From NCBI RefSeq assembly GCF_000315625.1, contig NW_005434618.1, positions 382,155 through 446,154 of the forward strand: a stretch of 64,000 nucleotides of DNA, in the 5' to 3' direction. A program made the translations under genes and the position numbers. Below, in pieces: positions 1 through 64,000 of the stretch. Below the pieces are notes generated by a model. It did no database searches. It saw only the letters and a program-made list of their open reading frames with translations, and was not told where the DNA came from. Numbering within the stretch: the stretch's first letter is position 1; the number at the start of each line of letters is the position of its first letter. The DNA is from Guillardia theta CCMP2712 (taxonomy: Eukaryota; Protista; Cryptophyta).

Positions 1-3000
1 CCTATCAACAACAGCTGCTGGACAAGAGTACAAGCCATGGTAAATGCTTGATCAGGGAAGACTATGCCCTAGTGTGACCGAACTGTCCGTGCAGAGGAAA
101 GGAGGGAGTTGGTAAACGTTGAGGCGAGGGATAAGCTGATGTAAACAGTTGACGAAAGATGCTCCGAGGGCGAAAGTACGTTAGTAACTAAAAACAGGTC
201 AGGGGAGGAAGGGGGGAGGAAGATAGAGGAGGGGATTCAAAGAGCGCAGGGGAGGCAAGGACCCACCTGAACTTGCATGGCGGTGACATCCTTGAGAGGA
301 TGAGGGCTCTCATGTTTCTCTTGCGAGGAGGCCAGCAGAGGACCCTCGTGTTCTGGCCCAGCACGTCAGTAGCGCAAACAATGACACGGCGGACTCACTC
401 AGCATCCAGCTGGTGGTTCCCTTGCCAGCACGAGCCCAGGAGGACCTGGGGGGATCCCTCGGGGACGGGCCATCAACGTCGAAGAGCTGCTGGGTAGAGG
501 CCTTGCCGACAGACTTCATGTAGAAGGGCTTGAAGATCTTCTCGTCGGGGGGGTTGAACAGCTCGCCATCCATGTCATGCCCGGTGTACTCCGAGTTCGC
601 TCCTGGTCCTGGCCTCCACCATTTCGGCTGCGGCACAAGTTCAGAGAGCCAGCCATGGCGATGCCGGAATGTGAACCTCCATGGCGTCGGCGGTGGCGCT
701 GGTCCCGTCTCGAGGGTGATAGTCTTGGTTCGATCCCGTGTTGTCCCACTTGGCCGTGTGATAATTCTCACTGCGTTTCCACCACCATCAGCCACATCGC
801 CGTTCCTCTCAGCTCCCCGCTGCAATACCTGCCGACTCCACCCCAATGCTCGTTGTGGTCATGGATGCCCCACTGGTTGTAGAGCATCTGCTGCATCTCC
901 AACCTACGCTGCTGCTTGTGCAGCACATTCACACTGCCATGACAACAGTGATCAGATCATTCACAGCTCCCGCAAGAAAATCTCCGCACCTCACGCCAAC
1001 AAACAGAACCAATGCAAGCAACCCAGCTACAACCTGCAAAGACGAGAGGAGAAATGTTAATCAACAGTCGCACGATCTTTCCAGAAGAGACTAGACCGAC
1101 TGGGAGCATCTGACAAACAAACCCCTTCATTGCCTATCTCCTCACTCCTGCTATGACCGCCTTGACCCCAAATGCATCTCTCTCGTCTAGATTCTTGACC
1201 TTCACGACCGACTGAGTGACTAACTGAGTGACTGAGTGACTGAGTGACTGACTGATGAGTGACTGACTCGCTTCTTCTCATGATTCCTCACCATGCGCGG
1301 TCGTCCGCCTCGCATTCCGCCAAGAGCCACAACCGCAGCCATTGGCGGGGGCTGAGTGGGGATGAGGTATCGTCTCCTTTAGCCGGGCCGCCGGCCCGGC
1401 CGGGCACGCCCTTTGCCCGAGTACCGGTCCGTTGGCTCGGATAACGATCATGACCCGTGTAGTAGATATCGGCTATTTGAGGGGGTAGGGGTGTACAATT
1501 TTTAGGTGGCCTCAGATTTTCAAGGGATGAGCCTGGCGGTCAGGAGTACCGGTTACAAATCCCTTAAAACCACCGGTGATATAACAAACTAACACCCCCA
1601 TTTTGTCCAGAAATTCCACCGGTGTAGTAAAAGTAAATGACTACCCTCGATTCCTCTGGGAGCAGCACCGGTGGGAGACGATACCCCCGACCGAAGTACA
1701 CCCCCTCCGAGTTACCCCTCCTCACCTGCAGGAAGGGGTAGATACTTTGCTTGGATCAACTGAAAACAGGGGGTAGGTGGCATAAGAATGACTACAATCC
1801 AAGAAGGGGTAGGGGGGTACGCTGGAAGCCTTGGAGTTCCCCGGGGGAATGGGGGTGGCAGAGGACAGGCACAAGATAATGGGGTGGGTGTGTTTTGTAT
1901 GAACGGAGGGGGTAGTGGGGGAAGGGGGTAAGCGATGCTTGGGGTAAGGAGTGGCCATATGTGAGGGGGTGCAACTGGAACTCCCCGGGGTAGGGTGTTG
2001 TTCGGGTTAGGGGGTACGGGTGGGGGGTCATTGCTGGGGTAAAACTTTGGTTATATCAAAAATACCTTACGACGCTACAAAGATACAAATGATCATTAAA
2101 AATAGTTTTAATGGTACTAATTTTTCTATCAAAACAACCAATCAGTAACAGCTTTACCTATAATCAAGTTCACTAAAATAATTTATCTTGCTGTGATTGG
2201 GGGCAGATACTTCTGTTGGTACAAGAATCAGATTAAATATGTTTTTTAAAAACTGTTTATAACTACCCTTTAAAAGTGCTACCAAACAGCGAAGAAAAGA
2301 GCCATGCTGAGTGGGTGGTAAGAAGACGGAAGTTTGGGTAGGGGTAGTGAAGAGTACGGGTGTATGCAGAATGATCTAGAATAACATCACATAAGGGGTG
2401 GGTAATTACAGAGAAAAAGATGGGTACTATAGAACAAATTCTTCCAACAACGGTAGGGTATGCAATGGAGCAGGGGTGAGGGGTAATTGTTGCAGGGTGG
2501 GTACCACAGGTTCAGCCAGAAGGAGAGCCAGGGAGCGAAAAGTAGTGGCGAGGACGAACGAGGAGTCTGAGCGAGAGGAGGAGGAGGAGGAGGGAGGCAA
2601 AATCATTGCTGAGAGCACAGAATCTTGAAGAAAGATCTGGCTCTGTCCTTGTTCCAGCATTGGTACACGTTTCTTGAGTAGTTGGAGAGTCCTGAGTGGT
2701 GAAAGCGCCATTGCGCCTGTTGGCGTGCGATTGTAGCTTGAGAAGCTTTTGTGGTAGATAGAAGAGGTATTGGTCTGTCTCATTCTAATCTTCACGGTCC
2801 AAGATGCAACCTGCTGATTTTCCTCACTCCTTGCTCCAAAATGTTGCTACCACAAACCTTGTCCCACATATGAATCTGTTTGCTGTGACCCTGGCTTGAT
2901 GCAACAGTCGCAATACAGCCATGGCAAAACTGCCGTCTCTTGCATTGGATTCACGAAATTTCATTCTTGTTGCAAATAGAGTGCATGCGTTGAAGTCTGT

Positions 3001-3069
3001 GTTCTAACATGTCTGTTTTTGTTCAGTTTCAACCAGATACATTCTGCATCCAACAGTCCGCGTACAGAG

Positions 3070-5350
3070 ATGAGTGAAAGCGTGAAGGAGCCGACGGTTG
3101 AGTCGCTGCTCAAGCAGGTATTGCATAGCATTTCCATCGTCCTTGTTCATTGCAGTATCCCAAATCTCTCGTCTCTGATTGTTGCTCTTCATCTAGCTGG
3201 AGGACGAGAAGCGTAAGAATGCTTCACTGGAAAGGTAATCTGGGATATTTGCACCTTGAGAAGTTAACAGTTGTACAGAAACAATGCCGATTTGAAGAGG
3301 AAGATGGGGATTCAACAATCCCAAATTGAAGCGGAAGCCGAGAGAATCACGAATAAGCTGATGTAGCATGAAAGCATTTGTAAGCCTTGCAAGCTGAATT
3401 ATTCACAGGCTCCGAATCGAAGAAATCGAGAAGGAGAAAGCTACGATGCGTCTTCAGGTACGCATCTTCCTCATTGCACCTTCCCATCATCTGAAGATAA
3501 CTACAGGTTGAAGCCGAAGAGCGAAGGCTTGAGCATGAGAAGAAAGAGCTGGAGACAAAATTACAACAGAGTGCTGCTCACCTTGCAAGGTAGTATCGTC
3601 AAGGGCAATAATCCCCTGAATCTTACTTTGCAATTATCAAGGCTCAAACACGAAAAAGAGGCTCTTGTGCGCCAGGTTAAGATTAAAAAGTGTCCAAATT
3701 GTGATATTGACATCGTCAAACTATAGGTAGAGCAGGAAGAAGAATTCCTCACCAACACTCTGCAGCACAAGCTCGCCAAGGTTCCACTCTCTTCTTTCTG
3801 TTTGCACAAGTCAAAATCTTAATGTATGCAATGCTAGGTTCTGGCAGAAAAAGTAGAGATAGAGAACGAGCTTGAGCAGGAGCAAGAATACATCTCCAAC
3901 AGACTGCAGAAGCAAGTTGTTGACACGCTCAAAGAGAAGCAAGATATGGAACGCCGACTCGAAGAGGAGAAGGCCAAGGTAGTTGTTTGTGATTCATTTC
4001 ATTAGAAGCTCACTCTTGTATTTGCAATGCAGGTCCTATCTATGGAAGAAGAAAAGAAGAAGTTAGCTCGACAGTTACAATCCCTGCAGTACGAAACCTA
4101 CCTAAGCATTAAGTGCTGGTGGTTGATCAGTGTTGGTGGCAGGCTCAATATTGAGGTGGAAGAAGAGAGAATTTCAAACACCTTGGGCAAGACTGTGGAC
4201 CAAATCAAGAGTGAGAAGGTATATGGACATTGCGAATGCCCTTGAAGAGTGCTGATGCTCGAAACAGGAAGCGCTGATTCAGAAGCTTGAAAAGGAGAAG
4301 GCCACAGCTTCAGCGCTCAGCAGGTACTGATGTAAAAAGCTTTTGTATGCTTTTTAAAGCGGTGATTTGCAAAGGGAGCACGAGCTGCAGCGTCTGGAGT
4401 TGAAAAAGCTTCAGGGTACAAACTACGTCATGCAACAAAGGATTGCCAAGGAGTCAAAACGGCTCACTGAGATGCAACGGGAGAAGTCTCTGATCGCACA
4501 GGTTGACTGCAATTCCCATCGCTTTGTCACGATACTTACAAGCTTGTCGATTTGCTTCCCTTTCAGAGACTCGAGGCTGAGTGGGAACGCCATTTCAACA
4601 TGATGGTTCGCGAAAGATCCTGTTATCCTGCTTTCAATCGTGCCACCTCTCTGGAGAAGTGGAACCTTGCCGAGATGGAGGCTGTTGACCTCTGCGACAA
4701 TAGCTGGAACAGTGTGGATCCGGACGGTGATGTGCTGGGAGAATTGAGTCTCACTCCGAGAATTTTCCGGGAGAAACGAAGTGAGTTGATGCTTAATCAT
4801 AGTCCAACTTTGCAGTTGACCTTATTCTTTGCTCGAATCAACAGGAAGCGGCAAGTGGGAGTCCCAGAGTTTGCCCTCTTTCAGCCCGAGATTGAGTCCC
4901 TATCCTTCACCTCCGGCCACACCTTACAGCTCAAGGTCCAGATCTCCGGCCCTGAATCGATCCCGTGAGTATCAATGTGCCTTGTCTCGGAGCATTTACA
5001 AACAGATGCAGGTGATATAACTCCCACGGGCTCCCGTTCGCAATCGCCATCAGCACGATCATCTCACAGCAGGTTGAAAGTTTTGATCATCTACATCCCA
5101 TCAGTCTTACTTGTATCTGCAGCATTGTGTCGGCAGCTGAAACTGCAGGACACATTTCCTTTCCGACAAAGATGGTTTGTTCTTGAGTTTCGTCTTCAAA
5201 CTCGTCTAAAATTTCAATTTGCAGACTGGAAGTCTGCATAGGCTCACTACGAACCCGCTCGTTACAACCTTTCCGCAACATCCTTAACGGCTCGGTTGAA
5301 ATCCATTCGTGTGACTCAGTTGGTCCCGTGTACTCTAGATGGCTGATAAC
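3070..5350 (+). CDS. CCDC6/DUF2046-like coiled-coil protein, multi-exon (3' end approximate)
   Basis: Short exons separated by ~45-50 bp GT-AG introns splice to ...VEQEEEFLTNTLQHKLAK/VLAEKVEIENELEQEQEYISNRLQKQ..., resembling the repeated EQEEEFxxNxL motif of CCDC6. ATG at 3070. Confidence 0.7.
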
Positions 5351-6160
5351 GTTAGTGTAATGCCATAACGCTTGTAGACTTGTTGATTCACGTCTGCATC
5401 ACTCAGCTTGTCCAACATCTGAGACCCTTCTCAGTCAGTCTGACCAGACGTCCGGTCGGAAGCTGAGAGACTGAGATCTGAGTGCTTTGCTGGGTCCACT
5501 GGGTCATGACAGGCTACACAGCAAGAGAAATCTCCTCAACAGTCCCAGATAAATCTTTCAGCAACCTCCAACACTTTATTCCCAACACCGCATTCAGTAA
5601 AAGTTACCACGCTGCTACTCTTGTGACTCTCCTCACCTCCTCTCCTTTCCAACTGCTCCCTACCCGCTATCCGTCCTTCCTGGAAGAGTACAAGTCTATT
5701 GAAACTGCTCCTCCTGGCCTGCCCTGTCAGATCAGGCCCCGGCTGAGCTGGAACGGGCCTCCTGAATCTCCCGGCGTGATTGCGGGACGGTACAGTTGCA
5801 GCCTGGCGGCATCCCGGCGCCGCTCCGAGGGCCGATGGTCACTCGCTGCCGTCCGATCTCGTTCAAGTTCTACCAGCGGCTCAGCTGGCAACTTAAGTTA
5901 GCACAGGCCTGAGTTAGCAGTCATACAATCAGCTCTGTACTCACAGTCACGGTCACGTGACTGAGTACAGGACTGAGCCTGGCAGACTCTGAGGACCGTA
6001 CTGAGTACTGCAGCGGCACTGAGCCTCGGAGTCAGGACCGTACTGAGTCTGGCACTGATGAGTCGGTGACTGCCTGCGGATGAGTAGGGGCAGTAGGGTA
6101 TGAGTGGGGATGAGGGTCCATTATCGGGCAAAGCGTTCCCATGCGGTGGTGGAGGCCGTA

Positions 6161-6290
6161 GGGAAGGGGAGAGGAGGGAGGACGAGGGAAGGGGAGAGGA
6201 GGGAGGACGAGGGAAGGGGAGAGGAGGGAGGACGAGGGAAGGGGAGAGGAGGGAGGACGAGGGAAGGGGAGAGGAGGGAGGACGAGGGAG
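6161..6290. repeat. 25-bp purine-rich tandem repeat, ~5 copies
   Basis: Unit gggaaggggagaggagggaggacga repeated directly. Confidence 0.9.
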
Positions 6291-6439
6291 GGTTGGGAAA
6301 CGAGTAGGAAGGGGAGGATAAGGATGATGCTGATATTTAGCGATGTGCAGGCAGTGAGTTGACGGGCCCAGGTGCAGGGGGAGGAGATTGGCAGAAGTCG
6401 AATGGGGAGTTAGCGAGGATCTGTGTTCGCAAGACTGTT

Positions 6440-8193
<1,754 letters not shown>

Positions 8194-8255
8194 CCGCCCC
8201 CCCTCCCCCCCCTCCTCCTCCTTCCTCCCTCCTCCTCAGTCCTCTTTCCATCTCC

Positions 8256-10920
8256 CTATCGACTGCTGAAGAAGAAGAAGGCGCAGCCATTCCTGGCCTC
8301 GTTGATCTTCGTGTTGAGATTCTTCTCGTCCTCCTCACTCCAGGGCATCCCTGCTGTCGTTCAAACTCTTGTCGCCCCCTCTCCCCCCTCGCCTCCTTCA
8401 CCTGCGCTCTTCTGATTCGATTTTGTCCTCCTCCTCAATCGCAATTCCTCTATCTCCGTCAGGTCCTGTCGTCTCCGTCAGCGAGCCACAAGTTCTCGTG
8501 CTCCGACTTCCGTCCTCTAGCTTCTGCTCCTGCTCCCGCTCGTTCCATCTCCTCCCCCCTCCCCCTCTCTCTTAGACCTCTGAAGGGCCGATGATGATGA
8601 CGCTTGTGCCAGGAGGAGCCTGGGAGCAAAGGCTGGAGATGGTCTTGTCGACGCCTGCACGCGGCAGATGACGGAGAGGAAGAGAGACACATGGCAAGAC
8701 CGAGCAGACGAGCTTCCAGTTCCTCGGGAGGAGCTTCAGCCTTGTCGTCCGGCGCGTCGTTGGGAGGAGGAGAAGTAGCAGACTTGCGCCGAGAGGCTCG
8801 ATCCTCTCGAGGAGGTCCGACGTCGAGCCAGGAGACCAGGAGGAAACTGTCGTGGCTATCGAAGATCTGACGAAACGAGCTCATCACGGCCGTGGATGAG
8901 GTTGGAGGCTCGTCACCTTTGCCGCTTCCTCTAGCATGTTCTTCTCGTTCTTGCAGCAGATCTGAGTTGCTGAGCTTCCCTTCGACATCAGTCCGATCTT
9001 GTTTTACCAGTCAGTAGGAATATCTCTCCTCCTCAATCTCCCTCCTCTGCTCCTCCACCTTTCCTCCCTTCCCACTTGCTCTTCCGCCCTCTCTCGTCCT
9101 CCCCTTCCCCGCTCCTGCTTTCCTTTCCTCCTCCTACCGTCCTGATGTCACCCAGCATGAACATCTGCAAGCTCCTTGTGCTCTTCCTCTCCAACCGATG
9201 AAACAAATTTTCTCCCTTCAGCCTGCAATCTCCTGATACACCGAAGAATGGACCTGCAAGAGCTTGTTGGATTTGACAAGTTCCAGGGAGAGGGAGCAGG
9301 GGAAGAGAGAGGCGAGGAGGGAAAAGGAATAAGTTGTGTTGAACGAGGAGGATAAGGACAGGAGCAAGGAGGAGAAGGACAGGAGCAAGGAGGAGAAGGA
9401 GGAGAAGGAGGAGAAGGAGGAGAAGGAGGAGAAGGAGGAGAAGGAGGAGAAGGAGGAGAAGGAGGAGAAGGAGAGGACGGGTCTAGGGCAAACCTTTCAT
9501 AAGTTTGAGCTTGACAAGCTGCATGCAAGCAGCAGCGTCATCAACGCTGCAATGTCCATTCTTCCTATCCATCTCCCTCCTCAAGTATCTGCTGACAAGG
9601 TGGCGGAGAGCATGCTTGTACGCGTTTCCCCTGGTTGACACCGTCAAGACATCATAGAAAAGAAGAGCAGGGGAAGGTGAGGAAAGGAGCAAGCGAACAA
9701 GGGAGGTGGAGGTGGAGGTGGAGGGGGGTTGGGGGGGTGGCGAGCGAATGAGGGAGAGCATACTTCGGGTGGGGGAACAGGACTGCCGTATCGATGACGC
9801 GGCTGTGATAGATTCTGCACGCCCTCAGGTCATTTTCCAGCGAGTGCCCCACCAGGATGGTTTCGGCGGAGCAGAGCTCGAGAACTCTCTGCTGGATGTC
9901 GTAGATGTTCGTCTCCACGTCCTTGAGCATCTCCTGGGTGATCCCGCTGTACTTGGTGTTGTAGTCCACGATCTCGTTGAAGGGCTTCACGAAGCTGTCA
10001 TACACAGTGTTGCCATCCTCGTCCACCAGGGAGATTCTGGTCAGCTCCAGCCCCTCCTTGGTAGTGCACATCTCACAGTCCATCGCAATCATCTTATCCC
10101 TCCTCCCTGACTTGGGTGACTTGGGTGACTTCTTCTCATCCCCACCCTCTGGCCTCGTCTCCACGTACCCGTTGGCGTGCTCATACTCCTCCCCTCCCTC
10201 CCAGTTGGGCGAGATGGGGTAATTGTTGTCGACAAGCTCTGCAAAGGAGAGCAGGCAATCGGAAGGTTTCAATGATAGCTCTGCTGCGCTCTTCTTGGCG
10301 GCTTCTTTAGCATTTTTAGCGTGTCCCTTGTCTTGGTCTGGGCACGTGAAAATGTCAGCAGTCGCCGGGAAAATCTCGATCGGAGTGCCAGGGGCGCGGA
10401 GGACAACAGAATCGTGACGGCGGGAGGAGAGGAAAGGAAGGGAGTCCTGATGCTTCAGGTAGGTAGAGTGTCCCAGTGAGTCCACGCACACGATCATCAG
10501 GTTGCGGACCGGGAGATTCCCTTCAAGGCTCGCCCACGAGGGGGAGGGCCCGCAACCCATACTGTGAAGAATGTAATCCCTGACGTCCTTCGGGTTCAAC
10601 GGAGGCCTCGGCACTGGGAGGGACCATTGAAGTTTCAGCAAGGCCTTGTCTGGTGAAGCATGTTCTCCTTCCGGCTCCTCCTGGCTCCTCCTCCTCCTCT
10701 TTTTCTTCTTCTTCTTCTTCGCGCTCGAGGATTCGTCACGGGAGCTCTGGTCACGAGACTCTCTGTCCGAGTCTCTTGAGCTGTCAAGGTCTTTGTTCTT
10801 CTTCCTCTTCTTCTGCACACGTTCCTCCTCACCCGTCTCCTCCTCCTCCTCCTCCTCCTGCCTCCTTCTCTCCTCCTCCTCCTTCTCCTTCTCCTTCCTC
10901 TTGCTTTTCTTCTTCCCCAT
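8256..10920 (-). CDS. DEDDh 3'-5' RNA exonuclease, REX1/REXO family, multi-exon; 5' end may extend upstream
   Basis: Exo I MIAMDCEMC, LTRISLVD, VDYNTKYSGIT and Exo II LVGHSLENDL; the next exon gives Exo III GHCSVDDAAAC. Lys/Arg-rich NLS-like N-terminus. Confidence 0.85.
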
Positions 10921-11059
10921 GGCCGCACGATCTTCCGTCCCCTCGTCGACCACCCCACTTCTCCTCCCGTCTACACCCCCACCCTCCTTCCTTCCTCTTA
11001 GGACCCCACCCTTCGAACGTTCCAAATTACCTACCACCCCCCCTCCCTCCTCTAAGAGT

Positions 11060-12434
11060 ATCCTTAGCCTGTCTTGGTACCCATCAGCTGCCTTCCGCGC
11101 CGAGTTCGCTGCCAACACCGCCTGCATGCAACTGTGAGAAGAGAAGGAGGAGCACGACGACGACGAGGAGGAGCAGGAGGAGGAGCAGGAGGAGGAGCAG
11201 GTGGAGGAGCAGGTGGAGGAGCAGGTGAAGGAGCAGGTGAAGGAGAAATCGGTAGGAGGGAGGGCATACACGGGGTGGAGGATGCATAGGACACAAGGGG
11301 CGAGGCAGGCAACACAAGGGCAGGTGGGAAAATGGACGAGGCTGAAAACTCGTTGAAAGGGCTAGGAAGCTACAAGACATGAAGCGAGATCGAGGTCATC
11401 AGACCCAGGGAACAAGACAAACAACAACTGAGATGCATCTTTGACGGAGGAACTCCTTATATCAAGGAAGGGTTGCACCGGCAGACATGTAGAATTATCT
11501 CACCTCTTTCCACTTGGCTCTCGTGGACCCGCAAGGCAACCTGTAGAGAGGAAATCAGTCAACATAACAAACAGAGCAACCAAGTCCTTCGTCAACAAGG
11601 GGAACGGCATGAGATGTGATTCTTGAGGTTGTTGAAACAAGTAAAGGAGGGGCCGGAGCTCACCTCAGCTTCTCTCCCTTTGCCTTCTTCACTGCTGCTT
11701 CTGCCTCAACAACTTTTTGCTGCAGCCTGTAGGAATTGATTAGCTTTCGAAGACCCACATGCGAGCTGAAAGGCACATAATAATTTCCCGCTCAAACCCT
11801 CTGGCCGTGCCATCTCACCCCAGCTAACACCGGGTGTTGTATCCTCAATGCAGAGAATCAAAAATTCCTAACAGCTCTGACCTCACATGCCGCATCGCAT
11901 GTTTGCTGATTTTTTCAATCCTCATCATCTTCATCGCTCACAATCTTTCAACCTCCCACCACCCAGGAACATCCAAGTTCAAGAGGACACGAGCAGGATG
12001 AACAAGGACGCAACATGCCATGGAGCAAAGTAGACTTCTCACCTTTCTAGCTCTTCTCTGCACTCAACGATCCGCTGCTGTACATTTCTTGTAGTGGGCT
12101 TGCTGTTCGCTTCAGATCCTGCTTCCTCCGCCTTCTCACCTGCGTTGGAGAGCATGTGTCTGATAGTGGTGCGAACGTCGTCGCTCACTGACATGAAGCT
12201 TTCAAGTCTCGAGGGGTTCCGCATCTTGGAAGACTGCTTCTTTCCTCCTCGAAGGACCATGACCAGGCCAAAAGCGCTTCCTTTAACGAGTTGGCTCTTT
12301 CCACAATCTATCCGATCCAGCATATTCGAGCAACTAGTATCGTGCATACATTGCGGCCAAGTATCCGAGCAAGAGAAGAAGCAGACGAAGAAGAACCCAT
12401 GGAACACCCAGAAGATCGAGGGCCCTCTCTTCAT
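11060..12434 (-). CDS. Multi-exon protein with hydrophobic N-terminus and LRGG motif; possibly the 5' part of the exonuclease gene
   Basis: ORF 12039-12434 (MKRGPSIFWVFHGFFFVCFFS...LVMVLRGG) ends at a gtgag donor. Further coiled-coil-like exons follow (LRKLINSYRLQQKVVEAEAAVKKAK). The splice chain is not fully resolved. Confidence 0.45.
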
Positions 12435-12935
12435 CCCGATGCGCCTTGGCCTCTATTTCAATGGCAAAGATGTTCAGAAGGAGCTGGAACAGCTGCCGCA
12501 AGGTGAGACGGAGAAGGTCAAGAGGTACTGCAGGAAAGACCCTCACGCGCCATGTCGAGATCTCTTCGCAAGCTCATGGTATCGCGATGGGGCGCATCCG
12601 ATCCCCCCTTCAACGAGCGCACCATGTGCGGAGATGCGGCGGAGAGGTCTCAGAAGAAGCAGAGCAGGAGCTTGATGTCTGAGGACGAGGAGATTCTCAG
12701 TCGCTCTCCTCTCCTCTCCCTCTCCCTCCCTCCCCTTCGCTCCTTGGAAGATGAAGGCCCTGCCCCGCCATCGTTGCCTACTAAAAGTCCCGCAGCTAGT
12801 CCCGTTAGAAAGGGGAAAAAAGTGGAAAAAAGATTGAAAAAAGAAGTTTTACAGGGGCCGGGTGGTCAGCTGCGGGTGCCAGTAAATTGGAATCGGGGAT
12901 CATATTGATCAGATTCAACGAGCAAACAAGAAGAG

Positions 12936-13054
12936 CTAGACTGAGTGACTTGAACGTGTAAAGAATAAAGGTGAAGGTGTTACAGGCTAGACTGAGTGAC
13001 TTGAACGTGTAAAGAATAAAGGTGAAGGTGTTACAGGCTAGACTGAGTGACTTC
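12936..13054. repeat. 51-bp tandem duplication (2 full copies plus a partial)
   Basis: gctagactgagtgacttgaacgtgtaaagaataaaggtgaaggtgttacag occurs twice, followed by gctagactgagtgactt. Confidence 0.9.
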
Positions 13055-13288
13055 GACACGGCGTAAAGAAGAAGAGCGAGCTCGCATCGAGTCATGGGCT
13101 GGTGCTCATGAGCAGAGCAGCGGGGAGTTCTCTGATGATGGCCATCAGACCCTCAATGACCTTCAGCCACGTCACGCTGAGCGATCAGAGACTGAGAGAT
13201 CAGTTACCTTGAGGAGGCGAGAAGACGGCGAGGAATCAAGCGTGATGGATTGGGCAATGTCGGTGAATCCCTTCTGCATAGAAATCAT

Positions 13289-15603
13289 TTAAAGTAAGCA
13301 ATGCTTCTGCTCCTCGTCACCCGCTGAGGAAACATGTGGAGGAAAAACGCGCAGAGCCAGAAAGACAGAAGTGAAGGATCCATGGGTAGTTGACCGACCT
13401 GACCACAACACGACAAGCTCAGTGTCGAGTGTTAGAGGTTTCTCTTTCAAGGCATCACCTGCTGCAAGAATCGTGACCAAACCTCCTGGGGGAGAAATTT
13501 CTGGAGAATCAAGCAGAAGGCCTGCAAGGTGAAGCTTGAAGGAGATTGTGAGGCTCTGCCCAGCATGGTCGAACAAGGCATACCGGAACAGCTCGTCCAG
13601 GCTCTTCTCGGTGAGCTTCTGCTGCTCCTCTTGCAGGGCGTTCAGCGAGACCCGCCGTCGGTCTCCACGCCTGAGCCATTCGTTCTCCTCCCTCTCCATC
13701 CACTCGCTGAACTGGTCAGGACGAGTGAAGGGGTTCAACAGCTCGTCCTTGTGGCCTGTTGCTTCCTCGTCTGCATCGTCTTCCAACCATCGCACCCTCG
13801 CTGTCAGGTACCCGTCACGGATCTCCTCCTCCTCCACTTGGAATCGCTTCGCCCCGTAGGCTGTCACCTCACACCTGCCGTCGTGGAGGTAATTGAAAGA
13901 CTCGATTTGCAGCAAGCATCCGTAGCCCCCCAGCCTGTCCGAGGAGGACGGAGGGCAGAGGCCGAAGCAGCTGCCGGACTCGATGCACCTTCGGATCATG
14001 ATCTTGTAGTGCGGCTCGAAGAACTGAAGATGATACTTCACCCCGGGGTATCCGAGGGCGCAGGAGAGGATCGGCACCCACGATGGTCCGACCGAAGGGG
14101 TAGGACTGATCGCCCCGCTGCTCGTGACCTTTTCCTGCATCTCGAGCTGTGAGCTCCGCTGCGCCATCAGGTCAGGGAACAACATGTTGAGGACGGAGTT
14201 CAAGCTGCGGGAGATGGGGCAGTAGCGCTGGTTGCTGACGAGATGCCCGTCCTTGCGATGTAGAGCAAGGTATCCGATGAGAGAAGAGCGGCAGAGGGGG
14301 CAAGTTGAGTTGTAGTCCAGGCTGCGTATAAGGCACACCCGACAGAACGTGTGGCCGCAAGGGGTTGTGGTCGGCTGACAGATGACATGGTAGCACAACT
14401 TGCACTCGAGATCGAAGTCGTCCGCTGCGAGGTTGACCAGATGACGTGTCATCTCGTTCTTGTCAGCATCACTGAGGGAAGGAATCCTCCAGCTCTCCTT
14501 GAGCTGGCCCTCGAATTGCTCGCCGAGCTCGCACTCGCTCGACAGCAAGCTGTGCAGGAGCTCAACAAGCTTGCCTCTTGCTGTCTTGACGTCCAGCTTT
14601 GTCGCCCGATGCCCCCCCGTCTCCCGCATGTTCTCACAAAGAACTGTGAGACTCAAGAGAAACGACCCAAAAGCTTCAGCATTCATGTCGAGACCGAGAA
14701 AGGCGAGAGCTCTGCAAGACAGTCAAAGGATTTCAATCCCATTCTTATCACAAAGTTTGAATGGACAAAGAACCATATCAATCATCGTAATTACACAACA
14801 CACACATGGTCAAATTCACCATGTCATGTGTTCTCCTACCTGCGAAAGTGACCTTTCCCCCAGTCCGGCATGAGAGCGACGGACATGTCAGCACTGGCAA
14901 GAGCCTCTGAGAATCGATGAGCGGACAGAAGCGCCTGTGCCTTGTTGCCATGCAGCACGTGATCATACGGGGACAGGGCGATAGCCTTGTCGTAGAGATC
15001 GACAGCTGCCTCGATGTCTTGACTCGCGAGCTTCAGGTTAGCTTCCTTCCTCAGCTTCCTCGCCTCTCCTCCCTGCGGGAACGCGAACTCATCGACGATC
15101 ATGCTGAGGGTGAGGTTTGGCTTTGACAGCATCTGCTTGGACGCTTGACATGCTCCTCCCTGCTCCTGCTGCCTATCTCGATGAAGCACAACGACTGTGG
15201 GCGCATCGCGACACGTCGGCCCGGGCAGGGGGCACTTGCCGATCTTGTTCCAACAGGCCTCGCACAAGGTGTGGCCGCAATGGAGGGCGTGAGGGTTCTC
15301 AAAGATGAGAAAACAGCAGTCGCATCGCAAGACCCGATTGATCGGCAGCTCCTGGCATGCTGCCTCCTCCTTGAGCACATGGCTGGCCAGCATCTTGCCG
15401 CGAGCAAGCACCCTAATGAATCCCTGCTCCTCGTCAGATCCAGGCATGTGCTCAGCTCCATAGAAGAGGCGCAGAGCTTCTCGCCACCCTTCTACTTCTT
15501 CCTGCTCTTGTTCAACCTTGTCAGCGATGTTGCGATGCAGGACTTGCTCGATCTCCTGCAACCGATGCAACCGATGCAGCCCGCAAGCTGTTTCTCGAAG
15601 CAT
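13289..15603 (-). CDS. LON peptidase N-terminal domain and RING finger protein (LONRF-like): RING, TPR, RING, LON-N
   Basis: RING1 CDCC...CGHTLCEAC...CP; TPR (AAVDLYDKAIALSP...KGHFRR); RING2 CKLC...TPCGHTFCRVC...CPLC; LON-N (YPG...LQFFEPHYKIMIRRC...GYGCLLQI...GAKRF...DGYLTARVRWLED). Ends approximate. Confidence 0.85.
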
Positions 15604-16005
15604 CGGGCTTCTTCTCACACTGCGGACTAGATCAGTTGGCAGCAAAGTTTACACTCCATGATCTTGCCCGACGAGCTGTCTCTCCAGTTCACTTCTCCTC
15701 TCCCCCTTTACGCTTTCTTGTTGACGTGATGCAAGTCTAATTCCTCTGCCAATCCTCTCGCCCTCCTCTCGCCCCTTTTCCCTCCTTCCCACCTCTTGTC
15801 CCCCTCCCCTCCTCCTCTCCTCCTCTCCCATCATGTGCTGTTTCATCATATTCTTCTCTCCTCCTCCTCCTGCTCCCTTCCCTTCCTTGTATATCGATAC
15901 AGTTTGTGAACTTTTCGGTCAAGTGGCTGTAGTTTTACTCAAATAGGAAATAAATTGGGACAGCAATAATTGAGCGAAATCCAAATAGGAAAGAAATCAT
16001 GCTAC

Positions 16006-16730
16006 ATGTTCTATTTCGATGCTCATGGGAGGAGACAGGCTCTTGTGGAGATGGCGCGTGGTGGAAGAGGCAGAGAGACCAGGGGAGAGGAGGGAGAGAG
16101 GGAGAGAGGGAGAGGAGGGAAGGAGAGGGAGGGAGGGAGGAGGAGGGAGGGAGGAGGGAGGAGGAGGAGACGGAGGAGGGAGGAGGGAGGGAGGGAGGAG
16201 GGAGAGGGAGGAATGCATAACGGATGGACGGTAGATGGAGTTCCGTGGGTTGGTGGGTAACCAGAGATGGAGAGGGGAGGGGAACTTCCCTTCGGAAAAC
16301 ACATGGTGAGCACGTGGACATGCGAGACAGCAGTGCAAGACAACGAGAAGAAAAGAAGAAAATTGATAGGTGGCATGGGACTCCTTATTGACATTTCTTG
16401 TCACAGAATGGTGTTTGACCTGCTGCGGAGGACGATGCTAACATATGGAAGGTTCGACTCACTTCGCCTCCCCCTCCTCCTTGCCCTGCTCTTGCCATGC
16501 AACCCCACCCCCCTCGGCGGTCTTCCCTCGTGATTGACCTACCCTTCAGCGCGGAGGACGAGGTAGCAACGCTGGAGCCACATCAGATCAAGGACGAGAC
16601 GGACAAGAACTTCTGCGACCTCTGCGTCAACCACATGGCCTTCGGAGTGGAGGGATGCCGGGCAGAGTTCTACACCAACGACAGGCTGAAGAAGTGCGGC
16701 ATCACCGTTGGCGACGACAAGTCCAAGTGA
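16006..16730 (+). CDS. Small multi-exon hypothetical protein with a Cys-containing C-terminal exon
   Basis: Last exon AEDEVATLEPHQIKDETDKNFCDLCVNHMAFGVEGCRAEFYTNDRLKKCG... has C/G-ending codons and a cttcag acceptor. Upstream exons are uncertain. Confidence 0.4.
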
Positions 16731-16827
16731 TGTGCCGGGTGACGAGATGCTTTCTGCTGTAGATGGCTAGTGTAACATACATTATCTCCTCCTTCATCCG
16801 TCTCCTTCTCCTGTTCCTCCTCGCTAC

Positions 16828-17329
16828 TCAAAGCGTGTACGTCATGATGGGCTCACTGTCTGCCCTCCTCGCCAACAAGAGCGCCTCCTCCTGCGGTGAC
16901 CTCATGAACAAGTCCGACTGCTGCAGGAGGTTCGGTACCGACTCGACCTTATGGACCCCCGACGACCCCTCTCCTCCCCCATCCATCGCCACCCTGTGCT
17001 CCTGTCCACCAAGGGGGAGGGCCCGGGCTGAGCTGCTGCTGGAAGCCTTGCTGGGATCGTGGGCTGGGGAGGGAGCATTGGCCGCCTCCTCCGTCACGAT
17101 CCTCGACTGCCACTCCTCCCTGGAGAGGGAGAGCTGGAGGGTGCTGCGGTACGCCTCGAACGCCTCCCTGTAGTGGTTGGTGCGTAGGTATTGGTCGCCA
17201 GGGCTCAGCAGCGCCCGCTTGACAGAGCTCTTGACATCCCCTGCCTCCGCTGCCTCCAACCTCAACGAAATCTCCTCGCTGACGGATACGCCAGAAGAGC
17301 TGTCAGCGTCCTCCTGCTCGCTGGCCCCG

Positions 17330-17362
<33 letters not shown>

Positions 17363-20021
17363 TCCTCCTCCTCCTCCTCCTCCTCCTCCTCCTTCTCTCT
17401 CGCTGTGTCCTCGTCGTCCTCTGAGGCTGGAGGCGTCCAGGTCGGCCGTTGAGCGACGCTGGGGAGAGTGACGGAGCTTCTTGTCTCGTCCTTCTTCATC
17501 GGTGACGTCACCCTGTCAGGGCCCTCGAGCACGCCTCGACGCTCGAGACGCTCGAGGGCAGCAAGAACTTTGTTGAAGCCCTCAGTGATGAGCGCACCGA
17601 CGTCCTCCTGCGCTCTCCTCTCCTCTCCGACGTTGGGCCTCCTCTCCATATGTTCCCAGGCCCCAAAGTAGGGACTAGCCGGGGTGCCCTCCCGCTTGCC
17701 GATCGAGCGCTGGCCCTCCTCCTGTAGGGAATGCCTGGAGTCCTGGAGCATCTGACGAGAGGCGATCAGACGAAGAGCCGAGGGAGGGAGGAGGCGCATG
17801 AGAGGTGGGAGAAGATGACGGGAAGTACACCCGACGCGTGAGGAAAGAGACAGCGAGCGCGAAGGCAAGCTGAAAGAGGACGGGAGGACGGGAGGGCGGG
17901 AGGACGGGAGGAGGAAACAGGGGCAGGAGAGGATCATGGGTGGAAGGAGGAGTTGGGACCCACCAGGACTTTCATGGCAAAGAGGATGCTCGAATCGTCG
18001 GAGTGGTTCTTGACCGAGTGCTGCATGCGCTGAGCGAGGAGCTTCTGCGCGTAGAGCGAAAGCTGCCACCTCATGGCAGCCTCGAAGGCGGAGCGGGACA
18101 TCTCCCCCTGGTCGTTGCAGAAGGACGAGTTGTGAGTGATGACGTCCCAGTCCTCGAGGCTGATCTGGATGACGGGCTGCAAGTTCAGCCCTGCCAGCCC
18201 GTCGCGGAGCTCCTCGAAGGTGAGGGTCCCGCTGCCGTCGATGTCGAGCTGGGAGAATACGAGCTCGATCTGGGAGGAGAGGTGGCTGGAGGAGGAAAAG
18301 TTGGCGAGGATGGCGAGTAGGGGGTCGAGCGGGCCTGCCACGCGGTAGTGCTCGATCGACTCCTCGCTGATGCGGTCCTGCTGCTCGAACCTGTCGATGG
18401 CGGAGAGGAACCCCTCGAGGATGACGGCGATGATGACGTTGAGGATGACGATGCCGATGAGGACGAGGAAGGAGACGAAGAAGATGGCCACCAGCGCGGA
18501 GTTGGCGCCCTGGTTCTGCAGAGGTCTGACCACGTCCGTCGACCAGCCGTCGAAGGTGGCGACCTGAAACATGGTGAAGGAAGCCTTGAGGAAGGTGCCG
18601 AACTGCGAGGGAGAGAGGTCGGCAAAGATGGAGGAACCGACAATGGCGTATATAGAGTTGACGACGAGGAAGAGGACGAGGGTGTTGAGGACGGAAACGA
18701 AGCTGATGGAGATTGCAAGAACGATCTTCTGTAGAGATCTCAGCCTGAGGTAGGTGAGAAAGTCAGACAAGTCAAGGGAGAATCGATCATCACTTGTTGA
18801 ACACCCGAACAATCTTGAAGACACGGAGCAATCGCAGGACGCTGATGTTGAAGTTTGATTTCGTATCAAATCTCAACAAGACGGAAGTGGTGATCGAAGA
18901 GAGGATGACGATGAAGTCGAAGATGTTCCAACCTGTTGAGGGTTGAGAGAATGCGGAACCAAGAGAGACGATACCCGAGGAGAAGAAAGGATAGAACCAG
19001 TGGATGAACATGTTCACTATGAGCTCGCACGTGTAGATCATTGTGAAGCAGTCATCCACCCAGTCAAACATGGCCCGTTCAGTTGTCCCAGGAGGTGATC
19101 GCAATTCAGCATCGACAGCATTGAACAAGAAGTTGACCACGAGCATAGCCCCCAGCAGGCCCTGGCAAGCCTCCGACAAATAAATCCTGTTCAGGTCAAG
19201 TGCAGCCAAGCAGAAGGATGTCACATTCACTAAGAGAGAAGGAATGGGCGACCTGCTCAGCTTCTGCCTCAATCTCTCCACCCGCGTCAGATGTCGACTC
19301 CTCTCGAAGTCTTTCACCGCCTGCCCCTTCGCCTGCAAGATCTTATCTATCCATCGTTGACATTCCTCTTCGCTCGACGCCCTCAGACAGACGTTGCTGC
19401 CGCCTCGTCACCCGAGCGCTCATCGCGTGTCCCTGCTCCTCCCTCACCGGTTCGAAGAATGCTCCAAGATACGGAAGGCGTGATTCCATTCCAGCTGCGA
19501 CACGTCTCGCTCGCTCGCCTCCATCGCCGTGAGACTGTTGGAACTGCCGGTGTGCCGTCGCAACAAGTTGCTGCCTCCGCCGAACATCACGGCCTCGTTG
19601 CTGGAGATGCGCGACACCTGATACAGCATGACACAGATCTGAGACAGGCGATGTGAACACCTCAAAGATGTCGAGCAGTCGAATTCGATCTCGAATGTGA
19701 CTTGAGTCGTCAAGCGCTATCATCAGGTACTTGTCGGTGAGGTACACGTGCCTCGAAGACCAATAGATTCTCTTGGATACGATTCGCTTCTCCACCGCCC
19801 CATGCATGACGATCTACATCGCACGACGGTGTGAGGTGAAGGCACGTCCGGCATTCCCTCACCTCCTCCTCCCTCGGCTTGTCCCATATCACCATCCCAC
19901 TGTCGTTCTGCATTTCGATGAACTCAGGCATCTTTTGCTGAGCCGGCGCTTGATGAGACCCGGGAGACCTGGGTCCGTGTTGATGAAGCAGGTTGTGAAC
20001 TTTACCAGCTGCCGTGATCAT
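16828..20021 (-). CDS. Single-domain (6TM) voltage-gated cation channel with PH-like N-terminal region and C-terminal EF-hand
   Basis: S2 FTMIYTCEL, S3 WNIFDFIVI, S4 LRLLRVFKIVRVFNK, pore FTMFQVATFDGWSTDVVRPL, S6 LNVIIAVIL, EF-hand loop DIDGSGTLTFEE. N-terminal HGAVEKR...WSSRHVYLTDKYL...DRIRLLDI is PH-like. Confidence 0.8.
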
Positions 20022-20784
20022 CCCTGATGAAACAGGAGAGGTCATCCAGAGCGCCAGTCAAACTTCTACTTCTGGCTTTACTGCCATCCACTGCTCTAAT
20101 AAGATATACCTGACCTGCCCTAATGCCACTACGGGTCTGGTTCCAAGTTCAGACTGGAGAGGTTGCTACTTCTCCTTGATTCCGCAACGCAGCTATGTTA
20201 CATAACCTCGCCTGGCGTCAAATTTTGAAACCACCTCGCTTCCTCTCACTCCCCTCACTCTCAAGAAATCTATCAAGAGCCTGCTCTAACAGACTGGCTC
20301 TGACTGATGTTGTGATGCGAAGCCTCGTCCGTTCCGAGGTGGTACGCATACCCCTTATGTTCTCCAAGAGTTGTTAGAGCTGTGTGGGAGTACGGGGACC
20401 AAAACATGGAGGGCCGCCGGCTAACCTGGACCTTCATCCGGCAACACCCGCTCATGCAACATGGATGGCAGCTGAGGTTGTTCCGATCAGGGGAAGGAAC
20501 CCCTCTCCTCTCTCTCTCTCTCCATGTCTATCTGTCTCTCTCCTCCCTTGCTCCCTGTTCTGGAAGGCGTTGTACGTTCTCGACATTAAAAAGCGCGTGT
20601 CAACATAGTGGATTCGGGTGGGGTGTCGGGTCATTGGCATGGGGTAGGAGGGTGGTGAATAGTACCACAGATATTTGAAATCAAGGGGTAGGGTGAACAA
20701 GGGGGTGGTTTAAGTTGCTTAGGAATGATGGGGGTCACGAATTTGATTTGTAAACATGGGGACAAATGAATCAGCGAAGACTCT

Positions 20785-20900
20785 TGAAGAGAAGAAGAGA
20801 AGAAGAGAAGAAGAGAAGGAGTGAAGAAGAGAAGAAGAGAAGGAGTCAAGAAGAGAAGAAGAGAAGAAGAGAAGAAGAGAAGAGGAGAAGAAGAGAAGAG
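20785..20900. repeat. GA-rich low-complexity tandem repeat (gaagagaaga variants)
   Basis: Direct reading of the sequence. Confidence 0.85.
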
Positions 20901-21764
20901 GCAGGATGTATAGTCAATGCCCAGGCGAGTCCAGACAAGGCTCATCAAGGCAAGGGATGTAAAATAAGGAATGAGAGAAAGGATTGTGTTAAAGCATAGG
21001 TAAGAACTTGAAACAAGCATGCAACGCGAAGAATATTCGCATCTATTGAGGTACGACGAGGGGATATTGATCAGAGTATCGAGGCAGGGCCAGGCAGATG
21101 AATTCAAGCGTGAAGAGATCGAGAACATCTGACCAGAAAGTAAAAGTACGAGAAAAGGAAGTGAGAGACCGAGTCGTCGGACGCTAATGATGCTGTCTCA
21201 GTGGTATAAAGTGAGAGACCGTGTGGTCGGACGTTGATCATGCCGTCTTAGCGACATCACTGACATGTGCTCTCTACGTGCTCGCTCTACAAGCCTCCTT
21301 CTCGGATGTGATGTGGTGTGGTGTGATGTGATGAGATGAGAGAAAGAGACAGGAGGCGCGTTCTAGAACATCACTACGTCTCTACCCCACGTATCATGGC
21401 TGAGGATGCTCTCGCTCCCTGAAGTGTAGTTGGATCAGGTGACGAAGACCATCACATCTCAGAAGGATGGATCTCCCAGTGAACAGATCACTCTAAAACG
21501 AGCAAACAGACCCGAAGATCAACCTTATTTGCACAACGATCGATTAACATTGACACACATCCATATACACCAAAGCTGTGACATTCAATCTAGTACAACA
21601 AATTCAAGTGCAGCATCTACAATGCTAAATTAACGAATACACCATGTCTAGCGAGTCAACTTGTATCAAATCGTTATTGCAAAAGCCTACTTCAGGCAAG
21701 ATTAATCAAGGATTCCACACAAAAATCGACAACAATCCAAGTTTCAAATTTATTAAGATTACAT

Positions 21765-21935
21765 TTACTCGTAGAGAGACTTGGTGTAGGTGGCGGTGGC
21801 AGCTACGTAGGCATCACGGGCAGCCTTGTAGGGGCCAGTGGCGAGCTTGAGCTCGTTGGCGGCCTTGAGGTAGGCGTCGCGGGTGGCGCGGTAGGTGGTG
21901 GCGTAATCCTCGAGGTCGAAGAGAAGGGAGAACAT
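21765..21935 (-). CDS. 56-aa Tyr/Ala-rich peptide, copy 1 (MFSLLFDLEDYATTYRATRDAYLKAANELKLATGPYKAARDAYVAATATYTKSLYE)
   Basis: 171-nt ATG-TAA ORF, 47/56 codons ending in C or G, AATAAA 10 nt after the stop. Below the ORF-track length cutoff. Confidence 0.7.
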   Translation of the reverse strand: MFSLLFDLEDYATTYRATRDAYLKAANELKLATGPYKAARDAYVAATATYTKSLYE

Positions 21936-22441
21936 CTCAGTGTGAGCTCTCCCTCCCGCTCCTCCTCCTTTATCCCCTCCCGCTCCCTCCTGCTCTATTT
22001 CCGGCCTTGCCTAGCGCCAAGACACCCTGTGCCACAAGATGCTTCTTATGAGCGAGGACGCCGAGGCGAACCTGCCAGACATGCCTCCGGCGTCTGACTG
22101 GGCCCTGCGGGTTTTCAGATCGAACACACCTCTAGTGGTGGGGCTCTGCTGGGCGTGGAGGTGACGATCTGACAGCTGAGGCAGGCGATCCCACCCGAAA
22201 TAGATCTGGAAGACCACACGTACGGGTGGAGACCCTGCTAAAAGGAGGGGTGCATCGACTGTATAATGAAGCACGGGGAGGAAAAGCTGGAGCAGGAGGG
22301 GGTGGGGTGTGAGTATCACCCGGTGGTATACGAGGAGGAGCGGGGGAGTCTGCCGGGTGGGGGTAGGCAAGGCCGGAAATAGAGCAGGAGGGAGCGGGAG
22401 GGAATAAAGGAGGAGGAGCGGGAGGGAGAGCTCACACTGAG

Positions 22442-22612
22442 ATGTTCTCCCTTCTCTTCGACCTCGAGGATTACGCCACCACCTACCGCGCCACCCGCGA
22501 CGCCTACCTCAAGGCCGCCAACGAGCTCAAGCTCGCCACTGGCCCCTACAAGGCTGCCCGTGATGCCTACGTAGCTGCCACCGCCACCTACACCAAGTCT
22601 CTCTACGAGTAA
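22442..22612 (+). CDS. 56-aa Tyr/Ala-rich peptide, copy 2
   Basis: Reverse complement of copy 1. TATA-like aataaa ~35-40 nt upstream and AATAAA just downstream. Confidence 0.7.
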   Translation: MFSLLFDLEDYATTYRATRDAYLKAANELKLATGPYKAARDAYVAATATYTKSLYE

Positions 22613-22628
22613 ATGTAATCTTAATAAA

Positions 22629-23660
22629 CTATTCTTTCAAATTACTTGTTCTTGTGTTCAATTTTTCCTCTTCAACTGTACTTGGATGGATGAATGTTTG
22701 ATGTGAAAGTGATGTCAAAGAAACGGTAAGACTCGTGTCTCGTGATATATCATTCTGTGATATCGTGTGTAGATCGTGCTGCAGTTGCTTGATGGTGTTT
22801 TCATTTTCGTATGGCAAGTTTTTGTGGTTGTTCATGTCTTTCTCTGCTTTTACTGGGGTTTGCATCACGAAACTCGATCTCATGGTGAGCTGGGAGCGGG
22901 ACGTTGAAGCTTTTATATGCTTTCAGTTGATCAAGTTCAAGGGAAACAGTCCCGAAGAGGAAAATCTACAGCTTCAGACGGCTTTACGTCCCCTCCTTCT
23001 CTCGCTCCGTTCGATAATGCGGCGACCAACTGCTTCCATGGAGACTGATTGCCATCATGGTGTGAGCAACACGCTCGGCGAAAAGTATGATAAGGAGAAG
23101 CACTACATCATGGGAGTCGAAGGTCCTGAGAATCCACCTTGGGACACTCAACTGAGCTCAGAAACTTGTGACAGTCCGGGGACATCCCTCAACTTGAAGC
23201 CGCTGATGTTGATATGAGTTGGAAGCTCACCCGGGCCAGCTCGAGTCAAGGATCGGAGATTGGCGCAACGAGCACAGCATCGAGCGACTTGTTTGGTACT
23301 TGTGATCATGATAATTGAAGCCACATGGGATTCCGACGCTCGAGTAAATGTTCCAAACCGTTGCTTGAGAGCTACATGATTGCCCCCAGATACTCAGCAA
23401 GTCATCTGTCTCCTTCACCCACTGCAGGTTGACATTAGCTTCATACGATATCACTGTTCCGTTCCCAAGTTCTTGAAGTCGATAGCATTGCGTACTTGTT
23501 TGCTTGGCAAGCTCGTCGCTGAAAGCGGCTTGCAAACGTTGCTCGAAAGCTTGCCTCCTACGCGCTGACCCTGCTGCCTCTGGCCTCAAACAAGGCGGGA
23601 GTCGACCTTCGGGGACCAGTACCGGTGGTGGTAAAGCAGGGAAAACTAGGGGTGGGCATA
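22629..23660 (-). CDS. Hypothetical multi-exon protein
   Basis: ORF segments 23227-23589 and 22629-22883 with gtgag donors. No recognisable domain. Confidence 0.35.
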
Positions 23661-23823
23661 TAAAAAATGTTTGCAGACGGGATAGGATTTAGGGAGGAGC
23701 ACCTTGCAGAGAGGGAGACAGCTTTGTGATGAAAGAGAAGGTCGGAGAGGCATCAGAAGGATAGTGAGATGATTGGCAGGCAACAAGAACGCTTTCTGAT
23801 GCGAGGAGGGTGGTGAAGAGAGC

Positions 23824-25582
23824 ATGAAACGATCGCTTGGTCGTTGGGAGCTCCTGGGATGGCTCAACGACTTTCTGAGTCTTGACTACTCAAAGGTGTG
23901 AGAGCGAATTCAAGCTTTGAGCGGCTGAATCCCATGCAGGTTGAAGATTGTGCAGACGGCATCGCCTACTGTCAGATATTCGACGCCATCTATCCTGGGA
24001 AAGTGCCGCTGCACAAGCTAAATTTTCAAGCCAAGACGCAGGATGAGAAGCTGAAAAATCTTCGTGTATGTTGTGTCACGTTTCGCAAACCTAGCTTGAC
24101 ACCCTCCCGGAAGATTCTCGAGAAAGCAACGAGAGAGTCTGGAGTGCTGAGGCCAGTCCAAGTCGAGAAGATTGCAAGCGGCTCCTTCCCTGAGAACCTT
24201 GCGTGCGAGAGAGATGCACAAACAAGAAGGTGCTCTAGTCACTAGTTGCGCAGGTTCTTGCAGTACTGTCATGGTCTCGTGCAAAAGAATTGTCCTGGCG
24301 CTCATCTGCAGTACAACGCGTATCGCCGTCGCATGGAAGCCCTAGAGAAAGGTGCTTCCCCTGCCTTGATGGTGTAGCCGAGACGAGTTGCTTCAGGTGG
24401 GCACAGGGCGGAGACGAGGGCTCATCCCATGTACAAGGAATACCGGGAGAAAGGATGGCGCGGGCTCGGTGGTGGCATCGATGCCTCGACCTCTGGCAGC
24501 ACTGACGCCATGCCGGAGCGATTGTATTCCTCCTCACTTCAACATTCAACAAAACGCGATGACCTGGCGCCTCTGGATTTCATGCAGGAAGCTCAAAGAT
24601 TCTCTCCTGGTCTGTTGTTTGGACGATCTCACGTCCGAAGAGAATGACTTGACTTCGTTTCAACAGATGGACAAGATCACAGGCCCATACGGCAGAGGCA
24701 GAAGACGTCGAGCAAATCTCGGTCGGTTGCGGGAGGTCTACAGGGCGAGGACTGGCTCTCCGGCAAAAATCTCGTGGCCAGCACACAACGAGGGCATGAA
24801 ACCGGTGTCCGACATTCCAGTTTTCGTCCGCCGCCAGAAAAAGTGACAACAGTTGCATCTCTGATGGTACCGCTGACCTGCTCGCCCAACAGCACGCCAA
24901 TGAGATCTTGTTCACGTCATCGGGGAGGTTACTCCGAGAGCTGCAACCGCAGAGATACTCCGGACTCGTGGAGAGCGAGAGTGACGAGGACTCTCAGGAC
25001 AGACATGGAGAGATGGAGATCAAGGCTTCCTCCCCACTGATCTTTGATGACCCCGACATCGATGATCTTTTACAGCATCAAGTAGACCCGCGTACGTCAG
25101 AGAGCGCGCGAATGAAATCGCACCAGGATGTTTCACAGAGAGAGGACCATTTCATGCAGGAGAAGATCGAGAAGCTCCTATCAATGATGCAGCAGGATCT
25201 GACTTCGCGCTTGATGTCGCAGGCTGCAAAACGGGTAAGTGTTTCGGTCTCAATGTGCACGACAACATTCTACGTCATGAACTCCTTCCCGCTTTCCATT
25301 TCATCACATGCTTCTCTTTCTTTGACAGCGGGAAAATGCCCTTGACATTCGAGTGCAGGAGAAGATCAGGCAGCTGCAAGAAGAAAGAGACTTTTACTTG
25401 GACAAGCTAGAAAGGATTTCGCGGTTGTGCCAGCAGTTCCCGAGGTTCGCTTTGATGTGCTCTCCTTCTGAATCTCTTGTCTGATAGTAGCGGCTGACCA
25501 AGGATGTTCGCGCAGCTCGCTGACTTCAAGTCAGATCGATCGGGTTATCTCAGCTGACTTGTCATGTTTTCACAAAGTCTAA
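23824..25582 (+). CDS. EB1/MAPRE-like microtubule plus-end protein (CH domain plus EBH motif), multi-exon
   Basis: MKRSLGRWELLGWLNDFLSLDYSK/VEDCADGIAYCQIFDAIYPGKVPLHKLNF at the N-terminus; EERDFYLDKLERI near the C-terminus. Confidence 0.75.
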
Positions 25583-26065
25583 TCCAGCGCCCGGGGCCTC
25601 CTGTCACGAGTTTTGATGGTCAAGTTGATAAACTAAATTTAACTTTGAGTAAACGGGTTCCGGGAACTTGAAGTTAGTTCACTGCCGGGCGGCTGGGCCG
25701 GGCGGCGGCGGGCGGTCCCACCGCCGTCTCCGCCCCGGCCCGGTCACGGTGGCCGGGCAGTGACGGGGTCGGACTCACTACTAGGCTAACGGGACGGTCA
25801 CCGGGCGGCCCCACTCAGGCCACTGCGGCCGGGGGCCAGCGGCGGCTCAGTGTGGCCGGGCCCCTGACAGTGGCAACACGCCGGTGCGGTTCAGCCGAAC
25901 TTCTGTGACGCCCGGCCGGTTTCCGACCGGGTTCAAGGCCGGGCCTTTTATTTTAGGCCTCTCACTTGAACTTGACCCGGCCCGAGTCCACTTCGCTGTT
26001 TTTTTTTTTCCCGCCTTGAATACCGGCCCGTGTAAAAGCTGGAAAAAAGACAAGAATGGGGGCCA

Positions 26066-28154
26066 ATGGTGGAGTCGACTGAGGATGCGAGAGGTCGATG
26101 AGAGCGAGCGGGAGCAATCAGCAGAAGATGTGAAAGAACATCTGTCCGAGCCCTCATAGTCTCTGCTCCTATCATGCTCAAAGATCCTGCACAAAATGAG
26201 GCAGAGGCAGCTGAAGAATCCACTACGCATCTGCAGCGATGGGCCGCTCGCTTCGGTGGCGATCACATGGTTGCTAGCACACAAGTCAGCTTGAAGCCAG
26301 GCAAGGGTGAAGGGCCCTCTCCTCAACAAGAAGCAAAGAGTCTGCCAGAGAGGAAGCTAACTTTGAGGTCCTGCTTTAGGAGAGGAGGATTTCGACTCAC
26401 GTTCGAGCAGGGAACTGAAACATCACCACAAGTTCTGTGATGACTTCATCCCGCAACTCATGACGAGGATCGGACAAGACGACCATGTCGAGACCCGAAG
26501 GCTGCTGGAGAGACTGAACCTTGTCAGTGAGTTCACCCACCATCGAGCCCTGCTCCATTGCGACTCAAGTTCCCTGGCGTTGCAGGCGGGGGGAATGCAG
26601 CGCGTGGAGGCGGTTGGATCGAGAGTGACGCGTACAAGCACGACGGAGCTCGAGTAGGTAGGAGCGTTCTAGTCCTTCTACCTGCACGTCCGTAACAGGC
26701 ACCGCAGGGTATGTTTCGAGACGATTCAGGCATGCTGCCATGCTCTTCTTCGGCTGTTACGGGCTCCATGGTGAGGGATGAGACTTGTTGCGGCAGGCAG
26801 AGGAGTGCTCAGATCCCCATCGTGCTCTTGCATCCTTGCTGCCAGGAGCCTCTAGCGGTAGATCGTTTCCTCGTGCCGCGTTGGGAGGTGAAGAAAAGGG
26901 TACAGGGCTTGTGGAGAAAGGAGAGGTGCAACGTCGCAGCGATCGGAGGAGGCCCCGGCAGTGAAGTAGGAGGATGCAGGAGCGATGGTGTGACGCTGAC
27001 GGGGAGAGCAGGCGATAGGGCTGTAAGTCACGACACAGGACCCGGGAAGAGGGGATGTACTGAGAGGATGAAAAACAGCTTCATCCTACGCGACTTCCTT
27101 GCCCAGACAACAGCCTTCAACTTCTTCATCGCTGACCTGGAGATCGGTTGGTCCAAGGTCAGAGCTTCTCTAGAGCAGCGTGTGCAGTGACCGGTTGCCA
27201 GGTGGCAAGCCACGTGCTCCCCGTCTACGAGGAGTGTAGGAGGTGACTGCTGTTGACTGAGAGCTGTAGCTACCAGAAACAGGGTGTCTGACATCGAGCG
27301 TCAGGCAGTCAGCGGGAGATTGCACCACGTTCACAAGGGCAAACATCCTGTTTGATCTCAGGTTTCTATCCTCTGAGGAGACAGACCTAGCCCATCATGA
27401 CTCCCTCCTCTCTCCTCCCTCCTCCACCAATCTCCCTCCTCCACCATTGTCCTCCCTTCTCTCTCCTCTCCTCCCCCATCAGTCATCCGGAGAACTCCGA
27501 GCTCCACGCTGCCATCGTCGGCGATGGTCCCAATACTAGCCTGGACATGATCATCTTCTCCTACGTCGTTGCCGAGAATGCCGTCGAGCTGAAGGCGAGC
27601 CCTGCGGCTCTGAGACTCTCTGTTCATGTTCCGTCACCCAGGCAAACGACTTGGGGCTGGTGAAGGACCTCCTGGTCCGCGGCAAAGATGTCAACTGCAG
27701 CAATGTGCATGCTTGTATCGGCTGAACCACCCACAGAACGTTGCTGTGCTCTTCCTGGACAGCTCCTTCCGGATGTGGCCGACCATAGCTGAGGTGCCAA
27801 GACTGGCCTGTCGTCCGCCTCCTAACTTCCTACGAGCAGGTTGGAGCGGCGCATGGGTATCAAGCGTCGAACCCCAGGAACGGCACGCCTGTATTGTCTC
27901 CGTCACTCACTCCGCCCTCTCACAGGTGGGAGATAGATCTGCCGGACTGCAGCAAGAATGTGATGCTCCTCCACAAGACTCAGTCGCCCTCTGGTGTCAC
28001 AGCTCGCAACTCCTTATGGTCGATGACGTGCTCTACAGGCAAACAAAGCATTCCAAACTGGACACGAAGACCGAAGAGGGCAATTCCGCGCTTACTCGCC
28101 AAGAAGTCTCAATCCTCCAGTCAACCATATAACCCTACAAGCACTCCAAACTGA
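26066..28154 (+). CDS. Putative class I SAM-dependent methyltransferase-like protein, multi-exon
   Basis: Motif I-like VAAIGGGPG, acidic IADLE and DMIIFSYVVAEN (motif IV-like). Boundaries approximate. Confidence 0.5.
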
Positions 28155-28278
28155 CAGGAGATGAAAATGAATAGAAGAACATGTTGAGGAACACGAAATT
28201 CAATCCACGCATCCATGAGACTTCGAATAGTTGTTTGGGACACGAATAATTTGAAAGAATAGTTTATTAAGATTACAT

Positions 28279-28449
28279 TTACTCGTAGAGAGACTTGGTG
28301 TAGGTGGCGGTGGCAGCTACGTAGGCATCACGGGCAGCCTTGTAGGGGCCAGTGGCGAGCTTGAGCTCGTTGGCGGCCTTGAGGTAGGCGTCGCGGGTGG
28401 CGCGGTAGGTGGTGGCGTAATCCTCGAGGTCGAAGAGAAGGGAGAACAT
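28279..28449 (-). CDS. 56-aa Tyr/Ala-rich peptide, copy 3
   Basis: Coding sequence reads identical to copy 1. Confidence 0.7.
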   Translation of the reverse strand: MFSLLFDLEDYATTYRATRDAYLKAANELKLATGPYKAARDAYVAATATYTKSLYE

Positions 28450-28547
28450 CTCAGTGTGAGCTCTCCCTCCCGCTCCTCCTCCTTTATCCCCTCCCGCTCC
28501 GCTCTATTTCCGGCCTTGCCTACCCCCACCCGGCAGACTCCACCCCT

Positions 28548-28786
28548 NNNNNNNNNNNNNNNNNNNNNNNNNNNNNNNNNNNNNNNNNNNNNNNNNNNNN
28601 NNNNNNNNNNNNNNNNNNNNNNNNNNNNNNNNNNNNNNNNNNNNNNNNNNNNNNNNNNNNNNNNNNNNNNNNNNNNNNNNNNNNNNNNNNNNNNNNNNNN
28701 NNNNNNNNNNNNNNNNNNNNNNNNNNNNNNNNNNNNNNNNNNNNNNNNNNNNNNNNNNNNNNNNNNNNNNNNNNNNNNNNNNNNNN
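28548..28786. other. Assembly gap in the spacer of the second inverted repeat
   Basis: Run of N. Confidence 1.
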
Positions 28787-28948
28787 GGAGAAGTGAGGGG
28801 AAGCTGGGGTAGGGTGTGTCTATCACCCGGTGGCATGACAGGAGGAGCGGGGGAGTCTGCCGGGTGGGGGTAGGCAAGGCCGGAAATAGAGCAGGAGGGA
28901 GCGGGAGGGGATAAAGGAGGAGGAGCGGGAGGCAGAGCTCACACTGAG

Positions 28949-29119
28949 ATGTTCTCCCTTCTCTTCGACCTCGAGGATTACGCCACCACCTACCGCGCCA
29001 CCCGCGACGCCTACCTCAAGGCCGCCAACGAGCTCAAGCTCGCCACTGGCCCCTACAAGGCTGCCCGTGATGCCTACGTAGCTGCCACCGCCACCTACAC
29101 CAAGTCTCTCTACGAGTAA
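28949..29119 (+). CDS. 56-aa Tyr/Ala-rich peptide, copy 4
   Basis: Coding sequence reads identical to copy 2; AATAAA follows the stop. Confidence 0.7.
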   Translation: MFSLLFDLEDYATTYRATRDAYLKAANELKLATGPYKAARDAYVAATATYTKSLYE

Positions 29120-30961
29120 ATGTAATCTTAATAAACTCTGGAAGCACATCTTTCGTTTGGTTGTTCCTTCACAATTTTTTTATGTACTTAAAATTCTCTC
29201 AGGTTCAATTGTAAGCAACAGATGTACATATTTCATTGTAGAGAAGAGCAACTTTCAATCTTGTCCTGAGTCGGCTGAACATTGCATCTATACTTCTCTC
29301 GTGAAATTTCTTTCCGAATTTGTACAAAACATGCGCACCATTTATAATGAAGACTTCTATGGTTATGATTGTTTTTTCCGTCCTGACCAGCTATCAATGG
29401 GAGATGCGCTTCGTTTCGTAACAGACGGCTTCTGATCGTTCCCTGTTGGATGATCGAAGGCTGCATCGGGATTGAAGTCTGATTCTTTTGGGGAGCCATC
29501 TTGAGGCTCGTGGTTGGCTGTCGAGTGATCAGAAGCTTCAGACTCCTGAGATGTGCTCCTCAATGTGAGCATCAAAACAATCATGTTGTCTCACCGGATC
29601 ACAGTCGTAGCCTTCCGGTGGAACATAATTGGCAAGGGCCACAGCTGCTGGTATGTCAAGTAAGTCTCCAGTATCAGGCTCGGATCTGCTGGTCCTTTGC
29701 TGAAGCCATGGCTTCCTCATGTCCACCACATCCATCGCTTCTCTGCAATCGAAGGTTTAAAATTTCCCTGTTCCTGGAGTTGAATGGAACATCGAGAATG
29801 TGCACATTCTGAATGCTGCTCTCGCGCAGCCTCTTGCCATTGCAGAGTTCTTACTTCACAGATGAATGTGATCATGAATCGAAAAGCAGGCTTTGTGAAA
29901 GTTTCTATACATGAAAAGCTACAAGGAGTTTAACAATGAAATTTGCTCAACACTAACAGCACTCCTCAATAAAAAGTCAAATGACTGCACTGCCAGTGCC
30001 TTGGTGTATGGAGAAAAAAACGGGAGGGGGGGGGGGACAGGGGAAGTGAGGGGGGGGGGGAGGGGGGGCTGTTCCACTTTTTGGTTTCAAACGAGCATTG
30101 AGAGCTATTCTACTTCAGCATCAATGAACTTGTTCCAGTTTGAAAAGCAAGACATACAAGTCCTTGAAGAGAAGGAATTGTAGTAGTCAGTCAAAAGTGG
30201 TTGATGACATGCCTCAGGACGAGCAAAAGAAAATGAGCCTGAACAACCAGGATAGGTAGATTAAGAGCTACAGAGAGGTGTCGTTGAAGGAGCAAACGAA
30301 TAGCCTCAGACGCTTATTGAGTGAGACAAAAGAGTCACAGGAAGGTGGTGGACAGGCAATAGCGTGCGTCCGAGGCAGGGGTCAATCGGAAGTGTTTGTG
30401 TGTGTTTTTGTGTGTCTGTGTGTAGGAAGAGGGGCGGGCGGGGAGGTTTATCAAGCCGGAGTGAAGAGGCAGAAGAGGGAAAGAATGCACAGAGAGAAGA
30501 GAGGTAAAAGCTATGAGTACATGAAGGCTCAGAGAGGAAGAATAACTGACTATGAAGAGAAGCAAAAAGGCAGATCATGACAGGAAAAGGCCACTTTGGG
30601 ACCACAGAGATCAAACAAGGTTCTAAAGCCATGAAAGCTGAGGGTGACCTATCCTTGTTTGTCAGTTTGAAGGCATCCTTTATAATCACTAGAGGTCTTA
30701 TGGATGTCCTTCTGAATAGCGTTGCGTAGTGTGCCCAGTTTAGTTAACCTGGAGAAAGGGGTTAAGATCTAGGTTAAATCCATAGATGACCCTAGCTAAA
30801 GATTCCAGTTATCAATTTGTACCACAACCATTGCTTTTTTTTAACTGTCAACAACTCGTTCCATCGATGCATTCATGCCGCGCAGTGCGGTTGCCATGCT
30901 ATGCAGAAAGAATGCAGATCTGATGCGTATGCGAAGGTTGCGTTGCAGTCATATGAGATTC

Positions 30962-31010
30962 CAGCAACAGAGATATTGCATGAGCCGCTCATGCAATATC
31001 TCTGTTGCTG
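30962..31010. repeat. Perfect 24-bp-arm hairpin with a 1-nt centre
   Basis: cagcaacagagatattgcatgagc-c-gctcatgcaatatctctgttgctg. Confidence 0.95.
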
Positions 31011-31785
31011 TCAATGCAGGAAATCAACAACATGAAGCTTACAGTATGAAATCATTTATTGCATGAACTTCCTCAATTCAAGCGAAAGCTCACGATATTT
31101 GTGTCCCCTTCAGGATTCATGTCTACAATCCTTGGTGACTACAGATGAGCTCACTGGAATCTGCATAGCTTGACACATGCACAGGAAGCGGTGACGTTAG
31201 CCCGTTGGAATATCCTTCGAAGTTTACCTTTGCCTGTTCTTGAACATATGCATGTTGCTATGAAAAGATGCTGTATGTTAATCATATGTACCGTTGAACA
31301 TTACATTTGGATTCGTTATCATTGTCCTCGTTGAACACACAACAGGAAAGCTTTCAGCAACACAATCTTGCTGTCTCAGAGATGTTCAACAGCGAGCAAC
31401 AAGAGCTAATAAAGAGTGAGGGTGAGCTAGGTGTGCAGGCTGCCATGAGTCTATGCTGACAGGATGATAGTCGATGTTATGTTGTCAGTCAGATGGAGAG
31501 GCAGAGGTTCACGGGAAGGAAGTCGGGCGAGGCTGCGCACGCCATGTGTACGCTGTGTGGAACGCCCTGCCAGGGCGCCGCTCGTCGGCTTTTACCGAGA
31601 TGTCGAACCGTTGCGATTTAGCTATTCAAACGCTATTCAGGCCCTGAATAGTGACATAGGAAACTATTCAGAGCCTGAATAGTGTCTGAATTCAGAGCTG
31701 ATTTAAGTAAAACTTTAGTACCTACGCTACGCAATTCAGGGCTTCCATAAGACCTCTACTGTAAATGAATTGTCGAACAACACAC

Positions 31786-31857
31786 GGGGATTTGGTCTAG
31801 CGGTATGATTCTCGCTTAGGGTGCGAGAGGTCCCGGGTTCGAACCCCGGAATCCCCC
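31786..31857 (+). tRNA. tRNA-Pro (anticodon AGG)
   Basis: Acceptor stem GGGGATT/AATCCCC, D-arm TGGTCTAGCGGTATGA, anticodon arm CTCGC-TTAGGGT-GCGAG, T-arm CCGGG-TTCGAAC-CCCGG. Confidence 0.97.
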
Positions 31858-31964
31858 TGCGACAGCAGGGCCCGTGGGATTCCAAGCTCACTGAGCTGGT
31901 GTACTCTCCCTCGTAACTTTTTTGCTTTAACTTTATAAATTGTTTTTGTGGATTTTTTGCCACC

Positions 31965-33083
31965 ATGGATCGGGCGGGGGATGCGGTAGGATCCGCGCTG
32001 GTTCTGGGAGCAACGGGACAGACAGGGTCAGCACTCGTGAGAGAACTCTTAGCAGGCATAGCGCACCATGCCCATGCTATGAGACAGCAACTCACGACCA
32101 AGCAGGTTCAACCCCGATAGCCACAAAGGTAGTTGCGTACGGCAACAGTCGCCTGCCAACTTACAATGGGCCAAACCAACACTTGTTCTCCGGGCTTCAG
32201 GTGGGGCTCGATCTCAGATTCTTGTCACTGGGTTTAATAGTGGAGCAGGCTCCCATGGAGGATCTCGCCGGAAGCAGAGTGAACGAGCTGATGGTGATGG
32301 ACAACTTCCCTTTCTCTCGTTTGATCTCAGTGATGCAGGGGTTCGATTCGATCTTCATCCATGTCGGCACGCAGAGGAGGAAGGCAGGACTTGAAGGGCA
32401 AATAAGACTGGAATACGACAACACGCTAGCTGTATGTCAGCACACTTAACGCAAGGACTTACACATCGAGCCTGTGGCAGATTGCCAAGGCTGTCAAGGG
32501 TTTCGGGTGTAGAAACTGTCACATTGTGACTTCAACCGGGGCAAACGCTAACTCGAGTACGCGATAATGAAGAAAGGATTCACCTGCTGATTGACTGCAT
32601 TCACGGCAGGCATCATGTATCTGAAGACCAAGGGCAGGATAGAAGAATCATTGAAGTCGTGAACTTTGTAATGGAACCTGCAATCTGAAGCGTCTTGTAG
32701 ATCATTGAATTTTGATCGTCTTTGTATATATCGGCCAGCGGCTCTTTATGGTGGGGACAGGACGTCTGGCTTCTTTCATCGGTCTTATCTTTCAACCTTG
32801 TTTGATACGTGGGTAATGTTTTGCGTTCCTACTGGCAGTTCCGTGTTGCCCTGCCTGAGCACTCTCGGTCTCGTACAGAGGATTCAAGTTGATCATGTAA
32901 AGCTTCGCTCTTCTCTCCTCCTTCAGCTTCTTCCGGTTTAACACTTGACTGTCATTTTACAGGTTGCGCGTGCCATCCGCTTGATCGCTGGAGATCAATC
33001 CGGGTTCAGAAAGAAGGATGGAAAAGTGGAGATCTACTCTAACACAGAGCTGCATCAAATATGCAGGGCCACTTGATGATTGA
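31965..33083 (+). CDS. TIP30/HTATIP2-like atypical SDR (NAD(P)-binding), multi-exon
   Basis: ALVLGATGQTG Rossmann motif; GTQRRKAG; IVTSTGANANS; YLKTKGRIE; FDRLCIYRPAALYG. Confidence 0.8.
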
Positions 33084-33893
33084 AAAAAAATGCATCTGAA
33101 ACTTGCCACGCGGCCCATGCTTCCGTGCCATCGGATCATTTTATTGTGCCCTCAGGCCCTGGTGCCGCCACGGTACGGTACGCCGCCGTAGTACCGGCGG
33201 GCGGCCCGGCGCCCTGAGCTGAGCCTCAGACTACTGGCAGGAGAGTTTCTGACTGGCACTGCGGCAAAGCTGGCATGCGATCCATCAGTCCGACGGTCAC
33301 GGGTGACGGTGCCACTGTCCGGCACTGCCATCCCGGTGTAGTACACGCCCGGGGCCGGGCCGCGGGCGGCGCGCGGCCACTGCCGGCGCATGAGACGGTC
33401 ACCGCCTTGAAGTTGGACGGTCTGCCACTATCCTGGCAGGGCCTCGCCGGAGAGCAGCGAGCTGTTCCGCTGGGCCGCCTCCGAGACTCTGATGGAGCGG
33501 CAGTTCCAAGTTCCAGCAGGAGCGGCTGCGCGGGACTGAGGGGGCCCGGCCGGGGGGGCGGACTCCGCCGCCGGGAGGCGCCGGGAGACGGGCACGGAGG
33601 GGGAGGAGGGGGGGAGGGGGAGCTGAGACCGTCCGGCGGCCGCGCGCCGGGGTGAGCGAGGTGAGCTACGCTGGACTCCGACTACTTCCCCGGCGGCAAG
33701 ACTGGCGGCGGCTTCTTCAAGTACGACGAGGGCGGCGTGGGGGAAGGAGGAGGAGGAGAAGGAGGAGGAGGAGGAGGAGGAGCAGCGGCAGTGGAAGGCC
33801 GGGAGCGACTCAGCCTGGGCATGCGGAGCCGGGCCTGTGACTCACTGTCAGGCTCCGAGGCTCGCCGGTCACCAGGGCCCGGGACGGCGGAGG

Positions 33894-33928
33894 AGCGCTG
33901 CAGCGATGGGTTTTGAGGGGCGGGGAGC
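33894..33928 (+). repeat. 35-bp direct repeat, left copy
   Basis: agcgctgcagcgatgggttttgaggggcggggagc, identical to 38865-38899. Confidence 0.95.
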
Positions 33929-34160
33929 ATGCCGTTTACTTTCAGGCCTTTCGTTAATTTGGCACTTAAATTTTTCGGTAGAGTCTTTTTTTTTAATAGG
34001 CGTGCTATTTTGAGAAACGAGCCAGAAACCCCGCTTAATAGTACCCATACGTTTTAGTTTATTTCTACACTCCTCTTTAAAAGTTATTTTAACAGTGTAC
34101 CGGCATATACACTTTCACAGTACCACTCTAGTTGCAATCCTCCTTGCCTGGACGGGCAAA

Positions 34161-35318
34161 ATGGCGGCGCAATCAGGGCGGCCACCGTCGTCAAGGGCTG
34201 CCTCATCGCTCGGCATTGCCAAAAGGAGGAGATTGGAGCAAAGGGAACAAGTTGATCCTCTTCATGATTTGCAGGAGATACATCCAAGAATTCCAGGCAA
34301 TCTTGCAACACCGTTGTTCCTTGCAGCAAATGCCTTCGATCATTCTGTGCACTATGAATTACAACACCACGTTAAAGGTTTAGACATGACATTCAATCTG
34401 GTACCATGTCTTGGTGTGAGGTTTACGGATGTCAATGGGAAATTTCGAACTGGAATCATCCGAAAAGTTTCAGAAAAATCTGTCAGTGTGTTCATCTTGT
34501 ATACCAAACAAACAATGGAAGAGGTTAGACAGAATGTACAATTCAATTCAACGTCGAACAGAATGATCAACTCATTATTACCCTTCCAGTGTTTTCAGAG
34601 TGTGTATACTGATGAAGTTCCTGTTGACGATATCTGTGGAGTTTTTCAAATCAACTTCGAGCAATTCTCTGGAAGGGGGACATTGTCACATATGCAGACC
34701 TCTGACAGTCTCCCTTGCATGTTGTGTGTTGGATACTTATATTTCTATGCCAATCCCAAGAATCGAAAGGAAGAATGTCAGGTTCTTTATTTCAAGAAGC
34801 TGGATGTGTCATTGGACATGTTGCGCTACTATTTTTTGAACATCAGAAAACAAACTGATTTCTTCCGTCTCAACATCGATCTGCAGAAGATTCGGACTAC
34901 TATGGTTAACTGGTTTATCAAACGTGGGAAGCCCTTCTTGAAACCCCGGATGAAACGTGTCGAATTTGATGTGGATCTAGACGAAATCACATCATTCCTG
35001 CTTCTTTTCAAACACCTGCAACCGGACGACTGCAACGAAAACATCTGTTGTACAGGGTTGAATGGGAAAGGTCAGTGCAGTTGGACCATCAGTACATCAC
35101 TCTTACAGAACCCTGTCATTAACAGAGAATTTCCTGTGCCTTTCAAAAATGAACCCTACATGTTAGAACCTGGATCAGGTTCGTTGTATTTCGAGGGCCC
35201 ACTGACAGTCACCTTGAAACGAAATCAGAGGACACAATACACGTGCATCTCTTTCAAGTTCGAAAGAATGGTACGATTGTGCATGTTTCACACAGAGATT
35301 TGGAAGCATCCAGATTAA
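34161..35318 (+). CDS. Element ORF-A, ~385 aa, with BAH-domain-like region
   Basis: Intronless ORF, first ATG 34161. Segment FRTGIIRKV...VSVFILYT...QCFQSVYTDEVPVDDICGVFQI resembles the BAH consensus ELFxSxxxDxIPVxxIxGKCxV. The domain call is by eye. Confidence 0.65.
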   Translation: MAAQSGRPPSSRAASSLGIAKRRRLEQREQVDPLHDLQEIHPRIPGNLATPLFLAANAFDHSVHYELQHHVKGLDMTFNLVPCLGVRFTDVNGKFRTGIIRKVSEKSVSVFILYTKQTMEEVRQNVQFNSTSNRMINSLLPFQCFQSVYTDEVPVDDICGVFQINFEQFSGRGTLSHMQTSDSLPCMLCVGYLYFYANPKNRKEECQVLYFKKLDVSLDMLRYYFLNIRKQTDFFRLNIDLQKIRTTMVNWFIKRGKPFLKPRMKRVEFDVDLDEITSFLLLFKHLQPDDCNENICCTGLNGKGQCSWTISTSLLQNPVINREFPVPFKNEPYMLEPGSGSLYFEGPLTVTLKRNQRTQYTCISFKFERMVRLCMFHTEIWKHPD

Positions 35319-35337
35319 ACGCGAGTTTACTCAGACA

Positions 35338-38300
35338 TTAATTTACACAAGGATAACTTTGAAGGAGCAGCCACAATAAAGTGAAGTGTGCTCGAACCGA
35401 ATTGTTGAATTTCTTCTTGTCTGCATTGCGTGAAGGTCCATGACTACCGCATGGACAGTGCATATCCCACACATGGTCAAGTTGCCCGTTAGATGCTGCA
35501 GCAGCTTTCTTCTTCTCCGATCCAATGTAGCTGTTCCCGATCATGGCAGCAGCTCGATATGCATCTCTTCCCTGAAGTTGATGTCGGTGCTCGATGCACG
35601 ACATGTTCAATAGTCCCAGCTGAATGCCATATTTCTCGTAGAAATGTACAAACTGATCGCCCACATGCCCTGACATCATGCTGTGCAGATAGAAGGACTG
35701 CAGAAGTCTCGCTTGTCCGATTAATCTGACTAACTTGAAAGCAAACCCCCTAATCTTGAAAGGAAGTGCTTTGACGTCTTCCTTACTGATATTTGCATGA
35801 TGCTGAGTTTGCAGAATGTACAAAATACTCTTCAATTCCAAAATGGCCTCCTGCCAAAGAAGCTGTTTGTCTCTATCAGGCACCAGCAGTTGAATGATGT
35901 CAGGTAACACATCAAGTAACTCATCACACTGTTTACCATTCAACTGCCTGCTGAATTCCTGCAGTCTGTTTTCACTCAAGTGAATGTGAACATTCTTCAC
36001 CAAGAAAAGTTGGTTGACCCTTGTCAGCTTGGCCTTGTTGTCAGCTAGTGAATGAATGAACTTGATGATCGTATTTGAAATTCTGAGTTTCAGATGCAAA
36101 GAACAATAAACAAATTCCAAAGCAGACATGTTCAATTCCCGTAGCTGGTCGTATTCCCGATTGATTGGAATGTAACGCTGGCAAGCAATTTTCGTACCTG
36201 CTGGAATTGGACTTTGAGGATTTGCCTGACAAAACCGTATCGCATTCTGATTAGCTTCTGAACGCATAATTGCAAAGTCCTGCATGTTGGTTGTATCGAA
36301 CAATTCTGGGCAGCCCCTGCTATTCGGAGCGTTAACTAAAGAGTTTAGCTGTTGCATATCCCTGGGGTACAATTGAAACAAATCGCACAAACCTGCCCAG
36401 GTAATTTGCTGCTCAGTACCAACTGTGTAACATGTAAAAAATTTTGCCTGTTGTTTAGTTTGGAGCTGTTCGTTGCAATGAATGCAGAATCGTCCGGTCT
36501 GATCGCTTCTCCCTCCTTCACGCAAATATGCCCAGTGCCCAGCAAGATCAGCTCGAAAAAGAAATTCGATATCAATTCGACTAGATGGAGTCTTGCCTTG
36601 ATCAGTCAGTTGACTGCCCCGAAGAGCCTTTCCATTGTGAATATGAATTCCTTGATTCAACAGGAATTGTATCTCTCTCATGTAATACTGCCAAAAATTG
36701 TTTTGCAGATTCGTGCTGTTGTCTTTGTCTGGAATAATCATGAGAGTAACCAGGCTGAGGGAGTTACGCATTCGTGTCTCATGTCTCTGTTGCCATTCCA
36801 CTGAATTATTCTGTGTGTGATAGGGCAGAATACTCAAAGTTATCTCGGTGTGCTTTTTGTCACTGCTTGAACTCTTTGTAAGCTTTGTACAATCACTATT
36901 GATAGTCACTATCAATCGCTCTTCTCCATGTAAGCCCAGCATGTCGATTATTTTTTCAACTGACCTCACAAGGCTTGCTCCATGCGCTCCATCAACAGTA
37001 CAAAAAACCTCCAAGTCGGAGCGTAATCCTTTAGACATCAACACCCTTTGACGGCAAAGTTTTGATACTGGTGGAGCCATTCCTCTACTACGTTTGCAGA
37101 TTGTCCATATCTTCTTCCAGGTTCGTGTTGAAATTCTGGCTCTGGATAATCCAGTTGCGCCCTCCAACACGTTGGGCAAGAATGGTTTAGTGATGTATCT
37201 CAATTGATTGCGCAAATGAACATCACTCTCCAATGCATGACTGAGAAATTCTTTGATTCGCGGATGCTTCATTGTCCCTATGATATATTGTCGCAACTGA
37301 CTCTCTGGACGTGCCGACCTTGGTTTTCGACCCCGTCGAGGAGCAATGTCAATGTTGTGATCATGAGAGACTGGCAGGCTCTGATGGAAATGTTCTGAAC
37401 AGATGCTGTCGCCACGGTGGCCCGAGCTCGTCGCATGCTCACAAGCGCCGTCGCCATCATGATGACTCGAGCTCGCCGCATGCTCACAAGCGCCGTCGCC
37501 ATCATGATGACTCGAGCTCGCCGCATGCTCACAAACGCCGTCGCCATCATGATGACTCGAGCTCGCCGCATGCTCACAAACGCCGTCGCCATCATGATGA
37601 CTCGATATCGCCGCATGCTCACAAGCGCCGTCGCCAGCATGATGACTCGAGCTCGCCGCATGCTCACAAACGCTGTCACCATCTGCGACTGTCGGAAACT
37701 CCACATCGAAATTGCCTGGCATCATTGATTCATCGAAATCATGATCAAAATCTCCATCGGATAATTCTGAATCATCGCTATCATCAATTGGCATTTCCGA
37801 CCCCACGAAATCATCGTCCAGATTTGAATTTTGATCACATACAGCCTCTTCTGAAGCATCTTGACTGTCTTCTCTTCCGCATGCATCTTGCCTTTTCTCC
37901 TCAGGAAAGAAGTACAGCAAATATTCGAATTTCACGGCACGGCATTGTCTTACTATTCCGAAACATCGGCCAATGCCTGAGAAAAATGCTTCCGCGATAG
38001 GTTCAAGCTCAGCGAGAATCCTATCCAACACCTTCTTCTGAATGTCCGCCTGTTTGATCCCACGGAAAGTGGATGGATTATTTGGTAATGCTTGTGGATT
38101 GCAGTTTTCCCTCTCGCTTGCACAAAATTCATTCCAAATTTCACGAAATGACCTGACATGATCACGACCAGGTTTCTTCTTGAATTTATGTCCAAACGAA
38201 TTCAAATACTTGCAAACATCACCTTGTCCTTTGTTTGGCCCACTTTCGCGAACAAAACCTTCACTCAAAGCAATCGACTCAAGAACACGCAAGGCATCAT

Positions 38301-38457
38301 CATAGATGCGAATGCGAGAGAAAGTCCTTCCCGAGCCATTGCTCTCATCACTGTTTCGTGTTGCTTGAGGAAACAATTGCACGGGTGGTATCGATGCTTG
38401 ATGATCTCCAGTTTGAGTCTGTTGTCTGGTATTCGATAATATGTCACAATAACTCAT
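35338..38457 (-). CDS. Element ORF-B, RAG1/Transib-related RNase H-fold DDE transposase
   Basis: Ordered motifs (ORF-track numbering): TINSD533, FLFRAD648, FC669IHC672, CSLH799LKLRI, LNGKQC, FYLH936SMMSGH942, SCIE967HRH. First in-frame ATG at 38457; the track starts at TTG 38490. Confidence 0.8.
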   Translation of the reverse strand: MSYCDILSNTRQQTQTGDHQASIPPVQLFPQATRNSDESNGSGRTFSRIRIYDDALRVLESIALSEGFVRESGPNKGQGDVCKYLNSFGHKFKKKPGRDHVRSFREIWNEFCASERENCNPQALPNNPSTFRGIKQADIQKKVLDRILAELEPIAEAFFSGIGRCFGIVRQCRAVKFEYLLYFFPEEKRQDACGREDSQDASEEAVCDQNSNLDDDFVGSEMPIDDSDDSELSDGDFDHDFDESMMPGNFDVEFPTVADGDSVCEHAASSSHHAGDGACEHAAISSHHDGDGVCEHAASSSHHDGDGVCEHAASSSHHDGDGACEHAASSSHHDGDGACEHATSSGHRGDSICSEHFHQSLPVSHDHNIDIAPRRGRKPRSARPESQLRQYIIGTMKHPRIKEFLSHALESDVHLRNQLRYITKPFLPNVLEGATGLSRARISTRTWKKIWTICKRSRGMAPPVSKLCRQRVLMSKGLRSDLEVFCTVDGAHGASLVRSVEKIIDMLGLHGEERLIVTINSDCTKLTKSSSSDKKHTEITLSILPYHTQNNSVEWQQRHETRMRNSLSLVTLMIIPDKDNSTNLQNNFWQYYMREIQFLLNQGIHIHNGKALRGSQLTDQGKTPSSRIDIEFLFRADLAGHWAYLREGGRSDQTGRFCIHCNEQLQTKQQAKFFTCYTVGTEQQITWAGLCDLFQLYPRDMQQLNSLVNAPNSRGCPELFDTTNMQDFAIMRSEANQNAIRFCQANPQSPIPAGTKIACQRYIPINREYDQLRELNMSALEFVYCSLHLKLRISNTIIKFIHSLADNKAKLTRVNQLFLVKNVHIHLSENRLQEFSRQLNGKQCDELLDVLPDIIQLLVPDRDKQLLWQEAILELKSILYILQTQHHANISKEDVKALPFKIRGFAFKLVRLIGQARLLQSFYLHSMMSGHVGDQFVHFYEKYGIQLGLLNMSCIEHRHQLQGRDAYRAAAMIGNSYIGSEKKKAAAASNGQLDHVWDMHCPCGSHGPSRNADKKKFNNSVRAHFTLLWLLLQSYPCVN
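37420..37690 (-). repeat. 45-bp coding tandem repeat, ~6 copies (DGDGVCEHAASSSHH)
   Basis: Visible in both the DNA and the ORF-B translation. Confidence 0.95.
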
Positions 38458-38864
38458 TTCTTGCTCTAAACTTTCAAATTTTGTGTACAAGTATTCATAT
38501 CAGCGCGTGCGTGGAGGGGCCGCCGCGATTCCTCTGTGGATTCAAATATCCTCTGTGAGGAGATAAGGAGGGGGTAGGGTGGTTGGGGGGGGAACTTCTG
38601 TACCATGCAACCTCTCTTTTGTACCAATATGTTTTCATACAGTACAATCTATACTACCATGTATGTGATGGGTAAAACTAAAATTGCAGTACCTCTAAAA
38701 CCAAGGCGGGGTAAGGGTTCCACGCCAGGGGAATTCAAATCACCCCACCCCGCTTTCGCCCAGTCTCTCTACCCCCCTTTGATTGGTGAAAACAGGGGGT
38801 AGTCAGCAGGGAGTGTATATACGGACCCCATGTGAACCCCAATAAAAGTAGAAAAAAAAAGACC

Positions 38865-38899
38865 AGCGCTGCAGCGATGGGTTTTGAGGGGCGGGGAGC
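38865..38899 (+). repeat. 35-bp direct repeat, right copy
   Basis: Identical to 33894-33928 and preceded by the A-rich tract aataaaagtagaaaaaaaaagacc. Confidence 0.95.
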
Positions 38900-39539
38900 C
38901 TCGGAGGAGGCGCAGGTCCTGATCGACGGGCGCCTGATGGCCTGAGTCAGTGCTGGGCTGTCGCATCACCGGCCGGCCCGCTGTCCCTGACCGTCGTACT
39001 ACTGCGGCGCGGCGGCTGCCCGCGGGGGCCAGCCGGCGTCCTGCACAGCGGCACCCGGCGAACGGGAGTCTTACCACTTCGGCAACCTGCCGGACCTCGG
39101 GCGCTTCCTCGTGCAGAGCCTGACGCAGCGCGACTTCTGATCCGAGGGGTCCGGCCGCGGCCGGGCGTGACGCCGGCGGGCCGCGGGCCCACAGGGTGCA
39201 ACCGCTCCGATTGATAACCGTAAATAACGGTAACGGAACCATTTATTAAAATTTATTGAAAGGTACCAGTGTTTCAATAAGTTATTTTAAAGCAGTAGAG
39301 AAATAAAATACCTAAAAAATATGGTAGAACTACTTTGAATTCCATTGGTCAATTTGGTAGGTGGGGTCCATGAAGAACGGGGTGATCATTGAGAAGTCAC
39401 CGGATGTACGAATATTTACTAATGATACAATAGAGAAAACAAGTGCCATTTGACATTATTGATAAACTATATGTTCTTACTGGGGGTAGGGGTGAATAGA
39501 AGAGGGGTGGACTCCCAGGGGTCCTGGAGGAGGGGCGCC

Positions 39540-41834
39540 ATGAGGCTTGCGGTGACGGAGGGAGGGAGGAGGATGGGGGAAGCAGGAACAGGATGTGGGT
39601 GGGTAGGAAGCGAGCTTTTCGTTTGTTGTGATGATAAAGCTGTTCACAAGCTCAATGCTGAAGGAGACGAACCTGGAGTCGTCGCGCAGCTCGACGCCTA
39701 TCCAACGGACATGCACTGGTTTCCGTCTGGCAACAAGAAGCAGCAGAGCGACACGGTTGCAATCTCATGCTCGGATGGTACCTACCTTCTTGTCCTGAGG
39801 AATGGTAGAATCGAAAAGAAGATCGATGCCCACAAAGGAGCGGTGATCTGCATTCGGTGGAATCATGAAGGCACGGCGATAGCCACTGGAGGAGAGGATG
39901 GGATTGTGAAGATCTGGTCACGCTCCGGCATGCTGAGATCGACTCTAGCTCAAACTGATGTCTCAGTGTACTCTTTGTCCTGGTCTCCCGACTCCAACTC
40001 CATCTGCTTCTCTTCCTCAAAAGATCTTATCATCAAGCCGCTCCAGCCACAAGCCAAGCAAGTGACGTGGAAGGCGCACGATCAAACAGTCCTCAAGGTC
40101 GACTGGAACTCTGTCAATGGATTCTTAGTTTCTGGAGGCGAAGACAGGAAATACAAAGTTTGGGACAACTTTGGTCGTCTTTTGTTTGCTAGCAAGCCGA
40201 TGGAGTTCGCCATCACTTCAGTCTCATGGTCCCCCAACGGAGAGCTGTTTGCCGTTGGGCTGTATAACTGCGTCCGTCTCTGTGACAAGACGGGTTGGTC
40301 ACATTCCAGAGAGCGAACTGATACTGGAAGCATTATGTCCGTCGCATGGACATCGGATGGCGCGCAACTAGCAGGAGTGGGAGCCAATGGAAACATCATC
40401 TTTGGGCAGGTTCTGGACAGAAAGGTTGAATGGGTGAACATTGAAGTGACGCTCAAGGGAACGCACAAGGTGTTAGTGCATGACATTCTGAGTGAGATGG
40501 AAGAAGATCTTGACTTTCGTGACCGCGTCATCGGAATGGCTGTAGGCTTCGGTTACCTGGTAGTTACCACGACGCTACAATGTTACATTTACCTGCTTCA
40601 AAACCTGAACACGCCTCACATCTTCGATCTGAAAGAGACCGTGAACTACATTCAGCTCGGAGAGAAGCACATGGCGATGGTGGACGTCAATGGCATTCAG
40701 GTTTTCAACTACGAGGGGAGGATGGTGAGCGCGCCCAAGTTTCAGGGTATGAGGTCGGAGGTGTTCAACTCCCAGACAGTGAGCATGAGCTCGGACATCA
40801 TCGCCATCATCGACCACAGTGACACCAAACTCATCCGCTTCTTCGACCTTGCGACTGGGAAAGAGGCCGGAAAACCTCTGCAGCACGTCCTGGACGTTAC
40901 CTGTGTGCAGATGAACCGCTGGGGGACCTCGGCTCAGCGCAAGTGCGTCTTCCAAGACCGAAATCGAGATCTGTATATCATTCCTGTCGGTTCAACTGCA
41001 GCGGGCACAAAGGACGTCGTGCCTTTCAAGCTTGGTACCATGTGCGATTCTGTAATGTGGAGCTCAGAAACCGACATGCTTGCTGGTATCATGGATTCGA
41101 AGCTTGTAGTGTGGTACTATCCAAATGCCGTATTCATCGATAGAGACCTGATCTCAAAGACCAAGAATATTCAGAATGATCCTGAGTACGGCAAAGATCC
41201 ACAGATCCAGCAGTTTCACGGAACACAGGTCGTGGTTCGAAGAAGCGACGGGACGCAGCTGAGCACGAGCGTCTCACCGTATCCCATCACCTTATACGGC
41301 ATTGTGCAGAGGAACATGTGGGAACATGCGATCCACTTCTGCCGGTATGTGAAGGACAGCACTCTGTGGGCATGTCTTGCTGTGATGGCGCTGGCGGACA
41401 AGGAACTCAGCACAGCCGAGGTAGCCTTCGCAGCCATCGACGAGGTCGCAAAACTCGAGTTTGTGCTCGCAATCAAAGACATCCCAACCGTTGAAGGCCG
41501 AAATGCAGAGCTGGCTCTGTGGAGACGTCGGCCGGATGAAGCAGAGGCGATACTGATTCAGGCTGGTCTCACGTATCGGGCGATCAATCTCAACATGAGG
41601 CTCTTCCGCTGGGAGCGAGCGCTGGAACTTGCCGTCAACCACAAGACTCACGTCGACACCGTCTTGGCAATGCGCGAGCGATACTTGAAGGGGATGGGAA
41701 GAGAAGAGAAGGACTCGAGGTTTCTCCAGTACAAGGAGGGTGTCGTGATCGACTGGGAGAAGATCAAAGCTAAGGTGGCGAAGGAAGCTGAGCTGGAAGC
41801 TGCTCGGCCAAATGCTCGCCCATATCAAGAATAG
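39540..41834 (+). CDS. IFT80: Intraflagellar transport protein 80 (WD40 repeats plus alpha-solenoid), intronless
   Basis: MRL start, YPTDMHWFP, TGGEDGIVKIWSRSGMLRSTL, SGGEDRKYKVWD, NLNTPHIFDLK, FRWERALELAVNHKTHVDTVL. Confidence 0.95.
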   Translation: MRLAVTEGGRRMGEAGTGCGWVGSELFVCCDDKAVHKLNAEGDEPGVVAQLDAYPTDMHWFPSGNKKQQSDTVAISCSDGTYLLVLRNGRIEKKIDAHKGAVICIRWNHEGTAIATGGEDGIVKIWSRSGMLRSTLAQTDVSVYSLSWSPDSNSICFSSSKDLIIKPLQPQAKQVTWKAHDQTVLKVDWNSVNGFLVSGGEDRKYKVWDNFGRLLFASKPMEFAITSVSWSPNGELFAVGLYNCVRLCDKTGWSHSRERTDTGSIMSVAWTSDGAQLAGVGANGNIIFGQVLDRKVEWVNIEVTLKGTHKVLVHDILSEMEEDLDFRDRVIGMAVGFGYLVVTTTLQCYIYLLQNLNTPHIFDLKETVNYIQLGEKHMAMVDVNGIQVFNYEGRMVSAPKFQGMRSEVFNSQTVSMSSDIIAIIDHSDTKLIRFFDLATGKEAGKPLQHVLDVTCVQMNRWGTSAQRKCVFQDRNRDLYIIPVGSTAAGTKDVVPFKLGTMCDSVMWSSETDMLAGIMDSKLVVWYYPNAVFIDRDLISKTKNIQNDPEYGKDPQIQQFHGTQVVVRRSDGTQLSTSVSPYPITLYGIVQRNMWEHAIHFCRYVKDSTLWACLAVMALADKELSTAEVAFAAIDEVAKLEFVLAIKDIPTVEGRNAELALWRRRPDEAEAILIQAGLTYRAINLNMRLFRWERALELAVNHKTHVDTVLAMRERYLKGMGREEKDSRFLQYKEGVVIDWEKIKAKVAKEAELEAARPNARPYQE

Positions 41835-41910
41835 CAGGAGCTCAGAATGTTGATAGAGAGACCATGCGCAGCAGACGCGGATAATACGATGACATGTGAA
41901 ACATCTTAAA

Positions 41911-42633
41911 CTACCTTGAAGACCTCTTCTCTCTCTCTATCTCTCCCTCCAACATTCGTGCTTTCATGTCCCTGACAGCCGAGGCGGCATCTGCAGCGTC
42001 AAAGATGTAGCTGATGACGGCAACGCCGTTGGCTCCCGATCTCATCACTTGATCGCAGTTCCTGTCGTTGATGCCTCCTATACCAATCAGGTTGAGGCGG
42101 GGAAAAGACTCGCGAGCCTCTTGGATAAGCTTCAAGCCCTCCACCTCCACCTTTTCCGGATGAGAATCTGTCCGAAAGATGGTGCCAAGTAGAACGTAGT
42201 CTACTCCTGCTCCAGCTGCCTGTCTAACAGACTTCACGTCATGTGCTGAGACACCCACTATGCCACCCTCGCCCAGAGCATCCCTAGCAGCTTTGACCGT
42301 CTCCACAAAGTCTTGCTCCAGGAATCGTTGAGGAAAGTGAACGCCATTAGCTCGTACCGATGTAGCGCAACCAATGTCGCCATCTCCTACGATTATTTTC
42401 GATTTGCTCGCTCCCACAGCCTCCTTGGCCTCCTTGGCCAACCTAAACCTTCGACTACTCGAGGAGGACGGAGCACGAACAAGAATAGCATCGCATCCAT
42501 GTCGACAAGCCTCTGCTAACTTCCTCTTCCACCTATTGACGGTTTTCCTCTCCCTCGCTCCCTCCTCCTCCTCCTCCTTCTCCTCCTCCTCCTCCTCCTC
42601 CTCCCTGGTTACAGCGATGATCCATGCTTTCAT
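41911..42633 (-). CDS. Thiamine-phosphate synthase (ThiE/TenI) family TIM-barrel protein
   Basis: ANGVHF, VGVSAH, GVDYVLLGTIFRTDSHP, IGIGGI, GANGVAVIS. Confidence 0.85.
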   Translation of the reverse strand: MKAWIIAVTREEEEEEEEKEEEEEGARERKTVNRWKRKLAEACRHGCDAILVRAPSSSSSRRFRLAKEAKEAVGASKSKIIVGDGDIGCATSVRANGVHFPQRFLEQDFVETVKAARDALGEGGIVGVSAHDVKSVRQAAGAGVDYVLLGTIFRTDSHPEKVEVEGLKLIQEARESFPRLNLIGIGGINDRNCDQVMRSGANGVAVISYIFDAADAASAVRDMKARMLEGEIEREKRSSR

Positions 42634-42847
42634 TCATTTATTTCATTCATACCGAATAACCCACCCCAACCATACCACTTCACAGACCCCTCCTTCTCCT
42701 GTTTAGTTACAAATAACATCATTCATAGGTAGGGGTCACCCGATACCACTATGTACCCCTAGTTTTAACCAGTATTTGGTAGGGTCATCATTCATCGAAG
42801 GGGTAGTTGACCATCTTTGAACTAAACTTGCGCCAAGGGACGCGGGC

Positions 42848-45099
42848 ATGGCGACGGCGTTCAGCGGGGGAGGAGGTGGCGGAGGTGGCGGAGGGAAAGG
42901 CAAGAGAGGATTCCTCCTCGGCCTCTTCATCTTGGGAGGAGTCGCCGCCATCTGTCTCATGCTCTCGGCTGTTCGTCATACCCATCGCGTGAGTTTCATG
43001 GAGCTCGTCTCTTGATTTCTTCTCCTCAACTTTCCTCATGTGAACAACCCGCGCTTGCCTCTAACTTTGTTGCTCAGGCCGTCATGATTCAAACACCAAA
43101 GATGTCGGGCCCATTGAAACTCTCGAATGATCCGGTGCTGCGAAACCTTCAGATCAAGGCAAGAGAACTGAGGAAGGAGCTCAAGACTCGGGCTGAGCAT
43201 GAGAGAGACGAACAGCTGGCTCTACTCCACACCCTAGAGCACAAGAAGAAGCTCCTGATGGAGGATGAGCAGATTGAGAAGCAGCAAGAGAGCAGAAGTA
43301 ACTCTGACCTCACCAGAGCTGATGGAGAGCTGTCTCGCTCGCTGCAAGATGATTTGATCAAACTTCACAACCTTGAGGCCATGCAGACGTTCTTGGACAC
43401 GAAGAAGGCCAAGAAAGCAAACCTCAAGCAGCTCTCCAACGAGCAGATCAGGCATGACAAGCTGGTCGAACAACATGACCTGCTTATTGCGAAAATTAAG
43501 GCGTTGCAGCATCACCTTCGGGGGATTCGAGTAGCTCCAAACAAAGACAATGAGGCCGAGAACTCGCTGATCGATCCTTCACTACAAGACAAGCTGAAGG
43601 ATCTCAAATCTGCTGGGCACAAGCAGGAAGCTATGTCGCCGTCCTCGCTCGGCGATGTTCAACGAAGAATCAAGACGGCTGCGAAGCTCATCTCCGACGC
43701 GAGGTACATTCTTGCTTCCAGAGCTGATGCCAAGACCGAGCATGAGCCAGCGGTGATCTCTGCAAGATCAAACTTGCGAAAGGATCTTGACGCAATGGAG
43801 ACGGTGCTCCTGTCGCTGACGCGTCGCAGCCTGGATGGGGATAATGCAGGCAAGCAGCTCGCCATGAAGTTGGAAAAGCTGGTAGACCAGGCGATGGTCG
43901 AAACCGATATTCTCCTGGATTCGCATGACAAGTCGCATGTGGAGGGGCAGCTGATGAAGACGGAGATGAGTGACGTTCAACGTCTGCTGGAGTCGAGCTC
44001 CTTGTTCGGACCTCTCGCTACTAAACAATCGCTGAAGTCTTCGAGCAAGATAAAGAGTGCGAGCAGCCTTGGGCTCAAGGGCAAGAGAGAAGAAGCAGCC
44101 GCTTCTCATGATATCCCCAAGTCGCAAAGAGACAAGCTTGCTTCCATCGACAACACCATGACGAGGAAGCGAGCACTGAAGCTCGCGGAGACTGCCTTGC
44201 AGGGAAGTGTGGACTACTTGAAGCGGCTCGACCCCAAGGCTCCTTCGTTGGCAGATGTGTCGAGCTCGAGCTACTCCAAGTGGCAGGAGAAATCAGCTGT
44301 GTCGCACGCAAAGCTCCTTGCCATGCGACGAAAGCTCAAGGGCCTTCTGAGAAACGTTCTGGACACGAAGGATCTGAACAGCCGTCAGGATAGAGAGCTG
44401 AACGCGGACATCGCTACTCTTCTTTCTGTGACAAGCGCGGCTGATCCGAAGGAGTACGATAAAATGCTGAAGCAAGCGATCAAGCAGAACGAGAATGTCT
44501 TGTCTTCGTTCAAAGATGCAGAAACTTCAGCGGACCGCAACATCAATGACGAGCTTTTAACGGCGGACTCTGTGTTTTCTGATGTGCCCGAGAAGCGGAA
44601 AGTCAAGGACAATGAGGTGCAAGAAGCGATGAGGGCGGCCCATGAGATCGAGCAGAAGATGCACCTCGTCTTTCCCCAGGGCAAGGAATTGAAAATGCCG
44701 AGCGTGCCGAAGCACAGGCCCGGCAACTACATCCCAGGCATCGGGCTAGTACACAAGCAGCAAAGTTTCTTGAGCGAGCTGTGGAAGCATCACCGTGTGC
44801 CTATCTCAGAGGCAGAGAGGAGGATGGACCCCACCTCTGCCCACCTGCGGGTATCTACGGGTCCCAGGCTCAATGACGACGGTTCACTGAAAGTCAAGAG
44901 TGCTGGAGGTCCAGCTGGGGGGGTCGAGCCAAGCGGGTGGGCGGTGGCGCAGAGGTCAGCGAGGAGTGCGATGAAGGACGGGAAAGAGGTGGGACGAGCC
45001 TTCGAGAACGCCATGGGGTGGGCCCTCAACGGCATAGCGACCGACAGGCACAGCAGAGCGACGGGGAGTAGCGGAAACTCGCTTTGGAAGTACATTTAA
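42848..45099 (+). CDS. Hypothetical N-terminally membrane-anchored coiled-coil protein
   Basis: Exon 1 MATAFSGGG...GFLLGLFILGGVAAICLMLSAV (transmembrane-like), gtgag donor near 42989, then a ~2-kb helical ORF. Confidence 0.65.
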
Positions 45100-45200
45100 A
45101 GGGAGAAACTCGTTAATCGCCCCTCGTGTTGTTTAGCTAACCCGTTTATATGAAAACTCAGAAAGTCTCCCTGGGGATAGGCCGGCGCTTTTCAGGCTGG

Positions 45201-46706
45201 TCACAAGTGCACATAAGAGCCATTGGACCCTCGCCCTCCATCCTCCTTCCCGGCCATCCCCCCACGACCTGCTGACCTGCTCGGACTCGCGGGCACGGCA
45301 AGGGGCAGCGGCTTAGTCCCGCTGTCACGGTTCCCCTGTGGAACCATGCTTCGCCCGTCGCCTGCTGCTCTAGCACGAGAGCAACTGAGGTCGCTCAGTC
45401 CTCCTACCATCAAGTCCCTCATGATACTCCGCGTGCTCCACCCGGTTGTCTCCTCTGCTGATCTTCGCTGTTCTTGCCCTCTCTGAGGACTCGTAGAGCT
45501 TGTGCTGCTTGAACCCGCCCAGGTCTTCGAGACGCCCACGAGACTCGCTCCTTCTTTCCTTTGATGCACATTGAGCTTGAGGTTGAGCATGCTTCTTGGA
45601 TCTTGTGACGCAGGTTCTCTATCCTCGAAAATGGAGAAATGCGATCGTTGGTGTAAACTCGTGTCGTAGGCGGGAGCAAAACCAGCAGCTCCATGCAGTT
45701 TGTTCGTTCCCCCTGAGCTGGGGAGCCGAGGGAAGAGCTCGTCGATGTCGGGCAGGAGGCCCGTGTAGGACTGGAACTCCAACCTGGTGCCATGTACCCG
45801 GAGTTTGGAGCTCTTGTCCAGCATGAAAATTCTGTCTGCCGGGATCCCCACGGCCTTGTAAGCAATTGCGTCAGTCTCGTGGTTGCCGAAGCCAGCGACG
45901 AACACGCTGGTTTCAGTGCCGAGTCTCGAGCCCTTGCGGGCCTCGTCGAAGAGCTCTCTTATCTGCTGCAGCACTCCGACCTTGAAGACCTCATGCTTCG
46001 CCTGCAGCGCCTTCATAGTCCCGCACGCTTGCGTGATCAGCGGCCCCTCCGGCAGCGTCGAGTCGCCTACACGTCCAGCAGTCGCCAGAAACTCGCGGGT
46101 GCGGTCGGCGAGGGTGATGGGGCGGGCAGTGAGGAAGAGGAGGACGTAGCCCGCCTCACCTACGGCCGTCAGGAACTCTCGCACACCCTCATGCGTGTAG
46201 TCTGCGGTGAAGGCAGAGCTGAGGTCAGGGGCCCAGGGGTTGGAGGAGGTGAAGGCGTTGGAGAGGAACGAGGCCGTTCCCTGGATCTGCGAGGCCACCA
46301 ACCCCCGCACGTCTGACCGTGTGATGGTCCCGTCAATGTCCACAACCACCAGACGGTCGGTCTCGTCCAGCAGCCACAAGCTCGCCGAACACACGACGGG
46401 GTCGGAAGTCACTTCCAGGAGGTGAAACTCAATGAGGTTCTTGCCCTTGGTCAGCGGGATGGTCGACAAGACCTCGCTGCGGGGACGGAGGTCGCCACCG
46501 GGAAACTGAAAGCAACCCTGCTGCTGGTTGTTGAGCATCTTGAGCTCTGTGTCGCACTTGTTCACGTGGATCGACACCCAGGCGGTGGAAGAGATGGACT
46601 TGTTTGGCAGCAGGTTGAAGTCTGAGCAGCGGATCTTCCCGTCCTTGCGGATGAATGCGATCACGTCCGTGGCATGGAGCTGAGCCAAGCCGGTCACAAG
46701 CTCCAT
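45201..46706 (-). CDS. Lipin/LNS2-family phosphatidate phosphatase, intronless
   Basis: LVVVDIDGTITRSD (DxDxT), YTHEGV, FLTAR, LPEGP and FVAGFGNHETDAIAYKAVGIP. Confidence 0.9.
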   Translation of the reverse strand: MELVTGLAQLHATDVIAFIRKDGKIRCSDFNLLPNKSISSTAWVSIHVNKCDTELKMLNNQQQGCFQFPGGDLRPRSEVLSTIPLTKGKNLIEFHLLEVTSDPVVCSASLWLLDETDRLVVVDIDGTITRSDVRGLVASQIQGTASFLSNAFTSSNPWAPDLSSAFTADYTHEGVREFLTAVGEAGYVLLFLTARPITLADRTREFLATAGRVGDSTLPEGPLITQACGTMKALQAKHEVFKVGVLQQIRELFDEARKGSRLGTETSVFVAGFGNHETDAIAYKAVGIPADRIFMLDKSSKLRVHGTRLEFQSYTGLLPDIDELFPRLPSSGGTNKLHGAAGFAPAYDTSLHQRSHFSIFEDREPASQDPRSMLNLKLNVHQRKEGASLVGVSKTWAGSSSTSSTSPQRGQEQRRSAEETTGWSTRSIMRDLMVGGLSDLSCSRARAAGDGRSMVPQGNRDSGTKPLPLAVPASPSRSAGRGGMAGKEDGGRGSNGSYVHL

Positions 46707-47225
46707 CGTTCAGTCAGGCAACGCAAACAAGTGTCAGCAGATGGAGCCCAAGAACATGTAAGGCTTCGCCCTTGTCCTTCCTGCTCAAAACGCAAAGAGA
46801 AATGATGGCTGGAGAGGAAGTACCATGAAAACTTGAAGATACATCCCTCTTGAACACGAATTATGGTGTTTGCAACCAAAGTTGTCTGACATTCGTATAC
46901 CCTACGTGATGTTGTTCTCCGAGAGCCAGTATTTGAACCACAGAGTGCTGCTGCTCCTCCTCGCTCGAAGCTTCTTCTCTTCTCTTCTCTTCTCTTCTCT
47001 TCGCTTCTTCTCTTCTCCCTCCTGCTCCTATTTTATCTCGACTGTCTTTATTAGGTTTTAAACATTTGTGACTAAAAGCTATTTACCAATACGAGGTACA
47101 AACGTATATCGCTGTGGTACTGATACTAAATTTATGTTATATCCTTGTAGTATTGTTCCATGGGATCTATAATCATATTTTAAAATTGTAGAATTGCACA
47201 ATTCGGGAGAAATAGCTCGAGCGTC

Positions 47226-48030
47226 ATGGCAGTGAGGAGGAGGAGGGAGCAGGCGGAAGAGCGACCAGCAGAAGGTGACATGAGCTCCTGAACTCTTCCT
47301 CCTCCTGGCCTTGCTGACCTTCTTCATCTTCCTTCTCTTGCTGACATTCTTGATCTTCCTCCTCCTCCTCCTCCTCCTCCTGACCTTCCTAATCTTCTTG
47401 ATCTCCTTCTCTTCCTAATCTTCTTGATCTCCTTCTCTTGCTGTCTTTCCTGCTCTCCTTCTCTTTCTCTCCCTTTGCCGTGCAAGACTTTACCCTCGCC
47501 AATTGAACTGTCTTCCGTTCATGATTGTGTGATGCTTGTGGCTTCTACAGACTTCATTGTTTAGTTCAAGTTCTGACGTCTCCACAGAACAACTGGATTT
47601 ACCCAACCCACTCACCCTTCGGGCGGTTGGAAAGATATTTCAGAGGAGGTGGATTGTTCCAGCTGCAGTCATTGCTGTCTGTTTGTTTGTACATGTGTCC
47701 GGAATCTTCTCGGATGACGTTGGAGGAGGAGTCAACCCGGCGGCCTTCAATTTCTCGGAGAAGCTCGTCAAGCCTCTTCAGTATGCCCGGTATGGCTTAG
47801 CTGGCGGCGCCATCTTCGCGAGTGTCATGTGGGTCCTCGTCGTCTCTCTTTCCGACAAGGCCGAGGGGAAGCCGACAGGACCGTCGGAACACTGGGCACA
47901 GAACGACGCGATGCTCCTTGCTGTGCTGCTGGGGCTCGGCATGGCAACAGGAGCAGTCTGTGCCTTCGCTGGGTACGCCATCTGGGACATTCTGAGCCAG
48001 AACTTGATGAAGCCGCCGGTCGGAGGATGA
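47226..48030 (+). CDS. Hypothetical membrane protein with ~3 hydrophobic segments
   Basis: Short first exon from ATG 47226; main exon has WIVPAAVIAVCLFV, LAGGAIFASVMWVLVV and MLLAVLLGLGMATGAVCAFAGY. Confidence 0.55.
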
Positions 48031-48055
48031 GGGTGAGGCGAGTGACTCGCTTGTC

Positions 48056-49227
48056 CTAAGAGGAGTCGGCAGCGAAGAACTGCTCGATACTCTTGACGAA
48101 GAAGGAGCTCATGGCTTGCAAGGACTCAGTCGTTACTCCAGCCACATGCGGCGTGAGCTCGACGTTAAATCCTTCCTGGCGAAGTTGCTCCAACTCCTTC
48201 AGTCCACTCTGATCCCCCTCGTCGTCTATGAAAGGCTCTGCATGTTTCAGTCAGCAAAGATCTTGTGATATCACTGCCATGCTCTACAACCTTTCCAAAA
48301 CACGTCCAGCCCGATGCCTCCTAGTCTCTTCGCTCTCACAAGCTCTAAGAGCTCTTTGCGGTTCACGATGCCTCCCCTTGCCACGTTTACGACGAAAGCA
48401 CCAGGGTTGAGGGCGAGCAGCACGGAGCGGTCGACGAGGTTGAGTGTGTTGGCAGAGAGCGGGCAGCAGACAATCAAAATGTCGCGATCCCTCGCCATCT
48501 CCACCAGTCCCGCTTGCCCCGAAACGGTGAAGCTGCCGGCTCCTGACACCATCGCCCGATCCCCTGCCGGCCAGTCGCCGCACCGAAACGCGACGACATC
48601 GGCTCCCAGGCACGTCAGTCGCCTTGTGATCTCCTGGCCGAGCCCTCCGAAGCCGACCACCAGCGCTCTCTTGGAGTGAATGGTTGTCCCCGCCGGAAGG
48701 CCCAGCAGCCTCTCCTCGAGCGATGCTCGCATGGCCCTCGGGTTCCTCATGATCGACATGAGCAGATAGATCGCATGCTCTGCCGAAGAAATGGCGTTGG
48801 CTGACTCGCCCGCGGGGATGTTCCTCACAGCGACGCCATGCCGCTCGGCTGCGTCCTTGTCCACCCCCTCGAGACCTGCTCCGAACTGATGGATCAGCTT
48901 CACGCCAGACCTGCTGGCTGTCGCCACCAGGCTCGCGTCGATCCTCGTCATGAGAGGAACCACCACATCCACCGCGTGTGACGCCATCTCCTCCTCGAGC
49001 CCAGCTCGATCCGACGCCAGCAGGTTCCACGTCGGCCTCCTCGAACGCGTGGCATGCAGCGAGAGAGGAAAGTCTCGACCGCAGAAGAGGATGGTCAAGC
49101 GAGCATGGCGGGAAACCTGGTGGCCCCGGGCGATGCTGCTGCCGCTGCATCTCCACCGCCTCGTCGCCTCTGCACGGCGAACAGCCAACAATATAGGCAT
49201 GCTCGCATGGCTAGCGAACCTGCTCAT
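48056..49227 (-). CDS. D-isomer-specific 2-hydroxyacid dehydrogenase
   Basis: GAGLEGVD, SSAEHA, LVVGFGGLG, VVNVARG and GLDVF; after one intron, LTPHVAG. Confidence 0.9.
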
Positions 49228-49299
49228 TGCTAACTGTCTGGCAGGGGGCTGCACTGGAAGAACAGCGCTTCTAGATGGGGTGTAGCAGGTGGAAAAGGG

Positions 49300-49710
49300 A
49301 ACAAGAAGAACAAGAAGAGAACAAGAAGAGAACAAGAAGAGAACAAGAAGAGAACAAGAAGAGAACAAGAAGAGAACAAGAAGAGAACAAGAAGAGAACA
49401 AGAAGAGAACAAGAAGAGAACAAGAAGAGAACAAGAAGAGAACAGAACAAGGAGAGAACAAGGAGAGAACAAGGAGAGAACAAGAAAAGAACAAGAAGAG
49501 AACAAGAAGAGAACAAGAAGAGAACAAGGAGAGAACAAGGAGAGAACAAGGAGAGAACAAGAAAAGAACAAGAAGAGAACAAGAAGAGAACAAGAAGAGA
49601 ACAAGGAGAGAACAAGGAGAGAACAAGAAGAGAACAAGAAGAGAACAAGAAGAGAACAAGAAGAGAACAAGAAGAGAACAAGAAGAGAACAAGAAGAGAA
49701 CAAGGAGAGG
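49300..49710. repeat. 11-bp minisatellite (gaacaagaaga)n
   Basis: Direct reading. It inflates several overlapping ORFs in the track. Confidence 0.95.
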
Positions 49711-49878
49711 AGAGATCAAGGAGGAGGAGATCGAGGGATCGAGGGAGCTAGGATGGTTCGAAGGTGGAGAAAGGTGGCAACAACTCAGGGGGGGAACGGG
49801 TGATTGCCGTGCTTCCTTCATCCTTCTCTTTGCTCCATGTGTGTCGGTGCGGTGACAAGACAGGGTATGACAACACTG

Positions 49879-52800
49879 CTAGATGAGCTCAGAGCTCGCT
49901 CCTCGTCGTCCTCCTTCAGCGCGTCCTCGTCCTCCCCCTGCGAGTGGAGAAGTTCCGTGGGTTCCTGGATTGAATATGCACGCCGTCTGATATTCCATGG
50001 CAGGAAAACAGTGGAAGAGAGAGGGGACGACGGGATTGCCGATGATGATGAAGTGGAGGACGAGGATATGCATCTCGAGACTGACTGTGCTGCGTCCTTA
50101 GACTTGGTTGTTCTCTGTCAAGACGGCCATGACGACGTCTGATATCGCTAAGATGGGGTTCACCAACATCGTGAGCAAGGAGGCAGCCCTGGACAAGGTT
50201 GACAGAAGCTGCAGATTCTCTTGGATGCGAATCGATGGCGGAGTGAAGGAGAGGCTGACTTGCTGACGTCAGCGGCTGCGGCTGCTGCCGATGTCTTCTA
50301 CTGTTTTGGGATGAAGGAAGCTATCCCTTCCTTGTCCGCCTCCCACAGGCAGCAGCTTCGGGACCAACTCGTGTGCTCGTTCTGCGGTCAGCAGCTGCTC
50401 TTGCCGCCATGACCTTGTGAAGCGCGAGGCAGGCAGGGGAGACCTTCTCGTCATCCTCCAGAACGCTGGGCTGCCGGATGAGAGCGAGCCCGGAATGGTG
50501 AGCGCCAGCCGCCGCTCGCCGTTGGCTGAGGAGGAAGCAGGTGATGGTGGGGCGACTGGTTGATGCCATCGAGTCGGCGTACAACGAGGCGTCGGAGAGG
50601 ATGGTGAGGTGGGCGGCTGCTGGAGGTGAGAAGTGAGTTGGTGTGACAGGTGGAGGACATGGCGGGAGTCAGGTGGAAGGGAGGAGGAGGAGGAGACTCG
50701 ATCTGACAGGTTGCAGTGTCGTGTTGGAGTCTTGCTCGCTCCCTGTGCTGTCCGTCTCGTGGGATGACGAGAGACAGCGGAAGATCGAAGTCACGTCAGC
50801 ATGACAGGCAGGGAGCGTAATCTGTTCGCTTGCTTCATTTGTCGTCAACCAGCACCCAAGTCTCCAGTGACCCGAACTTGTCGTTGGCCATGCTCTTACT
50901 CCTCTCCTCCTCTTCCTCCAACCCCAACACCCTCGCAGGTCTCGCGTACCTCCGATAAACGTCCACCTGGATGAAAGCTGAGCTGTAGGGAGAAAGGGGA
51001 GGGGAGCTAGAGACCTCGGGTCCTTCTTCGCGCGTGAAGGCATAGAGGCTGGTCTGAGGCAGGTGGCAGAAGCAGCTCAGTCGCTCCTCTTGCTGGCTGG
51101 TCTTGGCATCCACAGCTGACTGTAGGTCCAAGTAGTTGGTGTAGTTCCGGTCAGCAGGCACGTCCACGAGCTGCTGGAGGAGCTGCTGGAAGGAGCGGCT
51201 GCTCCTTCTCTTGCTGCGACTGCGAGGGGAGGACGCGAACAAGTCCGGCAGGTCCTCCGGGAGCTGCACCAGCTGCGCCACCTGCTGTGAACTGCAGACT
51301 TTGACCTGCACGCTCGTGAGCTCGTGAGCCGACTGCCACGTCAGCACCTGCGCTCCTTGCGGGGAATACAACCAGTCGTACTTGCCCAACGCCCCTTTAT
51401 GCGCAAGTCAGAGAGGAAGAGAGAGGGAGGCATGAGACCTCTGCTCCTGGAGGGAGCCTTCTTATCCGCCTCTTCCTCGTCCTCCTTCATCGAAGAACTG
51501 CAGGGAAGATCACTGGAAGCAGCGTGTCTTCTCTTTGCCTCACAGCGGCTCCACAGATGGGCTTGAGGTCATGAAGGGAGCGAGGACGGGAGTGAGAAAG
51601 CGAAGAACGCTTCCCTGGGCACAAGTGACTTAAGTAGTAATAGGAGGAAGAGGAGGGGTGGGCGGTGGGGGGGGGCGGGGATGAATCCTAGCTCACATGT
51701 GAGCTCTTTTCCGAGGCGCCGGTCTGCACTTCTGACCCCATAGATTCTGCCGGGCGAGATCACAGGAGAAGCAGAGGAGGAGCGCACGTACCTGTGCTCC
51801 TCCTTGCGCTGTCAGCCGATCGGGAGCTGATGAAGCTCAGGTCTCGCCTATCCTGGTCGCAGTCTCGCGCACGAAGAGGAAGGAGGTGGCTGGACATCCG
51901 TCAGGGCAGAACGAGTGGGGAGGACGCGACTTGAGCTTGAGTATGTCGTCGAATGACGTGAGCCCCTTCGTTTCATGCGAGGAGATGAAGGAGAGAGCTG
52001 CGGGGGCTGAAGTGAAAGGCGGGAGGGAGAAGACGACATCTCACCTGGAGGATTTGAACGAGGAGGAGGAGACGGTTGGACTTGCTGCTGCGAGGCCTCG
52101 TGCTCTCCAACAGCTCGTTGCATCCAGTGGGTGTGGAGAGGAACGAGGGAGTTGGAGAGAAGCTTGTTGAAGAACCTCCTCCTCTGGTGCTCGTAGTCAA
52201 GCTCCTCCATCTCCACGTCCCACTGCCGCTTCCATTAGCATCTCACAAGAGCGAGAGGGGAGGAAAGCGAAGGAAAGCAAGGAGGGAGAAGGGGGCGTCA
52301 AGGAAGAGGAGGACGAGGAGGACGAGGAGGAGAAGGAAATTGAGACCAGCTGCGTTCGATATAGATCTGGTTGGAAGATTCCATGGAAGAGATCCATGGC
52401 CTTCTGTTTGTCTGAATCTGTGAAACTGTTCTTGTAATACCTGCAACGCTTTGAACCACCCTGCCACCACAACCAACACCACCACAACCAACACCATCAC
52501 AACCACAACCACAACCACAACAACCACAATCACAACCGCCAAAACCACCATAACCACCATAACCACCATAACCACCACCTCCTCCTCCCCTCCTCTGTAC
52601 CCTATCTTCGTCCATCTATCTCAAACTCTGTGCTTTGGACTCCTCTCCCTCCCTGACTTCGTCTCTTCACCTGTTAATGCTGACCATGATCGACTTCAGC
52701 TTGGCCTGTGCCCCAGTTCCTGACGGCCCTCCTTTCTTCTGAGCGTCAGTTCCCGCATACTGCTTCCTCCGTCAGCGCTCCTCCTCCATCTTCCTCCTCT

Positions 52801-52935
52801 TTGCCTGCTGTGCGATGCTGTTCCCCATCATGGTGTAGAGGTCGATCAGCTGCTGGCTGGCCAGTCCTGCCCCTGAGATGCTCTCCTCTGTCCAGTGACC
52901 GAGAGCTGCAAGCTGTTTTCTGACATGAAGGTGAG

Positions 52936-52977
<42 letters not shown>

Positions 52978-54838
52978 AAGGACAAGGATAAGGACGAGGA
53001 TGGAACAGGAGCAAGGGATACTCAGAGAAGCTGGGACAAGGAGGCGAGAAGCTCACGAGAGAGCGATGCAGCCCACGTGAAGTTGGCAGATGTTGGTTCT
53101 GTCCAGACAATCGACACAGTTGGTCCGCACCACTCCCTGCTGCTGAGTCTTGACTTGATGAGTGGCGGGCAAGGTGGAAGAGGGTGAGGAGGGAGATGCG
53201 CAGGACAGGAAGAAGGAAGTGGTTTCGATGAGACGCCTGCAATCATCTTCAGCTCTCGTTTTCCTCTTCCTCATCTCACTTTGCTAGCTTGGTCAGCGCA
53301 TCACTGAGGGAGTCAGACCCTTGCTTCTTGTAGCTCGAAAAGTCCAGACGGACATGGTGGAGAAAATCCCCACTTCCTCCTCCTACCCCACTTCCTTCTC
53401 CTCTATCTCCTCCCTCTCCTCCTCGTTCGTCTTCGCTCTCTTTCCTTTCTTCCCCCTGGAAGGCTCGAGGGGTCTGATAGTCCCTCACTCCCTCTTGCAA
53501 CACGCGAATCGCATTGGCGAGTTCGTCTCCGAGTTTCGTCTCGCGCGGCTTCTTCTCCGTCTGCTTCACAAGATCCACCGCATGCACGGGACGCCCGTAC
53601 CTCTCCAGTAGCGAACTACAACATCATCACCTTTCGTCTGCCTTCCCTCCTTTTCCCCTCCTCCTGCCCCCCCCCTCCTTCTCCCCCTCTTCCTTGTGTC
53701 AGCAGCAGGCACCTGAAGTGAGCAGCAGTCGCATGATACATGCAGTCAAAGCGGTGCAGCTCGATGTCAGGCTTGGGCACCATGGCGTCAGTGACCTGAA
53801 GGAGCTCAGCTGGGAGGGAGCAGCCACCGAGCAGACCTGCGACCAGAAGAGAGGGACGGATCCTCGGACTTGAACGTAGGAGGAGCAGGAGAGGCGGGAG
53901 GTGAACCCTTGCTCACACACGATCTGCTCTGTCTCCACCTCGTTGGCCACAAACCCATCAAGTGTCGCTCCTCGCTTGAGGTAGCGCGTCCCAGCAAAGC
54001 AGCGTGACCGCCGGGCAATCAACGTCAGCCTCATTTGCCGCGAGACGATGACGACGGTTCGCTGCTCAAAGAAGCCATGGATTAGGCGCGTGGCCCAGGG
54101 CTTGTGGTGCAGCATGGAAAGAAACCCTCCTCCCTCCAGCAGCTGATGGTTCCAAGTGAACATCTTGCTCGCCTCTCCTGCCACGCGACTGCACGCATAT
54201 GGGAGGCCTCCAAGGTTAGTCTGCAGAGTCTTGGTCAAGTCGTAGGAGCAGCTGAAGAAGCAGTCCTTCATCACGTCGTTCTCACTCATGTACCGCAGGT
54301 ACTTCTCTTCTTTCCTCTTGACCTCTGCCCCCAAAGAAACAGCAGAGATGGGAAGGTATCGAACTTGCTCGACCGCGAAGACTTCATGCCCGCATATGTC
54401 GCCGACGAGCCTTCGCTTCTCGATCACTGCCATGTAGTACAAGTCCACAAACTTCACGAAGCCCAGCACCCCGTAGCACCCCATCACCTTCTTGAGCCCC
54501 ACCAGACCCGGGAGGTTCAACAAGCGCTCGATGCGCTCTCGGCAAGCGTCCCGGTCGAATGTCTCCCGCTCCTCTCTGATCACTAGCTGCTTCTGCGACC
54601 TGCTGATGACCAGTAGCCGGAACACGCCTCCCCTCGCGTCGCCTCCCAGAACCTCTCGATCACTGGCGGGCTCCTCCTCTTCCATCGCGCCGGTTTCCCT
54701 CTGGCGTCCATCTCTGTCCTGCTCCTCTCTCATTCGACGAGAGAGGCCCACCATCACCATCGCCTCCCTGCTCTCGTACACCATCACCTCCTCCATGGTC
54801 GCCTCACCACCTCGACGAGGCGGGCCCACAGTCGACAT
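49879..54838 (-). CDS. FIG4: SAC-domain phosphoinositide phosphatase, FIG4-like, multi-exon (3' end approximate)
   Basis: RRSRCFAGTRYLKRG, VANEVETEQI, SYVQVRGSVPLFWSQ, catalytic RTNCVDCLDRTN, LYTMMGNSIAQQY and YYKNSFTDSDKQKAMDLF. Confidence 0.85.
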
Positions 54839-55335
54839 ATCGCTGCTAGCACGGGCCCGGTGCCGTTCGTCCTGGTCCGGCACATTAAATGAAATATTGA
54901 AATTCTATGATGAATTTTGAAAATTCTATATGAAATGTTTACGGGAGGGATTGTATTATGCCTCATGGAAACTAGTAACAGGGTTCAAATTTACTTAGGG
55001 AATTTGAAAACAGAGGGCTAAAATCGTTTTAAGCTGCAACACCGCTTTCATGGTGTATGGCGACTCCGGGAGGGAGGGAGGGAGGGAGGGAGGGAGGGAG
55101 GGAGGGAGGGAGGGAGGGAGGGAGGGAGGGAGCAAGTGATAGAATGATAAGAGAGAGAAAGAGAGACAGAGAGATAGAGATATAGACAGAGATGGAAGTA
55201 GTGACGAAAGGGTTCATTGGTGCAGGATATGAGAATGGAGATAGGACAGGGCAGGACAGGCGGTAGGGTTCGGGAGGGAAGGAAGGCAACAGAATTCGGC
55301 TGTAGGAGGAGATGTAACACATAGGTGTGAAGGGA

Positions 55336-55658
55336 AGAGTAGAAGAGAGGAATCTGCATTGATAGAGGAGAAGAGAGGTGTATGCATTGATAGAGGAGAA
55401 GAGAGGTATCTGCATTGATAGAGTAGAAGAGAGGAATCTGCATTGATAGAGGAGAAGAGAGGTGTATGCATTGATAGAGTAGAAGAGAGGTGTATGCATT
55501 GATAGAGGAGAAGAGAGGTGTATGCATTGATAGAGTAGAAGAGAGGAATCTGCATTGATAGAGGAGAAGAGAGGTGTATGCATTGATAGAGTAGAAGAGA
55601 GGTATCTGCAGAAGAGAGGTGTATGCATTGATAGAGTAGAAGAGAGGTGTATGCATTG
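55336..55658. repeat. 28-bp minisatellite, ~11 copies
   Basis: Unit gcattgatagag(g/t)agaagagagg(tgtat/aatct). Confidence 0.95.
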
Positions 55659-55783
55659 GAATACTTTATCCATGTGCATTTTGTTGTTGCACCGAATCCA
55701 TGGTGATGTGAGTAGTAAAAGCCATATGATGGCAAGGGATTTGGTTTTCCTAGAAGCTGTTGTGACTGATTCGGTTCTAGAGC

Positions 55784-58700
55784 ATGCAGATTCTTGATAG
55801 CTTGGGTTTGCACAAGACGAGTACGTGGCCTACCCTGCTGCTGGCATGTGTCGCTGGAGGTATCTCGTCTGCCTGCTCTCTGAGGGGTTTGACTTTGCTC
55901 CAAGTGTCTGCCTATCAGACGATCCCGCGCTTCCCTGGCGCTGCCCTCGTAAGACTTCCATGCCTGAACATCAAGTGCTTGTAACCCGCTCTCGCAGTCT
56001 CGAGGCCCAGCATGCGGGTACCGGTCGGCCCATCAGCTAACACGTGCTTGAGGAGTCGTGCGTGCATCTTGTTCTGACTTGAGCGACAGCTCTGAGGGGG
56101 TTTTCGACCGAGTCCAGGAGGTCGGGAGGAGGTCACGTGAGACGGGGAGGGAGCGACTGAGTCCTTGCAGGGTCGGGCCGAACCTGAGTAAACGATGCAT
56201 GCAAAGGTGGAAGGAGATCAGGTTGTGGGGTTGTGGAGGTGACAAGGCGACTGAAAGTGTGCGGGGAAGAACTGGAGTCGCCATGATGCAAACCAACGAC
56301 AAGACCGAGACAGACCGAAGATTGGTGAGCGGATTGATCTCTGCGACAACGTTTGACGTTTGACGATTGACGTACCCCAGCAATCTGAAGATGAGAACAG
56401 TCTGGTGAAGAAGCAAGCCTCTATCTCTCCCCTCGCTCATCCTCACTTTAGGAGAATGCAAAGTTTCAGAGCTACCAAGGAGAAATTTTCTGCAACCGGT
56501 TGGTTACCTGATCAGATCCCTTAGATCTCGTGATGTTGATCGGAATGACATGCAATGTGATGAGTTCGTGTCGATGGATCAGAGTCGAGGGTCAGAATGA
56601 CTCACTTTGATTCGCTCGATGCGTTTCTTTCATCTTCTTCTTTGGGGTTTTCTGCACAAATTGACCTGCGTATCCTTGATATCCTTGTCTCGGAAGCCTT
56701 GTGTCGCACGGGAACTGACGGCTTGATCAGAGCATTGAACATGAAGAGAATCCGTGCGATCGGGTTTGATATGGATTACACTCTTGCCCAGTACATACCG
56801 GAGACGTTTGAGATCCTGTGCTGCATGCTTGTGCTGGTGTGACCTGCTGATCCGCGACCAGTGCGATCCATGGAGCGCTGGAGAAGCTCGTGAAGCACAT
56901 GGTGAGCAGACGCCGACAGTGGTGCAGGCTGACGACCAGCAGGGATACCCGGAGGAGATTCTGAGCCTTCCGGAGTACGATCCGAGCATGTTCCAGCGAG
57001 GTAGGAGCGAGGAGGAAGTAACGAGGTGAAAGGAGAGTTGACTTGGTGCGCAGGTTTGATCATCGACAAGGTGGGGAGCAGGCGCGTTGCTGGAAGCGCT
57101 GACGAGACGCAGGAGAGAGGCAACATCATCAAGATGGACAGACATCACTATGTCAAGGTCGCCTTCCACGGGATGCGCGCGATGGAGAAGGTGATGGTGG
57201 TGAGAGACTCGCAAGCAGTGAAGGGATCGTGTGCAGGAGGAGAGGCTGGCGGTGTACGGAAGTCAAAGTCAGAAGGTTGGAGATGAAGCTGAGCGGGGCA
57301 TGAGTTGAGGCCCCGATACAGGACTTCTCGGACTCAGAGAACTTCGCCAACATCGACACGCTCTTCTCGCTTCCCGGTTGATGTCCGGGTTGATGCCTGA
57401 TTGTGACCTGATTGTCTTGGCAAGATGCGTTCATGTACTCTCAGCTCGTCACCTTCGTTGACGACAATCGCAACAAGTTGTGCCTGACCTCCGCCTCCTC
57501 CCCCTGTCGTCTTGTCCTCCCTCCATCCCTCGCCCAGCCTCGTCAACGTCTCCTCGTCACGCTGCTGCGGCAGGTTTCCTGGTCTGCTCTCCAAGAGCTA
57601 CAAGCAGATCTACAAGGTGCTTCTCCTCCGTTTCCGCAGGGTCTCAAGGTCTGCAGGACGTGCGAAGGAGCGTTGATCTGTGTCACCGGGACGGTGTGAT
57701 CAAGGACAAGGTCGCGCAAGACCCAGGTGAGATGCAGAGAGAGGAGGAGGAGCAGCTGAGGACGAGACAGGCAAGTACATCCAGTCAGAGCCTGGGATAG
57801 TCGACATGCTCCGCCGCTATCGCCGGTCGGGACGGAAGGTAAGGGGGAGAAGTGAGATATGGTGGGCGTGAAAGATGAGAGGCGGGAGAGAGAGGAGGAT
57901 GGAGCAGAGACCTCATTTGCTGCAGGTGTTTCTGCTGACCAACAGCTTGTGGGACTACACGAATGTAGTGATGAACTTCATCTGCGGGAACATGTTGCCG
58001 TTACTCCTGCTCCCTGCCTCTGCTGACGCCTCTCGTACAGGAAGAAGGAGGACTATACCCTCGACTGGCTCTCCATGTTCGACCTCGTCATTGTCGGAGC
58101 CAACAAGTTCGTGACCTCCCTGCCATTCCCCTACTTCCTCTTCCCTTCTCTTCCTCCCCTGAACTTCTCCTTGCGAGCTTGTTGTCTCTCTCTCTCTCTC
58201 GCTCTCCTGCTTCCCCCTCCTGTCCTTCTCAATGCTCTTCTCCTCCTCTCACTCACTGCAGACCTGCTTTCCTCGAGAACGGCAAGCTCCCGATCTTCCG
58301 GGTGCACACAGAGGATGGAAGGCTGAGCAACCTCGAGAACGGTCTCATCTCACTCCTACCCCCCCGTCCTCCTCCCCAACCAACACACCCCACCCCTTCC
58401 TCCCGCCCTCCTTCTCTACTGCCTTTCTCCCCCTCCCCCGCCCTGCTGTACCTCCATCCTCCTTCTTCCCCTCCTCCTCTTCGATTCTCCTTGACTCGGG
58501 TTGGCAGCGCTATTCGACCCGCCATCGCAGACTCTGAGGGACGGGAAAGTTTTTCAGGCGAGGCCTCAGCGAGAGCGCAAGGAAGTCGCTGAGATTCTGA
58601 CAGGGGGGGAACTTCAATCACCTTCATTACTTCATGAAGGATACAGTCAACGCGGGGGAGCAGGTGAACCCAAGCTCCTTCCTCCTCCCTCCCTACTCCT

Positions 58701-60160
58701 CCTCGCTTACGTGCTGCAGGTGATGTACGTTGGCGATCATATGTTCTCGGATGTCATCCGTGGGAAGCGAAGGTTGAACATGAACCACAACGACACATAG
58801 TCCTGCTCCTCCTCCCCCTCCCCCTCCCCCTCCATTGCTCCCCCTCCCCCTCTCCTCCTCCCCAGCCCATCCGTTGGTCCTCATTCTCCTTCCTGTTGCG
58901 TCCTTTCTCACCTCGCTGACAGCTTGGGCTGGCGAACTGCTCTGGTGGTTCCTGAGCTCCAGGTCAGTGGAGAAGCGAGGGAGGGAAGAGGAGAAGGGAA
59001 GAAGTGGAGGGGGGGGGGGGGGTGGAGCGGGGGCTGGAGCTGTTGGAGCTGACGGAAGAGGCAGCATGAGGTTGACGTCATGCTGCGAGAGAAAGTTCGC
59101 TCCAAGAGGATCCAAGTAGAATGACAAGCGCGTGACCTTCCCCCGAGCTGACGATTTCAAGGAACTCCGAGAGCTGAGAGACGAGCTGGACGAGTGGGTC
59201 GACCGGTGAGTGCGCTTGTGTGCTTGTTGCTGAGGTTGAGCTGGGAATTTTCAAGTCTGTCGCTCCTACTGGTGTCGTGCGACGAGGATGAAGCATGCGC
59301 TCTCACTGGTACGCGACTTTCTCCTCTTCCTCCAGCAGCTGACAAGGACTTGCCCTCGTCCCCTGCCCCTCCTGCTGCTGCTCCTCTCCTTGTCTCTCCG
59401 CTTCCTCGCAGATCGCCGAGAGTCCATCGCCTCCGAGCTAGAAAAGGCGAAGGAAGAGATCCGGACAGTGAGAGGCTCCTCCTCTGTCTCTAGCGAGGTT
59501 GACGGGAGGGCAGGTGAAGACAGTGTACGCCGAGGAGCTTCTTATGTATCACTCAGCTTTCCATCCGGTGAGGATCCAACTAGCAGAGACTCGCTGACAC
59601 TCGCACAGGTCTGGGGGCAGATGTTCAAGGTGACGCCTCCTCCTCCTCCTCCTCCTCCTCCTCCTCCTCCTCCTCCTCCTCCTCCTCCTCCTCCTCCTCC
59701 TCCTCCTCCTTTCTTCACCTTCTCGAAGGTTGGCTATCAGAATTCGCGATTCGCTCAACAAGTGGAGAATTATGCGTGCTTGTACACGAGTAAGGTGAGA
59801 GAGGGGAGGCAGAGGACGAGGCGTGGGTGGGTGAGCCTATTGCTCGACAGGTCAGCAACCTCTGCCTCGTCTCTCCGGAGATGAATCATCGAACACAGGT
59901 AGATGCCAACACAACAATAACAAACCACTCCTCCACCTCCAACTCCACCACCACCACCACCACCACCACCACCATCATTGGCAGCCACTGACTGGAGAGC
60001 AGATGGATCTTATGCCTCACGATCAGGTTTGCAGCCTGACGCCTCCAGGAGTCTCACGGGATGGCAGTTGGAAGAGACTCCCATCCGCCGCATCCTACGA
60101 GCGAGAGCAAGAAACATCGTCGAGTCGTTGGGAAGCAGCGAGTGAGGGGCTGACATGGGT
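55784..60160 (+). CDS. HAD-IG 5'-nucleotidase (cN-II/NT5DC family), many exons (ends approximate)
   Basis: IFCNR, AIGFDMDYTLAQY, VFLLTNSLWDYT, YVGDHMFSDV, GWRT, WGQMFK and SRFAQQVENYACLYTSK. Confidence 0.9.
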
Positions 60161-60241
60161 AGAGCAGGAGGAGTGGAGAGGAGCGGGGAGGAAGAGGTAC
60201 AGGAATGAAAAAGCGTGGGGGAGAGACGAGTCTTACTTGGA

Positions 60242-62133
60242 TCATATGAAATTTCTTTTCTTTGCTTTCGCTCCTTATCTCCTCCTGTCCAAGGATCTGG
60301 ACGTCGTCCATCACGTCTGGAGCGATGGAACATCAGCATCGAAGCATCCATCAGCCTTCAATTCCCCGGAACTCCTTGAGCCGAACGATCAACCTTGACC
60401 AACAAGTCAGGGAGGGAGGAGGAGAGAAGGAGAAAGGGAGGCTTGCAAGCATGCGAGCAGATTGCGGTCAGGAGGGGAGGAAGTGAGATCGTACTCATCA
60501 GATCCCTCCTGACGCTCAAGCGTCGCCTCACAAGCTCGCAGCTCGCAGTTGTGAAACCTTCTCCTCACGACGCTGTCTGTGTCTGAGGTCAACCTCCTCC
60601 TCCTCTGCAGCAGTCCACCTGATCGAATGTTTGGATGACTGGGCGAGCTGAGGAGGAACGAGAAGATGCCTCCATGCGCCTGCAACACCCTCACCCTCAA
60701 CGCCTCACCCTCGCACCTCCCCTAGTCTTCTCACCACCACAGCTATCTTCTTCTCTGCTCACCCTCGCACCTCCCCTAGTCTTCTCACCACCACAGCTAT
60801 CTTCTTCTCTGCTCACCCTCGCACCTCCCCTAGTCTTCTCACCACCACAGCTATCTTCTTCTCTGCTCACCCTCGCACCTCCCCTAGTCTTCTCACCACC
60901 ACAGCTATCTTCTTCTCTGCTCACCCTCGCACCTCCCCTAGTCTTCTCACCACCACAGCTATCTTCTTCTCTTCTCGCTGCAGCAACCACAGCAGCGCCT
61001 GGTATCCTCGCTCCACACAAGACTCCACAGGCTCTGAGTGCACATCAGTTGAGAGCGACTGAATCAACTTGCTCACCCAACTCTTCGGTCCACAACTCAT
61101 CCTCCTCGGTCTTGACCTGCTCAAAGTTCCATGTCGGATTTCTGTCTAAAAGTCTCGTTATTCGCCTCCGCTGCTCCAGTGCCTCGCACCCATAAGCTCT
61201 CGTCTACTTCTCCTCTTGGCGTTGAGCAGCAGCCCTGAGATCTCCCTCAAGTCATCAAGGGAACATCTCTCCGCCTGCGCGTGAAGATGCTGAGGGAAGA
61301 CAATGTTGGCTGTGTCGATCGCTCGTGTCAAGGAAGAGGCGACGATCAAGTCCATCGTCATGTTCATCCGAGCGAAGTCTCTGCCATGGAGAGAGACGAG
61401 TGAGATGTGAGCTCGGGGTCTTCTCTCTTACTCTCGCGTCTTCTCTGCTTGCTCGATCCCGATGCTTGTCAGATCAGCATCAAAAGCATCGTCCGCCCTC
61501 ATGAGATTGATAAATTCCTCATGCGAACAGCCCTGGAGAGACTTCAACTTTCTTTCAACACCTCCCTCCCTCCCTCCCTCCCTCCCTCCCTCTTCTCCTC
61601 TCTCCCTCCCTTCCCTCCCCTCGTCTTTCTCCTCTTCTCCTCTGATCTTTTTGAGTGTGATTCGATTCCACACCCTCTCCGCTCCTTCCCACTCCTCCAA
61701 CGCCACCAGCGCCAATTCAACCCCATCCTTCTCATTACAGACAGCACCCCCGCCACTCAGGTATGACCTGCGATCGAGCTGCTTCTGCCCGCGGGTTGTG
61801 CTGCGCCTGTCCATGTCGAACCAGCACGAGGACCTGTCAGCACCTCGTCATGAATCGTACGATCAGGCTGCGGGGCAAGGGAAGCAAGAGGCAGAACGAG
61901 AGGTTCGAGACAGAGTCCGAGTCAGAGGAAGCCGGCTGGCATAAAAGAATGAAGAGAGGATGGACGAGGGGTCGGTCAACCTTGCTGCCTTGAACCATGG
62001 AAGCGGTGGAGTAGGAACGAGAGGAGAGACCGGGTCTCGAGCTTTGGATGAGGATGGAGGGCAGAAAGCACTTGAACAAGTTCACACGAGTGATAGAGGA
62101 CGAGGGGACGCGGGACCAACTGAAGCCCAGCAT
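60242..62133 (-). CDS. Histidine phosphatase (phosphoglycerate mutase-like), multi-exon
   Basis: VLVRHGQAQHN, DADLTSIGIEQA, VASSLTRAIDTA, LRE and spliced IAVV/AHGG. Confidence 0.85.
60704..60972. repeat. 54-bp tandem repeat, ~5 copies, spanning an exon/intron junction
   Basis: Unit ctcaccctcgcacctcccctagtcttctcaccaccacagctatcttcttctctg. Confidence 0.95.
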
Positions 62134-63288
62134 CAACCCACGAGCTCTCAGGCTCTCTAGCTCTCAAGATATCAAGATATCAAGGTATCAAGATCGCTCC
62201 TCTCCTCTCCTCTCCTCTCCTCTCCTCTCCTCCTCTCGCTCTCTCTGCTCCCTGTATGAGCTCCTGGGTCTTGAGCCGGCCGGGTCTTTGGCTGCGACCG
62301 GCCCTGAGTGACCGGCGGGCCCGGCCGATCCACTGCCACGTGACCACTCGGGCTCAGCCTCCGGTAGAATCGAGATTAGCTAATTTTGTTTTTCGAATGT
62401 CGCCAAGGACCCCCATCTCCGACCATCCTGTAAACCCCCTTTGTACCACCCACCCCTGACAAGACCGTTTTTCTCACCCAGGTGTCTCTACTTGGTCCCG
62501 GACCCGTCTGTTGGTATTTATACTACCCCACCTCACCTATGTCTGATCACTAATCCTCGTATGTACCCCTACCCTGGTGTCTCCTTGCAAGCGGCCCATA
62601 CTTCCTCCACCCCTCTATTCCCCTCCCTTTGTCCCCCACCCCTGTAAAATCCCCTGGTGTATGAACACCCACCCCTACCATGCCTGTAACTGCTTACTAC
62701 CCCTCGATTTCACGTGACCCACTAGCTGACGCATCTATTCATTACCCCACCCACCTACGGAACCTTCCCCTGGAACTTTTGCAGCCTTACACCCGTCATT
62801 TTCATATGCGATATCACCGGTACTGTAATTTCCGTCACCCTACCCCTGACATACATTTCCGTCTCTCCCCCATTCTCAACTTACAACTCTAAAAATACTC
62901 CTCCACCATGTTTCCCCGAAATTTGAACCCCCCCTACCCCAAGTTTAAGGCTTCAAGGATTTATACCCCTACTTGAAACCTGCAATGTGAGGTAAAAGGG
63001 TGGGTGATCAGCGATGGAGAGATCAAAGGGGGTGGTGGGGTGCAGAAGGGAGAATAGATTCGATTCCCCGACCTTCCCCTTCAAGTTCCTCCCCTCCTGT
63101 TTGTGTTGCTTCTCAATCCTCCGTCCTCGTTCCCACCCCCTTCTCTATCCCTGCTCTACCAGTCGCCGCCTTCTCCTCTCCTCTCCTCTCCTCTCCTCTC
63201 CTCTCCTCTCCTCTCCTCTCCTCTCCTATCCTCTCCTCTCCTTTCTTGGTATTTCCTCAGCGCCTTCAAAAGCCGAGCAGTCAAAATC

Positions 63289-64000
63289 ATGGGGATTAAG
63301 ATACCATCCATCACAAAGTTGTTCAGGAGGAAGATGGATGTTTCATACAGTTTCCGCAAAGAACAGACCAATGCACAAACATGTACACAAACATCTACAG
63401 AGAATAACGTTCACTCCTCGTCATCCGACATCTCACAGGACGGTAGTTCACAACAGAATTGCTCGCAGGTTTCTTTTGCTCGAAGTGAACGTGATCGGGC
63501 AGGACCCTTGTTTGATTCAGAGCTTGAAGTCAAGGGGTCCATGATGCGGTTCAAGGAAGCGATGATAGCCGATGCAGCTGAAGCCGAGAGGTTGATTGAT
63601 GCGGTGGGAAAACTCCTGGATCATACCGTCAAGCTCAATGAGAGCAAGGGAAGGAAATCTAGTCTCAAATCGTTTGAAGGAGGCACAGTTACAATCTCAA
63701 TCTCTCAGTATATCAAGAGGATCCTCAAGTACGGAGGCTGCAGCCCCTGCTGCGTCTTTGTTGCTCTTATGTTCCTGCAACGTCTCAAGGATCGACATGG
63801 GGACGGAGTGTGCCTTACCCCTTCCAACTTCCAACGTCTGTTCCTTGTTGCTATGATGACATCAGCCAAGTTTCTTGACGACTTCTATTACTCGAATGCT
63901 AGCTGGGCTGAGATTGGGTCTCTGAAGCTCAAGGAGCTTAACAAGCTCGAACTTGATTTCCTGTTCTTGATGGAGTTCGACCTGCACATTCACAGATTCG
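63289..64000 (+). CDS. Cyclin P/U (PHO80-like), truncated by the window end
   Basis: Open frame from ATG 63289: ISISQYIKRILKYGGCSPCC...NFQRLFLVAMMTSAKFLDDFYYSNASWAEIG...ELNKLELDFLFL. Confidence 0.9.
   Translation, partial: MGIKIPSITKLFRRKMDVSYSFRKEQTNAQTCTQTSTENNVHSSSSDISQDGSSQQNCSQVSFARSERDRAGPLFDSELEVKGSMMRFKEAMIADAAEAERLIDAVGKLLDHTVKLNESKGRKSSLKSFEGGTVTISISQYIKRILKYGGCSPCCVFVALMFLQRLKDRHGDGVCLTPSNFQRLFLVAMMTSAKFLDDFYYSNASWAEIGSLKLKELNKLELDFLFLMEFDLHIHRF

Follow-up and report, generated by a model that had tools for sequence, protein, structure and literature searches.

A Guillardia theta DNA transposon predicted to pair a RAG1/Transib-type transposase with a BAH-type partner protein

We analysed 64,000 nt of the Guillardia theta CCMP2712 genome (GCF_000315625.1, NW_005434618.1, positions 382,155-446,154, forward strand), referred to below as the window, and found in it one copy of a multi-copy DNA transposon. 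Most probably this is an autonomous-type, TIR-bounded cut-and-paste element with two genes, a CMCT-type DDE transposase (ORF-B) and an accessory protein of BAH type (ORF-A). The ORF-B lineage can safely be placed in the CMCT clade (EnSpm/Mirage/Chapaev/Transib/RAG1), where it forms a new branch.

Organization and possible expression of the element

The element and its two genes have the following positions in the window:

33928..38866, + strand: transposon copy, 4939 bp, right end truncated; boundaries accurate to 1-2 bp, overlapping the flanking repeat
34161..35318, + strand: ORF-A (accessory protein), 385 aa counted from the first ATG
35338..38490, - strand: ORF-B (DDE transposase), 1050 codons counted from TTG

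The open frame of ORF-A spans 34095-35318 (+), with the first ATG at 34161. ORF-B has its first ATG at 38457, which would give a protein of 1039 aa; residue numbers used here start at the TTG. Both frames are uninterrupted and converge, with 19 bp (35319-35337) between the stop codons. GC content is 0.40-0.49 in the insert, 0.63-0.68 in the left flank and 0.51-0.55 in the right flank. GC profile and ORF coordinates thus agree with a preliminary description of this DNA as a lower-GC insert carrying two convergent ORFs with stops 19 bp apart. The element had also been described as intronless, which fits the unbroken frames and transcriptome-like contigs from three studies (runs guessed to be RNA) that cover 34140-38624 without joints, leaving termini and flanks uncovered. 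The sole run certain to be RNA contributed 6 reads. Together, these data hint that ORF-A and ORF-B are expressed.

Copies, termini and target site

ORF-B has 76 matches in the G. theta genome. A twin copy (C17:452-5345) is 99.7% identical over exactly 33928-38866, and such near-identical twins sit at unrelated loci. At least 10 non-autonomous deletion derivatives of 2-2.4 kb retain both termini. The end of the element and the sequences that flank it are as follows:

33928..33939, + strand: left TIR, CATGCCGTTTAC in the window copy, family consensus CATGCCGTTCAC
33894..33928, no strand: left copy of a perfect 35-bp direct repeat, flanking and host-derived
38865..38899, no strand: right copy of the 35-bp repeat, in the expected place of the missing 38 bp and right TIR

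The TIRs of the family are about 12 bp long. Their presence could be established because other copies keep the right end that the window copy has lost: this end reads GTGAACGGCATG, the reverse complement of the left TIR. In 10 further copies homology runs from element position 1 to 38 bp beyond position 4939, and by comparison with them the window copy is devoid of the terminal 38 bp, the right TIR included. The description of the element as apparently intact therefore does not hold for this copy, and the 'different ends' attributed to it turn out to be ordinary short TIRs.

Two other readings of the ends were discarded. The 35-bp repeat is not the normal TSD of the family, being absent from all other copies and coinciding here with loss of the right TIR; it occurs in the whole genome only at these two sites and lies outside the element portion common to other copies. 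Nor is the A-rich 3' region a retroposon tail, since a TIR forms the real end, 38 bp farther along. Among the 9 copies with both ends, no direct repeat of 2-10 bp (5 bp included) adjoins the termini. A duplication of 2-4 bp could hide in the palindromic CATG, with none visible in these 9 copies; insertion of one copy (L021) into a tandem repeat slightly favours CATG as part of the element. CAT...ATG termini also occur in other subfamilies (CATAGCG..., ...CAGAATG and ...CAATATG). A start like the RSS heptamer, CACAATG or CACAGTG, was not found in the termini examined, which have only CA..TG in common with it.

Predicted fold and conserved residues of ORF-B

We modelled the catalytic core of ORF-B with AF2 and compared it with known structures. 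The core and its candidate active-site and zinc-binding residues map as follows:

35341..37200, - strand: ORF-B catalytic core, aa 431-1050, predicted RAG1/Transib-type architecture; the model covers RAG1 about 457-1002
36892..36894, - strand: D533, candidate for the first catalytic Asp, located in the initial long strand of the RNase H sheet
36547..36549, - strand: D648 (RADLAG), candidate second catalytic Asp, immediately after a strand; invariant
36475..36486, - strand: C669-x2-C672, candidate zinc ligands (ZnC2-like); invariant
35665..35685, - strand: H936-x5-H942, candidate zinc ligands (ZnH2-like); invariant
35590..35592, - strand: E967, candidate for the catalytic Glu, opening a long C-terminal helix; at least 90% conserved

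The core model was obtained with a pLDDT of 88.4 and a pTM of 0.88. It places D533 on strand 95-106 and D648 right after strand 207-216, and E967 opens helix 534-569 (positions in the model). All 49 Foldseek matches at E<=1e-3 were RAG1, RAGL or Transib. VIA Z-scores were 19.2 for HzTransib, 18-19 for RAG1 and 17.7 for BbRAGL; outside RAG1/Transib, the next family was the P element with 11.3, and Hermes reached about 7. About 420-440 residues could be aligned structurally, at 11-14% identity, with RAG1 457-1002 and HzTransib 21-476. This RAG1 segment we take to extend from the DDBD through preR, RNH, ZnC2 and ZnH2 to the CTD. Comparison of the model with RAG1 and HzTransib, the check proposed at the outset, thus yielded an end-to-end alignment with Z of 18-19 and supports the prediction that ORF-B is a DDE transposase in which the RAG1/Transib core architecture is complete.

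The motifs listed in the preliminary description are borne out as well. D533, D648, C669, C672, H799, G852 (of LNG), H936, H942 and E967 are all at the named positions, and they are conserved throughout the family: in a 30-sequence ORF-B alignment reaching down to 17-22% identity, D648, C669, C672, H799, G852, H936 and H942 are invariant, and D533 and E967 are conserved in at least 90%.

At the sequence level, Pfam and PDB searches returned no match for ORF-A or ORF-B. The Pfam RAG1 model (PF12940) matched neither ORF-B at E<=1 nor the whole genome at E<=10, and searching the whole genome with DUF1280 and Transposase_21 (PF02992) gave no meaningful match. DUF1280 was also without a match in ORF-B and its Guillardia paralogues, and in the N-terminal half of ORF-B a Pfam scan detected neither a RING nor a Chapa zinc finger. 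Searches of PDB sequences with the ORF-B family profile and two core fragments retrieved neither RAG1 nor any other described transposase family. A word-indexed protein search with ORF-B found proteins of Hanusia phi and Guillardia only. When 48 distant ORF-B relatives were scanned with Pfam, the matches were all weak: DUF1280 in five (best E 6e-4, the inspected matches spanning only about 30 residues), RAG1 in one (E 0.011), and LysM-like matches.

Placement of ORF-B within the CMCT clade

The CMCT clade (Kojima 2025) comprises EnSpm/CACTA, Mirage, Chapaev, Transib, Plavaka, ESTA as well as Lanisha, and is characterized by C(2)C and H(3-4)H motifs, 5'-CA..TG-3' termini and a TSD of 2-5 bp (PMC12730594). 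Its reference tree (Repbase, March 2019) contains no cryptophyte family, and the survey describes no conserved second gene of BAH type (PMC12730594). Chapaev (Pfam DUF1280) has been placed with RAG1 (PMC3985635) and with Transib (PMC4411706). A literature search on Guillardia in connection with Transib or EnSpm, and on DNA transposons encoding BAH domains, found nothing.

ORF-B resembles HzTransib, RAG1 and BbRAGL/ProtoRAG in the whole core fold and in the order of its motifs (D, D, CxxC, C/DxxH, HxnH, E). However, its His pair is spaced by x5 rather than x4, an HMM-level match is lacking, and the termini are CATGCCG... instead of the CACAATG/RSS type, with no 5-bp TSD seen. With the CMCT clade at large it has in common the C(2)C motif and a His pair between the second D and E, again with the x5 spacing as a difference, and the 5'-CA..TG-3' termini, although a TSD is not visible in the G. 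theta family. In fold, ORF-B is as close to Transposase_21- and DUF1280-type models as to RAG1, yet none of the clade's Pfam models match it. As to Chapaev, DUF1280 clusters rank among the nearest in fold (TM 0.60) as well as in language-model features (0.95), whereas the DUF1280 profile and the Chapa domain are both undetected in ORF-B. EnSpm/CACTA elements are alike in fold alone, the Transposase_21 profile, CACTA termini and 3-bp TSD being absent.

A tenable but doubtful alternative is that ORF-B belongs, as a divergent member, to the EnSpm/CACTA-type (CMC) transposases and resembles RAG1 only through an ancient CMCT-wide architecture, with no special affinity to Transib or RAG1. Some EnSpm elements encode a second protein too. 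As structures of EnSpm, Mirage or Chapaev are absent from the PDB, a ranking of PDB matches cannot separate the CMCT superfamilies, and RAG1 as best match does not by itself mean 'RAG/Transib'. Moreover, the ESM Atlas fold search returned EnSpm (Transposase_21) and DUF1280-type models at TM 0.58-0.65; by cluster, Transposase_21 scored 0.58-0.62, similar to RAG1 and Transib-like clusters (0.60) and DUF1280 (0.60). Motifs and CA..TG termini are, likewise, clade-wide (PMC12730594). Against this alternative, the Pfam models Transposase_21, DUF1258 and Plavaka do not match ORF-B, and the termini and TSD typical of CACTA are missing. Language-model features, furthermore, put RAG1, Transib-like and DUF1280 clusters (0.92-0.95; 165-186 features in common) clearly above Transposase_21, Plavaka and DUF1258 clusters (0.83-0.89; 110-133 features in common).

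Since EnSpm-type folds fit as well as that of RAG1, it is the language-model features by themselves that indicate the side of the clade, and by these the ORF-B lineage probably belongs with RAG1, Transib and Chapaev. Thus, of the assignment to a RAG/Transib clade made initially, the core architecture stands; the motifs and fold, however, are common to the whole CMCT clade, and RAG1, Chapaev and EnSpm Pfam matches are absent. The term 'family' is a fair label, at family rank.

ORF-A and its linkage to ORF-B

The AF2 model of ORF-A, built from 8 sequences, is of moderate quality (pLDDT 71) and shows three parts: a BAH domain, a pair of helices and a domain of alpha/beta type. The first of these maps to:

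34338..34799, + strand: predicted BAH-type beta domain of ORF-A, residues about 60-213

Foldseek matched ORF-A to the BAH domains of Sir3, ORC1, AIPP3 and PBRM1 (E 2e-5 to 1e-3). An unbiased VIA search covered 48,161 chains; its 19 best matches were all BAH (Z 5.9-9.6, 91-134 residues aligned), after which Z fell to 4.8 or below. A BAH cluster of the Atlas fitted with a TM of 0.67 by target, and the Atlas feature search gave only uninformative nematode F-box clusters (at most 0.85). The Pfam BAH model (PF01426) did not match ORF-A at E<=1, and no propeller match was found in PDB or Atlas. The model thus indicates that ORF-A carries a BAH-type fold and not the propeller of RAG2, in line with the original view of a non-RAG2 partner.

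RAGL elements likewise consist of two convergent genes. In RAG1/RAGL systems, however, the partner is a Kelch propeller with a PHD finger. RAG2, En/Spm TnpA, MuDR MURB and the Harbinger Myb-like protein are also second proteins encoded by an element and co-evolving with its transposase. ORF-A is unrelated to all four in sequence and fold, with neither Kelch nor PHD.

The search for further convergent pairs, also proposed beforehand, was successful: at least 9 diverged copies in the genome have a convergent ORF-A homologue beside ORF-B, and four environmental contigs carry the A-B pair (metagenome locus L041, E 1e-34; L042; L043; L045). ORF-A homologues that are 30-50% identical occur in linkage with homologues of ORF-B, and environmental relatives keep ORF-A where ORF-B is only 24% identical. 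In the two most distant relatives, L039 and L040, the partner genes were not recognised by the ORF-A profile. The protein trees of ORF-A and ORF-B are congruent, branch lengths included. Purifying selection acts on ORF-A, with a dN/dS of 0.19 (0.32 for ORF-B), in all subfamilies and also in environmental contigs. A word-indexed search of 5.8 billion proteins found no ORF-A homologue outside these elements.

These observations make it improbable that ORF-A rides along as a passenger (a chromatin gene taken up from the host, or a selfish addition) that contributes nothing to transposition. BAH domains are, to be sure, ordinary host chromatin modules, and complex prediction for the ORF-B core with ORF-A 48-385 (score 0.00, from single sequences, with ORF-A poorly folded) spoke neither for nor against contact. 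DNA transposons of the clade have also captured other genes, such as TET/JBP in fungi (PMC12730594). A passenger would nevertheless have to account for a convergent arrangement that recurs unchanged in all subfamilies and the environmental relatives, for trees and branch lengths that match those of ORF-B, for purifying selection, and for the lack of ORF-A homologues outside these elements among the proteins searched.

Proposed mechanism and significance

In the two-gene transposon that we favour, the 620-aa core of ORF-B would contain an RNase H catalytic domain with D533, D648 and E967 as candidate triad. The large insertion between D648 and E967 may hold a zinc module formed by C669/C672 and H936/H942, as in the RAG1/Transib/CMCT architecture. 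By analogy, ORF-B would bind the TIRs of about 12 bp (CATGCCGTTCAC), synapse both ends, cut and integrate. ORF-A, with its predicted BAH-type and C-terminal domains, would be an obligate accessory protein of the lineage. Like the PHD finger of RAG2, BAH domains serve as reader modules for chromatin or histones. ORF-A may tether or gate the transposase on chromatin, which would make it an unrelated functional analogue of RAG2 with its PHD finger.

RAG1-RAG2 is the textbook domesticated two-subunit transposase, RAG1 being responsible for the assembly of antibody genes. How and why an enzyme of RAG1 type became reliant on a chromatin-reading partner can be asked anew with the G. theta pair, which would be an independent case far from animals. 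The lineage also extends the CMCT clade to cryptophytes, as a branch missed by every current profile, and provides sequences for better ones. A more far-reaching reading, rather unlikely in our judgement, is a deep-branching cryptophyte lineage on the RAG1/Transib side that either gained or inherited an obligate BAH reader to license or target cleavage and integration, possibly without a conventional TSD. If true, a system functionally comparable to RAG1-RAG2 would exist outside animals, and a transposase with a histone-reading partner would be recurrent or ancestral in the clade.

Mobility and internal variation of the window copy

Having lost its right TIR, the window copy is probably immobile by itself, both reading frames being kept. 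Its proteins could act in trans on the intact C17 twin and on the non-autonomous derivatives. That ORF-A and ORF-B are a domesticated, immobile host gene pair is scarcely credible: the frames are intact and apparently transcribed and one TIR is gone, but the element occurs dispersed in many copies, with near-identical twins at loci unrelated to one another, and has defined TIRs, numerous derivatives with internal deletions and a GC content unlike the surroundings, all of which argue against it. Experimental testing is feasible, since the twin copy is intact and both non-autonomous substrates and probable transcripts are available.

The N-terminal half of ORF-B contains an in-frame tandem repeat:

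37368..37727, - strand: 45-bp tandem repeat encoding 15-aa units rich in His, Asp and Ser

The number of 45-bp units differs between the window copy and its near-identical twin.

Organization, copies and ends of the element

The window corresponds to contig C56:382155-446154 of the Guillardia theta CCMP2712 assembly. GC content is 0.40-0.49 within its 33.9-38.9 kb interval, compared to 0.63-0.68 on the left side and 0.51-0.55 on the right. As the preliminary description had observed, this lower-GC insert carries two convergent open reading frames with stops only 19 bp apart. Its features are as follows (ORF-B residues are numbered from the TTG start).

33928-38866: transposon copy (window copy)
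34095-35318, + strand: ORF-A, accessory gene; first ATG at 34161, 385 aa
35338-38490, - strand: ORF-B, transposase gene; 1050 codons from TTG, first ATG at 38457
33894-33928 and 38865-38899: perfect 35-bp direct repeat

A GGA/GAG-rich microsatellite-like stretch lies immediately left of the insertion (33573-33799), and similar stretches occur at dozens of genomic loci.

We searched the genome (87.1 Mb, 669 contigs) for further copies. The C-terminal 620 aa of ORF-B gave 76 matches. One of these, on contig C17, is 100% identical; the paralogues are 25-58% identical and have long open frames. The window copy and the C17 copy, a near-identical intact twin, share 99.7% nucleotide identity over exactly 33928-38866. 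Searches with the element end sequences returned many further copies. At least 10 of these are internally deleted, non-autonomous derivatives of ~2.0-2.4 kb (L014-L021 and L023; e.g. G000:C184:85882-88289) that keep both terminal inverted repeats (TIRs). They also retain ~540 bp from the left end, part of the ORF-B C-terminal region (80-93% identical, interrupted by stops) and ~340 bp from the right end. Note that one ORF-B homologue (G000:C72:445201-449254; 53-58% identical) appears as two separate matches with ~2.7 kb between them, in a region where several frames stay open over great lengths. This split suggests a low-complexity or repeat insertion.

Lining up the copies showed that the multi-copy element starts with CATGCCGTTCAC and ends with GTGAACGGCATG, is bounded by a 12-bp TIR, and extends 38 bp past the point where the window copy stops. 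Other subfamilies start with CATAGCGTTGAC or end in ...CAGAATG or ...CAATATG, so CAT...ATG termini are a family trait. To speak of different ends was therefore an overreach, since the family has 12-bp TIRs. Nor is the window copy intact, as had been supposed: it has lost the final 38 bp with the right TIR, and a second copy of the 35-bp flank stands there instead. This flank has no other occurrence in the genome beyond its two window copies. Because the repeat is absent from every other copy, it does not reflect the normal insertion mode of the family; we infer an aberrant one-ended insertion or repair event with nicks ~35 bp apart.

No direct repeats abut the termini in nine two-ended copies. 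A 2-4-bp duplication could be concealed by the palindromic CATG; one insertion located in a tandem repeat (L021) speaks mildly for CATG as part of the element. In the C17 copy, the flank directly past the right TIR (L013:5384-5410) resembles the element's own 5' end (~18/24 bases, CATG shared), and the 35-bp flank of the window resembles the missing 3' terminus (~19-20/29 bases). Such end-like flanks could reflect a target preference, old remnants or chance.

ORF-B has a RAG1/Transib-type core

Neither the Pfam nor the PDB sequence search matched ORF-B. Searched exhaustively with a profile, 1.84 billion representatives yielded 95 matches. The close ones, where named, are from Guillardia, and a word-indexed search added Hanusia phi; distant ones include the green alga Cymbomonas and metagenome proteins. 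The residues on which a RAG1-like recombinase had been proposed (D533, D648, C669, C672, H799, G852, H936, H942 and E967) are all at these positions. In an alignment of 30 sequences, down to 17-22% identity, D648, C669, C672, R778, C796, H799, G852, Y934, H936 and H942 are invariant, and D533, D590, E967 and H970 are at least 90% conserved.

The AlphaFold2 model built on this alignment is confident (pLDDT 88.4, pTM 0.88). D533 lies on a strand, D648 just past a strand, and E967 opens a long C-terminal helix. With Foldseek, all 49 matches at E ≤ 1e-3 in the PDB, whose entries include no EnSpm, Mirage or Chapaev structure, were RAG1, BbRAGL or HzTransib (best match 6oet_A, E 1.4e-9); the next family was Hermes (E 0.04). 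VIA-align ranked the same three proteins highest.

VIA-align comparison of the ORF-B model
HzTransib: Z 19.2; 417 residues aligned, rmsd 4.1
RAG1: Z 18-19; 430-440 residues aligned, RAG1 457-1002
BbRAGL: Z 17.7
P element transposase: Z 11.3
ISCth4: Z 8.5
Hermes: Z ~7

On conservation, the model and the PDB fold searches together, the reading of three acidic residues in an RNase H fold with a zinc module stands, and ORF-B is predicted to have a DDE plus zinc-module transposase fold.

The N-terminal half of ORF-B contains an in-frame 45-bp tandem repeat (37368-37727) encoding 15-aa units rich in His, Asp and Ser. The two 99.7%-identical copies differ by one unit, indicating rapid evolution of the array.

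A new lineage of the CMCT clade

In an ESM Atlas fold search several groups matched the ORF-B model equally well (TM 0.58-0.65): DUF1280-carrying clusters, arthropod RAG1_RNase_H (Transib-like) clusters, vertebrate RAG1, three cluster sets of Transposase_21 (EnSpm), and unnamed rotifer, fungal and plant clusters. DUF1280 has been equated with Chapaev and placed together with RAG1 (Majorek 2014, PMC3985635); Chapaev has also been counted within the Transib superfamily (Kapitonov and Koonin 2015, PMC4411706). Motif match and fold therefore establish the broad EnSpm/Mirage/Chapaev/Transib/RAG1 (CMCT) clade (Kojima 2025, PMC12730594), not Transib proper. Against Transib stand the His-pair spacing of 5 in ORF-B, termini that do not resemble the heptamer, and the lack of any visible 5-bp target-site duplication in the nine two-ended copies.

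Within the clade, language-model features favour the RAG1/Transib/Chapaev side, with scores of 0.92-0.95 and 165-186 features shared for RAG1, Transib-like and DUF1280 clusters, versus 0.83-0.89 and 110-133 for Transposase_21, Plavaka and DUF1258 clusters. A few distant relatives have weak DUF1280 matches (best E 6e-4) and one a weak RAG1 match (E 0.011), likewise leads to that side; among the distant relatives scanned, none matched Transposase_21 or carried any Pfam transposase domain. RAG1, DUF1280 and Transposase_21 profiles found nothing meaningful in the whole genome. A position nearer to Transib/RAG1/Chapaev than to EnSpm is slightly favoured. Cryptophyte families are absent from the Kojima reference tree (Repbase, March 2019). 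We conclude that ORF-B represents a new lineage of the CMCT clade. Of the proposed RAG/Transib assignment, the full core architecture holds on the model and PDB fold searches; Transib membership is not supported, given the equal Atlas fits, His spacing, termini, lack of a 5-bp duplication and profiles. The preliminary description was right in outline and is corrected in clade assignment, intactness and ends.

ORF-A is a conserved BAH-type partner

ORF-A has no matches in Pfam or among 5.8 billion proteins. In at least nine diverged genomic copies, however, an ORF-A homologue with 30-50% identity converges with an ORF-B homologue. The same pairing occurs at a metagenome locus (L041; ORF-A hmmsearch E 1e-34, ORF-B just 24% identical) and in 3/4 further environmental contigs, the remaining one being cut off at its end. 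ORF-A and ORF-B trees contain the same three clades with similar branch lengths. An unsaturated pair gave dN/dS values of 0.19 for ORF-A and 0.32 for ORF-B; where pairs are saturated, pN lies far below pS. Judged from these comparisons, ORF-A is a real, conserved gene co-diverging with ORF-B.

In a moderate AlphaFold2 model (pLDDT 71), residues ~60-213 form a BAH fold. Foldseek matched the BAH domains of Sir3, ORC1, AIPP3 and PBRM1 (E 2e-5 to 1e-3). Among 48,161 chains compared without bias, the 19 best-scoring were all BAH domains (Z 5.9-9.6, then ≤4.8), and ESM Atlas BAH clusters matched as well. For the C-terminal third these searches gave no clear match. ORF-A is not RAG2, because its model lacks a Kelch propeller; the suggestion of a different accessory protein thus agrees with the predicted fold.

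The element is real and fairly unusual: a new CMCT-clade lineage in a cryptophyte, combining the full RAG1/Transib core architecture with an obligate BAH-type partner. ORF-B would synapse the CATGCCGTTCAC ends and then cut and paste, with ORF-A as a putative chromatin-tethering or licensing subunit. RAG and Transib, for comparison, form hairpins on flanking DNA.

Convergent downstream genes are also present in the most distant metagenomic ORF-B relatives (L039:6521-8056 and L040:7168-9821; E 1e-11 to 1e-7). These genes are not matched by the ORF-A profile and may represent a different partner family.

Probable transcript coverage

Contigs from three studies, whose runs we guessed to be RNA, cover 34140-38624 without joints. 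The covered span begins shortly before the ORF-A ATG and includes ~170 nt of sequence upstream of the ORF-B ATG; termini and flanks are uncovered. Coverage of this kind is better explained by transcripts than by genomic DNA. Variants in these contigs partially match the C17 copy, and the one certain RNA run contributed 6 reads only. As the stops are 19 bp apart, ORF-A and ORF-B mRNAs must overlap at their 3' ends. Contigs from run X1 are colinear with the genome up to 38624. Those from X2 and X4 depart from it at 38342-38344, ~115 nt inside ORF-B from the ATG, each with a different continuation, which may represent alternative 5' exons, chimeric transcripts or other copies.
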